Below are positions 1 to 64,000 of a stretch of DNA of 64,000 bases, piece by piece (position 1 is the stretch's first letter; every line of letters begins with the position of its first letter). Made by a program: the position numbers and the translations under genes. The stretch comes from Thermoplasmatota archaeon. GTDB lineage: Archaea > Thermoplasmatota > Penumbrarchaeia > Penumbrarchaeales > Penumbrarchaeaceae. The notes beneath the pieces are model-generated. The model was not told the origin of the DNA. It did no database searches and saw only the letters and a program-made list of their open reading frames with translations. Location of the stretch: contig JARVGK010000008.1 of NCBI GenBank assembly GCA_029762535.1, positions 42,529-106,528 on the forward strand, in the 5' to 3' direction.

Positions 1-1
1 A

Positions 2-220
2 GGGGATCCTGCCTACCCTTATCTTGAGTCCTATCGGAAATTGGGCCGGCCTACGGACATCGGAGGGGTCGATCCCAACTCGGTGAAGAAAATAATGAGG
101 CCGCACGAGTATGTGACCAGGGCCGCACAATCCTTCAAAGTGCAGAAAGAGCATCTGGGAAAGACCATCTTAAGGTTTCTATCAGAGACAGATTCGTTCG
201 AGGAGGACATACAGAGGTGA
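2..220 (+). CDS. 3' end of a hypothetical protein (truncated by the window edge)
   Basis: Frame 2 is open from the window start (GDPAYPYLESYRK...SFEEDIQR) to TGA at 218-220; no recognisable motif. Confidence 0.6.
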   Translation, partial: GDPAYPYLESYRKLGRPTDIGGVDPNSVKKIMRPHEYVTRAAQSFKVQKEHLGKTILRFLSETDSFEEDIQR

Positions 221-389
221 TGAAGGGCTCAGGTTCATGATTTTTTTTCATAATGGCGGAACAAACGTTATATTGAGAAAACTCCAATTCCATTTGGATG
301 GTAGGACCCCCTTCAGACAGCACATGCCATATTGATGATATCATCGACCGATCCAGTAAATTCTCGGAGATGGTATCCTGAAGGGCACG

Positions 390-743
390 GTGATGATCGT
401 GGATGACGAGGATTTCATCCACCAGCTGTACAATGACATTCTGGAAATGCACGGTTACAAGGTGATCGCGAGCGCGTTCGATGGGGATGATGCGGTGGAC
501 ATGTTCTTGGCCATGGAAGATAGGCCTGACATCATAATCATGGACCACCGCATGCCTCGAAAGGACGGTGTGGACGCCATGGTCGATATCAGGCTTGTGG
601 ACAGGAAGACACGTATAATTTTCGCCTCAGCTGATGGGACGGTCCGGGACAAGGCAATGGGGGCGGGAGCGGATGGTTTCCTACTCAAGCCTTTCAAGAT
701 ATCGGAGCTTTTGGGATCGCTCGACCCCGATGCGGACCGATGA
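390..743 (+). CDS. Single-domain response regulator (CheY-like receiver)
   Basis: IVDDE acidic pocket, DIIIMDHRMP phosphoacceptor, FASA and LLKPF; true start may be the in-frame CTG at 378, downstream of GGAGAT. Confidence 0.92.
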   Translation: MMIVDDEDFIHQLYNDILEMHGYKVIASAFDGDDAVDMFLAMEDRPDIIIMDHRMPRKDGVDAMVDIRLVDRKTRIIFASADGTVRDKAMGAGADGFLLKPFKISELLGSLDPDADR

Positions 744-757
744 GTCCCACCATACGG

Positions 758-765
758 TTTTATAG
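758..765 (+). promoter_or_regulatory. TATA box of the RNase P RNA gene
   Basis: TTTTATAG about 24 nt upstream of the predicted RNA 5' end. Confidence 0.65.
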
Positions 766-788
766 CAGGGCCCCCTCTACAGGTCTCC

Positions 789-1112
789 GGGCCGAGAGAA
801 GGCGGATGGCCGACGGTGGCCCATGAGGCCGCTGGGGAAAGTCCTCCCTCGTCGGGATGCCCGGGCCGGGCGCAAGCCCGGGGCGCGAGAGCGTCGGCAA
901 TGGAGCAGAAACGACACCACCGCGTATAATGGGATGATGGGATATGTCCCGGACGTCTGCGCGGATAGGATGAAACGGCCAACCCCCCGGGGAGCAAGCC
1001 CAAATGTCCGATACGACCCCATCCCGGGATCGGAAGGTAGGGCGCTCAGATAGATGCCATCTACCCGCTTCCGCGGGAAAACAGAAGGAGGCTTATGTCC
1101 TTGACTCGACCC
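789..1112 (+). ncRNA. rnpB: RNase P RNA, archaeal type A
   Basis: P4 signatures GGGGAAAGTCCTCCC and ACAGAAGGAGGCTTAT; P1 ends GGGCCGAG/CTCGACCC; P8 CCGGGC-GCAA-GCCCGG and P9 GGCGC-GAGA-GCGTC hairpins; conserved CAGAAAC, TGAAACG and AGCAAG. Confidence 0.96.
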
Positions 1113-1206
1113 GCACTATCCCATCAGCGAACAGTTTAATTACATGCATCCTTTTCCAATGAAAAAACCCGACAATGGGATCGGATCTTCGAAGTGGTGC
1201 TGTATC

Positions 1207-1668
1207 ATGGAACAGGACGATATCAATAAGGTCGCCCGGCAGATAGAGATGGGATTGGCCAGGATGGATTCCCTCAGGGGACAGATGGACTCATTGAAGG
1301 GACAGATGGAGGCTTTGAGAGCGGTCATAATCGACCATGGGTCATCGATGGACTCCCTGAAAGAGCTAAAGACCGGGTCCTCTGACAGGTCCCTGATCGG
1401 GCTGGGATCCCAGGTCTTCATCAATGTCAGGATAGAGGATACGGACCATTGCATCCTGAGCGAAGGAGCTGGAATATACATCAAAAGGGATATCGACACC
1501 GCTATCTCTGCCATCGAGGATAGGAAGAAGGTCCTCGAGGACGTGATAGAGAGGCTAGGATCCCAGCTCAACGAAATGGCCGAGGCCTACAACTCCCTCG
1601 CTGCACAGACACAGGAGCTTTACGGTCAGCAGATGCTGATGGCGCAAGGTACGCAAGGTAATTTCTGA
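1207..1668 (+). CDS. pfdA: Prefoldin subunit alpha
   Basis: Two coiled coils around a beta-hairpin (LIGLGSQVFI...ILSEGAGIYIKRD); directly upstream of ftsY, the usual archaeal order; start placed at MEQDD. Confidence 0.85.
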   Translation: MEQDDINKVARQIEMGLARMDSLRGQMDSLKGQMEALRAVIIDHGSSMDSLKELKTGSSDRSLIGLGSQVFINVRIEDTDHCILSEGAGIYIKRDIDTAISAIEDRKKVLEDVIERLGSQLNEMAEAYNSLAAQTQELYGQQMLMAQGTQGNF

Positions 1669-1677
1669 TCATGGGGT

Positions 1678-2811
1678 GTGGAGATGTTCTCGGCTCTCAA
1701 GGAGAAGCTCAGGTCCTTCAAGAAGAAGGCGAAGGACGACCTTGAACAGGAGAGGGCCGCAGGACCTGTTAAAGTTAATGAGCAGGATACCAGGGCCAGA
1801 AAGGAATCTAAGTTCCTGGGAAAGATCTTCTCAAAGAAAACCAAGAAGGATGGAATCGACCAGAACGCCGGTCCGGCCTCGGATGGACACATCGAGGTGA
1901 AGGAAGCAGGGGCCTTTGCCCTTCAAGGCCGTGATTCTCTCATAGAGGAAGGAGGGGGGATCTTCGCCAAGAAGATTACCCAGGACAAGCTTGAAGATAT
2001 CATGTTCGATCTCGAGATGGCTCTGCTTGAATCCGATGTGGCCCAGGGTGTCGTCGAGAGGATCAAGAACTACATCATAAAGGAGCTTGAGGGCGCTAAA
2101 GTGAAAAGGAGCAGCGAATTGGAAGATGTCATAGAGGGCGCCTTGAAAAAAGCGATCAGACAGGTTCTTGACATAAAGAGCATCGATCTCATCGACAGTA
2201 TACGGGCCAGCGAGAAACCCTACGTTGTGATGTTCGTAGGTGTGAACGGAACGGGTAAGACCACCGCTATAGGCAGGATCGCTCATCGGCTGCAGAGAGA
2301 AGGCATCTCATGCGTTCTCGCTGCAGGGGATACGTTCAGGGCCGGGGCCATAGAACAGCTCACAAAGCATGCCGAGAACCTGGGGTTAAAGATCATAAAG
2401 CACTCGGCAGGCGCGGACCCGGCTGCCGTCGCATACGATGCGATAGAACATGCCAAGGCAAGGAAGAAGGACGTGGTGCTTCTGGATACGGCCGGTAGGA
2501 TGCAGACCAACATAAATCTCATGGACGAGATGAAGAAGATCAGAAGGATCGCAAGACCAAATCTCATCGTGTTCGTAGGCGACGCGCTTGCCGGCAACGA
2601 CGCCGTGATCCAGGCCAGCGAGTTCGACAAGGCCGTCGGCGTCGACGGGGCCATTCTTACGAAGATCGACGCTGACGCCAAGGGCGGCGCAGCGCTGTCC
2701 ATTGCTTACACGATCGGCAAGCCCATCCTGTACGTAGGGACCGGGCAGGGATACGAGGACCTCGAACCGTTCGATGCGAACTGGATGATCGAGAGGCTCT
2801 TCGAGGAGTAG
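1678..2811 (+). CDS. ftsY: Signal recognition particle receptor FtsY
   Basis: GVNGTGKTT, DTFRAGA, DTAGR and TKIDADAKGG SRP-GTPase motifs. Confidence 0.97.
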   Translation: MEMFSALKEKLRSFKKKAKDDLEQERAAGPVKVNEQDTRARKESKFLGKIFSKKTKKDGIDQNAGPASDGHIEVKEAGAFALQGRDSLIEEGGGIFAKKITQDKLEDIMFDLEMALLESDVAQGVVERIKNYIIKELEGAKVKRSSELEDVIEGALKKAIRQVLDIKSIDLIDSIRASEKPYVVMFVGVNGTGKTTAIGRIAHRLQREGISCVLAAGDTFRAGAIEQLTKHAENLGLKIIKHSAGADPAAVAYDAIEHAKARKKDVVLLDTAGRMQTNINLMDEMKKIRRIARPNLIVFVGDALAGNDAVIQASEFDKAVGVDGAILTKIDADAKGGAALSIAYTIGKPILYVGTGQGYEDLEPFDANWMIERLFEE

Positions 2812-2815
2812 CTGT

Positions 2816-3394
2816 ATGGTCTCCATTGCCGAAGGGCTCATGTCGGCCCTTGAGAACCTCCCATGGTGGGGGAAATACATCTCCACCATTCTCATATCCA
2901 TGCTGCCTATCATCGAACTTCGCGGGGCCCTGCCCGCCGCAGTGAAGGTCTTCGGCCTTTCGTGGGGGGTCTCATACGTCCTTTCGGTCTTCGGGAACAT
3001 GATCCCTGTCCCATTCCTTTTGAGGTTCTATCCACAGGTCGAAAGGTTCCTAAAGAGGTTCGGCTTCATGAGGACCTTCTTCGAATGGCTCAATGCGAGG
3101 ACGATCCGTAAAGGAAAGCGAAAGGTCCAGCTCTGGGGGGAGATGGGGCTCATACTCTTCGTAGCGATCCCCCTCCCTGTGACAGGAGCATGGACCGGCA
3201 CCCTTGCCGCATATCTTTTCGATCTAAACCGCCCGAAGGCCTTCATGGCGATCCTGGCGGGGGTCCTGATAGCCGGATTGATCATGATGGCCGTGACCTT
3301 TTTTCATATTGTGGTCGGGATCATCATAATCCTGTTCCTCGCCCTTGTATTGGTCCTCATCGGCTGGATGGAGAACAGGAACCCGGCGGAATAG
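2816..3394 (+). CDS. Small multidrug export family membrane protein
   Basis: SMLPIIELRGALP, GNMIPVP and LFVAIPLPVTGAWTG motifs; multiple TM helices. Confidence 0.85.
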   Translation: MVSIAEGLMSALENLPWWGKYISTILISMLPIIELRGALPAAVKVFGLSWGVSYVLSVFGNMIPVPFLLRFYPQVERFLKRFGFMRTFFEWLNARTIRKGKRKVQLWGEMGLILFVAIPLPVTGAWTGTLAAYLFDLNRPKAFMAILAGVLIAGLIMMAVTFFHIVVGIIIILFLALVLVLIGWMENRNPAE

Positions 3395-3553
3395 TTTCGG
3401 AATGGACCACACCGAAGGTGTGGGATACAACGTCATAGCGGTTTCTGACGGCCACCCCTTCGGATATCCTTCTAATAATACCACTTTAATGGCGGTTATG
3501 CCCTTCATCCGTTTGGGAGGGCAACGAAAAAAAAATGAAACGGAGGAAAAGAG

Positions 3554-4177
3554 ATGTCGATAATGGCAGTTGGCGACGAAGAGTTGCTGGATTATGTGAT
3601 AGAGAAGGACATGGAAGACGCGGTGTCGAGGATCATACTCGGATGCCTGAAATGCTTCGAAAGGGGGACCGGAAGGAAGCGTCTGAGCAGGGTCCTGAGA
3701 GGAAAGGACCCCGGATATCTGATAGACGGAAGGGAGGAGGTCACGCCCTTCTTCGGAAGGCTGTCCCAGCTGGACGAGGACCAGGTTCTCGACTTCATCG
3801 AATCCCTGACCAGACTGGGCCTCGTCCAGAGCACGCCCGGGGACCTACCCATGATAGAGATATCCGAAAGAGGGAGAAAAGCTCTCTTAATGAGGGATGC
3901 CATCCCGGCGATGATCCCATGGCCCCTCCCCGCAAGAACGATACCCCTCCCGCGTGATCAGGGAATATACAAACAGCTCAAAGAAGTGAGGAACCGCATT
4001 GCAAGGGATCATGATCTGCCCCCTTATTGTGTGGCGAACAACGTCACTCTCGTTGAGATCGTGAACAGCGGTGCGAGGGATATCTCCGACCTCGAAGGGA
4101 TCAAAGGGTTAGGGACGATGAGGTTGGAGCGGTTCGGCGATCGATTTATCGAGGCGATCTCATCGCTCAAGGAATGA
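3554..4177 (+). CDS. Stand-alone RQC winged-helix plus HRDC domain protein (RecQ C-terminal domains, no helicase core)
   Basis: RQC-like GRKRLSRVLRGK...FFGRL...LTRLGLV...ISERGRKAL; HRDC LKEVRNRIARDHDLPPYCVANNVTLVEI...LEGIKGLG..RLERFG; GGAGG RBS upstream. Confidence 0.85.
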   Translation: MSIMAVGDEELLDYVIEKDMEDAVSRIILGCLKCFERGTGRKRLSRVLRGKDPGYLIDGREEVTPFFGRLSQLDEDQVLDFIESLTRLGLVQSTPGDLPMIEISERGRKALLMRDAIPAMIPWPLPARTIPLPRDQGIYKQLKEVRNRIARDHDLPPYCVANNVTLVEIVNSGARDISDLEGIKGLGTMRLERFGDRFIEAISSLKE

Positions 4178-4217
4178 CCGCTGTTATCCCGCTGGAGGGT
4201 TGAGATTTCACATGTGT

Positions 4218-4233
4218 AAAAACCTATTATATA
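4218..4233 (+). promoter_or_regulatory. Orphan BRE/TATA-like element between convergent genes
   Basis: AAAAACCTATTATATA; no credible ORF follows it. Confidence 0.45.
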
Positions 4234-4317
4234 CTGTGAAAAAACATATCAGCGAACGTTGGTTCCATCCATAGAGTGGCGACGCTCATCTCATAGGGTT
4301 TCAGGTTGTTGCCACCG

Positions 4318-4351
4318 GGGGCGCAAGACATTGCGCCCCGAATTTCCTTTT
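4318..4351 (+). terminator. GC-rich hairpin followed by a U-rich tract
   Basis: GGGGCGCAA-GACA-TTGCGCCCC then GAATTTCCTTTT. Confidence 0.6.
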
Positions 4352-5535
4352 CATGTTCCCAGCATGAGCCGGATCAGATCCCTCATACCAGGTCCGAATC
4401 CGAGAACCAGTATCGCCAATTTGACGAGCGTTATCAGATAACGGTTGGATCTGGCGTCCTCCTCCATCGAAACATCGATGAGATAGAGGGCTGGCAGTAG
4501 GAACACGAGCTTTAGTGGGAACATCACCAGGGCGGTCCCGGTCGCCTCCATGAGTATCGCTGGCAGGCGATGCTTCTCTACATATCCGAGATAGTCGACC
4601 CCAATGAAGGTGGCGGAGGCGTCGAGCATATGACCCACAACTATTGCCATGTTCACCGGTGAGACCATCATGCCTAGTTTGGGCCATTTTTTTGATGATA
4701 GCCGAAGGGAAACATACACAAGGAATGCGGCCAGCGCGACCAGTGCGACCGCGCCAAGGCCGTGGAGGAGATAACCGGAGGAGGGCGACGAACCGGTGAT
4801 CGCCGTATAATTGGACCTCCAGGTATCGTCCGTGAACCATAGCGTGTACGAGTAAATGACATGAAGAAGTGAAGTCCCCCAGGTCCACCCGAGAAGGGCC
4901 AGATAACCGCCCTTCCGGAATATAACGGGATACATCAGGGACATGGCCAAGGATATGCCAAGTATCGCGACTATGGACACGTTAGCGTTCAAGGCTTCGG
5001 GGAAGGCCTTGACGACCAATGCCGTAATGAGGCCGGGGATCAGGACCAAAAGGGATGATGATGTCCTCCTTTCCCTGTCCTTAAGGTAGCTTATTCTGAT
5101 GGATGTGTAGAGAAGACCAAAGGTGCTCAAACCCAGGAATATGTATATCAGAGGGGAAATAAAGACATATTGCAGAGGGGTGTTGAAGAGGTACATGTCC
5201 TCCAATACCCTCAGTGAAGGCCCGATCAAGATCGCTGGAGCCAGGGCGAAGAAGAAGGGATCGACGTTCACATCCCATCTTTTCATGGCGCGTTGGATGA
5301 GGAAAACGGCCCATGCCAGTATCAATCCGTAGGATATCGTGTCAATCCAGTTGTAATCGGATGTGATCCCTCCCGCATCCCCTCCAGCATCGGCGACGAT
5401 CGGACCCCAAAAATACTTCCAGATGAACTCTTCATAAAATATATGAGGTAACAGGATCGATAGCAATACTATGATGGATATCAGAAGTACGGGTAACAAC
5501 AATAGCGTTCTTTCCACTATCGGCCTTAACTGCAC
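4351..5535 (-). CDS. DUF63 family archaeal polytopic membrane protein
   Basis: YNWIDTISYG, GPSLRVLED, GHMLDASATFIGVDYLGYVEKH and LGFGPGMRDLIRL motifs. Confidence 0.85.
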   Translation of the reverse strand: MQLRPIVERTLLLLPVLLISIIVLLSILLPHIFYEEFIWKYFWGPIVADAGGDAGGITSDYNWIDTISYGLILAWAVFLIQRAMKRWDVNVDPFFFALAPAILIGPSLRVLEDMYLFNTPLQYVFISPLIYIFLGLSTFGLLYTSIRISYLKDRERRTSSSLLVLIPGLITALVVKAFPEALNANVSIVAILGISLAMSLMYPVIFRKGGYLALLGWTWGTSLLHVIYSYTLWFTDDTWRSNYTAITGSSPSSGYLLHGLGAVALVALAAFLVYVSLRLSSKKWPKLGMMVSPVNMAIVVGHMLDASATFIGVDYLGYVEKHRLPAILMEATGTALVMFPLKLVFLLPALYLIDVSMEEDARSNRYLITLVKLAILVLGFGPGMRDLIRLMLGT

Positions 5536-5684
5536 GTCGGGGGATGTTCATCATCGATATAACTATATACGTATCCTCACGAGTTTTTCCCCGATACTAA
5601 ACGCGATAGCTATATCTATTAGTTGTATCATTTTCGAATCGGTCCTGAACTGGACTCGATCACATGGTTTCGGCGGGTGTTGAT

Positions 5685-6401
5685 ATGTTCCAGAATACCA
5701 TCAAGGGTATAGACAAGATTTTCCGAACGAACAACTATCAGAACATGATCATCATGGTCTCGGGCTATACCGGCACGCTGAAATCGACCTTCACGTATTC
5801 GCTCATATCCAAATATATCGAGAAGAACCCGGATGCGATAGGACTATATGCCACGATTGAGGAGCCAAAGGAATCGCTCTTGAGGAACCTCAGATCGGTG
5901 GGTATCGACATCAATGAGAGGATATTCATCGCCGATTACAACAGGACCAGGGAGATGTACCGGGAGGAGGCGGAGAACACGGACTTCCTCGAGCTCACCG
6001 AGAAGCTTATCCTTTCGACGAAGGAGGAGAAAGGGGACGCGTTCTGCGTTTTCGCTCTCGACTCCCTCAACGCCCTCTACACCCTGACGAAGATGGACAA
6101 CGAGCACCTCATAAGAAAGAGGATATACTACTTCTTCAAGCTGCTGAGGGACTCCAATCTGACCTCCTTCATCCTTCACGAGCTGCCAAGGAACCAGCAG
6201 TTCAACTCAAGGGATAACGAGAACTTCCTCGCCGATGGCGTGATCGAGCTTGGTGTTAGAAGGACCCTCGAAGGTAAGAAACGCTACATCGAGGTCATCA
6301 AGATGAGACAGAACAACCATTCCATGAAACAGTACGTAATAGACCTCGATCATGAAGGGCTCTCCATACTGGGGCCCTCTGTCGATGATATGGGACTCTG
6401 A
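5685..6401 (+). CDS. RAD55/KaiC-like single-domain ATPase
   Basis: TIKGIDKI, variant Walker A GYTGTLKS, YATIEE, Walker B FALDS, FLADGVIEL and IKMR. Confidence 0.88.
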   Translation: MFQNTIKGIDKIFRTNNYQNMIIMVSGYTGTLKSTFTYSLISKYIEKNPDAIGLYATIEEPKESLLRNLRSVGIDINERIFIADYNRTREMYREEAENTDFLELTEKLILSTKEEKGDAFCVFALDSLNALYTLTKMDNEHLIRKRIYYFFKLLRDSNLTSFILHELPRNQQFNSRDNENFLADGVIELGVRRTLEGKKRYIEVIKMRQNNHSMKQYVIDLDHEGLSILGPSVDDMGL

Positions 6402-6448
6402 GGCCTTTTTCATCCCCATATGTTGGCTTAGGATGAGGGAAATTATTC

Positions 6449-9400
6449 TCAATCCCCGGACATCTCATTCAGGAGGTCCTGAAGCGATTTTTCCCTGTCG
6501 GTGGAGACGGTCCTGTCCGAATCTATTGTATCTGACGTGCTTACCTCCTGAATGGTCTCGGAGGCCACAAGGTTCATCCATGCATCCTCCGATGTCTCAT
6601 CGACGAGCGTCGGGGCCTCCTGTTGGGCCTTTTCTGCCGGCTCGGTCTCCGAAGGCTGTCCAGATGCAGCGATACCGGCCGATGGGACCGATCTTCCCAG
6701 TCCCTTCGGCTGAGGCGCCGTCCTCGCCCCGTTCGAACTCGCCATCCCGTACTCGGACTCGAGCTCCGAGAGCTCGGATTCGATATCGCGATGTTTCTCT
6801 TCGGTCTTTCTCTTCACCAGGAAGTAATATAGGCCTCCCAGGACCATCATGATCAGGACGATGACTATGATCCCGATGATGATATACAAGCCAATGGGGT
6901 CCTCCTCAGGCGGGGCGACCTGAACCGGTCTCTGCGTTATCTCAAGAGGGACCGAGACGTTCCTGATTATGCCCCAGTTCGACTCGAAAGTGAAGTTCAG
7001 GGTATAATTGCCTACCGTTGCGTTGGGAAGGATCTCGACATCGAGGTTGATCACCAGCTCCTGCTGGATATCCAGGCGGTAAATGCCGTTCCTGATCAGG
7101 AGCCACTCGTATCTGATGAGGGAACCCATCGGTCCGTCGTGGCCTTCTAGATCAATGATCGGAGTGATGTTCATGGGCTTCTGCCCGATGTTCGCGATGT
7201 CGAAGGATAGGATCGAAGTTGGGGTCCCCTGCTGCAGTTTAATCCTCTCGACATGGGAGGATACCGTAAAGGCATAGTTCTCCTCGTTGGAGACGGAGAA
7301 CGAGAAGACACCGTTCGTGCAGTTTCCGACGAACTTGTTCTGGGCCACGGGGACAACGGTCCAGTAATAGGTTCCGAAATCCAGACCGATCGGGTCGTAT
7401 GTAGTCCCCTTGAAGACCTCCGTCCAGAGTGATGAGGACTTGAGCTCGAGGACGTCGAGCTTCCTGTTCGACATGTATATCTTATAGGATACGTCCTCTG
7501 GATCGAAGAACGTCACGTTCCATTCCAGTTTAACGTCGTCCGGATCCGCGAAATCCGTTCCGTCAGGCGGCCATACCAGGGTCGCGATGGGATATCTCAG
7601 CGAGGTGTCGACCAGAATATTATAGACTGTGGATGTGAAGACCGTGCCCGCTCCATCCTGGCATTTGAACTGAATGAAATTATCATATGTGTCGCTGAGG
7701 CCCTTGAGCTCCAGGACGAATTGATAATTGTCCTGGTGGAAGGATGTCCATATGTCCTGAACGTATTTCCACGAGGCGATCCCCAGCCATTGAACGGGAT
7801 CATTTAGCCCATTGTTGCTGAAACGATACATCACCGACTGGGATATTATCGTGGATCCGCCCAGGTCCGTCATGTTTATCTCGAAATCGATGGCGGTATA
7901 GGGGACGATCTCATCCAGGTCCGGTCTTATCACCGTGAAGGTGGTCGGGTCCATGTCGATCATTATCCGAGCGCTCTCCGCTGGACCTATGTTGCCGACG
8001 AGGTCCTCCGCCCATACGTATATCGTATGCGCTCCCTTGCCTGGAAGCTCAACGACCGCGTCGAGGCCCGATTCCACCCGAGTTCCGTTCCTCGTTCCTC
8101 CGTTATCTTCGAATGACCAATAGTAGAACAGGACGCCTGAAGCGGTCTCCGGAGCGCTCTGCCAGCTCAGGAACACCTCCGTATCGTTGTCGTACCTGGT
8201 CCTCTGGTCGTTAAGGTCATCCGCATGCAGTATCACCGTTGGGGGCTTTCCCGGCGGATCCGCATCCGTGGAAAGACGGAATGAAAGATCGGATGTGTCC
8301 GTATCGGGAGGGACCCCGGAAATGTTGATCCTGTACCTGTATTCCGTTTTCGTGGTGTTCGGTGAGACCAGGGTGATATTGAGGGGCTCCCCGGGCATAT
8401 GGGAGCTTGTGAACATCTCATCATCCTCGTCCCACAGCGTCAGCATGTAGCTGTCCAATGGCGGATACAGGTCCGCTCCGACGTAGGCCACAACGGGACC
8501 CAAGAAGTTCACCCATTCCCCTGCCCGGATCCAGCTCTGGTTCTGGATCGGCCCCTGGACCTCCGAGCTGACAGAAAGAACGCCCCTCAGCTCCAGCTGA
8601 TTACGAACTGTCAGGAAGTTCCTGACGATCAGCTCATCGGGGGCCACGTCATATCCCATGATCCTCACGGTCACGCTGCGGTCGATTATGTTCGGCCTGT
8701 TGGTCCAGGTCCAGTTGAACTTGATCCACATGTCCAGGTTCAGGAAGACCCCATCGACGGATACGCTCCGATCCACTAGGAAGCCCCTGTTTCCCGGATC
8801 ATGCTCGACCCAAGTCCCCTGGGTGTGATTGTAAACGACCGAGAATGCACCGTCCCTGTGGTTGAATATGTATCTTACCTCGCTGATCTCGGACACATCC
8901 TCGACCGCTTTGACCATGGATGTGAAATGGTATGGCTTGAGCATGGAATATGCAACGTTCGCACCTTCCGAAGGGTCGTCGAAGGAGACCCTCTGTATGG
9001 CCAGCCTGTATGGGATGCCGAACCTCCATATCCCATGCCTTCCCGAACCATATATCCAGAGGTCCCTCGTCTCGGGGATGAATATGGAAGCGTGATTGTC
9101 CAGGTCCCCCGGGTGCACCAGATAGTATTCCGGATACCATTTCCCCTCCAGTATCCTGTACTTCGACATGTCGTTGTTCTGGCTTCCCCCCGTCATGATT
9201 ATCTCCCTGGTCAGGGGATCGTAGCTCATCTTGGAATACGCCCTGCTCGATGGTTTGAACTGCGCGTCGATCTCGGTCCAGGTCTGGGTGGAGAAATCGT
9301 AGGTCCAGAGGTCGTTCTCCTCCTGGGCGTTGGCCCCTCCTTCTTTAAGGTACCATCCCCCGAAGAGATACAGCAGATGGTCGTCCGGCTCGTACATTAG

Positions 9401-11248
9401 CGCGGCGCCGTAACGCATCCCTGGCGTGGTCCCTGCGGGGTTCAGCTTGCTGAAGGCCGTGCTCGCCGGGTCGAAGCTGTAGAAATCGTCGTATATTATC
9501 CGGTCGGAGGAGGTCGTTGGATGGTAGTAGCCTCCGTAGAAGTATATCTTGCCGTCCTTGGTGTTGAGGACCATATCGAAGCCCTGCCTGGGACCGGGAC
9601 CTGCCGGAGCCCAGACCACAGACCATTCGAACGTATCGAGATCTATCTTCCACATGTCGTCGCGGTTGTAGTAATACGTGGTCTGGCCCTGTCGCGTGGT
9701 GTACCCGCCGCCGTATATGAACACCTCGTTCCTGTCGGGAACGTAGCAGATCCCGGCATTGCTTCTCGATCCAGGATTGCTCGATCCGCTGTTATAAATC
9801 GGACCTTTCCAATCCCTGGTCATCAGGTCGAAATAATAGATATAGCCAGATCCGTTGCCTCCCCATCCCGATACCAGGTTCGGACCGATATAATACAGCC
9901 TCTGCTGCACCTCGTTGTGTGCGAAGATGCCCCCGTTCACCGAACTCACAGATGTGTTGAGCGGGAACCGGGTCCACTCCTTTGTCGTCATGGTCATGTA
10001 GTTCATATCCCTGTATCTGTACGGATATGAGTACGGCTCGGAGGAGTACCACCTGCCCTGAAAAACGAAGAAGAGATCGGCGGCGGATGAATAATGGGTC
10101 GTGTAGAACATCCTGCCGCTGGGGCTGTCCCCCGCAGAGAAATGCTTCCATGACCATGACTGCATATCGGCGTTATATGTCCACAGCGTCCTGTTCATCG
10201 TGGTCTGCTGCATGGTCTGGCGGCCGCCCCATATGTTTACAGTGAGATCGGTCCCCGTTCTCCTGAAGAACATCTTCGAGCCGTGGAGGACCATGGACTG
10301 CATGCTGATGTCCGTTGAGAGCTGGGTCCACTGATCGGACGGGATGTTGTACACCCAGAAATCGTTGAGATAGACATTATTATCAGTCCCTATCCTGTGT
10401 CTCCCTCCGTAGAGGTAGATGTTCTTGTTGACGGTATCTATGCACATGTCGTGATCGTAACGCTCGATGAGGCCTGAACCGGAGCCGTCGTTCAATGATA
10501 CCGGGGCCTGCATGGGCTTGCTGATATCGATCTTGTAAAAACCGGTCAGGTTGTCGTAGTCGTTCTGGGCCTTGCCCATGTGTATATAGAGCATGCCCAT
10601 ATCCCCGTCCATGGGATCGATGACCATGGGCGCCCCGGCCCTCCTTGTGGTGAACACAGAGGATGAGAGCCTTGTCCAGGCCTCGGTGTCCATGTCGAAT
10701 ACCCAGAGATCGTTGACCATGGACCCGTCCATGTATCCGCCGTAGATGTATATCTTCCCGCGTATCTCGTCCACGGCGTAGGATGAAAGGTATCTGCCGC
10801 CAGGGCTCGTCGCTTTTTCGACAGATACCCATCTCTGGGTGTTGATGTCGAAGTAGAACATGTCGTTGATCGTGTTGTGTGTTATCTGACCCCCGAAACC
10901 CGTGCTCTGATAGCCGCCGCCGTATGTGTATACCCTTCCCGAGCTCGCGTTATATCCCATAACCCCGGACTCCCCGGACTGATGATAGCTGAACCTCTCC
11001 CACAGCCCCCATGGCTCGCTCCTTACCGCATCGGGAGGCAGCGGGATCCCCATCTCGAGGACCTCCTCTTCTTTGATAAGGTTGTCCGACATCTCCTCGA
11101 TCTGAACAATGACATCCACATCGTCGGCCCCTGCGACATCCTGGCTCCCTTCGCTAAGGAGCGGGATCGGCAGTGCCATGATAAAGGTCAAAAACAGCGC
11201 AGCTAACATCTTCCACGAGGGATTGGATGGCCTGAACACGTGCATCAC
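6449..11248 (-). CDS. Giant membrane-anchored Kelch-repeat surface protein
   Basis: Signal peptide; 12 Kelch-like blades (YTYGG, YIYGG, YLYGG...); Ig-like stalk; C-terminal TM helix (LYIIIGIIVIVLIMMVLGGLYYFLV); acidic cytoplasmic tail. Confidence 0.85.
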   Translation of the reverse strand: MMHVFRPSNPSWKMLAALFLTFIMALPIPLLSEGSQDVAGADDVDVIVQIEEMSDNLIKEEEVLEMGIPLPPDAVRSEPWGLWERFSYHQSGESGVMGYNASSGRVYTYGGGYQSTGFGGQITHNTINDMFYFDINTQRWVSVEKATSPGGRYLSSYAVDEIRGKIYIYGGYMDGSMVNDLWVFDMDTEAWTRLSSSVFTTRRAGAPMVIDPMDGDMGMLYIHMGKAQNDYDNLTGFYKIDISKPMQAPVSLNDGSGSGLIERYDHDMCIDTVNKNIYLYGGRHRIGTDNNVYLNDFWVYNIPSDQWTQLSTDISMQSMVLHGSKMFFRRTGTDLTVNIWGGRQTMQQTTMNRTLWTYNADMQSWSWKHFSAGDSPSGRMFYTTHYSSAADLFFVFQGRWYSSEPYSYPYRYRDMNYMTMTTKEWTRFPLNTSVSSVNGGIFAHNEVQQRLYYIGPNLVSGWGGNGSGYIYYFDLMTRDWKGPIYNSGSSNPGSRSNAGICYVPDRNEVFIYGGGYTTRQGQTTYYYNRDDMWKIDLDTFEWSVVWAPAGPGPRQGFDMVLNTKDGKIYFYGGYYHPTTSSDRIIYDDFYSFDPASTAFSKLNPAGTTPGMRYGAALMYEPDDHLLYLFGGWYLKEGGANAQEENDLWTYDFSTQTWTEIDAQFKPSSRAYSKMSYDPLTREIIMTGGSQNNDMSKYRILEGKWYPEYYLVHPGDLDNHASIFIPETRDLWIYGSGRHGIWRFGIPYRLAIQRVSFDDPSEGANVAYSMLKPYHFTSMVKAVEDVSEISEVRYIFNHRDGAFSVVYNHTQGTWVEHDPGNRGFLVDRSVSVDGVFLNLDMWIKFNWTWTNRPNIIDRSVTVRIMGYDVAPDELIVRNFLTVRNQLELRGVLSVSSEVQGPIQNQSWIRAGEWVNFLGPVVAYVGADLYPPLDSYMLTLWDEDDEMFTSSHMPGEPLNITLVSPNTTKTEYRYRINISGVPPDTDTSDLSFRLSTDADPPGKPPTVILHADDLNDQRTRYDNDTEVFLSWQSAPETASGVLFYYWSFEDNGGTRNGTRVESGLDAVVELPGKGAHTIYVWAEDLVGNIGPAESARIMIDMDPTTFTVIRPDLDEIVPYTAIDFEINMTDLGGSTIISQSVMYRFSNNGLNDPVQWLGIASWKYVQDIWTSFHQDNYQFVLELKGLSDTYDNFIQFKCQDGAGTVFTSTVYNILVDTSLRYPIATLVWPPDGTDFADPDDVKLEWNVTFFDPEDVSYKIYMSNRKLDVLELKSSSLWTEVFKGTTYDPIGLDFGTYYWTVVPVAQNKFVGNCTNGVFSFSVSNEENYAFTVSSHVERIKLQQGTPTSILSFDIANIGQKPMNITPIIDLEGHDGPMGSLIRYEWLLIRNGIYRLDIQQELVINLDVEILPNATVGNYTLNFTFESNWGIIRNVSVPLEITQRPVQVAPPEEDPIGLYIIIGIIVIVLIMMVLGGLYYFLVKRKTEEKHRDIESELSELESEYGMASSNGARTAPQPKGLGRSVPSAGIAASGQPSETEPAEKAQQEAPTLVDETSEDAWMNLVASETIQEVSTSDTIDSDRTVSTDREKSLQDLLNEMSGD

Positions 11249-11331
11249 CCCGTTACCGGGTCCGCGAATGCTATCCTATCAAACATCCAGAGGTACCGGC
11301 CGGTCATAAGGATGATTCACATCTTCTAATA

Positions 11332-13161
11332 TCAAGGTTTTGATACGCTGTTTTCATGCCCGGTGGCCGGGCGGACCTTCGTTGAGATAATATGGGCCAG
11401 CATTCTTTCGGCCAGATCGGATGGCAGAGAACACCTCCTGGCGACCTCCGCGGGGCCCGCCTCCAATAGAGCATCCAGGGAATCGAACTCCCTGGATATG
11501 GCAAGGTACCTCTTCTTTCCGATCCCTTGGACCTCCATCAATATGCTCTCATCGATCCTTCGTGTGCTGCGCTGATAGGTCACCGCGAACCTATGCGCCT
11601 CGTCCCTGATGCGCTGGAGCAGTTTCAAGGCGGGGTCGTCCCGCCTCAGGACCAAGGGCAGAGCCGATCCACTCCTGTATATCGTTTCCTCCTTTTTCGC
11701 CAGCGCTGCGACCGGGATCGTATCCGCCACGCCCACATCGCTCAATGCGTCCAAGGCGGAACCAAGCTGTCCCTTCCCTCCATCTATCAGGATAAGGTCC
11801 GGAAGGGGGTCGCCATGGTCCAGAAGCCTCCGATAACGCCTTGTGACGGCCTCTTTCATGGAGAGATGATCGTCGTTGACCTCCCTCGATATCCTGAAGC
11901 GCCTGTAGCCCGACTTCGCGGGGCGGCCAGATCTGAACTGCGCCATGGCGGCGACGGTGTTCGTCCCTCCGAGATGCGATATGTCGAAGCACTCTATCAC
12001 TTGAGGCAACACCTCGAGGTCCAAGGCCTCCTTCAGCCTGACGAGGGAATTGGGGCCCTCCAAAGCCCTGACCACGGACCTTGCCTTCTCCTCGGCATTG
12101 CTACGAGAGACCGCGAGCAGATGCCTCTGGTCATCTCCTCGGGGCCTCCTTATCCTGACCGGTCTTCCCCTCTTGGCCGATAGGAACTGCTCCATGTCCT
12201 CCCTCCATGACCCCTCGAGGTCCGTTCGGTCCAATACGATCCTTTCCGGAAGCGACCCCGCTATAGAATAATACGATGTCAGAAAATCCTCGGAGGGTCC
12301 GCCGATGGGCTCGGACCCCTCCAAGGTGAACTTCACTGCGTCCATCATCCTTCCCCCTCTAACGATCAGAACGGAGGCGGCCGTTCTATCTTTGGAGAAG
12401 GATATTAGATCGACGTCCGAGGAACCCTGAAGGACGGCCTTCTGTCCCTCTAGCATCCTCTCAAGCCCTTTTATGATATCCCTCATCAGTGCAGCCCTCT
12501 CGTAGGCTCCCTCCGAGGAGGCTCTCCACATCAGATCGTTCAATTCCCCGAGCAATGACTCGCCCCTGCCGGAGAGGAACTCACGGATGCCCCTCACGGC
12601 CATCGTATAAGCATCTTTATCGACAATGCCCGCGCAGGGTGCGAGACAACGGCCAATGTGGTGCTCCAGGCAGGGCCTGGATCGCCTGGACATGTCCCTC
12701 GAACAGGAGCGTACCGGAAATACCTTCCTCAGCCATCTCATGGACCTCCTCACGGCTAGCGGGTCCCCGTGAGGTCCGAAATGGTCCCCTGAACCCGGAT
12801 GCAGTCCCCGAACATGCCTTACAGAGGGGTATTCTTCCCTGGTCACGAGAATATACGGGTAGGACTTGTCGTCCTTCAACCTGATGTTGTACCTGGGCTG
12901 ATGCTTCTTGATCAACGTGTCCTCCAGTACCAGCGCCTCCAGCTCGTTCGAGGTCAGTATCCAGTCCACAGTAAGGGCGTGCTCCCTGAGCATCGCCTCC
13001 TTGGGATCGTCCCTGTTCTGAAGATGGGACCTGATCCTCGATCTTATATCGATCGCCTTGCCGACGTAGAGCACCGATCCTGAAGCGTCCTTGAACAGAT
13101 AGACGCCGCATGCTGAGGGCAGAGTAGATGTATCGATGTCCATCCTTTCATCCATAGACAT
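11332..13161 (-). CDS. uvrC: Excinuclease ABC subunit C
   Basis: GIY-YIG (GVYLF..LYVGKA), ECFDISH, LIDGGKGQ, RIRDEAHRFA, HhH. Confidence 0.96.
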   Translation of the reverse strand: MSMDERMDIDTSTLPSACGVYLFKDASGSVLYVGKAIDIRSRIRSHLQNRDDPKEAMLREHALTVDWILTSNELEALVLEDTLIKKHQPRYNIRLKDDKSYPYILVTREEYPSVRHVRGLHPGSGDHFGPHGDPLAVRRSMRWLRKVFPVRSCSRDMSRRSRPCLEHHIGRCLAPCAGIVDKDAYTMAVRGIREFLSGRGESLLGELNDLMWRASSEGAYERAALMRDIIKGLERMLEGQKAVLQGSSDVDLISFSKDRTAASVLIVRGGRMMDAVKFTLEGSEPIGGPSEDFLTSYYSIAGSLPERIVLDRTDLEGSWREDMEQFLSAKRGRPVRIRRPRGDDQRHLLAVSRSNAEEKARSVVRALEGPNSLVRLKEALDLEVLPQVIECFDISHLGGTNTVAAMAQFRSGRPAKSGYRRFRISREVNDDHLSMKEAVTRRYRRLLDHGDPLPDLILIDGGKGQLGSALDALSDVGVADTIPVAALAKKEETIYRSGSALPLVLRRDDPALKLLQRIRDEAHRFAVTYQRSTRRIDESILMEVQGIGKKRYLAISREFDSLDALLEAGPAEVARRCSLPSDLAERMLAHIISTKVRPATGHENSVSKP

Positions 13162-13214
13162 ACCAATTATTTATCGGATTTGATGGCTTGTATAGAGGAG
13201 CCGGGTCCGGGGTT

Positions 13215-16118
13215 TCAGCGTGATCCAGGGGCTGGATGTTTCCTAGGCCTGCCTGGCCCCTTCTTCGCTTTGATGGGTTCGGGCGAGAGACCCGACACCT
13301 TTGCCAGGTATCTTCCAGTATGGCTTTGCGGATGATAGGCAACTTCCTCCGGGGTGCCCTCGCAGACGATCCCCCCACCTTCGTCCCCTCCCTCCGGACC
13401 CATGTCGATGACCCAGTCGCCGGTCTTTATCACATCCAGATTATGTTCTATGACAACGACCGAATTCCCTTTGCATCTGAGCCTCAAGAGAACGTCTATG
13501 AGCTTTCTCACATCGTCGAAATGCAGCCCGGTGGTGGGCTCGTCGAGGAGGTATATGGTCTTGCCGGTCGCCCGCTTGGACAGCTCGGTGGACAGTTTCA
13601 CCCTCTGGGCCTCGCCTCCGGAGAGGGTCGTGGCGCTCTGACCGAGCTTTATATATCCCAATCCTACGTCCATCAGGGTCTGGAGCTTGCTCCTTATCGA
13701 ATTCACGTTGGTGAAGAACTCCAGTCCCTCCTCGACGGACATGTTCAGGACATCCGAGATCGTCCTTCCCTTGTATCTTATGTCGAGCGTCTCCCGGGTG
13801 TACCTCTTCCCCTTGCAGACCTCGCAGGGTATGTAGACGTCGGGGAGGAAGTGCATCTCGAGCTTGATTATGCCCCCGCCCTCGCAGTTCTCGCACCTTC
13901 CCCCCTTCACATTGAAGGAGAACTGTCCCGGTTTGTAACCCCTCGCCCTGGCCAAAGGTGTTCTGGCGAACAGGTCCCGTATGGGGGTGAAGGCCCCCGT
14001 GTATGTCGCAGGGTTGGATCTGGGGGTCCTGCCTATGGGGGACTGGTCTATGACTATGACCTTGTCGAGGTGTTCCAGTCCGTCTATGCCCTCATGCCTG
14101 CCGGGCGATTCCCTGGAGCCGTGCAGGCTGCGCATCAGGGCTTTGTGCAGAATATCAAAGACCAGCGTGGACTTTCCCGAACCCGAGACCCCCGTTACAC
14201 ATGTGAGCACGCCGAGGGGGATCCTCACGTCGATCCCTTTGAGATTGTGCTCTGATGCTCCCTTAATAAGAATATGCTCGCCATTCCCCTTCGGGCGCTT
14301 TGCGGGGACGGGGATGCTCCTGCGGCCGCAGAGGTAGTCCCCTGTAAGCGAGCGCTCCGACGCGCACATGTCCTCGACCGTTCCCTGAGCGACCACCTCT
14401 CCCCCGTGTATTCCGGCTCCCGGACCCAGATCGACCACATGGTCGGCGCTCCTTATCACCTGTTCGTCATGCTCGACGACTATGATCGTGTTCCCGAGGT
14501 CCCGTAGGCGGAAGAGGGTGTCTATTAGCCTCGAATTGTCCCTCTGATGCAGGCCGATGGAGGGCTCGTCAAGGACGTAGAGGACGCCCATGAGCGCGGA
14601 CCCGATCTGGGTTGCGAGCTGTATCCTTTGGGCCTCACCGCCCGAGAGGGTCCCCATGGTGCGGTCGAGGGATATGTAGTCAAGGCCCACGTCCCTCAGG
14701 AAGGCCATTCGGGACCGGACCTCCTTCAATACGTCCTTGGCTATCGAGATATCCTTCTCCGAAAGGGATGCTTCGAGCTGCTCCAGATAGGGTAGCGCAT
14801 CCCTTATGGACATCTCCAGCAGCTCGTTGATGTTGAGTTCCCCTACCGTCACCGCCAGGGATGCGGGGTTCAATCTCGCCCCGCCGCAGGCGGGGCATGG
14901 CTGGGCGCTCATGAACTGCCTGTAGAATTCCCTTGCACCCTCCGACTGGGTCTGCCTGTACCTTCTCTGTATTGTGGGGATCACACCCTCGTATCTGCGG
15001 TCCATGCTCCACTCGTACTTCGGGGAGGTTATGTGGAGCTTGTAGCTCCTCTCGGTCCCGTAGAGTATGGCCTCCCTCACCCCCTCGGGAAGGGACTGCC
15101 AGGGTGTCGCGACCGAGAATCCCATTTGTTTTCCCAGCCCCTCGAGTATCCTTAGGTTGTAGGAACCGTCCGGATCGCTCCTGAACAACCCGATGGCTCC
15201 CTGCGATATGCTCTTCTTCGGGTCCGTGATGATAAGAGTGGGGTCCACCTCGAGCTTGAAGCCCAATCCAGAGCATTCCTTGCACGCCCCGAACGGGGAG
15301 TTGAAGGAGAACATCCTCGGCTCCAGGGCCGGGATCGAGATCTTGTGTATTGGACACGCCATCCTCTCCGAGTAGAACGAGTCCGCCCCCTTCCTCCTCC
15401 CGGATAGCTCCCTGACGATGAGCGATCCGTCCGAGAGCTGCATGGCCTGATGAACATCGTCCGCCAGCTGATCGCGGTGCTCCTCGTCGCATACCAGCTC
15501 GTCCACGATGACCTGCACGTCGTGCTTGACGTTCCTGTCAAGTTCCGGAAATGATGAGACGTCGCATTCCTCATCGTCGATGATGAGCCTCCTGTAACCG
15601 CCCCTTTTCAGCTCGGCGGCCCTGTCCTTGTGGGTTCCTTTCTTTCCGGAAACGATAGGGGACAGGACCGCGATCCTCCTATTGCCTCCCTCGAACACGG
15701 AATCCAATATCTGATCGATGGACTGCTTCTCGATCTCCCGGCCGCAGACGGGGCAGTGGGGGATCCCTACTCTGGCATAGAGCAGCCTCAGATGATCGTG
15801 TATCTCGGTCGCCGTGGCCACCGTGGACCGGGGATTCCTCGTGGGAGAATGCTGCTCTATCGATATCGCGGGGGACAGCCCCTCTATCGAATCCACGTCC
15901 GGCTTGTCCATAACTCCGAGGAACTGCCTTGCATACGATGAAAGCGATTCTATGAACCTTCTCTGGCCCTCGGCGTATATGGTATCGAATGCGAGGGAGG
16001 ATTTTCCCGATCCCGACAGCCCCGTGATGACCACAAGGCGGTCCCTGGGGATCGTGACGTCGATGTTGCGGAGGTTGTGCTGCCTGGCACCCTTAATTAT
16101 CAGATCCGAGCTTGCCAT
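13215..16118 (-). CDS. uvrA: Excinuclease ABC subunit A
   Basis: GARQHNL, two Walker A motifs (GLSGSGKS, GVSGSGKS), LSGGEAQR twice, zinc modules. Confidence 0.98.
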   Translation of the reverse strand: MASSDLIIKGARQHNLRNIDVTIPRDRLVVITGLSGSGKSSLAFDTIYAEGQRRFIESLSSYARQFLGVMDKPDVDSIEGLSPAISIEQHSPTRNPRSTVATATEIHDHLRLLYARVGIPHCPVCGREIEKQSIDQILDSVFEGGNRRIAVLSPIVSGKKGTHKDRAAELKRGGYRRLIIDDEECDVSSFPELDRNVKHDVQVIVDELVCDEEHRDQLADDVHQAMQLSDGSLIVRELSGRRKGADSFYSERMACPIHKISIPALEPRMFSFNSPFGACKECSGLGFKLEVDPTLIITDPKKSISQGAIGLFRSDPDGSYNLRILEGLGKQMGFSVATPWQSLPEGVREAILYGTERSYKLHITSPKYEWSMDRRYEGVIPTIQRRYRQTQSEGAREFYRQFMSAQPCPACGGARLNPASLAVTVGELNINELLEMSIRDALPYLEQLEASLSEKDISIAKDVLKEVRSRMAFLRDVGLDYISLDRTMGTLSGGEAQRIQLATQIGSALMGVLYVLDEPSIGLHQRDNSRLIDTLFRLRDLGNTIIVVEHDEQVIRSADHVVDLGPGAGIHGGEVVAQGTVEDMCASERSLTGDYLCGRRSIPVPAKRPKGNGEHILIKGASEHNLKGIDVRIPLGVLTCVTGVSGSGKSTLVFDILHKALMRSLHGSRESPGRHEGIDGLEHLDKVIVIDQSPIGRTPRSNPATYTGAFTPIRDLFARTPLARARGYKPGQFSFNVKGGRCENCEGGGIIKLEMHFLPDVYIPCEVCKGKRYTRETLDIRYKGRTISDVLNMSVEEGLEFFTNVNSIRSKLQTLMDVGLGYIKLGQSATTLSGGEAQRVKLSTELSKRATGKTIYLLDEPTTGLHFDDVRKLIDVLLRLRCKGNSVVVIEHNLDVIKTGDWVIDMGPEGGDEGGGIVCEGTPEEVAYHPQSHTGRYLAKVSGLSPEPIKAKKGPGRPRKHPAPGSR

Positions 16119-16293
16119 GAACGAATCCTCGCATGAGGAGGCCGTTTATAAATATATTGGGCGGGGCCGGACATATGTGAAAGTGAGAGGGTTCCCGTTT
16201 CGGACCACCTTGATCTTCCACGGGTTCGATACAACGATGGACCGAAATTTCTTTATATGCCCCTTGGTGGTTAACCGAACTTGAGGGATCGAA

Positions 16294-19200
16294 ATGAGGG
16301 GGAGCTCGATCGCTTTCATCACGCTGTTCATGCTAATGCTCTCCGCCGCGGTCCAGATCGGCATGGCAGAAGACGATGCGCATGCTGGACCGACATCTAC
16401 CCCATCTTGTGATCTCGATCATGTGAAGGCTGCCCCAACGAGGGATGTCCATGAGGCGATAATCGGATCGAGACTTATAGGAGGGTCCGGGAAGGAGTTC
16501 ATCTCCTCTTGCTGCGATGACGGTGGCGATCTGATCGTCGCCGGGTGGACGACCTCCGACGATCTCGATGCGGAGGGAGCTCCCCTCCACGGAAGCTACG
16601 CGGGGGATAAGGACATCTTCATCGCAAGGATGGGAATGAACCTCAGCATCTCATCCCTGGCCCTCATCGGCGGAAGCATGGCCGAGGAGCCTACGGGCAT
16701 CGGCGTTCTCCCTGACGGCAGCGTTTACGTCGCGGGATGGACGGCATCCTCCGACCTGCCTGCCGGGGAACGATCCCTCTTCAACGCTTCGGCCGGAGGC
16801 GAGGACGGTCTCCTGATGGTCCTGAGCTCCGACCTGTCCCGGATCGTCTTCTCCACATATTTCGGGGGATCGCAGAACGACAGGATCAACGCCGCAGATG
16901 CCGGTCCCGATGGAACGATATACATCACCGGCATCACGTTCTCGGGGGATCTGCCCACGACGGAGGGATCCTACAGGAACGCATCCGAAGCTACCGTTCC
17001 ATACGGACCTGACGCTTTCGTGGCCAGGATCGACACGGATGGTCGCGACATCGTCTATTCCACCTTCCTCGGGGGGATAAGAGCCGACTCGGGGACGGCC
17101 ATCGCCATCGATGGGTCAGGAGCCGCATACGTTTCAGGTGAGACATCCTCCAAGGATTTTCCGATAACCCCTGGGGTTTATTCCAATGAAAACATCTATT
17201 ACAATTACCCGGACATTTTCATCGCCCATCTATCGAGCAACGGTGGGACGCTGATATCCTCGACGGTAATCGGGGGCCTATACACGGACCAGGCCTTGAG
17301 CGTTCGGATCGGGAGCGACGGCCTCTTCGTGACCGGAAGGTCGATGTCATACGACTTTCCCTTAACGAATGATGCTTTCGACAGCAGCAACCCCGTGGGC
17401 AACAGAAGGTCCTACGACGGATTGCTCTTGAAGATGCCCCTCGATCTGACGGAGCTCGATTTCTCATCATACCTGGGATCTACGGAAAATGACTGGATAT
17501 CTGGCCTTGACCTTGACGAAGTGGGCAACATCTACATCACGGGTCTTGTCTCGAACGCGAGGCAATTCGTCACTTCCCATGCATCCAGCCCTTTATACAA
17601 CGGCGGCGATGATGCCTTCCTCGCGATCACCGACCTGTCGAACAACCTACAGTACTTCACTTTCATCGGTGGAGGCGGCAGCGATCAGGGGACCCGGGTG
17701 CTGCATACCAGTCCCGGGAGATGTACGATCGTTGGACAGACATGCTCAGTGAATTTTCCCATAAGGCACGATACGGGTCAAGATCTCCGCGGTATCTCGG
17801 ACGCATTCATCATGGTCCATGCCACTCCGACGCCCCCTTCAGCCCCAAAGATCGTAACATCCAGGGCAGGGGACTCCCGTATTGAGATCGAGTGGGCGGC
17901 TCCAAAGGACGACGGCCTCTGCTCCATATCGGGCTACAACCTTCAGCGCATCTGCGTCGATGGGAATATCACGATATCGCTTCCCATCCAATTCTCCTAC
18001 ATCGATACGGAGGTGAAGAACGGTATCGAACACGAGTACAGGGTCTCGGCGGTGAACCGCCTGGGCGAGGGCGAGCGTTCCGAACCGGTCATCGTTCGCC
18101 CGGGGACGATCCCATCTGAGCCCACGAACTTCAGCATTATGACCGGCAAAGGTTTCGCTTCGTTGGAGTGGGATCCGCCGAGCCACGACGGCTGGGTCGG
18201 GATCGAGGGATACATCATCCAGAAGAAGGACAGCGGCAGCGATCCGATCGAGGTCCTGACCTCGAATGGGAGTTATGAGGATAGCGATGTGAAGGCTGGA
18301 TCCTATTACAGCTACAACGTCAGGGCCTACAACGCGATGGGGATCGGGCCAAAATCCCCCACGATAGCGGTGAGGATACCGACGCTTCCTGACAGGGTCA
18401 GGGACCTCAAGGCGATCCCCCAGCCCGGCGCGGTCCTTCTGAGCTGGGTCCCGCCTACCGATGACGGCGGAGCCCCGATAGAAGAATACGTCATCCACCG
18501 AAGGACGGCAGGCTCGGGGAATGAGACCTCGATCCGATGGCCTGGACTCGAGTTCCTGGACGAGGGCCTAACCCCCGGGGTGGAGATGGAGTACAGGGTT
18601 GCCGCGTCGAACCTGTTCGGAGAGGGCGAGCCTACATATTGGACCAGGGTCGAGCCTTACGGCCCTCCCGGACCACCTACCCTCCTCAAGGCCGATGCGG
18701 GCGACGGTGTCATCGTCATCGAATGGGATCCTCCGTCCTGCGACGGGGGAAGATCGCTTTCGGGGTTCCGGATATACAAAAGTGTGGATGGATCGGATTT
18801 CGAACTCGCCGCTGACCTCTCTTTATGTTCGATATTCTTCGATCGGGACGTCGTTAACGGTGTCCTGTACTCTTACAGGATCACCGCAAGGAGCAGGGCG
18901 GGTGAAAGCGAGCCCTCATCGGTCATGAACGCCAGGCCGGTCGGCCCGCCCTCCACTCCTTTGGGACTCACCGCCTCTAAGTTCGACGGATACGTCGAGC
19001 TGCGGTGGTCGGCGCCGATGCGCGATGGAGGATCCGAGCTTCTGGGATACCGTCTATTGCGATCGGCCCACGGAAACCCGTTGCGGCATTACAGGGATCT
19101 GCCCCCCTCCACCCGCTTCTCCGACAGCGATGTGATGAACGGGATAGAGTACTCGTACGCCTTGACCGCCTTCAACGAGGTCTACGAAGGGGATATGTCC

Positions 19201-20007
19201 GGGAAGGTCAGGGCCATGCCGATAGGTCTGCCCGAGGCACCCTTCGATGTCCGCATAGACGAGCTGGACCAGACCCTGGTCCTGAGATGGTCCGTGCCAA
19301 AAGATGACGGCGGGTCCGCGATAACGACCTTCATCATCTTGAGAGGGGGAGGACCGGATGATCTGTCGTTCCTGGCAAGGATCCCCGCTGTGACGTATTA
19401 CAGCGATCACAATCTCGACAACGGTAAAAGGTACTTCTACAGGATCTCATCCGAGACAAGATACGTCTCGGGAGAACCCTCCGATATCGTGAGCGGATCC
19501 CCATGCGGGCTGCCCTTCCCCCCCTCAGGTCTGCGGGGGAAGGTGGAACGCGGAAGGGTCGAGTTGAGCTGGGACCTGCCTTACAGCGACGGCGGAAGGT
19601 CCATTGTGGGCTACAACATCTACAGGATAGACCAAGAGGGGGTTGAGACCGTTCTTGCCAGGAACTCGAGCATGAGATCGTTCGCAGATCATCCGTCCCA
19701 GGGTAGGTATCGTTACGCGGTTAGCGCAACCACGGAAGCGGGAGAAGGAGCCAGGACCGTATCCAGGCCCGTCACGCTCGATATTCGGAGGCAGATGATC
19801 GCGGGAACCGCCATCATTTCACTGGTACTGATCGCGATATGCGTTTTCGTCGGCATAAGGATATATTCCTTCCGTAGAGCGAGGGCGAGCGCCGATCGGG
19901 CCTGGAAGACGTTCGAGATGGACACGCTCAAGCTAGGACGCGCCCGATCGCTCCCGCCGCCGAATCGAGGACGTCGGCTCCTACCACCAGGGGAGGGGCG
20001 AACCTGA
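16294..20007 (+). CDS. Surface protein: SBBP-type beta-propeller, 7 fibronectin type III domains and TM anchor
   Basis: Signal peptide; repeated GxTxSxD(F/L)P and STYxGG blades; 7 repeats of WxxPxxDGG...YxYxVxAxN; C-terminal hydrophobic helix. Confidence 0.88.
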   Translation: MRGSSIAFITLFMLMLSAAVQIGMAEDDAHAGPTSTPSCDLDHVKAAPTRDVHEAIIGSRLIGGSGKEFISSCCDDGGDLIVAGWTTSDDLDAEGAPLHGSYAGDKDIFIARMGMNLSISSLALIGGSMAEEPTGIGVLPDGSVYVAGWTASSDLPAGERSLFNASAGGEDGLLMVLSSDLSRIVFSTYFGGSQNDRINAADAGPDGTIYITGITFSGDLPTTEGSYRNASEATVPYGPDAFVARIDTDGRDIVYSTFLGGIRADSGTAIAIDGSGAAYVSGETSSKDFPITPGVYSNENIYYNYPDIFIAHLSSNGGTLISSTVIGGLYTDQALSVRIGSDGLFVTGRSMSYDFPLTNDAFDSSNPVGNRRSYDGLLLKMPLDLTELDFSSYLGSTENDWISGLDLDEVGNIYITGLVSNARQFVTSHASSPLYNGGDDAFLAITDLSNNLQYFTFIGGGGSDQGTRVLHTSPGRCTIVGQTCSVNFPIRHDTGQDLRGISDAFIMVHATPTPPSAPKIVTSRAGDSRIEIEWAAPKDDGLCSISGYNLQRICVDGNITISLPIQFSYIDTEVKNGIEHEYRVSAVNRLGEGERSEPVIVRPGTIPSEPTNFSIMTGKGFASLEWDPPSHDGWVGIEGYIIQKKDSGSDPIEVLTSNGSYEDSDVKAGSYYSYNVRAYNAMGIGPKSPTIAVRIPTLPDRVRDLKAIPQPGAVLLSWVPPTDDGGAPIEEYVIHRRTAGSGNETSIRWPGLEFLDEGLTPGVEMEYRVAASNLFGEGEPTYWTRVEPYGPPGPPTLLKADAGDGVIVIEWDPPSCDGGRSLSGFRIYKSVDGSDFELAADLSLCSIFFDRDVVNGVLYSYRITARSRAGESEPSSVMNARPVGPPSTPLGLTASKFDGYVELRWSAPMRDGGSELLGYRLLRSAHGNPLRHYRDLPPSTRFSDSDVMNGIEYSYALTAFNEVYEGDMSGKVRAMPIGLPEAPFDVRIDELDQTLVLRWSVPKDDGGSAITTFIILRGGGPDDLSFLARIPAVTYYSDHNLDNGKRYFYRISSETRYVSGEPSDIVSGSPCGLPFPPSGLRGKVERGRVELSWDLPYSDGGRSIVGYNIYRIDQEGVETVLARNSSMRSFADHPSQGRYRYAVSATTEAGEGARTVSRPVTLDIRRQMIAGTAIISLVLIAICVFVGIRIYSFRRARASADRAWKTFEMDTLKLGRARSLPPPNRGRRLLPPGEGRT

Positions 20008-21127
20008 TGGTCTGAGCGTGAGTGTCCTTCGCAAGGATCCCCTCCTCTATCAACTTGTAACAGTAAGGCCTTGCGGGGCCGGCCTCCTCCTTCAGCTCGA
20101 GGGCCACCAGAAGGCCCTTGCCCCTGACCTCCTTGACCTTCGGTGAGCCTATCGCCCTCAGCGCATCCATGAAGCGTTCCCCCAGTCGTTCCGCCCTCTC
20201 GTCGAGGCGCTCATCCTCCAGCACCTGTATGGAGGCGAGGCCTACAGCGGATGCCATTGGATTGCCCCCGAAAGTGGACCCGTGGGATCCAGGGGTGAAA
20301 ACGTCCATGATCTCCCGGTCGGCAAGGACGCCGGAGACGGGATAGAGGCCGCCGCCAAGGGCCTTGCCCACCACAAGGACATCCGGTCGGGCGTCCTCAT
20401 GCATCCATGCAAAGCGCTTTCCCGTCCTGCAGAATCCCGTCTGGACCTCATCGAACATGAGGAGGACGTTCTTCTCAGAGCAGACGCGCCTAACACAGGA
20501 GAGATATCCGGGATCAGGGACCTTGACCCCTGCCTCGCCCTGTATTGGCTCGACGAGGAAGGCGGCGGTGTTATCCGTGATCGCTTCGTCGAGGGCCCTG
20601 GCATCGTTGAAGGGTACGATCTTGAAGCCGGGGGTGAAGGGGCCGAAATCCGAATATGCGTCGGGATCAGTGGACATACCCACGATCGTCGTCGTCCTGC
20701 CGTGGAAGTTCTCGCAGCATACGATGATCTCCGCCTTATCCTTGGGGACTCCCTTCTTGCGGTATGCCCATCTTCGGGCGAGCTTTATGGAGGTCTCCAC
20801 GGCCTCCGCTCCTGTGTTCATGGGGAGCGCGGATCCGAATCCAGTGTATTCGCACAGCTTGTTGAGGAACTCTCCCATCCTGTCGTTGTGGAAGGCCCTG
20901 CTGGTGAGGTCCAGGACATCCAGCTGGTCCTTGAGCGCCTGGACGATCCTGGGATGCCTGTGGCCCTGGTTCACGGCGGAGTACGCGCTGAGGCAGTCTA
21001 AATAGCGCTTCCCCTCCACGTCCCATACCCATGGGCCTTCGGCCCTGGAGAGAACTACCGGCAGCGGATGGTAGTTGTGGGCCCCGTATCTCTCGTCCAG
21101 CTCTATGATCTCCTTCGTCCTTGACAT
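19928..21127 (-). CDS. rocD: Ornithine--oxo-acid aminotransferase
   Basis: AHNYHPLPVV, YSAVNQGHRHP, MNTGAEAVET, EPIQGEAG, DEVQTG, GKALGGG (PLP Lys), HGSTFGGNP. Confidence 0.95.
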   Translation of the reverse strand: MSRTKEIIELDERYGAHNYHPLPVVLSRAEGPWVWDVEGKRYLDCLSAYSAVNQGHRHPRIVQALKDQLDVLDLTSRAFHNDRMGEFLNKLCEYTGFGSALPMNTGAEAVETSIKLARRWAYRKKGVPKDKAEIIVCCENFHGRTTTIVGMSTDPDAYSDFGPFTPGFKIVPFNDARALDEAITDNTAAFLVEPIQGEAGVKVPDPGYLSCVRRVCSEKNVLLMFDEVQTGFCRTGKRFAWMHEDARPDVLVVGKALGGGLYPVSGVLADREIMDVFTPGSHGSTFGGNPMASAVGLASIQVLEDERLDERAERLGERFMDALRAIGSPKVKEVRGKGLLVALELKEEAGPARPYCYKLIEEGILAKDTHAQTIRFAPPLVVGADVLDSAAGAIGRVLA

Positions 21128-21339
21128 ACATCTTCCTCCTTTTCCGTTTCTCCGAGTATATCGCCTGGGGCCGTTATGAGCTGGTCCTAATTATTCTTTG
21201 TTGCGGGCAGGATCCCCTGTTTATTTGGATCCACCTGGCGATCATTTCCCTCCCTCTTTGGGTCCCCACCATAGCGGAAAATGAACGAATGGTCTTGGCG
21301 ATCCGAGTTATGATCGAAAGACCCCAGGGGGGATGAGGA

Positions 21340-23301
21340 TCATCTCATCCTGGCCTTCTTGAGCTCCGTGATCCTGTCGCGGATCACCGCTGCCTCCTCG
21401 AAGCGCAATGAGGATGCCGCCAGATGCATCTCGTTCTCGAGATAGGCGATCAGCTCCTCGATATCCCCTTCCTCGGCCTCGTCAAAGCGATGGTCCTCCT
21501 CGCTGCGGCGGATCCCCTCCGTTATATCCCGGATCTCCTTGACTATGGTCCTGGGCGTTATCCCGTGCTCCTCGTTGAAGGCGATCTGACGCTGTCTCCT
21601 CCTGTTGGTCTCTTCGATGGCCCTGGCCATCGATCCCGTGATGCCATCGGCGTACATTATAACCTTCCCTGCCACGTTCCTCGCCGCCCTGCCTATGGTC
21701 TGGACCAGGGACGTCTCGCTCCTGAGAAAACCCTCCTTGTCGGCATCCAGTATCGCAACCAGGGACACCTCCGGCAGGTCCAGTCCCTCCCTCAGGAGGT
21801 TGATCCCGACGATCACATCGTGCTTTCCCTGCCTCAGGTCCCTGAGTATGTCTATGCGGTCCAGGGTCTTGACGTCGGAATGCAGGTAATTGACCTTGAT
21901 CCCCAGTTCCTTTAGATGATCGGAGAGCATCTCCGCCATCCTCTTCGTGAGCGTGGTCACGAGCGTCCTCTCGCCGGATCTGACCCTGGCCTTTATCTCG
22001 GCCAGGAGATCGTCCATCTGCCCCCTGATCGGCCTCACTTCGATCACGGGGTCCACCAGTCCGGTGGGACGGATTATCTGCTCTATCACGGTATCCGAGA
22101 CCTCTCTCTCGTAAGGTCCGGGGGTCGCCGATGTGAAGAGGACCTTTGATAGCCTCTTCTCAAGCTCACTGAACTTCAAAGGCCTGTTGTCGACGGCGGC
22201 CGGCAGCCGGAAACCGAACTCCACAAGGGTCTCCTTCCTTGAACGGTCCCCGTTGTACATACCTCTCAGCTGGGGGATCGTCACGTGGGATTCGTCTATG
22301 ACCATGAGGTACTCTTCGGGAAAGAAATCCAGGAGGGTGTAGGGCGGCTCGCCTGGCCTCCTACCGTCGAAGTATCTGGAATAGTTCTCTATGCCGTTGC
22401 AGTAGCCGGTCTCCCTGATCATCTCGAGGTCGTAGCGCGTCCTCTGCTCGAGCCTCTGGGCCTCCAGGTATTTCCCGCTCCTTCGGAACCATTCCACCCT
22501 GGCCTTCATGTCAGCCTCGATCGTGCCCATTATCTCCTCGATCCTTTCCGAGGGCAGATTGTAATGTGTCGCGGGGAATACCAGGACCTTGTCGAGGCCT
22601 TCCGTCACGTCACCGGTAGCGGGATGGATCAGATCGACCCTCTCGATAGTGTCATCTGAAAGGGCTATCCTCATGACCGTCTCGTCTATGGAGCAGATCT
22701 CAACGTTTGACCCCCTGACCCTGAACTCACCTCTCTGGAGACCCTCCCCCCTTTCGTACTGCATCTCCACCAACTTGGATAGCAGGTCCTTTCTGGGTAT
22801 CCTCTGCCCGATCGAAAGGGGCATGGAGTTCTTCATGTATTCCTCCGGGGACCCAAGGCCGAATATGCAGGACACGGAGGCGACGATGATGACATCCTTC
22901 CTGGTCATGAGCGCCTGTGTGGCCCTGTGCCTGAGCCTGTCGATCTCCTCGTTGATGGAAGCGTCCTTCTCGATGTACAGGTCCTTTTGCGGAACGTAGG
23001 CCTCCGGCTGGTAGTAATCGTAGTATGAAACGAAATACTCCACGGCGTTATCCGGAAAGAACTGCCTGTACTCGGATGCGAGCTGGGCCGCCAGTGTCTT
23101 GTTGTGGCTTATTACGAGGGTCGGGAGCTGCAGTCTCTCGATCACATTGGCCACAGTGAACGTCTTGCCTGAGCCCGTCACCCCCAGAAGTGTGATCCTC
23201 TCACCTCCTCCTTTGATGGCATCGACGAGACCCTCTATCGCCTGAGGCTGGTCCCCGGAAGGGTAGAATTGGCTTCTGAGAGATAATGGCCCGGGCATCA
23301 T
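21340..23301 (-). CDS. uvrB: Excinuclease ABC subunit B
   Basis: [25 protein letters not shown] beta-hairpin, [14 protein letters not shown]-terminal UVR domain. Confidence 0.98.
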
Positions 23302-23345
23302 CGTTCACCTGAACGCGAACCCCGAAAGCACGGATAGCATATATC

Positions 23346-24059
23346 TCATTTGTTTACCCGCGCGATGCGACCCTCGACAGATACCTTCCCATCGAGGAGC
23401 CATCCTATCACCCTGGGGTACCAGATATGCTCCTGGATCAGTACGCGGCCGGAGAGGGTCTCCTCCGAATCGTCCTCATGGACCTCGACCGGATACTGGA
23501 ATGTGATCGGGCCTCCGTCCACGCTCTCATCTACCAGATGAATGGTAAGTCCCGTGACCTTTACTCCGTGGGCCAAAGCGTCCCTGTGAGCGTGGGAGCC
23601 GGGAAAGGACGGAAGCAGGGATGGGTGTATATTGACTATCCGCCATCTCCATCCACCAACGAAGCTCGGCGAGAGCACCTTCATGAAACCTGCGAGCACG
23701 ACGAGGTCCACCTCGAATTCGACCAATGCCGCATCGATGGCTTCCATGAACCCCTCCTTCGTGAAGGACCTGTGGTCGATGACCCGCCACGGGATCCCGT
23801 GCTCCTTGGCCCTATCGATGGCCAATGCCCCGGGGTTGTTGCAGATCACGACGGCTATGCTGGCATCGAGCTCCCCTCTGTCTATCGAATCGATGATGGA
23901 CTGAAGGTTGGATCCCCTGCCTGATGCCAGGACGCCCAAGTTGCGGCCCTGGAACCGATCGTTCGATATCGCATCGGCCTCGCCTTTTACAGTGGGTATA
24001 TCCACAACAGCTTCCGTGAGGATCCCTCCCTGCGACCTTGTTGTCTGGCGGTCGAACAT
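23346..24059 (-). CDS. purN: Phosphoribosylglycinamide formyltransferase (start uncertain)
   Basis: LASGRGSNLQ, LAGFMKVL, NIHPSLLP and HLVDESVDGGP. Confidence 0.93.
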   Translation of the reverse strand: MFDRQTTRSQGGILTEAVVDIPTVKGEADAISNDRFQGRNLGVLASGRGSNLQSIIDSIDRGELDASIAVVICNNPGALAIDRAKEHGIPWRVIDHRSFTKEGFMEAIDAALVEFEVDLVVLAGFMKVLSPSFVGGWRWRIVNIHPSLLPSFPGSHAHRDALAHGVKVTGLTIHLVDESVDGGPITFQYPVEVHEDDSEETLSGRVLIQEHIWYPRVIGWLLDGKVSVEGRIARVNK

Positions 24060-24088
24060 CCTCCTGACAATTAAAACATGTTGTCGTT

Positions 24089-25657
24089 TCAATGCTTGAA
24101 GAGCCTTACGCCAGTGAACAACATGGCCATCCCGTGCTGGTTCGCGGCATCGATGACCTCCTTGTCCCTGATGGATCCCCCCGGCTGACATATTGCCGCC
24201 ACGCCGGTTGCGGCCAGAGTATCGATGCCGTCCCGAAAGGGGAAGAATGCATCAGATGCTAGGACGGACCCCTCTGCCCTATCACCCGCCTTGTGGGCCG
24301 CCATAAAGCATGAGTCCACTCTGCTCATCTGCCCGGACCCGATCCCGGTGGTGACCTGGTCCTTTGCCAGGACCACGCAGTTGGATTTCACATGCTTGAC
24401 CACCTTGGAGGCGAACACCATGTCCTTTATCTGACCATCCGTTGGAGCCTTTTCCGTTACCTGGACCCAACCGGACGGATCGAAAGGCGGCCATTCCATC
24501 GTCTGCGCGAGGAGGCCGCCCCTTATCTTGACCCATTTCTCCTCCCTCCTCTCCTCCTCAACGATTGGCCTGTCCGTCGATATTATCCTGAGGTTCTTCC
24601 TGGACCTAAGGATGTCCAGTGCAGCTTCATCGAATGCGGGGGCGATCACCACCTCGAAGAACCTCTCCATTATCGACGATGCCGTCTCGACATCGCATCC
24701 GCGGTTCAGACCCACGACGCCGCCGAAAGCGCTCAGCGGGTCGCAATCCAGGGCTCTCAGGAACGCATCCTTCAACTGGTTGTGCTCCGAGGGGCGTCCC
24801 AGAGAGACGCCGGAAGGGTTGTTGTGCTTTATTATAACGCAGCATGGTTCTTCCGGAAATTCCATCAATATGTCAAGGGCAGCGTCCACATCGAATATGT
24901 TATTGTACGAGAGTTCCTTACCTCCAAGTATCCTGGAATTGTGGATGCTCGTTCCAGTGAAAGAGGGCGAACTGTAACACGATCCCCTCTGATGCGGGTT
25001 CTCACCGTATCTGAGGTCCATGGCCTTCTCGAACCTCATCCTGAGATGTTCAGGAAGAACGTCCTCTCCCATTTTATGGACCAGGTATTCAGAAATGGAT
25101 ATGTCGTATGCGCTCACGTGCCTGAAGGCCTTCAATGCCAGGCGGAGCCTGTCATCTTTGGTGAGAGAGCCCTTTTCGATCCTTTCCATGAGAAACGGGT
25201 AATCCCCGGGATCGACAAGGACCGTTACATGCTCATGGTTCTTGGCCGCTGCCCTTATCAGCGAGGGACCGCCAATATCTATCATTTCTATGCATCCCTT
25301 CATATCGGACCCTGGCCTGCGGACCGTCTCCTCGAAGGGATACAGGTTCACGACGACGATGTCCAGAATGGGCAGGTCCATTTCTGCGATGCGCTGCATA
25401 TCCTCATCGTTCTCTCGTCTGCACAGGATACCGCCGTAGATTGCAGGATGCAATGTCTTTACACGTCCACCTAGCATCTCCGGATACCCGGTAAGCTCCT
25501 CGACCGCAACGGATACGATCCCACGGTCCTTGAGATAGCGATGGGTACCGCCCGAGGATACGATAGTGTAGCCCATTTCGATGAGGGCTCCAGCAAGGCT
25601 TTCCAGGGAACGCTTGTCATATACCGATATCAACGCATAACGCGATTTAGCTGTCAC
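24089..25657 (-). CDS. purH: Bifunctional AICAR formyltransferase/IMP cyclohydrolase
   Basis: ALISVYDK, GRVKTLHP, DIGGPSLIRAAAKN, LRYGENPHQ, KHNNP, SDAFFPF, QPGGSIRD, RLFKH. Confidence 0.97.
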   Translation of the reverse strand: MTAKSRYALISVYDKRSLESLAGALIEMGYTIVSSGGTHRYLKDRGIVSVAVEELTGYPEMLGGRVKTLHPAIYGGILCRRENDEDMQRIAEMDLPILDIVVVNLYPFEETVRRPGSDMKGCIEMIDIGGPSLIRAAAKNHEHVTVLVDPGDYPFLMERIEKGSLTKDDRLRLALKAFRHVSAYDISISEYLVHKMGEDVLPEHLRMRFEKAMDLRYGENPHQRGSCYSSPSFTGTSIHNSRILGGKELSYNNIFDVDAALDILMEFPEEPCCVIIKHNNPSGVSLGRPSEHNQLKDAFLRALDCDPLSAFGGVVGLNRGCDVETASSIMERFFEVVIAPAFDEAALDILRSRKNLRIISTDRPIVEEERREEKWVKIRGGLLAQTMEWPPFDPSGWVQVTEKAPTDGQIKDMVFASKVVKHVKSNCVVLAKDQVTTGIGSGQMSRVDSCFMAAHKAGDRAEGSVLASDAFFPFRDGIDTLAATGVAAICQPGGSIRDKEVIDAANQHGMAMLFTGVRLFKH

Positions 25658-25728
25658 GTTTCCCAGGTACCGCGGGTCACAATAAATAAGCCTTTCCCAG
25701 GGGTATATGTGATTAAACGATCACGCGT

Positions 25729-28593
25729 TCAGATGTTCTTCATTCCCTCATTTATGAACTTCATCTCCCGAAGCTTGGATGATGTGCGGTTATGGTAATA
25801 CAGGGATCGGACCTCCTTGAATATTTGATTCGCCCTGGTAACGCTCTCGATCGCCCCCGCCATGTCAAGGGCCTGGAACCTTAGAAGACCGAACTCGAAC
25901 AGAGACCTGGCCAGTTCGTATCTCACCTGTAATGATTCAGCTATCTCCACGGACCTCATCATGCTTTCCGTGGCCCTGTCGGGATCCCTTATCTTGGAGT
26001 AGAGCGACCCGGACACTCGGTGGTAGATCGCCTCGATCAATCCGTCATCGAACTTCCATTCTCCCCCCTCTGGGTTGAGAACGGCGGTCGCCTCCTTGAC
26101 GTTCCCTATCTCGAGCATTAATTCCGCATAATTGACGCTTATCCTGTTCCTCAATTGTGGAAGGTTCATATCCCTGGCGAGGCTGAGCGACATTTCTGCG
26201 AAATTCTCAGCTTCGGCGTACTCGTCCAGCTTCACAAGGACCTTGGCCATGTTCATGTATGCGATCGGCATTGCCTCCTGGACATCGTTCTCCTCCGCCG
26301 TTCGTATCCCCAGTCTGAAATATACCAGGGCCTGGTTGAAGTCGCCCATTTCCAGGTATATGCTGCCCAGGTTCATTATGCCGTCCAGATGCTGGCGGCC
26401 TATCGATCGCATGGGGTTCTCTATATGTAGAAGATGACATTCGATGGCGCGTTTGTAATCACCTTTAAGGTAGTACATCCTCCCCAATCCCATGAAGCAC
26501 ATGGACCTCTCCAGGGAATCCTCTCCTTTTTGAGCGAGATGAAGCGCTTTCATGTAATGATCGATGGACAAGTCCCATTTGTAGAACTTGAGGGTGAGAT
26601 CGCCCAATCTCCTGTTGCAGGTCACGATGTGGGCATCGAGGTCCATGGCCTCGCTGTAGTTCAAGGCCTCCTGATAGGTAATGATCGCCTCGGAGAGCAT
26701 CTCCAGGGACTCCTCAATATCCCCTATACGCATCAACGCCCTCACTCGGAATTCGACCGTTATATCCTCACGGCCCTTCAGGTCCAGGGTCTTCAAGGCG
26801 GTGCTCATGTTCTCAAGGAGCTCCTCTCTGGACATGGCGACGTTAGGCCCCTCGGCTATCTTCATCAGATATTCAAGGGCGCGCATCGGTTCCCCGCCTC
26901 GTATGTAATGATACGAAAGAACGCTGGCGAAGAGGGGAGAATCACGAGGGATTTGGTCCTCAAGGACCCTGGCGCAGGATAGGTGCATGGCATCCCTTTC
27001 CCTTTCTCCGATAAGGTCATATATCGATTCCCGAACCTTCGAATGTTCGAAATTGATATGATCATCGCCTTCTTTAAAGAAGCGCAATGAGATCAAACGG
27101 TCCATGATGTCAAGAAGAACGTCCAACTCGAGATCGAGGGCCCTGCCCAATATCTCTATCGATGCCTGTTTATCCAGGATGGAAGCCATCTCCAGGACCC
27201 TGCGGTCCTCTGCCTCCAAAGACGCCAGTCTCCGTTCCACCAATGATATTGCCGAACGAGGGGTCACTTCCATCATTGGCGGATGAGGGCCGGAGCTATC
27301 GGACCTGACCTTTAACAGTTCGGTCACGAATAACGGGTTCCCATCCGTCTGAAGCATTACCTCATCAAGGAAATCCTCCCCGGGTCGCTCTCCTGTCAAT
27401 TCGAGCAGCATGGAGAGGGTTGCTTTCCTGTCCATCCTCTTCAGGCAGAGCTCCTCGAAGAGATGCTCGCGTGTGAACCGCTTAAGGGCCTCAGCGAGAT
27501 GGGAAGGATTGTTACCCTCCTCTTCAAGCAGGTTCTCGTCCCTGAACGTCCCGATCATAAGATGACCCTGATCGACGATGTTCCTGGCCAGATACTGTAA
27601 CAGGTTGAATGTGGCCTTGTCACCCCAGTGTAGGTCCTCGACGATGGTCAACTGGGGCGCCGTCTTACCCATCTCCCGGAAAAGCTTTGAGAGCACTTCG
27701 ATGATCGATATTGATGGTCTCTGATCCTTTTGCACACCCGCATCGTCGGATCTGGATCCCTCCTCGGCATCGAAGAAGTCGGAAAGGGTCCTCGACCCTT
27801 GACCTATACCGGATATGTTCGGGACTAGAACGAACGCCACTAGACCCCCGTTCTCCCGGCTTATCGAACTGCATATCCCCATAAGGTCGCTTACTCTCTC
27901 TTCGCCGTTCGCGGATATCAATGTGTCCATGTCCCCGAGTATGATGGCCGAGTGATTGAAGGACCTTAGACAGTCCTGGATATACTTCGCTATCCTCTGA
28001 AGCCGGCGGGGGTCCAATCTATCCTTGGGACCGCTTCCCATCCCGACCACCTCGATCCCATCCTCATGTATCATTCTGGACGCGAGCCTGGACTGATCAC
28101 CGATGTAGATCACCCGATATCCTTTCCTGCGAAGGTATTTGATGGACCTGTAAAGCTCCGATACCTGGATTATGTATCCTCCTACGGGCTCATCCTGCGG
28201 GTAGAAGAAGTCCATGAGAATGTCCTTCTCCTCCCCCAAAGCCGGGATCTCCCTGGAGAACTTATCATGTATCCGGGCCATATTCTCAGGATGGCCCTGT
28301 TTCAGGTCCACGCCGAAGAGCTCGACGAGCATTTCCCTGAATGGCTGGTACGGGGCCCTCCTGTATTCCATGCAGCTTGCCCTCAGTATGTGAAAACCCT
28401 TTTTTCTGGCTATGGAACTGACCTCATTGACGAGCCTGCTCTTTCCGATGCCCGCCTCCCCCCTGATGAATACCATCCCTCCTTTCTGTACCAGTGCCAT
28501 GTCTATGGCCTTTAGAAGAACGGCCATCTCCCGATCCCTCGAGATGAGACCGGCGGACCCTTGGGTCTTGTCTAACGGGGCTCCCTGGGACAT
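25729..28593 (-). CDS. STAND/AAA_16-type ATPase with internal DUF835-like insert and C-terminal TPRs
   Basis: GEAGIGKSRL Walker A, IVEDLHWGD Walker B, TDGNPLF, FEHSKVRE and TPR-like helical repeats. Confidence 0.82.
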   Translation of the reverse strand: MSQGAPLDKTQGSAGLISRDREMAVLLKAIDMALVQKGGMVFIRGEAGIGKSRLVNEVSSIARKKGFHILRASCMEYRRAPYQPFREMLVELFGVDLKQGHPENMARIHDKFSREIPALGEEKDILMDFFYPQDEPVGGYIIQVSELYRSIKYLRRKGYRVIYIGDQSRLASRMIHEDGIEVVGMGSGPKDRLDPRRLQRIAKYIQDCLRSFNHSAIILGDMDTLISANGEERVSDLMGICSSISRENGGLVAFVLVPNISGIGQGSRTLSDFFDAEEGSRSDDAGVQKDQRPSISIIEVLSKLFREMGKTAPQLTIVEDLHWGDKATFNLLQYLARNIVDQGHLMIGTFRDENLLEEEGNNPSHLAEALKRFTREHLFEELCLKRMDRKATLSMLLELTGERPGEDFLDEVMLQTDGNPLFVTELLKVRSDSSGPHPPMMEVTPRSAISLVERRLASLEAEDRRVLEMASILDKQASIEILGRALDLELDVLLDIMDRLISLRFFKEGDDHINFEHSKVRESIYDLIGERERDAMHLSCARVLEDQIPRDSPLFASVLSYHYIRGGEPMRALEYLMKIAEGPNVAMSREELLENMSTALKTLDLKGREDITVEFRVRALMRIGDIEESLEMLSEAIITYQEALNYSEAMDLDAHIVTCNRRLGDLTLKFYKWDLSIDHYMKALHLAQKGEDSLERSMCFMGLGRMYYLKGDYKRAIECHLLHIENPMRSIGRQHLDGIMNLGSIYLEMGDFNQALVYFRLGIRTAEENDVQEAMPIAYMNMAKVLVKLDEYAEAENFAEMSLSLARDMNLPQLRNRISVNYAELMLEIGNVKEATAVLNPEGGEWKFDDGLIEAIYHRVSGSLYSKIRDPDRATESMMRSVEIAESLQVRYELARSLFEFGLLRFQALDMAGAIESVTRANQIFKEVRSLYYHNRTSSKLREMKFINEGMKNI

Positions 28594-28723
28594 CTATCGT
28601 TCTTCATGATGGCGATGGATAAAAAGATATCCCAGTCAATTTGATCGTTTGAGGTCGGGCGTGTTCGAACACTTCAACCTTTAAATACGAGAACCCTTTA
28701 AACCCTGAAAGCTTGGAAAAAAA

Positions 28724-28839
28724 CCCGGCTTGGCTCAGTCTGGCTAGAGCGGGGGACTGTAGTTGGATACCGAGATCATCGATCCCGGCACCCCGCCGAT
28801 ATCCCTAGATCCCCGGTTCAAATCCGGGAGCCGGGACCA
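28724..28839 (+). tRNA. tRNA-Tyr(GTA) with a 38-nt intron at 37/38 (28763-28800); CCA encoded
   Basis: Acceptor stem CCCGGCT/AGCCGGG with C1-G72 and A73; anticodon GTA at 28759-28761; T arm CCCGG-TTCAAAT-CCGGG; TTTTAAATA promoter-like element upstream. Confidence 0.95.
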
Positions 28840-28955
28840 TTTTAACTATAAGCAATGTCAATTTAACAACGATAAAAGCTCACGAACAAATAAAAAAAGA
28901 GTACAATGGCTGGGAAAATCTATGATTTTTCGACAGTCCGGGAGCCGGGACCATT
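28823..28955 (+). repeat. 19-bp direct repeat of the tRNA-Tyr 3' end (att-like)
   Basis: TCCGGGAGCCGGGACCATT at 28823-28841 and again at 28937-28955. Confidence 0.9.
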
Positions 28956-28987
28956 CAAATTAGTGTGGAACCACATATGACCTTGTC

Positions 28988-29797
28988 TCAGGACCTGGTC
29001 AATGTGATGTTCCCAGCAGGCATGTTGAACGTCTTGTAATATATCTCGAACGACGATCCTTCAAGCACAGGTTGGATGTCCTTGATGAGGACCACATCTC
29101 CCGCTGATACATCCTGATAACGCGGATTCGAATCCACATATCTTATGGTCGCGTTCGGCGGGGCGGCCATGAGGGGGAAAACCCCACCCTCGAGTATAAC
29201 ATCCCCGTCTGGCGATCTTAAAACATATGAGAAATTCAGTATGTTCTCCTGAGAGGAGACGCTCTCGATCGTAACAGTGTAGTAAGGATCGCCAGGAAGG
29301 GGAGGAGGAATTATCGTGTAGCTGCAGGACATGTTGATATCAACGGGATCCTCCGAGGATCCAACATATATGGTCACGAGAAGTGTGTCCTTATCATACT
29401 TTTTCCCATCCGACACGTTGAGTGTGACTCGATATGTCATTGTCATCTCCGTCAATGGATATGTGTGCTCGACGACCACACCGATGTGGTCCGCGTCGTT
29501 GTCGTATATGCCGTCCCCGTTCGAGTCAACGGAATCGTCCACGTCCCATGAATAGCTAAGACTATCCCCGTCAGGATCGTTCGAGAGCGAGCCATCCAAT
29601 ACCACGGTCTCACCAGGGGAGATCACCCTGTCAAGCCCGGCACGGGCCGTCGGCCCTCTGTTCATATCATCGTCTTGAGCATCATCGTTATTGATCTCGG
29701 TTCCCTTTCGCAGGAAGAACCATGCTCCTGATGCTATCGCTATGATGACCAGAATAACAACGATGACCACGATCGGGTTTATCCGAGTCTGTACCAT
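28988..29797 (-). CDS. N-terminally anchored PKD-domain surface protein
   Basis: N-terminal TM helix; PTARAG..LDGSLSNDPDGDSLSYSWD...YRVTLNVSDG; DxNxDG loop. Confidence 0.82.
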   Translation of the reverse strand: MVQTRINPIVVIVVILVIIAIASGAWFFLRKGTEINNDDAQDDDMNRGPTARAGLDRVISPGETVVLDGSLSNDPDGDSLSYSWDVDDSVDSNGDGIYDNDADHIGVVVEHTYPLTEMTMTYRVTLNVSDGKKYDKDTLLVTIYVGSSEDPVDINMSCSYTIIPPPLPGDPYYTVTIESVSSQENILNFSYVLRSPDGDVILEGGVFPLMAAPPNATIRYVDSNPRYQDVSAGDVVLIKDIQPVLEGSSFEIYYKTFNMPAGNITLTRS

Positions 29798-29888
29798 GAT
29801 CGGTAAGGAGGTAAGGACGTACATAAATGTTCTTTTATTTCGAAGGTAAAAATTTGTATTATGAAAAATAAACCGATGATCAAAACTT

Positions 29889-29908
29889 GCCCGCCCTGCA
29901 GGGCGGGC
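29889..29908. terminator. Perfect 20-bp GC palindrome downstream of the small basic protein gene
   Basis: GCCCGCCCTGCAGGGCGGGC is its own reverse complement; followed by AAGTTTT on the minus strand. Confidence 0.6.
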
Positions 29909-29927
29909 CCGGCAAAGAATTAACGGA

Positions 29928-30149
29928 TCACTTCTTCTTCATTATCTTCATCCAGCCGTTGGATTCGTATATAGCGAGTCCCTTCTGCTTCAGAGCATGG
30001 TCGAAATCCGACCAGTCGATGACCTGAAGCCTCTTGTTGTTACCCTTCGTGAACTGGACACCGGTCGTTCCGGTGACCTTTCCGGGTTTCAGTCCCTTGG
30101 TCCTTGCGATGTTCTTCGCCTTTTCCACATCAATCATGGTCATAGCCAT
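29928..30149 (-). CDS. Small lysine-rich hypothetical protein (73 aa)
   Basis: GAGGGA RBS, TTTATATA box about 55 nt upstream, own terminator-like palindrome; protein-like composition. Confidence 0.8.
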   Translation of the reverse strand: MAMTMIDVEKAKNIARTKGLKPGKVTGTTGVQFTKGNNKRLQVIDWSDFDHALKQKGLAIYESNGWMKIMKKK

Positions 30150-30554
30150 TTTCATCCCTCGATGCAGGTCCCCATCGACCCACTCTCTAACATAATGCCA
30201 CCACTATATAAATAATTTATTGCCTGGCTCTTCATTTTTACCGCGAAAGGAGGTTTTTTATGGAATATTTTAGAGTCGGAATATCGATGGGAAGTGGAGA
30301 GTAACATCACCTACACGAACACATATGGATAGTAGACAACCTTCCCAATATTCCCAGTCTCGTTCGCCTATTCCATGCTGATGTATCCAATAACATTTTA
30401 CCATAATTATAATTAATCAATCAAAGAAATGTGATGCCAATAGCTTCGTATCAAAAAAATTAGTAAATTGCATGGTCCAACCTGTTACTCTTGAGCGATA
30501 ACTCTTAGGTAAGTTATTTGAAATGAATCGGCGATACCAGGCAAGGTGAACGAC

Positions 30555-31781
30555 ATGAAAGCATTGATATTAGCGGCCGGTCAGGGTACCAGAATGGGGC
30601 CCCTGACCGAGAACAGGCCCAAACCCATGCTCCCGGTCGCAGGGAAGTGCTTCCTGGAGCACACCCTTGTCGCTTTGAGGGATTCGGGAGTTCGTGAGGT
30701 ATACATCTTGACAGGTTATCACGGTGCAACTATAAAGGACCATTTCGGGAACGGAACATCCCTTTCCCTAGATATCGAATATCTTGTGCAGCCAAAGAGA
30801 CTTGGAACGGCCCATGCCGTGAGCATGGCCAAGGATGTGATGAACGAGCCTTTCTTGTGCATAAACGCCGACGTGATAGTTTCGGAGGGGCTCGTCAAAG
30901 GTCTGATGGGCTCGTACGAGGACGGGGGATTCGACGCGATGACCCTTGTCAAAGTGGACGACTGCTCGCGTTTCGGTCTTGTCGAGTCCAAAGGGGGCTT
31001 CGTTGAACGGATAATCGAGAAACCCGGCAACAAGATGGAAGGTCTGATCAACGGTGGGATCTACCTTTTCAACGAACATATATTCGATGCGATCGAGAGA
31101 ACACCGCTATCTTCGAGAGGTGAGTATGAGCTCACCCGCTCCATCGAGATCCTGATGTGTTCCAACAAGGTCAGGGCGTTCATCCCGGAGGTAGAGTGGG
31201 TGGACATCGGATCGCCCTGGGACCTGCTGGATGCGAACGGGATCTATATGGCGATGATGGAACCCAGTGTATCCGGCATCGTCGAGGAAAATGTCCATAT
31301 ACGGGGCAGGCTCCATCTCGGGAAGGATGCTCTGGTCAGATCCGGCACCTATATCGAGGGAGACGTGTTCATCGATGAGGGAGCGATCATAGGGCCGAAC
31401 TCCTACATAAGAGGTAGCACCTATATCGGAAAAAGATGCAAGGTCGGTGCCGGTTCCGAGGTGAAGAACTCGATAATAATGGAGGGCACTAGCGTCCCGC
31501 ATCATAACTACGTCGGTGATTCTGTGATCGGGTCAGGGTGTAATCTCGGTTCAGGGACGAAGATAGCCAACCTCAGGTTCGATCACGCCAGCGTTAAGGT
31601 CATACTCAACGATTCACGCATCGACACGGGCAGAAAGAAGCTTGGGGCGATAATCGGTGACGGTGTCAACACCGGTATCAACTCCTCTTTGGGGCCCGGT
31701 ACGGTCATATGTGGAGGGGCGAGCATAGGACCAGGAAAATATGTTAAGGGGACCATAGGCAGGAATGCGCTCGTTTTGTGA
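30555..31781 (+). CDS. glmU: Bifunctional sugar-1-phosphate nucleotidylyltransferase/acetyltransferase (archaeal GlmU-like)
   Basis: ILAAGQGTRMGPLT..PKPMLP, IEKP, RGEYEL, hexapeptide repeats, HHNYVGDS. Confidence 0.9.
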   Translation: MKALILAAGQGTRMGPLTENRPKPMLPVAGKCFLEHTLVALRDSGVREVYILTGYHGATIKDHFGNGTSLSLDIEYLVQPKRLGTAHAVSMAKDVMNEPFLCINADVIVSEGLVKGLMGSYEDGGFDAMTLVKVDDCSRFGLVESKGGFVERIIEKPGNKMEGLINGGIYLFNEHIFDAIERTPLSSRGEYELTRSIEILMCSNKVRAFIPEVEWVDIGSPWDLLDANGIYMAMMEPSVSGIVEENVHIRGRLHLGKDALVRSGTYIEGDVFIDEGAIIGPNSYIRGSTYIGKRCKVGAGSEVKNSIIMEGTSVPHHNYVGDSVIGSGCNLGSGTKIANLRFDHASVKVILNDSRIDTGRKKLGAIIGDGVNTGINSSLGPGTVICGGASIGPGKYVKGTIGRNALVL

Positions 31782-31792
31782 CGGGTGATCGA

Positions 31793-32650
31793 ATGAGAGC
31801 AATACTCGCCTGCACGGGGGACCCCGCATCATTGAACATACGCGATTGCCTTCTTTCTCTGGGTTCCTGGGATAGGGCTGGAAAAATCTGGAATAATGAT
31901 TCATACATAAGTGGAGAGGACCTGCTGTGCCTCAAAGATGGGTCCCATCTGGATTTTGACCTCGTCGACAGCGAACTACTTGAGCAGTTAATGAGGGCCC
32001 TCGAACCGGAAAAATTCGAGGGCCGTAAACTCGGGATTGACAACTTGGTATTCCTGAGCAAACACAGGTCGGAGAAGGGGGTTGATTCTCTTACCGTCCA
32101 TGCGCCTGGAAACTATTCAGAGGCCAGATACGGAGGCAGGCCCCATACCCTGCCTCCAAGCTCCCCTAGGGAGATGAGCGCTGCTTTGAGGTGCTTGCGA
32201 TCATCTGTCCTGAACGCGGGATTGGACGAAAATGTGAGCTTCGAGGTCACACATCATGGCCCCTATCTTTCGACGCCCTCTTTCTTCATTGAGATCGGGT
32301 CCGTCGAGGATAGATGGGTATCAAGAGAGCTTGGAGAGGTGATCGCTAGTTCGTTGCTTCAAAATGGAGATCGAGGTTGGGAATTGCCCATAGCGATAGG
32401 CATAGGCGGAGGCCATTACTCCCCCAGGTTCTCGGAGGCCGCCCTGCGGTCGATCGCGAATATGGGCCATATGATACCGGACCATCATATGACCGGATCG
32501 ACCAGTGACAGGGAGTTAGCAGGAATGGCCGTTTTATCCACGCCCGGATGCGAAGCGTACATCCTGCATGAGACCTCCAGGAACAGGGATGTCCTAAAGG
32601 GGATCGAACCCTATTTGAGGGAGTTGGGCCTTTCAAAGATAACATGCTGA
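31793..32650 (+). CDS. dtdA: D-aminoacyl-tRNA deacylase (archaeal DTD2)
   Basis: DPASLNI, FLSKHRS, LTVHAPGN, EVTHHGP, FIEIGS and GGGHY. Confidence 0.93.
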   Translation: MRAILACTGDPASLNIRDCLLSLGSWDRAGKIWNNDSYISGEDLLCLKDGSHLDFDLVDSELLEQLMRALEPEKFEGRKLGIDNLVFLSKHRSEKGVDSLTVHAPGNYSEARYGGRPHTLPPSSPREMSAALRCLRSSVLNAGLDENVSFEVTHHGPYLSTPSFFIEIGSVEDRWVSRELGEVIASSLLQNGDRGWELPIAIGIGGGHYSPRFSEAALRSIANMGHMIPDHHMTGSTSDRELAGMAVLSTPGCEAYILHETSRNRDVLKGIEPYLRELGLSKITC

Positions 32651-32652
32651 GA

Positions 32653-34311
32653 TCAGGATGACCTGATCATGAACGGGCCCTTTAGCGCATGACCAAGCTT
32701 CCTGTAATAGTCCCTCACTCCGATCCCGGAGTTGACGGCGAGCCTATCGCACCCCCACTCATTGGTAGCGATCTCCCAGGCCTCTTCCAGAAGACGTATG
32801 CCAAATCCTCTATGCTGCCAAAGGTCCTCTGACCTGCTACCTATCGGAACCATCGGTCCGAAGACCTTCAACTCGCGCACGAGTGCGGTCTCCCCGGCAA
32901 GCTCCGGCCTGTGAGGGGATCCGGGTCTTCTCAGCCTGAGAAAGGCTATAAGAGCTTCCCTTCCCGTTGTTTCGATCGAAAGGAACACCTCCTTCCCTCC
33001 CGAAGCCTCGTACTCCGTTCTTGAGACCTCATCGGAGTGCTTGATATGGGCCTCGTCCAATTTATCGAACATGTGTCCTATCTCGCGGCACCTTATACAT
33101 CGGCATTTCGCATGCCTTTCGACGAGCCTGCTAGAGGCGATCTGTCTGAGATTGCTCTTCTTCACGCCAGCTTCGACAAGGGGTCCGGGAATATCCCGCT
33201 GGACCCTTTGGATTCGGACCCACTCCGGTACGCTCTCCTTTATTCGGGATACCACCTCAGATGCCTCCTCCGTTGTGTAAGGTTCGTAATCCCCCCGCTT
33301 CCACATATCGTACAGTTCGGTCCCCTTGATTACCAGAGTCGGATATATCTTCAGCATATCGGGGCGGAAGAGTTCGTTCTCGAACAAGGCCCTACCCGTT
33401 GCAACATCCATCCGTGGGGTCGAACCTGGCATCCCTGGCATGATATGATAGCACACCTTCATTGCGGAATCCTTCAGCCTTCTTGTAGCATCCACGCTGT
33501 CCTTTACCGTATGGCCTCTCCTCGAGGCTCTGAGAGCGGCATCGTGGGCGCTCTGGAATCCCAGTTCCACCCTGGTACCACCGAGTTCGAGCAGCAGGTC
33601 AATGTCCTTCTCATGGCAGCGGTCCGGCCTGGTCTCGAAGGTTATCCCAACACATCTGCTAGGAGCTGACTCGTTCATTCTTTGAGCTTCTTCTACATTC
33701 GTGGATATGTGACCGTTCATTGCGTCCAGGCATCCCTTGACGAACGATCGCTGATAGTCCGGGTCCCTGCTGGTGAAGGTCCCTCCCATTACTATGAGCT
33801 CGACCTTGTCCGTGGAGTGGCCTATATAGGACAGTTGCTCCAGCCTGTTCATCGTCTGAAGCAGGGGGTCGTAATCGTTCTGAGCGCCCCTCATCGCGGC
33901 TGGTTCCCTCCCTGTGTATGATTGTGGACTGGGAGATCCTCCATCCGGGCCTCCGGGGCAGAATATACATTTTCCATGCGGGCAACCCTCAGGAGAGGTC
34001 ATGGCAGCCACAACCGCGACCCCCGAGATCGTCCTGGATGGCTTCTTTAAAAGCAGGGACAGCGAGGACCGCCTCTGTTCCGGGAATTCCATCGATATCA
34101 GGTCGAGCAACATGGAGTTCCTGGGGATCTCCTTTAAGGCGTTCACCTTCACAACCTCAAGCTTTCTCCTCTGCAGTGCGTCCTGGTCCATTATCTCTCC
34201 TGATATTATCTCCTTGACGAGGTCCCGGACCGCCCTGAAAAGCACAGGATCGGACCTCCACATGTCCCTTTTCATCCCGTGATGCTCCTCTTTAAGTTGG
34301 GGTTCGCCCAT
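32653..34311 (-). CDS. elp3: Elp3 tRNA U34 acetyltransferase (radical SAM plus KAT); start may be 34275
   Basis: RTISGVAVVA, CPHGKCIFCPGG, QSYTG, ETRPD, RVQRDIP, CRCIRCRE and QHRGFG. Confidence 0.95.
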   Translation of the reverse strand: MGEPQLKEEHHGMKRDMWRSDPVLFRAVRDLVKEIISGEIMDQDALQRRKLEVVKVNALKEIPRNSMLLDLISMEFPEQRRSSLSLLLKKPSRTISGVAVVAAMTSPEGCPHGKCIFCPGGPDGGSPSPQSYTGREPAAMRGAQNDYDPLLQTMNRLEQLSYIGHSTDKVELIVMGGTFTSRDPDYQRSFVKGCLDAMNGHISTNVEEAQRMNESAPSRCVGITFETRPDRCHEKDIDLLLELGGTRVELGFQSAHDAALRASRRGHTVKDSVDATRRLKDSAMKVCYHIMPGMPGSTPRMDVATGRALFENELFRPDMLKIYPTLVIKGTELYDMWKRGDYEPYTTEEASEVVSRIKESVPEWVRIQRVQRDIPGPLVEAGVKKSNLRQIASSRLVERHAKCRCIRCREIGHMFDKLDEAHIKHSDEVSRTEYEASGGKEVFLSIETTGREALIAFLRLRRPGSPHRPELAGETALVRELKVFGPMVPIGSRSEDLWQHRGFGIRLLEEAWEIATNEWGCDRLAVNSGIGVRDYYRKLGHALKGPFMIRSS

Positions 34312-34429
34312 TATGATCGAACGGGCTTATGAACGCTATGCTATTATTGATTTCCCGAAAGGGCTGCCCGTTAATCTTACCCGGCAAAACGTATTTGTCC
34401 TAATAGGACTTCACCCCCTCGGTGATAAC

Positions 34430-35728
34430 GTGCCCCTTGATATGCCGCAGAACGAGGATGTCAGGTTCATATATGATAACGTGAAGAAGCACACGGATTG
34501 GTTCAGGGATTCCCTCTGCCTCATCGCATCGGAGAACCTCGTATCTCCACTGGCAAGGCAGCTGCAGGTGTCGGATCTGACGGACAGGTATGCCGAAGGC
34601 CTTCCTGGAAAACGCTACTACCAGGGCAACATCTATGTGGATGAGATCGAGACCAGGGTGGAGGCGATCGCCAAGAGGCTGTTCAGGTCCCCTGAAGCAG
34701 ACGTCAGGCCCATATCCGGGACGAATGCGAACATTGCAGCCTTCTACGCGCTGACCGAACCTGGTGACCTCTACGCTGCCCCTCATCTGAACGATGGCGC
34801 GCACATATCGTCCGCCAAGTTCGGAGCGGGCGGACTGCGCGGTGCCAACGAGATCACATACCTATGGGACAAGGAGAATATGAACATCGACGTGGATGGG
34901 ACCAAGAAGATGCTGCTCGAGAAAAGGCCCAAGATGTGCCTGTTCGGGAGGTCCGTCTTCCTATTTCCCACGCCCTTGAAGGAGCTGAGCGATACGCTGC
35001 AGGAGCTGGGATGTCACGTATGGTATGATGGTGCCCATGTTCTGGGCCTTATAGCCGGAGGAAGATTCCAAGACCCTCTTCGCGAAGGGGCCCACATAAT
35101 CACCGGATCCACCCACAAGACCCTACCCGGTCCACAAGGAGGGGTCATATTAGGGAACCCCCGTGACGATGAGCAGTGGAAGAACATACGCAGAAGGGTA
35201 TTTCCCGGAACCCATTCATCCCATCATCTAATGACCATGGCCGCGAAGGGAATAGCCTTCGCCGAGCACATCGAGTTCGGCAGCCAGTATGCCGACCGGA
35301 TATTGAAGAACGCCAGAGCCCTTGCCCAGGCCCTCCATGAGAGAGGGTTCACGGTGTTGGGTGAGAGGCTGGGATTCACAAGGTCGCATGTAATGGTCCT
35401 CGACGTAAGGGAACAGGGAGGGGGTGCTTCGTGCGCCCTTGACCTTGAGAACGCCAATATCATATCGAACAAGAACCTCATACCGGACGATCCAGGGACC
35501 TCGATGAGGCCGTCCGGACTAAGGCTGGGTGTTCAGGAACTCACCAGAATAGGCATGGTGGAATCCAACATGTCCGAGGTCGCCCAGCTTATGAAGAGGG
35601 TGCTGATCGATAAAGAGGATCCCTACAAGGTCAAGGAGGACGTGATTGCGCTCAAATCCAACTTCCAGCACATACATTTTTGCCTCTCGAAAGGGATCGA
35701 GGCCTACCGAAACTGGATGATAGAATAG
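34430..35728 (+). CDS. glyA: Serine hydroxymethyltransferase (archaeal type)
   Basis: LIASEN, YAEGLPGKRYYQG, STHKTLPGPQGG and SGLRLG; GGTGA RBS before GTG at 34430. Confidence 0.95.
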   Translation: MPLDMPQNEDVRFIYDNVKKHTDWFRDSLCLIASENLVSPLARQLQVSDLTDRYAEGLPGKRYYQGNIYVDEIETRVEAIAKRLFRSPEADVRPISGTNANIAAFYALTEPGDLYAAPHLNDGAHISSAKFGAGGLRGANEITYLWDKENMNIDVDGTKKMLLEKRPKMCLFGRSVFLFPTPLKELSDTLQELGCHVWYDGAHVLGLIAGGRFQDPLREGAHIITGSTHKTLPGPQGGVILGNPRDDEQWKNIRRRVFPGTHSSHHLMTMAAKGIAFAEHIEFGSQYADRILKNARALAQALHERGFTVLGERLGFTRSHVMVLDVREQGGGASCALDLENANIISNKNLIPDDPGTSMRPSGLRLGVQELTRIGMVESNMSEVAQLMKRVLIDKEDPYKVKEDVIALKSNFQHIHFCLSKGIEAYRNWMIE

Positions 35729-35738
35729 GCATAGGGAC

Positions 35739-36044
35739 GTGGCTCGTATGGATTACTTGATAATATCTCTGGCTAAGGACAAGGGAGCGGCTCTTGGAAA
35801 ACTCGTACAGGACGACCTTGTATCAAGGCAGACCCTCAATATAAGGGAGGCAAAAGGCCTGGGCATCGAAAAGGACGAGACATATATACTGATCGAGGGA
35901 TCTGACGAGGCGCTCAGGAAGGCAGTGGAACTTATTTCCGAAGAGGGTACCGTCCTTTCATCTCCGGAGAAGGAGAGGATCAGGGACCTTCTAAGAAAGG
36001 CCGATGAGGAGGTCGCCGAGGGATTGGGACTGATGTTCGGATGA
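35739..36044 (+). CDS. Small hypothetical protein with P-stalk-like C-terminus
   Basis: 10 nt downstream of glyA; alternating beta/alpha pattern; ends DEEVAEGLGLMFG. Confidence 0.8.
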   Translation: MARMDYLIISLAKDKGAALGKLVQDDLVSRQTLNIREAKGLGIEKDETYILIEGSDEALRKAVELISEEGTVLSSPEKERIRDLLRKADEEVAEGLGLMFG

Positions 36045-36081
36045 AACTCGACCGTTAAGGATCGGATCCCTTTTGGCATGA

Positions 36082-37350
36082 TCAATTCGAGCGGTTCAAT
36101 CTTCCCTCGCAGTAACTCATACCCTCGATGGCCGCTACGTTGTCAGGGTCGATCTGGACGACTTTGCTGTAGCATTCGAGTGCCGTCCCGTAATCGCCCA
36201 TCCTCTCCAGAATGACCGCGGTGTTGTGCCAGGCGGTCGGAGATCCCTCGTTAATCCTGATGGATTCGTCCAGGCAGTTCAGCGCATCCCTGAGCCTGCC
36301 CATCTTCGTCAATATGACGGCCTTGTTGTTCCATGCCTCTTCGTTATATGGGTCCTTATCAATGGCCCTATCGAGATGCTTTATGGAAGCATCGACATCG
36401 CCGATCCCTGACAGCGCGATCGAATAATTGATGTTCAGCTCGGGAGAATCGGGTTCTATGGCAAGGGCATCGCGGTAGCATTCCACTGATTCCGATAACC
36501 TGTCCATGTTGTATAGTATGACCCCTTTCTCGTTGAGCAGAGTGGTCGATCGTGGATCCTCTTCAAGGAGCTTCTGGACCATATCCATCGCGCCTATCAT
36601 GTCCCCGGCCTCCATAAGGGACCTCAGGTCCAATACCGTACCTTGGGACGCTTTTATCGTTACAGGTGGAGGTTCTAACTGAGCTTCCTCGGTCATCCGG
36701 GCAGTTTCCGGATTGACACCTTCTATGCCTTCTTCGATGTCCTCGATGACCTCATCCAGCTCCGGCAGGTCCTCAACCGAGAATTCATCTTCGGCCTCAT
36801 CCTTTGTAGTCTGATCCGCTTTCGGTCCTGTCAAATCACCGGTCGCATCCTGATCGCTCCGATCATGAGGTGGTACGGTGATCACTTCGTCCCCGCCCTC
36901 GAGGACGACGGTCGGGTTCCTCTCCATGAGAGCGATGGCGCCCGGTCCTTCTATGACATCCATATCAGAAGTTCTTCTCGAGGGAGACGTTTCGGATCCG
37001 GAGACATAGCTCTTGAACATGTCCTTCAGCTCGTTCTGGAGGCCTCCATGTTCCTTCTCCCAGTCCTCCTTATCCGTCCAGACCTGTCTTGCCTCTTCCC
37101 TTTTACGAAGGGTTTCCATCATATGCATATGTTCTTCCGGAGATATTCCGAGATGCTCCCGTATCTCCTCGAGCATCTGGGCGATCATCGGGTCCTTGCT
37201 TCCCGATTGGATATATTTCTTCATTAGCGATCCGTAGAACTCGAAATTGCTGCCCTCAGGCTCGACCTCTGTGGTCCTTTCTTCCCTTTTCTCTTTTTTG
37301 AAGAGTGCACTGATGCCCCTTCCCAGTGCTTTGTTGTTCTTTTCGGCCAT
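36082..37350 (-). CDS. TPR protein with ParB-like N-terminal peptide and acidic linker
   Basis: GGTGAGGAG RBS before ATG at 37350 (MAEKNNKALGRGISALF); about 5 C-terminal TPRs (AWNNKA, AWHNTA). Confidence 0.85.
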   Translation of the reverse strand: MAEKNNKALGRGISALFKKEKREERTTEVEPEGSNFEFYGSLMKKYIQSGSKDPMIAQMLEEIREHLGISPEEHMHMMETLRKREEARQVWTDKEDWEKEHGGLQNELKDMFKSYVSGSETSPSRRTSDMDVIEGPGAIALMERNPTVVLEGGDEVITVPPHDRSDQDATGDLTGPKADQTTKDEAEDEFSVEDLPELDEVIEDIEEGIEGVNPETARMTEEAQLEPPPVTIKASQGTVLDLRSLMEAGDMIGAMDMVQKLLEEDPRSTTLLNEKGVILYNMDRLSESVECYRDALAIEPDSPELNINYSIALSGIGDVDASIKHLDRAIDKDPYNEEAWNNKAVILTKMGRLRDALNCLDESIRINEGSPTAWHNTAVILERMGDYGTALECYSKVVQIDPDNVAAIEGMSYCEGRLNRSN

Positions 37351-37579
37351 CTCCTCACCGGTCGACTCCCTGAAATCCGTTGGCTCAACCGTATATACAT
37401 TAATAATGATTTTGATTGCGGTCAGCCTTTTCATGGATCGGATCGACCCTCTACCCGAATTATCGACACTTTCGGCCATCCCCCGGCTAGACAGTTTATT
37501 AAAACCGTTATCACAATAGGCCCATGGAGGGATCTCCACGACAGGCGAAGACAAGAAAGCGCCAGAAGACGAAACAGAT

Positions 37580-38842
37580 GTGGCGCATACGGAAAATGAT
37601 GAATTGGACGAGGAAATGTTGAGAGAGAGCGCTTTTAGGATGTCAAAGGAATTGGGAATATCCCTGGACGAGGCCGAAAGGGCGGTCATGGCCCGCTCAG
37701 GTATCAGGCCGCAAAATAATGTCCGAAGCATTGGCTCGATCTCAGAGCTAACACCCGATCTCAGGGGTATCGCGCTGAAGGTCAGAGTGATATCCGTGAG
37801 CGAGGGGGTCCGAAGCGAGGGTAAAGGGATCTATCATTACGGATCACTGGGTGATTCCACAGGCGACATACCCTTCATCTCATGGAAGGATTTCCCCTTC
37901 CAACCGGGAGATGGCGTTCTAATCAGTAATTGCTCGACCAGGCAATACGCCGGAAGGGTAGAGGTCGTGATCGGTGAGACCACGGATCTTAACAGTATCG
38001 ACGATACGACGGGACTAATGCCCCCTGTTGACGATGTCGTCCCGATGAGGATCTCAGAGCTCACCGATGGATTGAGGAACGTCGATGTACTTGGCAGGGC
38101 CGATGAACTCCACGAGGTCAGTGTAAATGTGAAAGGTAACCCGAGGATGATAGTCAACGGGATCCTCCTTGATGGAAGCGGACGTATCGGCTTTACATGC
38201 TGGGGCCCCATTGAAATGACCCAAGGCGGATGTTACAGGATAGTTGGAGGCAACATACGAACCTATCGCGGAAGCCTGAAGCTGAACTTCGATCCTGGAG
38301 CGATAGTCAAACGACTTCCGGACGATGTTATACCCCCTATGGAGGAACTGACAAGACCGGTCCCTTTCAGGGTCCATCTGATCGATGAGGGCTTCATACC
38401 CGGACCGGTGATCCTTCGTGGGATCGTTATCGATGTAAGACCAGGGTCCGGACTCGTCAGGAAATGCGTAGAATGCGGCCGCAGGTTGCACAAGGGTCAG
38501 TGCTCCGTCCACGGAACGGTCGAGGGCGAGGACGATCTCCGTCTAAGGGCCGTCCTGGATGATGGTTCTGGCACGATCATGGCAAGGGCTGGAAGGGATA
38601 TCGTCGAATCGATCATGGGCCGCTCCATGTCATCCATACTGGAAGAGGCCAGGAATAACATGTCCTCCGATCTCGTAATTGAGGAGCTAAGAGAGATCCT
38701 CGTGGGTCACTGCTGGACCATCTCCGGCGATCCCGGGTCGGACGACTATGGACCCAGTCTGTACATATCCAGCATAAAGCCCGGCCTGGACGGCTCGCTC
38801 CTTACCGATGAGATAATGGCCATGGCGGAGGTGCTGCTATGA
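37580..38842 (+). CDS. Replication protein A, large subunit (OB folds plus Zn finger); start uncertain
   Basis: Repeated ISEL...LGDSTG / LLDGSG / LDDGSG OB folds; CVEC-x8-CSVH zinc finger. Confidence 0.9.
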   Translation: MAHTENDELDEEMLRESAFRMSKELGISLDEAERAVMARSGIRPQNNVRSIGSISELTPDLRGIALKVRVISVSEGVRSEGKGIYHYGSLGDSTGDIPFISWKDFPFQPGDGVLISNCSTRQYAGRVEVVIGETTDLNSIDDTTGLMPPVDDVVPMRISELTDGLRNVDVLGRADELHEVSVNVKGNPRMIVNGILLDGSGRIGFTCWGPIEMTQGGCYRIVGGNIRTYRGSLKLNFDPGAIVKRLPDDVIPPMEELTRPVPFRVHLIDEGFIPGPVILRGIVIDVRPGSGLVRKCVECGRRLHKGQCSVHGTVEGEDDLRLRAVLDDGSGTIMARAGRDIVESIMGRSMSSILEEARNNMSSDLVIEELREILVGHCWTISGDPGSDDYGPSLYISSIKPGLDGSLLTDEIMAMAEVLL

Positions 38843-39684
38843 GGCGAAGGGAGACAGCGCATCCACTGTTAATAGCGGACCTGCTTTCCGCCCGGGAAGT
38901 GAGGTCCGGGGAGGATGAAGGAGGGATGACCCGATATGAGACCCCTTCCGGGGCCTCTATCTTCCGTGCATGGATATCCGGTGTTCTGATGGAAAGGGAG
39001 AACATTGGCACTGAGGACTCCCCCCTATACAGAATGCGAGTTGCTGACCCGACAGGAGGGATCACGCTCATATCTGGAAAGTTCAATCAGGACCTTTTGA
39101 ACGTATCCGGCTCCATACCATGCCCCTCCTTCATTTCGGTGATCGGAAAGGTAAAGACGTTCAAAGGAAGAGGGGGGGAATCGGTGATCTCGATCAACCC
39201 GGAGATCATCACGGCCATCGACCGACAGGAGAGACAGGACATACTGCTCCTTTCCATCAGGGAGGCGCTCTCAAGGATCTGGAGCATCACCGAGAGAGGG
39301 CCCAATCCGATGCGTTCGGCATCGGTACCGCAACCACAAAAAGATATCAGCGATGTGGAATTGGAGGATAAGCTCAGGGACATGCTCTTGAGGTCCATGG
39401 AGGCCTATGACAAAGGTTTCTATTCAGCTCTGATCGAGAGGGGAAGGTCCGAGGGCCTTGCCACGGCCCATGAGGATGATATCGACCCACTGGAAGGTTA
39501 CGAGGATGATGTCCTGGATATGATAAGGAGCCTGGATTCCGGAAAGGGGGCCAGATGGGATTCCGTCATCGACCTGATAGACAAAAAGAGGCTGTCCAGA
39601 GATATCATCGAGGAGGTCATCTCCAATCTTCTGGACAAAGGTCTCCTATACGAACCAATGCTCGGATACCTGAAAGCAATATGA
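38839..39684 (+). CDS. RPA32-like / RPA-associated protein (OB fold plus C-terminal winged helix)
   Basis: MRRRETA, TPSGA..FRAWISGVL, RVADPTG, INPE and LLDKGLLYEP; ATGA coupling to the RPA gene. Confidence 0.87.
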   Translation: MRRRETAHPLLIADLLSAREVRSGEDEGGMTRYETPSGASIFRAWISGVLMERENIGTEDSPLYRMRVADPTGGITLISGKFNQDLLNVSGSIPCPSFISVIGKVKTFKGRGGESVISINPEIITAIDRQERQDILLLSIREALSRIWSITERGPNPMRSASVPQPQKDISDVELEDKLRDMLLRSMEAYDKGFYSALIERGRSEGLATAHEDDIDPLEGYEDDVLDMIRSLDSGKGARWDSVIDLIDKKRLSRDIIEEVISNLLDKGLLYEPMLGYLKAI

Positions 39685-39737
39685 TATGTTCGTATACATA
39701 TGAATGTTTGATATACCTAAATCCTTTTCTCCACCCG

Positions 39738-41756
39738 ATGTCGGAGAACAGATGCATATTCATAGGAGCTGCGTGGCCCTACGCCAATGGGGACCTTCAC
39801 CTAGGCCATATAGCGGGATGCCTTCTTCCCGCCGATATCTTCGCCAGATACTGCAGGCTAAGAGGATACGATGTCCTTTTCGTATCGGGGTCGGATATGC
39901 ATGGAACCCCTATCACGGTCACCGCAGACAAGGAGCGGATCTCCCCGGAGGAGGTCGCAATGAGGAGCCATCGATCGATAGAGCGCACAATATCCCAGTT
40001 GGACATCACCTACGATCTTTACACGATGACCCATTCCGAGCATCACTTCAAAGTAGTTCAGGAAATTTTCAAGACCCTTCTCTCCAAGGGGTGGATCGAT
40101 AAAAGGGTCGAACAGGCTCCTTTCTGTCCAACCTGTTCCAAGTTCATGCCGGACAGGTATATCGAAGGAACCTGCCCACACTGCGGTTCCAAGGATGCAA
40201 GAGGCGATCAATGCGACGGCTGCGGTACGGTCTTGGACCCAAAGGAGCTTATAATGCCCAGGTGCAAGCTATGCTCCGATACACCGATTTTCAAGGATAC
40301 CGAGCATTTCTACCTTCTTCTGAGCAAAATGGAACCATCCATCAGGGCATTCGTTGAGGAGAACAAGCACCGATGGAGGCCGAACACGCGCAACAACACC
40401 GAGAACTTCCTATCCAAGGGTCTGAAGGACAGGGCGATAACCCGCGACCTCAAATGGGGAGTTCCCATACCACTGTATGGATACGGTGATAAATGCATTT
40501 ACGTATGGTTCGAGGCCGTATGCGGTTACCTTTCCGCCTCAATTGAACACTCGATAAGTAAAGGGGACCCAAACGGATACGAGCGCTTCTGGAAGATGGA
40601 AAAATGCAGGCATTACTATTTCCTCGCGAAGGACAACATACCATTCCACACGATCATCTGGCCCGCCATTCTTCTCGGTGTTGGGGGCCTCGATCTGCCG
40701 TATGACGTCCCATCCAACGAATACCTGCAGTGGGACGGGTCGCAGTTCTCCAAATCCAGAGGACATGGGGTTACCGTCAACGATTTCCTCGAGGAATACG
40801 ATGTGGACCCTCTCAGATTCTATCTCTCAACGAACATGCCGGAAAGATCGGATTCCAACTTCGACCTTGATGAGTTCATTCAGAAGAACAATACGGAGTT
40901 GCTCGGCGCGGTCGGCAATTACCTTCACAGAGTGACCTCCTTCATACATTCGAACTATGGATGTGTCCCGCCTTTGAGCGCTCCTTCGCCAGAGGACAAG
41001 AGGATCCTTAATATTGCCAGGGAAAGGTACGTTGAGGCCCTTGATTCCATGGAGGAGGTGCGTCTTAAGGACGGAATTAGATCAATGATGGCCCTTGTGA
41101 ACGAGGCGAACAGGTACTTCAACGACATGGCGCCTTGGAAGCTCATCAAGACCGATAAGGGGAGGTGCGGGACAGTGATGGCCACTGCCCTATGTGTGGG
41201 CAGGACCATCTCTTTCGGGCTGTATCCCTATATACCCCATTCGATGAAAGCCTGGTGCAGGATGATCGGGATTAAAGAGCCATCGGGATCCCTATGGAGC
41301 GAAGGCCTTGAGCCAATACCTGCTGGCCTTGAAATCGTCAAGCCTTCTCCATTGTTCAAGAGGATCGAGAAGAGGACGGTCGAAGAAAGTATGGACGAGA
41401 AGGAGGAAGAACGAATGGAACAGGAAACGAAGCACGTATCTTTCGAGGACTTCATGAAAATGGAACTGAGAGTAGGATTCGTCAGGGAGATCAGCGAACA
41501 TCCCAACGCGGACAAACTCTACGTCCTGAAGGTCGATATTGGAGAGGGCAGTCCGAGACAGATAGTGGCCGGTCTCAAAGAGCATTACGAAGCGAAGGAC
41601 ATACTCGGGAAGTGGATCATCATTGTCTCCAACCTGAAGCCAGCGATGATGCGTGGGATCGAGTCCAATGGAATGCTTCTCGCCGCTGAAGGTGATGGAA
41701 CGGTATCCCTGCTTACCGTTGACAGGGACGTGAGACCAGGTTCTCGGATACATTAA
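39738..41756 (+). CDS. metG: Methionine--tRNA ligase with C-terminal tRNA-binding domain
   Basis: WPYANGDLHLGH, Zn knuckles, YVWFEA, KDNIPFH, QFSKS, HPNADKLY. Confidence 0.97.
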   Translation: MSENRCIFIGAAWPYANGDLHLGHIAGCLLPADIFARYCRLRGYDVLFVSGSDMHGTPITVTADKERISPEEVAMRSHRSIERTISQLDITYDLYTMTHSEHHFKVVQEIFKTLLSKGWIDKRVEQAPFCPTCSKFMPDRYIEGTCPHCGSKDARGDQCDGCGTVLDPKELIMPRCKLCSDTPIFKDTEHFYLLLSKMEPSIRAFVEENKHRWRPNTRNNTENFLSKGLKDRAITRDLKWGVPIPLYGYGDKCIYVWFEAVCGYLSASIEHSISKGDPNGYERFWKMEKCRHYYFLAKDNIPFHTIIWPAILLGVGGLDLPYDVPSNEYLQWDGSQFSKSRGHGVTVNDFLEEYDVDPLRFYLSTNMPERSDSNFDLDEFIQKNNTELLGAVGNYLHRVTSFIHSNYGCVPPLSAPSPEDKRILNIARERYVEALDSMEEVRLKDGIRSMMALVNEANRYFNDMAPWKLIKTDKGRCGTVMATALCVGRTISFGLYPYIPHSMKAWCRMIGIKEPSGSLWSEGLEPIPAGLEIVKPSPLFKRIEKRTVEESMDEKEEERMEQETKHVSFEDFMKMELRVGFVREISEHPNADKLYVLKVDIGEGSPRQIVAGLKEHYEAKDILGKWIIIVSNLKPAMMRGIESNGMLLAAEGDGTVSLLTVDRDVRPGSRIH

Positions 41757-43096
41757 GCGAACATTCCGAGGACGCCCTTGCCTTTCTCATTGAACATCCC
41801 GCTCGGGCTCGATGCGCCTTCTATCACCTTTCTAACAGCCCTTTTCAGATCATCCATGTTCACCGCCCTCCTATGAGCGCGTATCGCGAACATTCCAGCC
41901 TCCGTACAGCAGGATTTTATCTGAGCGCCGTTGAATCCATCGGTGATCAGGGAAACGGCCTCAAGGGAAACCTCTGGATCGAGGTTCATACGCCTCGTAT
42001 GGACCTTGAATATCTCGATACGCGAGGTAAGGTCCGGCAAGGGGATCTCTACTATCCGATCTATACGGCCGGGTCTTAGTATGGCCGGATCCAATATGTC
42101 AGGCCTGTTCGTGGCCGCTATTATCCTCACATCACCTAGTGGGTCGAATCCGTCGAGCTCCGCCAGAAGCTGTATCAACGTTCGATAGACCTCTCTATCC
42201 GCTGATGTGGACGAATCCGTTCTGCTTCCGGCTATCGAATCGATCTCGTCTAGGAAAATTATACTGGGGGACCTCTCCCTGGCGAACTGAAAAAGCTCCC
42301 TTACCATACGACTCCCTTCACCGATGTACTTCTGTACCAGTTCGCTCCCCACCATTCTGAGGAATGTCGCCCTTGTGGCATTGGCTATTGCCTTGGCTAT
42401 CAGGGTCTTTCCGCATCCCGGGGGCCCTATCAGAAGAACTCCTTTTGGCGGGTCTATGCCCACCACCCTGAAAGATTCGGGATCCAATAGTGGAAGTTCT
42501 ATGACCTCCCTCAGCTCATCTATCTGCGGCTCCAGACCTCCAATATCATCAAAGGTCACCTCGGGCCTCGTCTCGAGTTCGGACGCACCGACGAGGGGGT
42601 CCCTAGAGGAGGGTAGGATGGAAATGATGGACATGGTGTCCTTGTTCATTGACACCTTAACCCCTGGTTTGAGGGCCTCCTTGGATATAGATGAGGATGA
42701 TCTGACCAGGAAAGAAGGCCCAGCTGTCGTGGAAACAATGGCCTGATCCTCCCCGTAAGCTTCGATAATGGTTCCAACGATGAGGGGGGGGGACTTCATC
42801 CTGTTTAGCTCAGCGTTCAGAGACATTATCTTCGAGTCCATTCGCATTACCTTGTTCTGCAGGTATCTTCTCTCCTCATCTATTCGGAGGGCCTCCCTCT
42901 TCCAGGGATTGTTATCATCCTCCCAGGCAAGCTGCTTCATCTCGCCCTCCCAGCTCCTGTATCCGGGGCGGTCCTGAGGAAGATCACCATGAGCCAGCGC
43001 ATTATCCCTCCAAACTTCATCCTCCGATATGGGAACATCGGATGGTTCGGTATCCTCGGTTGATCCTTCATTTGCTTTCCTGGCCTTTTCGGTCAT
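41753..43096 (-). CDS. pan: Proteasome-activating nucleotidase
   Basis: Coiled coil-SPPLIVG-OB, GPPGCGKT, VQKYIGEG, DEID, RPGRIDR; C-terminal HbYX-like MFA. Confidence 0.92.
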   Translation of the reverse strand: MTEKARKANEGSTEDTEPSDVPISEDEVWRDNALAHGDLPQDRPGYRSWEGEMKQLAWEDDNNPWKREALRIDEERRYLQNKVMRMDSKIMSLNAELNRMKSPPLIVGTIIEAYGEDQAIVSTTAGPSFLVRSSSSISKEALKPGVKVSMNKDTMSIISILPSSRDPLVGASELETRPEVTFDDIGGLEPQIDELREVIELPLLDPESFRVVGIDPPKGVLLIGPPGCGKTLIAKAIANATRATFLRMVGSELVQKYIGEGSRMVRELFQFARERSPSIIFLDEIDSIAGSRTDSSTSADREVYRTLIQLLAELDGFDPLGDVRIIAATNRPDILDPAILRPGRIDRIVEIPLPDLTSRIEIFKVHTRRMNLDPEVSLEAVSLITDGFNGAQIKSCCTEAGMFAIRAHRRAVNMDDLKRAVRKVIEGASSPSGMFNEKGKGVLGMFA

Positions 43097-43211
43097 TTTC
43101 CATTCTCCAGCATAGAGGCATGATTTACAGGTTATCTTAAGTTTTTCCCGAGATTTGGCATATGGAACTCGCATGACAGATAACTTTAATAAATCATAAC
43201 TTTTTGCCCGA

Positions 43212-43868
43212 ATGGGTGAGATCCTGTACGAGGCCGTCCTTTCCGTCAATCTGAGTGAGAGTTGGATAGGTAAAACGATGAGGATGCTGCCGGTTTCTAT
43301 CAGCGTACTCGACAGCATACCCCTCGACGAGAAAGGTGTCGAGGACCTGGTCGAGGTCAAGCTAAATTCCACATCGATAGACATTCTCGAGTCCACTGTC
43401 AAGGATATCAAGGGAGTCGATTTCGTCAAGGTGAGCAAGGTGGACCTGGACAAGGTGATAATGATCGTCGGGGTCCAGGGCTGCGTAGGATGCCGGACCA
43501 TAATTGAATCCGGATGCTTTCTCATATCAGCTAACTCCACTACCGACGGTTGGATAGAATGGAAACTTATAATGAACGAGAAACTTCAGCTGCAGAATCT
43601 GGTCTCTCATCTCAACGACCATGGAGTGGACAACAGGCTGATTCTGATCCAGCCCGTGGACGACAAGGAATCCCTGACCGCGAGGCAGGAGAGGATCATC
43701 AAGACGGCCCTTGAACGGGGTTATTACGATTTCCCGAAAAGGATAGGCATCCGAGAGCTTGCCAGACTGTTCAATATATCCACGGCATCGGTCTCAGAGA
43801 CCCTAAGGAGAGGGCAGAAGAAGATAATCGAACAGTATTTCAAAGGTAAAGGGGAAAAGCTCAACTGA
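43212..43868 (+). CDS. HTH_10 (Bat-type) transcriptional regulator
   Basis: LTARQERIIKTALERGYYDFPKRIGIRELA...SETLRRG; N-terminal domain with CVGC. Confidence 0.9.
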   Translation: MGEILYEAVLSVNLSESWIGKTMRMLPVSISVLDSIPLDEKGVEDLVEVKLNSTSIDILESTVKDIKGVDFVKVSKVDLDKVIMIVGVQGCVGCRTIIESGCFLISANSTTDGWIEWKLIMNEKLQLQNLVSHLNDHGVDNRLILIQPVDDKESLTARQERIIKTALERGYYDFPKRIGIRELARLFNISTASVSETLRRGQKKIIEQYFKGKGEKLN

Positions 43869-43939
43869 ATAATTCGGTGTGAGATACTTATACTATGGGC
43901 GTTCTGATTATAGATACCATTGAAAAAGGGGTCGTTCAT

Positions 43940-45109
43940 TTGAGATCCGTTTACCTCGATTCGAACTCCGGCATGCCAATGTGGCCCGAGGTAATATCCT
44001 CGATGCTGCCGTACATGTCAGAACATTACGGCAACACTTCATCCATTCACGCCATGGGCAACGAGCCAAAGAAGGCGATGGAGATGGCGAGGTCACATGT
44101 CGCCGAACTGATCGGGGCGGATCCGACCGAGGTCATCTTCACTTCAGGAGCCACCGAGGCTGTGAATCTGGCACTGCGCGGAAGCACGGAAACCGCCTCA
44201 GAGGGGAAAAAAGGCATCATATATTCACAGGCGGATCACAGAACGGTCACGGCCACGGCTGAGGACCTATCCCGAAAAGGTGTAAGAACCGCCATGATGC
44301 CCCTCGATCACCTGGGAGCTATCAAGCTGAAGGAGGCCGTTTCCATAATGGACCAAGGGGGATTTCACCTACTGAGCATGCCTTTCGCCAGCCAGGAGGT
44401 GGGAACGTTCCAGCCCGTCGAGGACCTTGTCAAGGAGGCGGCCGAGAGAGAGGTTCTGGTACACCTGGACCTTACCAGGTCAGCCTTCCAGGTACCCATC
44501 GATGTTAAGAAGCAAGGTATCGACCTTGCAACCATATCCTCGAACGATCTACTCGGACCAAAAGGGGTCGGGGCCCTTTACATCAAGAAGGGCGTCAGGC
44601 TCAAACCCATCCTGACCGGGGGAGGTCATGAAAGGGCCCTAAGGAGCGGGTCCGAGAACATACCAGGGATCTATGGCATGGGAAAGGCCGCCTCGATCGT
44701 AAAGAAGAGGATGGGAGATTATGTCCCCCAAATGGAGCGGGTGAGGGATGCCCTCATCGATGGGCTTCTAAGGATCGAGAACACGCATCTGAACGGAAAC
44801 ATGAAAATGAGGCTACCAAATAATGCCAACGTACGATTCGATTTCATCGAAGGTGAATCCATACTATTGATGTTGGACCTGAACGGCATACAGGCCGCAT
44901 CCGGCTCCGCATGCTCCTCCAAAACGCTGGAGCCTTCCCCGACCCTAATGGCCATGGGGCTCAAGCACGAAGAGGCCCACGGATCGATACAGATGACATT
45001 GAATCCCAATACCACCATTGATGATATCCAATACGTTCTCGAGGTGGTACCCGGGATAGTAGAGAACCTCAGGGAGATGTCGCCCTTGTACAATAGAATA
45101 GGTGATTGA
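43940..45109 (+). CDS. iscS: IscS/NifS-family protein lacking the canonical PLP Lys
   Basis: YLD, FTSGATEA, GPKGVGALY, RSGSENIPG and SGSACSS; SSND replaces SxHK; TTG start after AAGGGG. Confidence 0.9.
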   Translation: MRSVYLDSNSGMPMWPEVISSMLPYMSEHYGNTSSIHAMGNEPKKAMEMARSHVAELIGADPTEVIFTSGATEAVNLALRGSTETASEGKKGIIYSQADHRTVTATAEDLSRKGVRTAMMPLDHLGAIKLKEAVSIMDQGGFHLLSMPFASQEVGTFQPVEDLVKEAAEREVLVHLDLTRSAFQVPIDVKKQGIDLATISSNDLLGPKGVGALYIKKGVRLKPILTGGGHERALRSGSENIPGIYGMGKAASIVKKRMGDYVPQMERVRDALIDGLLRIENTHLNGNMKMRLPNNANVRFDFIEGESILLMLDLNGIQAASGSACSSKTLEPSPTLMAMGLKHEEAHGSIQMTLNPNTTIDDIQYVLEVVPGIVENLREMSPLYNRIGD

Positions 45110-45556
45110 ATGTCCAGGATCGAGTATTCGAAGAAAGTTATGGAGCATTTCACAAATCCGAGAAATGTGGGAACCGTAGACGACGCCGACGGGATAGGGA
45201 CCGTTGGAAATCCAGTATGCGGCGACATGATGGAGATCTCTTTGAAGGTCGAGGACGGCAGGATAGAGGACATCAAGTTCAGGACCTTTGGTTGCGCATC
45301 GGCCATCGCGACCACATCCATGCTGACGGAGATCATCAAGGGGAAGACGATCGAGGAGGCTGAAAATATCAGCTGGGACGATGTGGTCAAGTCCCTTGAC
45401 GGCCTACCCCCTGTCAAGGTCCACTGCTCGCATCTGGCCATCGACGGATTGAGAAAGGCGCTGTACGAATACTACAGGAAACGCCAGATATACAGGCCCG
45501 ATCTCATTCCAAAGGATGAGGAGAGCCATCACGAAAGCAGCCCCGAATGCGAATAA
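45110..45556 (+). CDS. iscU: Fe-S cluster scaffold IscU/NifU
   Basis: YSKKVMEHFTNPRN, NPVCGD, FGCASAIA and LPPVKVHC. Confidence 0.96.
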   Translation: MSRIEYSKKVMEHFTNPRNVGTVDDADGIGTVGNPVCGDMMEISLKVEDGRIEDIKFRTFGCASAIATTSMLTEIIKGKTIEEAENISWDDVVKSLDGLPPVKVHCSHLAIDGLRKALYEYYRKRQIYRPDLIPKDEESHHESSPECE

Positions 45557-45597
45557 CGACCATTCCTCCTGGGCAAATATATTATCCTCGCTTAACC

Positions 45598-45963
45598 ATG
45601 ACACCAACGATGTCCATAGGCAGGTCTCCCCAGTTCAAGGATGAAGAGGTTGCGCGAACCACGAAAAAAAGCGTCAAACTACCTCTCGATCTTTTCAGGC
45701 GTATCCTCTCCGGTGTGTTGATCACTCTATGCCTTGTCCTTACACTCATCGGGCTCTCAGAAATCATAGTATTCCTTCTGGACCGGATCAATGGTGTGGA
45801 CAATTACGTATCATGGGAGAAGAGCTTCATAATCCCATGGGTACTCTCCGCCTTTACCCTTGCCATCTTTTTCCTGCTCAATATCAAAAGGTTCTTGGGT
45901 TCAAGATATGAAAGGGGATCGAAGCCCAGTACAGGCAGGATCGAGATCCCTGAACTCGATTGA
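45598..45963 (+). CDS. Small two-TM membrane protein
   Basis: Two hydrophobic helices; TATA-like element upstream; start could be 45610. Confidence 0.65.
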   Translation: MTPTMSIGRSPQFKDEEVARTTKKSVKLPLDLFRRILSGVLITLCLVLTLIGLSEIIVFLLDRINGVDNYVSWEKSFIIPWVLSAFTLAIFFLLNIKRFLGSRYERGSKPSTGRIEIPELD

Positions 45964-45976
45964 TAGATGAGCGTAA

Positions 45977-46714
45977 TCAAGCACTCTCTATCCTCGGGGC
46001 CAACAGGTATCTCACCTTTCCCAGCCCATCAGAGAACTCGAACTCGATCTTGAGTGGATAACTGTTACCTATGTGCAACATTATGTCGCGGTTGGTGCCA
46101 ACGCCCTTCATCAATTGGGAGAAATAATCCAGGGAAAATGAGCTCTTCGCAGTGCCCTCGAACTTCTCCTCGATGTATTCGGACCCTTTCTTCAGTTCAA
46201 GGGTCATGGATGAGAGGTCCTCGGTCGAGGTTATGACCAGCTTGTCCTCCGTGCAGTTGAACGTCAGATAGTCCGAGATCGACTGCGAGGCCTTCAAACC
46301 CTTCTGAAGCTCCGCTGAATTGAGTTTAAGGGATACGGGTAGGGAAAGGTTCGGCACTTTGGGGTCCGAGAATCCAGAGGAATCCACAAGAGGGAACTTC
46401 AACGTGAGGTTGGACATGCTCACGATCATCCGGTTGTCCTGGTCCAATTTCATCATTATCTCCTCATCGGCCTTTGCCGATTTGAGATGATCGAGCAATC
46501 TCTCGACGTTCAATCCTAGCTCGAGCGGTTCCACGTTGTAATCCTCAAAGGCTCCGTAGCTCAGTTCGAGGTCGACCATGGCAACATGGGCGGGGTCCAC
46601 GGCTCTGACCCTCCAGCCGTCCTTGTCGGCCACGAGCTTGATCTCCCCTGTTATGGGGGTCAGAATCGAGAAAACGTTCCTGAGAACTTCCGATTTCACT
46701 GTTATTTCGAACAT
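45977..46714 (-). CDS. pcn: DNA polymerase sliding clamp PCNA
   Basis: AVDPAHVAMV, SSFSLDYF, YPLKIEF and YLLAPRIE. Confidence 0.96.
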   Translation of the reverse strand: MFEITVKSEVLRNVFSILTPITGEIKLVADKDGWRVRAVDPAHVAMVDLELSYGAFEDYNVEPLELGLNVERLLDHLKSAKADEEIMMKLDQDNRMIVSMSNLTLKFPLVDSSGFSDPKVPNLSLPVSLKLNSAELQKGLKASQSISDYLTFNCTEDKLVITSTEDLSSMTLELKKGSEYIEEKFEGTAKSSFSLDYFSQLMKGVGTNRDIMLHIGNSYPLKIEFEFSDGLGKVRYLLAPRIESA

Positions 46715-46810
46715 GGTATGACCCGTTCCCTTCGGAAACATCCGGTGCTCCTAATTCAAGAGGGCTGTTATATATTTTATCATGGGGGGACCAAATCCAC
46801 TCTAAGGCTA

Positions 46811-49800
46811 TCACTCCTCCCGACCTTCGTTCAAGGGACCGTTCTTTCTATCATTCTTTTTTGACCTTTCCCGAAAAAGTGATACGGAAATGGATAACGC
46901 CAAGGCCGAAATCAGGACCACGATGACCGGGAACAACGGCTCCCTGTAGAATGGATATCCTGGACCACCCAGGTCCTCCTCCCCGAAAGACACGATGATT
47001 ACTTCGAACATATATGCCGTTCGTTCACCATCCCTGGCGAACAGATAGAGGCATCCGTCTCGAGGGAGCTGTCCTTTATACTCCACGCATGTCACATTGC
47101 CATCATGAGCCATATCGGACCAATCCGTATCATTGAGAACGGGTCCGAACGAGTGTTCCCCCGTTAGCGCTAGCTGTACACCATCGGACAAATGCCCCAT
47201 ATCTCTGAGATAAAGGACCACTCGGGATCCCTCATCATTCAAGGGAACTACCCTTACGCCCTCTCTGTACAGGACGATGTCGTTCTGAAGGGTCAGGCCC
47301 CAATCGTGATCGAGGACCTCCATGACCAGGGCCCCGAGCTCTTCCGACTCCATCAGGAACCCCATCTCCCGGTTCTCAAGGGCCGATGTCGGGCCCCAAT
47401 TGAGCGATGAGATCCAGCAGAACCTGGAATCTATCACCACTCCCTTATTATGCACAAGGCCCAAACCCCTTCCGGGAAGCCTGGAGAGAGAGGGCATGAC
47501 CTTTACGCTCAGTGATCGGTCCAGGCCTCTCATTGCCGCCTCGGAAGCAATCCAATCGGCCACCTCCTCATTGTCAGGCCTACCATCCATGTCGAAATCG
47601 GTTCCGTCAAGCATGATCCTCACACGGACCCCCCTGCTTGCGGCATAGAAGAGCGAGGCGAGATATGGGTTCTCACTGTTCGAACTTCCATGGAGGATGG
47701 CATCGGGTCCGGGCTCAGGGACCATTGAGCTTCTCTGGGAAGGGGTATCGAACGACGGTGAGAGGCTCATCAACTGGACGACTATCTCCTCCTTGGCGGA
47801 CCTGATGGTCTCAATCAATGGATTGTCCATCCTACCAAGGTGATCGGGCGATATCAGGACCGTGACCGAATCAAGATCCACTCTTCGAGTCGGTTCCATG
47901 GTATTCAGGCTATCGACCGATGCGGTTTCCGCATTGAAGAGACTTGTAAGGTCCCTTTGTTCCAAGGATGAATCATAGCTCACCATGTCAGGGCCGGACC
48001 AGTCCTCCTCGAATACGGCCTTGACGGTCTCGGCCGTAACCGTCGAATCAACGAGAGCGGCCCATCCCCTGGTACCCGTCAAAGGGATATGGCCAGGAGG
48101 AGGAAATGAAGTGTCCTTGAAATTATCAGAGGATATCAGCACCCTCTCCCCGTCGGCCACTATGTATTTCGCATGGTCGAAGCGGTATCTGTCCCTTATC
48201 CCCGAAGGGTCGTTGTTCATGACCCTGACATCCACTCCACCGGCCATGAGATAGCCGAGGCTGATGGCCTGCTCCCAGCCCATACCTCCAACGGGCTGTC
48301 CCTCGACAAGGACCCTCACCTCGACCCCCCTCTCCCTCGCGCCGATAAGGGAAGTGGTTATCCATGCGGAGTTCATCTCATATATGTTCACCAGTAGCTC
48401 GGATCGCGAACCCTCCAAGATATCCCTCATAAGATCGCTCGAGGTATCAGGACATACACCGAACCTGACCGATGCATCTTTTGAAGTGGTAAAAGGTCCA
48501 AAGCTGGATTGGCCAGGATACTTTGGCCTCATCGTCAGCCAATCCTCCTTACGGTCCGTGTCGGTCAGGGACATATCCCCATACTTCCTCTCCCTATGGA
48601 GAACATGTCCTTTTCCGGGCACTGGAACAGCCGGTCCTTCCCAGGATCCTCCCGAGGAGCTGGGCCAATGATCAAATTCCCATATACATCGGCCGTAAGG
48701 AACGACATCCATGACAACTCCCATCGGATCCCGCAGGCATACGCTGTCGTTCTCGTTCGCAAGCCTTGGAGAACCAACGACAATGAGACCTGAATTCTTT
48801 TGCGCACCTTCTATGGCCAGGTCCGGCAGGAATCCGTTCTGTGACACGAAGTCGTCCCCGTTATGGGCTATGTACAATCTCTCTCCTGGATACAGGTCAA
48901 TATCGGAATTTATGATGATCATCCCATCACCAAATAACCCAAGCCCCTCATCGTCAGAGATCGAGCAGCCCTTCATTGGAACCGGTCGTAGGCCTGAGTT
49001 GAAAATGGTTACGAACTCATCTGTATCCCCCGGAATATAGGTATCAAGATATATCTCTTCGATCATGAGCTCGGAATGTTCGGAGATTATCGTCCCGGCC
49101 TGCTTCTTTCCCAATAGACCCCATGGAAGTGGGAGCGATCCTGACCATAACGGTTCGATCATAGAATCCATATATGATCTTCCCGTCCGTACGTGGCCCA
49201 TCCAGAACGGATTGGTCATGCCGTCGTTCATATCCAACATGATGAACTCGTGAGAGCGTGAGCTTATGAATCCTCCGAAGCCGATAAACGAGGGATCGAT
49301 ATTTGAGATCCTAATCTCGATTTCCGATATGCTCTCGCTGGCTAATGACCGTATCGCCAAAGCATCGAGGAGATGGTTCCTTTCCGAAGGATACGATGGG
49401 TCCGAACCACTATTTTCAATAAGCTCAATCGCTTCAGCGACCAGATCATATTCTTTATTGAACACGGGTCGGACAGAACCCGTTCCAATGAGCAGCCTTA
49501 CACTAGCCTTGGTCTCGAACGATCTCAAGATGGACCGCAGGTCCATATTTCCCCGTGCATCGTAGATGAACACCTCATCCTCATCGAACAATACATCGGG
49601 TAGGGCAGATGCATGATGTAAATAGAGAATATCCGTCTCGATGGATGAAAGGATCCCATTATCCTCCATGGCTCGGACCTGGTCGCCCTCATGGTCCTTG
49701 GCCTCAATGTCAAAGATCAATTCATCTCCCGCCGATGGTATCCAGTCATTCTCTCTTCCCGCTATTACTCGGAACAGGTCAATGGCATCGTTCGGGTCGA

Positions 49801-52800
49801 TAATTTCAAATCCCAATACCGGAGCCTTTACCCTCATTCCTTCCACCGTATCTTCCTTGGAAATACCGGCAGATGACAGCAGTATCCTGGACCCGCGAAA
49901 GTAGAAGTTAACGGGTATGTCGGACCCGCTTCTGAGTAGAAGCTTCCCACCGAGTTCAATGAAGTTCTCTATTTGAGCGGCATCACCGTCCGAACGTCCT
50001 GTGCCATTGCCATCGTCCAACGAGGATAGTCCGCTGTCATACACCAGATGGACCGTGGCGTTGTGACCCATTGATAGGGTGGTCTCGGCAAGACGGGCTA
50101 GCTTTGGATCGAACGTTGATGTGAGAACGAGAAGGTCGCCACCTCCACCTAACCAATCCAGGCCGTAAGAGGCATCAGAGAGAATGGTCACAGCCTCGAT
50201 CCGGACCCCCGAGTCCAAATAAGGGTCCACGATGGGAAATGACCCCTTCCCGGCAACGCTCCAGCGGGACAGGTCTCCAGAGGACTTTGTCGATCTGAGC
50301 ACCATATCGTTCTTAACGGACCCTATGCCTTCGGGGCCCCACTTCAACGAATCTACGGGCCTTCCCGAAGGATCGATTACAATTAGTTCGGCTCCCGCGT
50401 TCGGAAGGACCAGGGAAGCGTACCCCGGTACTCTGGTCCCTTTTATGATCTCTCCCCCCTCGGCAATGTCCCCTTCACCGAAGAGGAGATCGGGCAGATC
50501 CCCCTGCGAGATCAGATAATCGTTCGCATTTCCCGCGATGGTGATGGAGCCTTTTCGAGAGGGGATGGTCCCGTTGGGGATCACAGCGATCCTGTTGTTG
50601 CATACGAGCATGAACCCGGAAGGATCGACACCCTCCTCGAACCTCATCGATACGAACTCTCCCGATGATCCGGAGGAGGGGGACGGAGATAATGAATACA
50701 GGTTCGATCGTCCATTATTCGTATGCCAATCCATTGATGTGTTTGTATCGATGTATCTTCCCTCCCTGGAAGCTCGGAAGGTCATCGTTCCATACGTGCT
50801 CTCAACCATATGTTCGGCGATGGTCGACCATCCTTGACGATCGAGCCGTGTCCTTCTCAGCTGGACCATATCGATGTTCTTTCTGAACCTCGTATCGAGC
50901 TTCACGAATCCGGTGGATGCGGGATCGGGAAGCGCCCCCTCCACGATCATCCTCATGTCCACATCACCCAACCCATCACAACGAAAGGTCCTGTTCGCCC
51001 CTCTTGAACGATCGATAGCTGCCTCCCCCCATACTATGGCGATCTCCTCTCGTGGGCATATGGTCGAGCCCTCCGGAAAACGTATGGACCTGATGCCGTC
51101 ACTAATATGCATCAATGAAATATCGATCGGAGGATCTCCCGGGTTCGCCAAGGTTACAAATCTCGATGAGGAGGTCGTGTTCCATAAAACCCTCGCGATG
51201 ACGAGCGAGGCCTCGCCATCAAGGATAGGTGTGGGAATTACCGAGATATTCACGATCATCACGTTGTTGGACCGATCGAACTCAGGGATCTCTTCGTCCC
51301 TGTCGATGCTCAGCTTGATAGTATGGTTCCCCTCCAGATCGATGGTGTCTACGATGGCTTTGAAGGCCTTTCTCCTATCCGGGGAAACACCATCGATCGA
51401 TATTCGATCCACGATCTCCTCCTCCGACCCCTGACCAGATATCAAGATGTCCAGACTGAACGAAGCGCTCCTCAATTCCCCCTGGTTATTGACATATCCA
51501 TGTATATCGATCAAAAGACCTTGAGGTACGATGGCTGAAGATGAACCCTCCGATAGGACACTCACATCCTCGAAAAAGAGATCGATGGAGGGTACGATCA
51601 AGTGCAAGATTAGCTCAACGAAATACCACTCCATTCCCTGCCAGGTCGCAGTTATACTCAGATCCGATTCGTGTTCGTAGATGTCCTTGGGCGCCTTTAT
51701 ATACACTTCAAAACTGGTTGAGTTCTCCCCAGTGACCGAAAGGATATTCGGGAAGACGTTCGTCACTGTCCAACTTTGGGACGATGGGGTTATGTTCAAT
51801 ATGATATCCCCACGGTTCTCGCCGGGTATGGCAACAAAGATATCGACCATCAGCTCCTCATCCACATCGAATTCGAATATCCCAATGGGGCTGGAGAGGA
51901 CCATTGATATGTCCCTGTCGTTCGACCAACCAGGAGTTCCCTCCATATATGATGGGGATGAAGTCCAATCCAAGGGCGAATCTGAATCCGACCCGTCCGG
52001 GACCCTCATCAACGAGAGACCCTCCCTGACGGTAGGATTGTCCAATCCATCAGTTGTCATGTTGTATGAGTCCCTGTCATATACCTTGCCCTTCCAGCAG
52101 GTACCGTTAAAGATGCCGATAGGGGCTCCAACATGGCTCGAGGATCCCCAAGCCACGTAGTCCATCGCATAGCCCTCAGGGTCGATGAGTTGAAGCTCAT
52201 CGCCAACGACGTAGAGAGTTGAGGAGGATCCCATCTGAACCACCTGAACGTCCGGCGGTCTGGGTCCGAGCCTGTCCGCATTCCCGATACATACGACCCC
52301 TCTCTCGTTCGGACACAGAACCATAGAGGGTAGAATGACGTCAACGCCCTCGGTGTTGGTCAGTCGGGAACCTTTGAGATCCTCAGTATCGCCGATGTTC
52401 AGCAATTCCACCCATTGTCCATAAGCGTTCTTTCCGACAGGATCGGGCATGACCTCGTTGATTAGGAATGCAGGTGGCAGATGGTTCCTTGAACCTGGAG
52501 TTGGATCCTTGAGGGCCCTTATCCTATCGGATCCGTCGGGGGCTCGATGGTAGGACATCCCTTTTTTCGCGCTCTCGAAGGCGAGATGGTCGACATAGTT
52601 GCCCATTTCATCAAATAACGAGATGTTCTCGTTCGCGCCCAATACTATCCCGGTCAATGTCCTGGGAAGGTAGAGATACCCACGACCCGATATGTTGACC
52701 TTATTGATAGTGTAGGACCCGCCATTATCCGTTACGGTCCATCCATCCAGGTCAACGCTTTGATCACCAGAGTTGAACAGCTCTATGAATTCATCGTTCT

Positions 52801-53026
52801 GATCGGCATATCCATCCCCGTTGATATCCATTTCCGGATCGGGATATGCCTCGTTCACTCGAACGATGGGGGGCGAGAAGGTTACCATCGAGTCGGTGAA
52901 AGAACAATATCGGCCAGATCCTTTTGGGGGATCGGTATTATCGTTCAACGACAACATAGGAAAGCACGACAGCAATAACAGTACCATGCACAATGAACAG
53001 GCGGATGGTTTCATCTTGAACGGCAT
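46811..53026 (-). CDS. Giant secreted lamin-tail-domain/CARDB/phospholipase D-family protein with C-terminal TM anchor
   Basis: Signal peptide; LTDs (VNEAYPDP..EFIELFN, INEVMPDP..QWVEL, IEEIY..EFVTIFN); two HKD motifs (HAKYIVAD, HNKGVVID..SSLNW..NRE). Confidence 0.88.
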   Translation of the reverse strand: MPFKMKPSACSLCMVLLLLSCFPMLSLNDNTDPPKGSGRYCSFTDSMVTFSPPIVRVNEAYPDPEMDINGDGYADQNDEFIELFNSGDQSVDLDGWTVTDNGGSYTINKVNISGRGYLYLPRTLTGIVLGANENISLFDEMGNYVDHLAFESAKKGMSYHRAPDGSDRIRALKDPTPGSRNHLPPAFLINEVMPDPVGKNAYGQWVELLNIGDTEDLKGSRLTNTEGVDVILPSMVLCPNERGVVCIGNADRLGPRPPDVQVVQMGSSSTLYVVGDELQLIDPEGYAMDYVAWGSSSHVGAPIGIFNGTCWKGKVYDRDSYNMTTDGLDNPTVREGLSLMRVPDGSDSDSPLDWTSSPSYMEGTPGWSNDRDISMVLSSPIGIFEFDVDEELMVDIFVAIPGENRGDIILNITPSSQSWTVTNVFPNILSVTGENSTSFEVYIKAPKDIYEHESDLSITATWQGMEWYFVELILHLIVPSIDLFFEDVSVLSEGSSSAIVPQGLLIDIHGYVNNQGELRSASFSLDILISGQGSEEEIVDRISIDGVSPDRRKAFKAIVDTIDLEGNHTIKLSIDRDEEIPEFDRSNNVMIVNISVIPTPILDGEASLVIARVLWNTTSSSRFVTLANPGDPPIDISLMHISDGIRSIRFPEGSTICPREEIAIVWGEAAIDRSRGANRTFRCDGLGDVDMRMIVEGALPDPASTGFVKLDTRFRKNIDMVQLRRTRLDRQGWSTIAEHMVESTYGTMTFRASREGRYIDTNTSMDWHTNNGRSNLYSLSPSPSSGSSGEFVSMRFEEGVDPSGFMLVCNNRIAVIPNGTIPSRKGSITIAGNANDYLISQGDLPDLLFGEGDIAEGGEIIKGTRVPGYASLVLPNAGAELIVIDPSGRPVDSLKWGPEGIGSVKNDMVLRSTKSSGDLSRWSVAGKGSFPIVDPYLDSGVRIEAVTILSDASYGLDWLGGGGDLLVLTSTFDPKLARLAETTLSMGHNATVHLVYDSGLSSLDDGNGTGRSDGDAAQIENFIELGGKLLLRSGSDIPVNFYFRGSRILLSSAGISKEDTVEGMRVKAPVLGFEIIDPNDAIDLFRVIAGRENDWIPSAGDELIFDIEAKDHEGDQVRAMEDNGILSSIETDILYLHHASALPDVLFDEDEVFIYDARGNMDLRSILRSFETKASVRLLIGTGSVRPVFNKEYDLVAEAIELIENSGSDPSYPSERNHLLDALAIRSLASESISEIEIRISNIDPSFIGFGGFISSRSHEFIMLDMNDGMTNPFWMGHVRTGRSYMDSMIEPLWSGSLPLPWGLLGKKQAGTIISEHSELMIEEIYLDTYIPGDTDEFVTIFNSGLRPVPMKGCSISDDEGLGLFGDGMIIINSDIDLYPGERLYIAHNGDDFVSQNGFLPDLAIEGAQKNSGLIVVGSPRLANENDSVCLRDPMGVVMDVVPYGRCIWEFDHWPSSSGGSWEGPAVPVPGKGHVLHRERKYGDMSLTDTDRKEDWLTMRPKYPGQSSFGPFTTSKDASVRFGVCPDTSSDLMRDILEGSRSELLVNIYEMNSAWITTSLIGARERGVEVRVLVEGQPVGGMGWEQAISLGYLMAGGVDVRVMNNDPSGIRDRYRFDHAKYIVADGERVLISSDNFKDTSFPPPGHIPLTGTRGWAALVDSTVTAETVKAVFEEDWSGPDMVSYDSSLEQRDLTSLFNAETASVDSLNTMEPTRRVDLDSVTVLISPDHLGRMDNPLIETIRSAKEEIVVQLMSLSPSFDTPSQRSSMVPEPGPDAILHGSSNSENPYLASLFYAASRGVRVRIMLDGTDFDMDGRPDNEEVADWIASEAAMRGLDRSLSVKVMPSLSRLPGRGLGLVHNKGVVIDSRFCWISSLNWGPTSALENREMGFLMESEELGALVMEVLDHDWGLTLQNDIVLYREGVRVVPLNDEGSRVVLYLRDMGHLSDGVQLALTGEHSFGPVLNDTDWSDMAHDGNVTCVEYKGQLPRDGCLYLFARDGERTAYMFEVIIVSFGEEDLGGPGYPFYREPLFPVIVVLISALALSISVSLFRERSKKNDRKNGPLNEGREE

Positions 53027-53232
53027 CTCAATATCCTCCGAAGCCTTTCACAGGGCATCTTCAAAGGGATAGTCCTTGCATCGACCTCTACCTCTACCTA
53101 ATAATCGTTTGCTTGAGAGTTTCCTCGACGGAAAATCTTGACCTCGATCGCTCGAAGTAGGGCATGTGAGAACATGTATATGTCTCTACAAACTATCCCC
53201 TCATTATACAAAGCGATGGTTTTCAACCAAAT

Positions 53233-53244
53233 CTTTATATAAAG
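53233..53244. promoter_or_regulatory. Palindromic TATA element in the divergent intergenic region
   Basis: CTTTATATAAAG is a perfect palindrome between two divergent giant surface-protein genes. Confidence 0.55.
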
Positions 53245-53327
53245 CGGCCAGTCATTCAATCAGGGCCACAGATACAGTGACCTATATAGGAAATACGGTG
53301 TTCAATGGGTCCCTGAGAGGGCAGGTG

Positions 53328-56300
53328 ATGACCGTGGTAGATAACGGGAAAAAAGGATACAGAAAGATATTGATTGCGATGATCATACTAACGCTGACGC
53401 TAACCGTTGGTATCGGCATGTTCCACAGGGATGACGAAGGTGCCCTGGGAGCAACAACGGTTGGAAATATCAGTGTTACGGGAGGCACCGAAAAGACGTA
53501 TGATGATGTGGATTATCTGCTCGATGGGGATATCGAAGTTTCGGGCACGGGGTCCAAACTGGTATTCAAGGATTCCAGGATAACCATGTCCCAGGACGTG
53601 GGGAACGATGGGGTGCTCGGAGGCGGGGACGATCACATCTATCATATCATCGTGGAGAACGGCGGTGAACTGGTCTTCGAGAACAGCCACCTGACCTCCA
53701 GGACGGATCAGCTCCATCCATATTTCGCAATGGAGATCATCGTTCGCGACAGCGGATCGAAACTGGTCCTTGAAAATTCTCTATTGGAGGGGCCGGGAAC
53801 CCTCGCCATAAGCAGCTCGGCCGAGTTCCATATGATTTCTTCCTCCATAACCGCCTTTTCGAACCAGGACGATCTCGCCTATGACATCGACGGCGATGGT
53901 TCCACGGACGACGATAGGGACTACAACGATGATTCGGTCGAGATCTCCTTCACAACGGGGGCGAAGGCCGTTATAATCGATTCGCAGATAAGGGACACGT
54001 TCTCCTTCGATGTTCCCAGCAGAGATGGTAGGACCGGAGGTAATATCGAGGTGACCGGATCGGGAACGAACATTACCGTGATCAACTCCTTCCTGGACAT
54101 AGACTTCGAAAGCAGGACACAGACGGGGACACACAATACACTTAGTATATCCGGGGGAGCGGTCGCCCATCTCGTTGGCGTGTCGATAAATAAAACGGCG
54201 ACAACCGCAAGTTCCGCAATAGATATAACCGGTGTGGCATCCAGAGCATACTATTACAGATGGATAGGCGCCACTGCCTCTGATGGTGTCAATATCCCAA
54301 TATCCGGAGCGGATTTCGGGATCTACAGGGTCGAGGGTTCACAGGACCGACAGCTGAGCTCCGCTTATCTCACCCAGGAGATATTGGATTACATGGGCAG
54401 GACATCCGTGACATGGTCAAGGACGGATGCCATGGGAATGGCAATGATACCTGTAGTCACCGATGTGTTCTCCGCGGATACCATGCCCAACTCCGAGGCC
54501 TATCCTGACTTCAGGATATCGATGACGGTAGATGGTGATACCATCTCGTCCAGAGCGAGCTTCGACTCTTACCCCTCGATAGCCGGTCAGGACGATGAAT
54601 ACGGCCTCATTGAACGCTTCACGGGAGGGGAATCCGTTTCCACATACCTTGTGGATGACCTGAGGGGATATTTCTCTTTCAAGGACTCGATAACCAATCC
54701 TGTCCTGTCCAGTACCTTCTCTGGGATAAGTGTGGATACGAACGTCGGAACAATCATGACATTGAAAGGCACATCCGCAGCGATCAATGGGACGGTCTAT
54801 CCCTCCTACTACGCCTTCGGGGGTCATCTGATCATCGGTTCCGGGGGAAGCCTGACAATCACCGACACCTACGTGAGCTTCCTGACCGATGAGGGGCCGC
54901 TATACATACTCGTCCAGAACGGAGGGACGGTCCTATTGAACAACGTGACCCTCTCCGCTACAGGACCGCATGGTCTATACGTCTACGTCATGGGAACAGG
55001 GACCCCCACCATGAAGATGACCAGTGGAAAGTTCACGACCAGTGCACTGGCCGTAAGGCAGGCCGGCTCTGTTGATATCGTATCCGATTCCTTCTCCAGC
55101 ACCCTGAATTCCGTGGGTTCTTCCACTTCAATCAAGGTGAGGTCCTTGGAATCGACATTTGGTTCAGTATACGCCCGGGATGGTTCCATCGATATCGGAG
55201 GGGGAAATCTGTCCCTTCCTGTCACTGAGCTTAGCGGTGTTCGCCTGACCATCGAAGACGCGCTCGTCAAGAACACATTAGATCTGGATAATGATTCCGA
55301 CATCATAAACAGCAGGTTCAACGGAACCCTGCCCTCCGGCAGGACACACTGGATCAAGGCCACGGGAAGTGGGGTTATCAGCCTTTCGAACAGGGTGAAA
55401 GCCAGGGTCGTTGACTCGGTATCGAATCCCATACCCGGGTCCATTCTGCGAGCATACAGGATCTCCCCCGGGGGGTCCACCCTATTCTCTTCAGTTCAAA
55501 CGGACGACATGGCCGAAGGGGCACTGGTCCTCGTCCAGGAAGAGATCGGAATCAGCGGCAGGACCTATCTTGGGAATTATATTATCAACGCATCCTATAC
55601 CGGTTACGAATCCAGCCCCTACACGGCGAATATCGTGGGAAAGGACATCGATCTCATCGTCACCATCCAGGGAAGCCCTGACATAGCCGTTGAATACGTG
55701 AACTTCATCGGATCCATGATAGACGGTAACGAGGTCCATGTATCTGCCAGCATCATAAATCAAGGCAGGTTCTCCGCGGATCCTTTCAGGGCGACCTTCT
55801 TCGTCAACGGAATGATAGAAGGAGAGTCGGACATAGAACCTCTATTCCCCGGTGAGACGAAAATGGCATTTTTCAACTGGACGCCAGTATCCGGAATGGC
55901 GGATCTGATCATACAGCTTGACAGGGACCAGAACGTCAGAGAGATCGACAGGTCGAACAATATGTGGAACTCAGTTAAACTGATAGGTTTCGGACCCGAC
56001 TACGCTATAGACATAGAAACAGGGGATGACCAATGGGTCTACGCGACGGAAAGGGAGATCACAATTGTAATAAGAAACGTTGGAGAGGAGGACCCGGAGG
56101 AGAACAATTTCACTGTCAACGTCATGTGGAGGAAGGGGCTCGAGTTCGGATATATAGCTCAGGATATCGTATTCGATTACATCCCTCCGGGAGGGATCGC
56201 ACGCATGACCCTGAACTGGACCCCTCCTATAAGTGGTGACGTTATATTGACGGGGGAGGTTTTCGCAAAATTCGATTCAACTCCCATGAACTCATACTAC

Positions 56301-59000
56301 TCCGTGCCTCTGGATATCAGAACCCTGCCCGATCTCATGATAAGGGATGCGTCGTTCGGGATCGACAAGGCGCTTCCTCTAACGATCAATTCGGAGGCCA
56401 TCATTTCCTTCACGGTCGATAATCAGGGGGATCTGCCTTCAGGGCCTTTCGTTATCACCTTGTATGACGGGGAGGAGCTGGAAGGCAGGATCATCGGAGG
56501 AAACATCGCAGTTCCCAATATCGGACCCAGGGATTCCAAGCTGATCGAAGCATCGTGGAGGCCGTCCCTACCGGTAGGAACAAGGGATCTCATCATCGTT
56601 CTCGACAGATTGGATCAGGTCAAGGAACAGAACGAGGACAACAACAACATGACTATACCCGTTCCCATCGATACCGAACCTGACCTCTATCTAGCATCCC
56701 CTATAGGCTTCTCATCCTCACCCATCACGGACGGACAGAACCTTACCATATGGGCCCATGTCGGCAACAGAGGGAACACCAAGGCCTACGATGTGGATGT
56801 CAGATTCGCCCTGGACAGCTACGACAAGCTACTGGACAGGTTAGAGTTCGACCTTATGCCTGGCCAGACCATCAACGTTTCCGTGAACTGGGAGGCTGAG
56901 GATCCCGGAGAACACACGATATACGTGGTCCTGGACTTCCTCAACATGATATTCGAGACCAACGAGAACAATAATCTCGGGTCCAGGATATTGTATGTCA
57001 GGACCAAGGCTGACCTATCCATGAGGGATATCGATTTCCAAGTGTCCCCCGCCGGACCTCTGCCTCTGGGAGAGGTGGCTTACCTAAACGCGACGATATG
57101 GAACACAGGCGAGACCTATGCTCCCAACGTTATCGTGACCTTCTATGATGGGGATCCCGCAGAAGGAGGCAGAATAATATCTTGGAGGGATACACAACCT
57201 TCGGTCAATCTCGAGGATATCGGTTCCGGAGCATGGAAAAAGGCCTCTGTATCCTGGATACCGACCACGGGAGGATGGCATAGCATATACGTTGTTATGG
57301 ACCCCTTGGACCTGATAATCGAGTCCGACAAGGAGAACAATGTCAGAATATGGGAAGTCTACGTGAAGACACTGCCAGATATCACCATCTCATCGTTGAA
57401 ACTGATTCAGGGCGGCTTCGTCATATCCTCATCCGGCGTTGGCAAGAACCTGAGGATCAATGCTACCATCGTCAACAACGGGGATATGCCCGCGGGCGAA
57501 TTCGCATTGACGTTCTACAACGGCAATCCGCTCTACGGCGAGGACAGCTACGTCATTGGACAGGAGAACAGATTCCCATCGGGAAGGCTGAAGGGGATGT
57601 CCTCGGTGAACATAGAGGTTCCCTGGAAGGTCGAATACCCCAAAGGAATAAGGGAGATCTTCGCAGAGGTCCATATGATCGACGGTGTTGAATCGGACAA
57701 GACCAACAATCAGATATCCGCGGTCCTTGAGGTGTTCGATATCGAGGATGTTCCGGAACTGCAAACGGTGGAGGAGTCCATCTTCATCGGCTCGAGATAT
57801 TCAGGGATAGATCCGATAGAGAGCGGGATGGCATTCTCCGGAATGAACCTTACCGTATATGCGAACATCAGCAATACCGGTGGCAAAGCGGTGGTGAACG
57901 CCACTATAGCCTTCATCGTTTCAAATGATACCGACGAGTGGACGACCTTCACAAAGGTGATAGACTACATCGAGAGCGGGGACAACGTCTCGATAATGGG
58001 CTGGTGGCATCTGAAGGACCTTGGACCCAGCAAATTGACGATAGTGATCGATCCCGACAACGATATTAGGGAGTTCGATGAGGGAAATAACATTCATACG
58101 ATCGAGCTGGATGTGATATCTGCTCCTGACCTCACCGTTGATCTCGTGAGGGAGGGGGATGCTTACGATCCTGAGAACGGACAATTCGAGATCATAAGTG
58201 GATCGGATTATTCAGTCAGCTTCGATGTGATCAACAACGGGAATTTCACCTATAACGGTTTAGGAGTGTCATTCACCGGAAAGGCGCTCGTCAACGAACA
58301 GAGGATCTCCGTCGATCCCTATTCGACCACCAGGGTGACCTTCATCGTTAGGTCCGATATCGCATACGACGTGCCGGTAAGCTGGAAATGCCAGATAAAT
58401 ACCAACCAGGAGCATTTCGAGTTGGATTTCGATAACAACGAGGCCGCGGCGATATTCTCGATCTCAGAACCCGAGGAAACGACCTTCCCGTGGTTCATCC
58501 TGATCCTGGTCGTGTTGATCATAGCAGCCGCTGTGTTCGCAGCTGTTTATTTCCTCGTCATAAGGACACAAAAAGGACAGATGGCAAAGTGTTCCAACTG
58601 CGGAGGCCTGGTGGAGATCGAGGCTACGTCATGCAAGCACTGCGGTGTGGAGTTCTCCGAAGAGATCGAATGCGAATGCGGCACCATAATTCCCCAGGGT
58701 GCCAAGGAATGCCCCAACTGCAAGAAGCCTGTTATCACCCCCGCACCCATCGAGGAGGAGGGAGAGCCAAAAACTCCGTCCGAGGAAGAGGATAACGCCA
58801 AGGAGGAGGACGGGAAGGCCGACGACAAGGAGAGATCGGAAGAGGATGCCGAGAAGATCGAAGATGAGGAGATGCTATCAGAGGAATCGCTCGTCACACC
58901 TCCCTCGACCGAATCCGAGATGGCGGAATGCTATGAATGCGGGGCGGTGATACCGATCTCCGCACCCATATGCCCCCACTGCGGAGCGGTCTTCGAATAG
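53328..59000 (+). CDS. Giant surface protein: beta-helix-like N-terminus, about 8 CARDB domains, TM helix, cytoplasmic zinc ribbons
   Basis: Repeats of PDL..NxG..W..DxxxxIxExxExNN; TM WFILILVVLIIAAAVFAAVYFLVI; CSNC/CKHC, CEC/CPNC and CYEC/CPHC. Confidence 0.88.
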   Translation: MTVVDNGKKGYRKILIAMIILTLTLTVGIGMFHRDDEGALGATTVGNISVTGGTEKTYDDVDYLLDGDIEVSGTGSKLVFKDSRITMSQDVGNDGVLGGGDDHIYHIIVENGGELVFENSHLTSRTDQLHPYFAMEIIVRDSGSKLVLENSLLEGPGTLAISSSAEFHMISSSITAFSNQDDLAYDIDGDGSTDDDRDYNDDSVEISFTTGAKAVIIDSQIRDTFSFDVPSRDGRTGGNIEVTGSGTNITVINSFLDIDFESRTQTGTHNTLSISGGAVAHLVGVSINKTATTASSAIDITGVASRAYYYRWIGATASDGVNIPISGADFGIYRVEGSQDRQLSSAYLTQEILDYMGRTSVTWSRTDAMGMAMIPVVTDVFSADTMPNSEAYPDFRISMTVDGDTISSRASFDSYPSIAGQDDEYGLIERFTGGESVSTYLVDDLRGYFSFKDSITNPVLSSTFSGISVDTNVGTIMTLKGTSAAINGTVYPSYYAFGGHLIIGSGGSLTITDTYVSFLTDEGPLYILVQNGGTVLLNNVTLSATGPHGLYVYVMGTGTPTMKMTSGKFTTSALAVRQAGSVDIVSDSFSSTLNSVGSSTSIKVRSLESTFGSVYARDGSIDIGGGNLSLPVTELSGVRLTIEDALVKNTLDLDNDSDIINSRFNGTLPSGRTHWIKATGSGVISLSNRVKARVVDSVSNPIPGSILRAYRISPGGSTLFSSVQTDDMAEGALVLVQEEIGISGRTYLGNYIINASYTGYESSPYTANIVGKDIDLIVTIQGSPDIAVEYVNFIGSMIDGNEVHVSASIINQGRFSADPFRATFFVNGMIEGESDIEPLFPGETKMAFFNWTPVSGMADLIIQLDRDQNVREIDRSNNMWNSVKLIGFGPDYAIDIETGDDQWVYATEREITIVIRNVGEEDPEENNFTVNVMWRKGLEFGYIAQDIVFDYIPPGGIARMTLNWTPPISGDVILTGEVFAKFDSTPMNSYYSVPLDIRTLPDLMIRDASFGIDKALPLTINSEAIISFTVDNQGDLPSGPFVITLYDGEELEGRIIGGNIAVPNIGPRDSKLIEASWRPSLPVGTRDLIIVLDRLDQVKEQNEDNNNMTIPVPIDTEPDLYLASPIGFSSSPITDGQNLTIWAHVGNRGNTKAYDVDVRFALDSYDKLLDRLEFDLMPGQTINVSVNWEAEDPGEHTIYVVLDFLNMIFETNENNNLGSRILYVRTKADLSMRDIDFQVSPAGPLPLGEVAYLNATIWNTGETYAPNVIVTFYDGDPAEGGRIISWRDTQPSVNLEDIGSGAWKKASVSWIPTTGGWHSIYVVMDPLDLIIESDKENNVRIWEVYVKTLPDITISSLKLIQGGFVISSSGVGKNLRINATIVNNGDMPAGEFALTFYNGNPLYGEDSYVIGQENRFPSGRLKGMSSVNIEVPWKVEYPKGIREIFAEVHMIDGVESDKTNNQISAVLEVFDIEDVPELQTVEESIFIGSRYSGIDPIESGMAFSGMNLTVYANISNTGGKAVVNATIAFIVSNDTDEWTTFTKVIDYIESGDNVSIMGWWHLKDLGPSKLTIVIDPDNDIREFDEGNNIHTIELDVISAPDLTVDLVREGDAYDPENGQFEIISGSDYSVSFDVINNGNFTYNGLGVSFTGKALVNEQRISVDPYSTTRVTFIVRSDIAYDVPVSWKCQINTNQEHFELDFDNNEAAAIFSISEPEETTFPWFILILVVLIIAAAVFAAVYFLVIRTQKGQMAKCSNCGGLVEIEATSCKHCGVEFSEEIECECGTIIPQGAKECPNCKKPVITPAPIEEEGEPKTPSEEEDNAKEEDGKADDKERSEEDAEKIEDEEMLSEESLVTPPSTESEMAECYECGAVIPISAPICPHCGAVFE

Positions 59001-59038
59001 GACGAAAATATAATATCGACCTGCCTCCTTCAGGAGAT

Positions 59039-60112
59039 ATGGTATCGCAGGATATTTCCAAGTTGCTGGATGAGTATGATAAAGATGATCTCACAGTAGT
59101 CACCGTATGCTCTCATTCGAGTTTACAGATATTTCACGGGGCAAAGCGTGAAGGCCTCAGAACGCTTGGGATCGCCATCGGTTCGGAGCCAAAGCTTCAC
59201 CGCGCCTTCCCTGCCGCACGCCCGGACGAATACCTCATACTCGACTCGTACGAGGAGATGCTCGACCATATGGACGACATCATATCTAGGAACGGTGTAA
59301 TAATCCCGCACGGGTCCTTCGTCGAATACCTCGGTGCCAGGAGGTTCCTCGAGATTAAGGCCCCCACTTTCGGCAACAGACGGGTCCTGGAATGGGAATC
59401 CGACCGCAGCATGGAGCGAGTATGGCTCGAGAAGGCGGGAATAAGGATGCCCAGGGAGATAGTCGACCCGAAGAAGATAGACCGACCGGTCATGGTCAAA
59501 TACCAAGGGGCCCGTGGCGGCCGGGGTTTCTTCATCGCCAAGGATTACAACCAGTTCAAGATGGGGATCGAACCCGATCAGAAGTTCAACATTCAGGAGT
59601 ACATACTCGGGACCAGGTACTATCTTCATTTCTTCCACTCTCCGTTGAGGACCGAGGGATATTCAGTTGATGGTGCCAAGGGTATCCTGGAACTGATGTC
59701 CATGGACAGAAGGGATGAGTCCAACATCGATGAGATGTACAAGCTGGGATCCCAGGAGGAGCTTAAGGAGCACGGGATATACCCCACCTTCGTAGTAACC
59801 GGAAACGTTCCAGTGGTCCTGCGCGAATCATTGCTTCCAAGAGCCTTTAAGCTTGCTGAGAGCGCTGTGAGGACCTCTTATGAGCTCTTTGGAGGGATGA
59901 TCGGACCGTTCTGCCTTGAGAGCGTTGTAACGGACAAACTGGAGATCGTCGTTTTCGAGATCTCGGCGCGAATAGTTGCCGGGACCAATCCATTCATCAC
60001 CGGATCCCCATATGCCGACCTTATTGAGCCTGGCCTGTCCACGGGAAGAAGGATCTCTCAGGAGATCAAACTGGGAGTGGAAACGAACAAGCTGGGAGAG
60101 ATACTATCTTGA
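59039..60112 (+). CDS. purP: PurP-family ATP-grasp formate ligase (FAICAR synthetase-like)
   Basis: SHSSLQI, IPHGSFVEY, GARGGRGFF, DRRDESNID, GNVPVVLRESLL and FEISARIVAGTN; GGAG RBS. Confidence 0.9.
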   Translation: MVSQDISKLLDEYDKDDLTVVTVCSHSSLQIFHGAKREGLRTLGIAIGSEPKLHRAFPAARPDEYLILDSYEEMLDHMDDIISRNGVIIPHGSFVEYLGARRFLEIKAPTFGNRRVLEWESDRSMERVWLEKAGIRMPREIVDPKKIDRPVMVKYQGARGGRGFFIAKDYNQFKMGIEPDQKFNIQEYILGTRYYLHFFHSPLRTEGYSVDGAKGILELMSMDRRDESNIDEMYKLGSQEELKEHGIYPTFVVTGNVPVVLRESLLPRAFKLAESAVRTSYELFGGMIGPFCLESVVTDKLEIVVFEISARIVAGTNPFITGSPYADLIEPGLSTGRRISQEIKLGVETNKLGEILS

Positions 60113-60137
60113 CATATCCACATCGAGTGGGATCCTG

Positions 60138-60644
60138 ATGAGGACTTTCATCTTCGATTTCGACGATACGTTGGCGGGTTATTCCTTGTTCAACACCTGG
60201 GCGATCCATCTGGACATTCCTCTTATAAAACCTATCGGTGGATTGCTTCCTGGAGCCGAACGGGTCCTTGACCACCTATCTTCAAAGGGCGACCGCCTCT
60301 ACATGCTAACACTCAACATCGTTCTTGACGAGAGGAGGAAATGGAAAAAGCTCGACCGGCTTGGAATGCGGCGATGGTTCCATGAGGGCAATACGATCAT
60401 GGTCCGCAAGAAGACACCTGAGATTTTTCTGAGTATATGCGGGGATACGGACCTTTCAGAATGCTATATGGTAGGGAATTCGTTCAGGAACGACATCGCC
60501 CCGGCACTCGAAGCGAGTATCAAGGCAATATACATACCCAGACCATTCTTCAAACGCCCCCTTTCATGGAGGCATCCGATGTCCAAAGGCCTGATCAAGC
60601 TATCAAAAATCGAACAGATAATCAGCGAATACGACAGGATATGA
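60138..60644 (+). CDS. HAD-family hydrolase
   Basis: FDFDDTL motif I, LT motif II, KK and MVGNSFRNDI. Confidence 0.87.
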   Translation: MRTFIFDFDDTLAGYSLFNTWAIHLDIPLIKPIGGLLPGAERVLDHLSSKGDRLYMLTLNIVLDERRKWKKLDRLGMRRWFHEGNTIMVRKKTPEIFLSICGDTDLSECYMVGNSFRNDIAPALEASIKAIYIPRPFFKRPLSWRHPMSKGLIKLSKIEQIISEYDRI

Positions 60645-60695
60645 CACGAACAATTTAATACGAGGACCTTTAATCAGCCGCCTGTCGTGCTAGAG

Positions 60696-62759
60696 ATGAA
60701 ACTTATAGTATGCGAAAAGGATGACGCCGCAAAAAGGATCGCCGGGATCCTCTCGGGTGATACCGCCAGCAAGGAAAGGAGAGGAAAGGTCAGCATCTAT
60801 AAATTTCGCTGGAAGAACGCTCCAGCATGCGCGATCGGTCTGAGAGGACATATCCTCAATCTCGACTACCCGAAAAAATTCAAGGACTGGTCCGGAACGG
60901 ACCCTGCGGACCTGACGGAGGTCGAACCAATAAAGGTGGTCTCGGAGAGGTCCATTGCCAGCACACTTAAGTCTCTGGTCAGCGAGGCGGACGTCATATA
61001 CATGGCTACGGATTACGATAGGGAAGGGGAGCTTATAGGACTCGAGGCGATCACTCATGCGATATCCGGAGAGGGGGAAAAGAAGCTCATCCGGGTAAAG
61101 TTCTCTTCTCTCACCAAGGAGGAGGTTATGGCATCGTTCTCGAAGATGCACGATATCGACCGAAACCTTGCCAATTCAGCTGAGGCTAGGCAGATCATAG
61201 ATCTGACATGGGGGGCTTCACTTACCAGATTCATATCCCTCGCATCCAATCGGGTAGGTCACGAGTTCCTATCCGTTGGACGGGTCCAAAGCCCCACACT
61301 CGCTCTTATAGTCGATAAGGAGAAGGACATCAAATCCTTCGTTCCTGAGCCTTACTGGAACATAGAGGCGGACCTTCACAGGGAGATGACCTTCACATCC
61401 GCACATGGGGCGAGGGACATCCATGATGAACAGCTTGCCCTGGATGTACATTCAAGGATCGCTGACGCGCGATCCGCCCTCATCGTGGACGTTTCAGAGA
61501 GGGAGCGAATAGACAAGGTCCCGCCTCCGTTCAATACGACTTCCTTCATAAAGGCGGCCAATAACCTCGGCCTTTCCGCGGCAAGGATAATGTCCATCGC
61601 CGAGGACCTCTACACCAACGGTTACATATCATATCCCAGGACAGATAACACTGTATATCCACCAACGCTCGACCTCAGGGACTGCGTACGAACGCTGAAC
61701 CGCGGACCTTATTCAAAGGAAGCGGAATATATACTCAGCAAGGTGAGATTGGTCCCATCAAGGGGAGATAAGGAGACCACTGACCATCCTCCAATATACC
61801 CAACGGAATACGCTGAATTGGGCCAGCTCTCGGGGGATCGATTCAAGGTCTACGACCTCATCGTCAGAAGGTTCCTGGCCACGCTCCACGATCCGGCAAG
61901 GGTCCTGGTCAGGTCCCTGAAGATAGATATCCGTTCCGAACCGTTCACCGCCTCCGGGATCACTGTCATATACCCCGGGTGGAGGAACATCTATCACTAC
62001 TCGAAAGTGAATGAGACAGCGCTTCCTGATCTTGGACCGGGGGATAAAGTGGACGTGGTCGAGGTGAGGCTGCTCTCCAAGGAGACGAAGCCTCCAAAAA
62101 GATACAGCCAAGGCTCACTGATCCAGGAGATGGAGAGGCTTGGCCTCGGAACCAAATCCACCAGGCATGAGATAATTCAAAAGCTCTACGACCGCAGGTT
62201 CATCGAGGACTCGCCTCCCAGACCAACTCTTTCCGGCGAAGCCTTGATACTCTCCCTCGAAAGGCATGCATCGACCATAACGAAACCTGATATGACTGCC
62301 CGGCTCGAATCTGATATGGACCTGATAGCGAGCGGGAACAGAGAGTTCCAGGATGTGGTCGAGGAATCCAGGTCGATGCTCAGGGACCTGATGCCTCAAC
62401 TAAAGCGCAACAGGGAGGCGATCGGCAAGGAGATAAACGATGCGCTTATGGAGCAGAACATCGCGGGGAAGTGCCCAAGATGCGATAATAACATGCATCT
62501 TGTCAAATCCCGTTGGGGAAAGAGATACGTCCGCTGCTCCAAATATCCCGGCTGCTCCAGAAGCTTTCCCCTACCGCAGAGGGGAAAGGTGACGTTCACC
62601 ATGGACAGATGCGAGATATGCAGGTCCCCCATCATAACCCTGTACAGAAGGAAGGGTCCGCCATACAACAAGTGTATCAACCCCAAATGTCCCAACGGGA
62701 GGTATGGTAGCAATGAAAATGAACATATCGACGCTGCCTCTAAAGAACTCGGGCCTTGA
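60696..62759 (+). CDS. topA: DNA topoisomerase IA
   Basis: CEK Toprim, ATDYDREGE, SVGRVQSPTL, GYISYPRTD active Tyr, GLGTKSTR, C-terminal Zn ribbons. Confidence 0.96.
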   Translation: MKLIVCEKDDAAKRIAGILSGDTASKERRGKVSIYKFRWKNAPACAIGLRGHILNLDYPKKFKDWSGTDPADLTEVEPIKVVSERSIASTLKSLVSEADVIYMATDYDREGELIGLEAITHAISGEGEKKLIRVKFSSLTKEEVMASFSKMHDIDRNLANSAEARQIIDLTWGASLTRFISLASNRVGHEFLSVGRVQSPTLALIVDKEKDIKSFVPEPYWNIEADLHREMTFTSAHGARDIHDEQLALDVHSRIADARSALIVDVSERERIDKVPPPFNTTSFIKAANNLGLSAARIMSIAEDLYTNGYISYPRTDNTVYPPTLDLRDCVRTLNRGPYSKEAEYILSKVRLVPSRGDKETTDHPPIYPTEYAELGQLSGDRFKVYDLIVRRFLATLHDPARVLVRSLKIDIRSEPFTASGITVIYPGWRNIYHYSKVNETALPDLGPGDKVDVVEVRLLSKETKPPKRYSQGSLIQEMERLGLGTKSTRHEIIQKLYDRRFIEDSPPRPTLSGEALILSLERHASTITKPDMTARLESDMDLIASGNREFQDVVEESRSMLRDLMPQLKRNREAIGKEINDALMEQNIAGKCPRCDNNMHLVKSRWGKRYVRCSKYPGCSRSFPLPQRGKVTFTMDRCEICRSPIITLYRRKGPPYNKCINPKCPNGRYGSNENEHIDAASKELGP

Positions 62760-63579
62760 GAAACCCAAGAGAAGGTTCGAGGACCTGGGCCCTCCCCTGA
62801 TCATGGGCATATTGAACGTGACACCCGACTCGTTCTACGATGGAGGCATGTTCACTACAGCGGAGGATGCAATATCCAGAGCGCGAGAGATGGTCGAACA
62901 TGGAGCCGATATCATCGATGTGGGAGGAGAATCCACAAGGCCATTCGCCAGGCCTGTCACCCGGGAGGAGGAGTTGGCAAGGGTCTTTCCTGTAGTTGAG
63001 GAACTCGCCTCATCCCTTGAGGTCCCGATATCCATCGATACCAGACATGAGAAGATAGCTCGCGCATGTGTGGAAGCAGGCGCCTGTATCGTAAACGACG
63101 TCAACGGCCTCAAGGGTTCTGGAATGGCCCGGCTTGTAGCGGAACTGGGACCAAGCGCCGTCGTGATGCACATGAAAGGGACACCGCAGGACATGCAGGT
63201 GGATCCCTATTATGACAATGTTGTTCAGGAGGTTGGCGATTATCTTTCTCAACGCGTTTTGGACCTATGCGATCATGGAATCGAAAAGGAGCGCTTGATC
63301 ATTGATCCCGGCATAGGCTTCGGTAAGAGAACGGAAGACAACCTCGCAATCTTAAGGGATCTATCACAAATGAAACGATTGGGCTTACCCATAATGATCG
63401 GTGCGTCCAGGAAATCCTTCATCGGGCAGGTCCTGGACCTGGATGTCCATAATAGGCTCGAAGGCTCCATTGCCGCCGCTGTCATTGCGGTCATGAACGG
63501 GGCGAGCATAGTCAGGGTCCATGATGTCCTTGAAACGAGAAGGGCGCTCAAGATCGTGAAGGCTGTAATGAAGATATAG
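62704..63579 (+). CDS. folP: Dihydropteroate synthase (start uncertain; overlaps topA end)
   Basis: MGILNVTPDSFYDGG, DVGGESTRP, SIDT, DPGIGFGK, SRKSFIG and VRVHDV. Confidence 0.95.
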   Translation: MVAMKMNISTLPLKNSGLEKPKRRFEDLGPPLIMGILNVTPDSFYDGGMFTTAEDAISRAREMVEHGADIIDVGGESTRPFARPVTREEELARVFPVVEELASSLEVPISIDTRHEKIARACVEAGACIVNDVNGLKGSGMARLVAELGPSAVVMHMKGTPQDMQVDPYYDNVVQEVGDYLSQRVLDLCDHGIEKERLIIDPGIGFGKRTEDNLAILRDLSQMKRLGLPIMIGASRKSFIGQVLDLDVHNRLEGSIAAAVIAVMNGASIVRVHDVLETRRALKIVKAVMKI

Positions 63580-63609
63580 CTTATCGCATACGTTCGAATA
63601 AAAGATAAA

Positions 63610-63637
63610 CATCCCCCGGGTCTGATCCCGGGGGATG
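63610..63637. terminator. 11-bp stem hairpin between convergent genes
   Basis: CATCCCCCGGG-TCTGAT-CCCGGGGGATG. Confidence 0.65.
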
Positions 63638-63667
63638 CACTGCCCGATACCTACACTGGCCGGCACA

Positions 63668-64000
63668 TCACAGGGACTTCCTCTCACCGCAGAGAGGACA
63701 CTCCACCTGAGACGCGCCCGAAGGAACGTCGATAGACGAGCCGCAAAGATCACACGTCGTCATGCTATCTCCAGAGGACTCGGAACCAGGAAGGGACTCC
63801 GTCCTCATCAGCTCCTCCGGGGTCGGAACAGCACCGGGAGAGGACACGGATGAACCGCGCCTCACTCGCTTGGGGGCGGGGGCTCGTGGCTCGGGTGCCT
63901 TGGGGGAAGGAGCACGAGGCTCCTCCTTGACCTCGGGAGAAGGAGCAGGCCTGGGCTCCTCGGATGGAGGAGGGGATACCTTGACACCCGCCTTCTTTAT
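63668..64000 (-). CDS. 3' end of a protein with Pro-rich linker and C-terminal zinc ribbon (truncated by the window edge)
   Basis: Open from the window end: IKKAGVKVSPPPSEEPRP...CDLC...CPLCGERKSL*. Confidence 0.75.
   Translation of the reverse strand: MKKAGVKVSPPPSEEPRPAPSPEVKEEPRAPSPKAPEPRAPAPKRVRRGSSVSSPGAVPTPEELMRTESLPGSESSGDSMTTCDLCGSSIDVPSGASQVECPLCGERKSL

Follow-up and report, generated by a model that had tools for sequence, protein, structure and literature searches.

An unnamed archaeal protein family carries a C-terminal tail like that of the ribosomal stalk protein aP1 and may act as an adaptor for translation factors

Results

The unnamed-family gene and its surroundings

The window, the whole 64,000-nucleotide stretch of archaeal DNA that we analyzed, contains on its + strand, at 35748..36044 with the stop codon included, a gene of an unnamed family, which is present in one copy in the host genome and encodes a protein of 98 aa (10.8 kDa, pI 4.6). 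A sequence-only reading of the window had taken the gene to be the open reading frame at 35739-36044. That frame is present on the + strand and would give 101 aa from a GTG, with the stop included in its coordinates, but the true start is likely the ATG at 35748, because close homologues begin there, giving the 98 aa, and because a putative Shine-Dalgarno-like AGGGA (35733..35737, +) stands 10 nt before this ATG and only 1 nt before the GTG at 35739, a spacing too short for initiation at the latter.

As the same reading had noted, the gene sits behind glyA (serine hydroxymethyltransferase, PF00464; 34313..35728, +), on the same strand and at a spacing of 19 nt. We regard glyA as an upstream neighbor by local synteny that lies outside the system; judged from homologues, its true start is probably ~120 nt downstream of 34313. 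Farther upstream, positions 30546-34311 of the window hold a GlmU-like nucleotidyltransferase and a D-aminoacyl-tRNA deacylase on the + strand; Elp3 is encoded on the − strand and diverges from glyA. The gene downstream (36082-37731, −) is convergent and encodes a TPR protein that carries LGRG as an N-terminal motif; it remains adjacent in the host's family. A scan for bacterial-type promoters and terminators found none, and the codon adaptation of the unnamed-family gene (0.54, vs 0.44-0.57 for in-frame neighbors) is uninformative. The RNA runs of two studies contain one family homologue, and two give contigs spanning just the gene; these runs had been picked by the homologue gene itself and the contigs give no expression level, so they were not counted.

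Extent of the family

Homologue searches gathered about 200 proteins, nearly all of 92-106 aa, from Thermoplasmatota, Halobacteriota, Aenigmatarchaeota and Micrarchaeota. The gene is carried by 135/301 genomes of Thermoplasmatota, where most families have it in all or nearly all genomes (40/42 and 12/12) or in none (0/50, 0/40 and 0/24), and by 30 of the 201 genomes of the phylum taken as Halobacteriota. Sequence searches of Pfam, NCBIfam and the PDB with the family protein gave zero matches, and no named Atlas cluster matched, the family's own Atlas clusters being unnamed and archaeal. Rows for succinate dehydrogenase that appeared in the sequence searches were at chance level and were discarded. 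No family member was found among viral contigs, phages or BFVD. Two partial duplications were seen in passing: a degraded partial second copy in G190, 1.6 kb downstream of the family gene (L067:6630-6749), and a duplicated 3′ end of the gene beside ambiguous bases in G079 (L369).

The neighbors of the gene differ by lineage, and across the surveyed loci no translation gene was a conserved neighbor. Many Aenigmatarchaeota, for example, have the family gene directly upstream of a tRNA-Gly (L129-L159), which at loci L153 and L156 abuts the stop codon of the family gene.

A ferredoxin-like body followed by a long helix

The AlphaFold2 model of the family protein (mean pLDDT 91, pTM 0.80) has a ferredoxin-like body of four strands and two main helices (residues 1-73; 35748..35966, +), followed by a long C-terminal helix (residues 74-97; 35967..36038, +), the first half of which is amphipathic (I78, L82, A85, V89). 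The helix continues without interruption after the domain, in agreement with the beta/alpha pattern lacking a hinge that had been read from the letters. Confidence falls to a pLDDT of 71 over residues 91-98, vs 89-96 elsewhere. Since L93, M96 and F97 share a helix face with the body-packing residues I78, L82 and V89, they could be packed.

The most conserved columns of the family are G92, G94 and F97 in the helix end and D23, R27 and G51 in the body. Among 186 family proteins, D23 is kept in 170, R27 in 179, Q28 in 159, R33 in 158 and G51 in 181. The conserved motif D22-D23-x-x-S26-R27-Q28 (35811..35831, +) may have a binding role and, together with R33 and E50-G51, is a candidate second binding surface, a polar patch belonging to the body itself.

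No significant fold match to the model was obtained (no Z ≥ 8, no E < 0.001), and the matches were at background level: the best structural Z was 7.2, the xRRM 4erd reached Z 6.3 (rmsd 2.9, 85 aligned), and the top Foldseek rows were PII signaling proteins (E 0.005, TM about 0.47), not significant and limited to the ferredoxin core. The xRRM domains (p65, Larp7, La) share with the family protein a ferredoxin-like core and a long C-terminal helix, and PII proteins share the core; the scores are at background level, the family protein is acidic, and the likeness is probably one of common fold only. aEF1B is a ferredoxin-like protein of about 90 aa that acts on a translational GTPase. Its domain (EF1_GNE, PF00736) resembles the family protein in size (~90 aa) and fold but has no stalk-like tail, and the host has its own aEF1B; homology to aEF1B or replacement of it was rejected, as PF00736 was unmatched and the profile probability was 0.1%. 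Two members, P0141 (L056:343-927) and P0183, are 194-aa tandem duplicates with a tail on the last copy only; a single-sequence fold of P0141 was unusable (pLDDT 43).

The C-terminal tail resembles the end of aP1

The protein ends in a stalk-like tail at 36003..36044 (+), as had been described for this C-terminus, in which G92, L93, M96, F97 and G98 correspond to G102, L103, L106, F107 and G108 of aP1. Against an aP1-tail profile built on 28 sequences from other Thermoplasmatota, the tail obtained 22.5 bits and ranked third of the 12,838 ORFs of the genome, behind only aP0 and aP1 (45.8 bits each); the fourth-ranked ORF ending scored 4.0 bits, and the mean of all ORFs was −36 (sd 7.4). On the same profile, 89% of the 186 family members outscore the fourth-ranked ORF of the host genome. 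Judged from these scores, the likeness of the tail to the aP1 ending is more than chance. The terminal motif, on whose conservation the sequence-only reading had staked its proposal, ranks with the best-conserved parts of the 186 homologues, down to ~21% identity, with G92, G94 and F97 each present in 179-181 of them.

With the C-terminal peptide of aP1/aP0 (TIGR03685) the family protein shares a helical ending in which an acidic run is followed by G, a hydrophobic residue, two residues, a second hydrophobic residue, F and G. It differs from these proteins in having neither the helical dimerization domain nor the Ala-rich hinge and in lying outside the L1-L10-P1 operon; the whole protein leaves TIGR03685 and PF00428 unmatched and has a beta/alpha body in the model, which bears out the earlier statement that it is not P1 or P0. 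The true aP1 and aP0 of the host are on contig C8, behind L1, and the genome also encodes aEF1B, an ABCE1-sized ORF with an RLI domain, aEF1A and aEF2. In passing, we observed that the ribosomal protein S7-like gene of the host (L024:694-1809; 371 aa in total) encodes a lengthy acidic stretch of repetitive sequence as an N-terminal extension.

In P. horikoshii aP1, L103, L106 and F107 are needed to bind aEF1A, aEF2 and ABCE1, G102 is needed for aEF2, L100 contributes moderately to aEF1A binding, and G108, which forms a salt bridge to aEF1A, is dispensable for the activation of ABCE1 (PMC4267659, PMC5887453, PMC6125642). At the equivalents of G102, L103, L106 and F107 the family keeps, at the level of residue class, G/hydrophobic/hydrophobic/F. 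The peptides also differ: the two hydrophobic positions vary in the family (M/L/F/V and I/M/L), whereas L, L and F are invariant in aP1 (29/29, Thermoplasmatota); the S104 equivalent (G94) is almost always Gly in the family, while Ser or Ala is accepted in aP1; a bulky residue often precedes the L106 equivalent; and family tails often extend beyond the last Gly. The hydrophobic L100 equivalent is absent, with Ala in 122 of the 186 family proteins, and aP1 itself has Ala at this position in 13/29 Thermoplasmatota. Given the retained G102 equivalent, the Ala at the L100 equivalent and the frequent extension past the Gly, we infer that aEF2, ABCE1 or aIF5B would suit the tail better than the aEF1A-GDP mode of binding. 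The variation at the hydrophobic positions, the fixed Gly and the extensions would in the same way fit one or a few partners of the groove type. Co-folding with domains G+II of the host aEF2 (alignments A4 and A2), the sole partner tried, gave a score of 0.02 vs a mark of 0.32, which we counted neither for nor against factor binding.

The ends of aP1 and of the family protein tend to vary together

We then compared the last residues of aP1 and of the family protein in the 138 genomes with both, one pair having been excluded for ambiguous bases, and called an aP1 end unusual when it departs from F-G-stop, in its last residue or by extension. The family end is unusual in 22/22 genomes with an unusual aP1 end vs 20 of the 116 others. 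The 22 genomes fall into five lineages on the aP0 tree, and in three of these the two ends match in kind: F-D, F-G plus two residues, and F-G-G. Thus, in family f19 of Thermoplasmatota both proteins end in F-D, in a Halobacteriota clade (L292, L295, L297, L302) both gain two residues, of which the final one is hydrophobic, the aP1 extension following the usual last Gly, and in two Micrarchaeota each gains one residue. The aP0 end of the Halobacteriota clade is ordinary, which argues against a genome-wide bias. After correction for the tree (built from the aP0 core by a quick LG+G4 search, excluding rows without a complete aP0), 2.7 pairs go the same way and 0.0 the opposite way (median p 0.25, not significant), and the sign test cannot reach 0.05 because only four well-supported independent pairs are available. 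The tail pattern used to gather the DPANN members required Gly after the Phe but placed no constraint on the extension.

A comparison of the aEF1A contact residues in 30 genomes revealed no signature among the lineages whose ends have changed. In P. horikoshii, binding of aP1 reportedly requires Lys324 of aEF1A; the position is Leu in the host (L024:4116-5393) and Thr in most of the 30 genomes, so this contact is not general.

Carriers tend to be commoner where aP0 has lost its tail

In Thermoplasmatota the aP0 tail is absent from 28/47 carriers of the family gene vs 3/36 non-carriers. The Halobacteriota set, an out-of-sample test looked at after the hypothesis had been recorded, gave 20/30 carriers vs 8/27 non-carriers, and among Aenigmatarchaeota and Micrarchaeota-type genomes, where carriers only were sampled, the tail is absent in 54/54 carriers with a readable aP0. 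Corrected for the tree, the association comes down to 4 well-supported independent pairs, 1.6 in the same direction and 0.2 in the opposite one (p 1). The window's own genome has the family protein and a tailed aP0 together, and eleven non-carriers have a tail-less aP0, so the family protein is no obligatory replacement for the aP0 tail.

The aP0 tail has itself been lost repeatedly in archaea: the tree used for the aP0 association shows 17 or more changes. The losses include whole families of Thermoplasmatota and all DPANN genomes read (L069-L097, L192-L344, L416-L453), and some aP0 proteins stop just short of the motif (L084, L093, L248).

Discussion

The peptide at the end of this protein is a known device, and its carrier is a family undescribed in the literature searched, in which subscription journals were thinly covered. 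We place about four fifths of the weight on the tail having a partner in common with aP1. Among the readings considered we prefer, tentatively and at somewhat less than an even chance, that of a two-ended adaptor. In this view the last 7-11 residues would form a helix that fits into the hydrophobic groove with which a translation factor binds the stalk, and the body would bind a second target, which might be a site on the ribosome, a different protein or a further surface of the same factor. Such a protein would serve as an additional arm, separate from the stalk, for delivering or holding a factor; it would be dispensable where it has been lost and would be retained more often in lineages with a tail-less aP0. 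The sequence-only reading had proposed an off-ribosome stalk mimic that sequesters or recruits translational GTPases. The idea of a mimic is supported by the conserved tail on a body that is not P1 or P0 and by ends that vary with those of aP1 in five lineages; recruitment suits the evidence better than sequestration, and the identity of the factor and the exposure of the tail are presumed in either case.

Sequestration is an unlikely alternative, although it comes closest among the rivals. Here the free protein would act as a decoy or buffer, its tail keeping a factor off the stalk, for example in stationary phase, with the body as scaffold or sensor. The conservation of the tail, its rank in the genome and the co-variation of the ends would be the same for a decoy, and whole families without the gene (the 0/50, 0/40 and 0/24 above) are expected of an accessory regulator. 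A gene that stands alone amid changing neighborhoods is likewise consistent with a decoy, as are the PII signaling proteins in the top Foldseek rows, but that match is not significant and is limited to the shared ferredoxin core. Moreover, a decoy would have to compete, with one tail per chain, against the seven tails by which each ribosome raises the local concentration of factors (PMC7768734), and the trend toward more carriers where the aP0 tail is lost runs counter to the prediction for an inhibitor. The archaeal hibernation factors HibA/AHA and MRDF (PMC13324472, PMC12605026) are also accessory translation regulators of patchy distribution; they differ in being built from unrelated domains (HPF and CBS; PurH, with aEF2), and in the accessible portions of these sources a stalk-like tail is not reported.

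Slightly less probable still is structural convergence, by which the tail would be a glycine-rich packing helix, with A90, G94 and G98 on one face, closing over the sheet of the same protein or over an adjacent subunit, its likeness to aP1 incidental. The register of the hydrophobic tail residues with the body-packing face agrees with this, as does a G94 that is nearly invariant where aP1 accepts Ser or Ala, and the tandem duplicates suggest that domains pair with one another. The first copy of those duplicates nevertheless manages without a tail, the model is least confident in the tail, and convergence would leave unexplained both the acidic run before the motif and the co-variation with aP1 in five lineages.

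We also considered, as an improbable reading, that the shared partner is another reader of the aP1 C-terminus, such as a protease or chaperone, or a toxin aimed at the stalk and against which the family protein is a shield. This would account equally well for the co-varying ends, and the absence of a signature in the aEF1A contact residues is compatible with it; in eukaryotes, ribosome-inactivating proteins bind the stalk tails. On the other hand, the literature searched revealed no archaeal partner of such a kind, and phage or viral members of the family were not found.

Finally, a coupling of translation to one-carbon status together with glyA, also part of the sequence-only reading, is very improbable and largely ruled out by the neighborhood survey: the two genes adjoin on the same strand, 19 nt apart, in 13/13 loci of the host's family, but a glyA-like ORF is nearby in only 1/113 loci elsewhere and the neighbors in other lineages are unrelated, so the adjacency is confined almost wholly to that family and reflects local synteny.

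Carried further, the adaptor reading would make the protein an unrecognized archaeal translation factor, which we think unlikely though worth stating: a detachable extra stalk arm whose body binds the ribosome or a dedicated cargo while its tail recruits a GTPase or ABCE1, in a job shared with the aP0 tail so that either can be lost. The stalk tail is usually regarded as solely a ribosomal docking device. If the proposed adaptor is real, control of access to translational GTPases or ABCE1 would extend beyond the stalk in four or more archaeal phyla.
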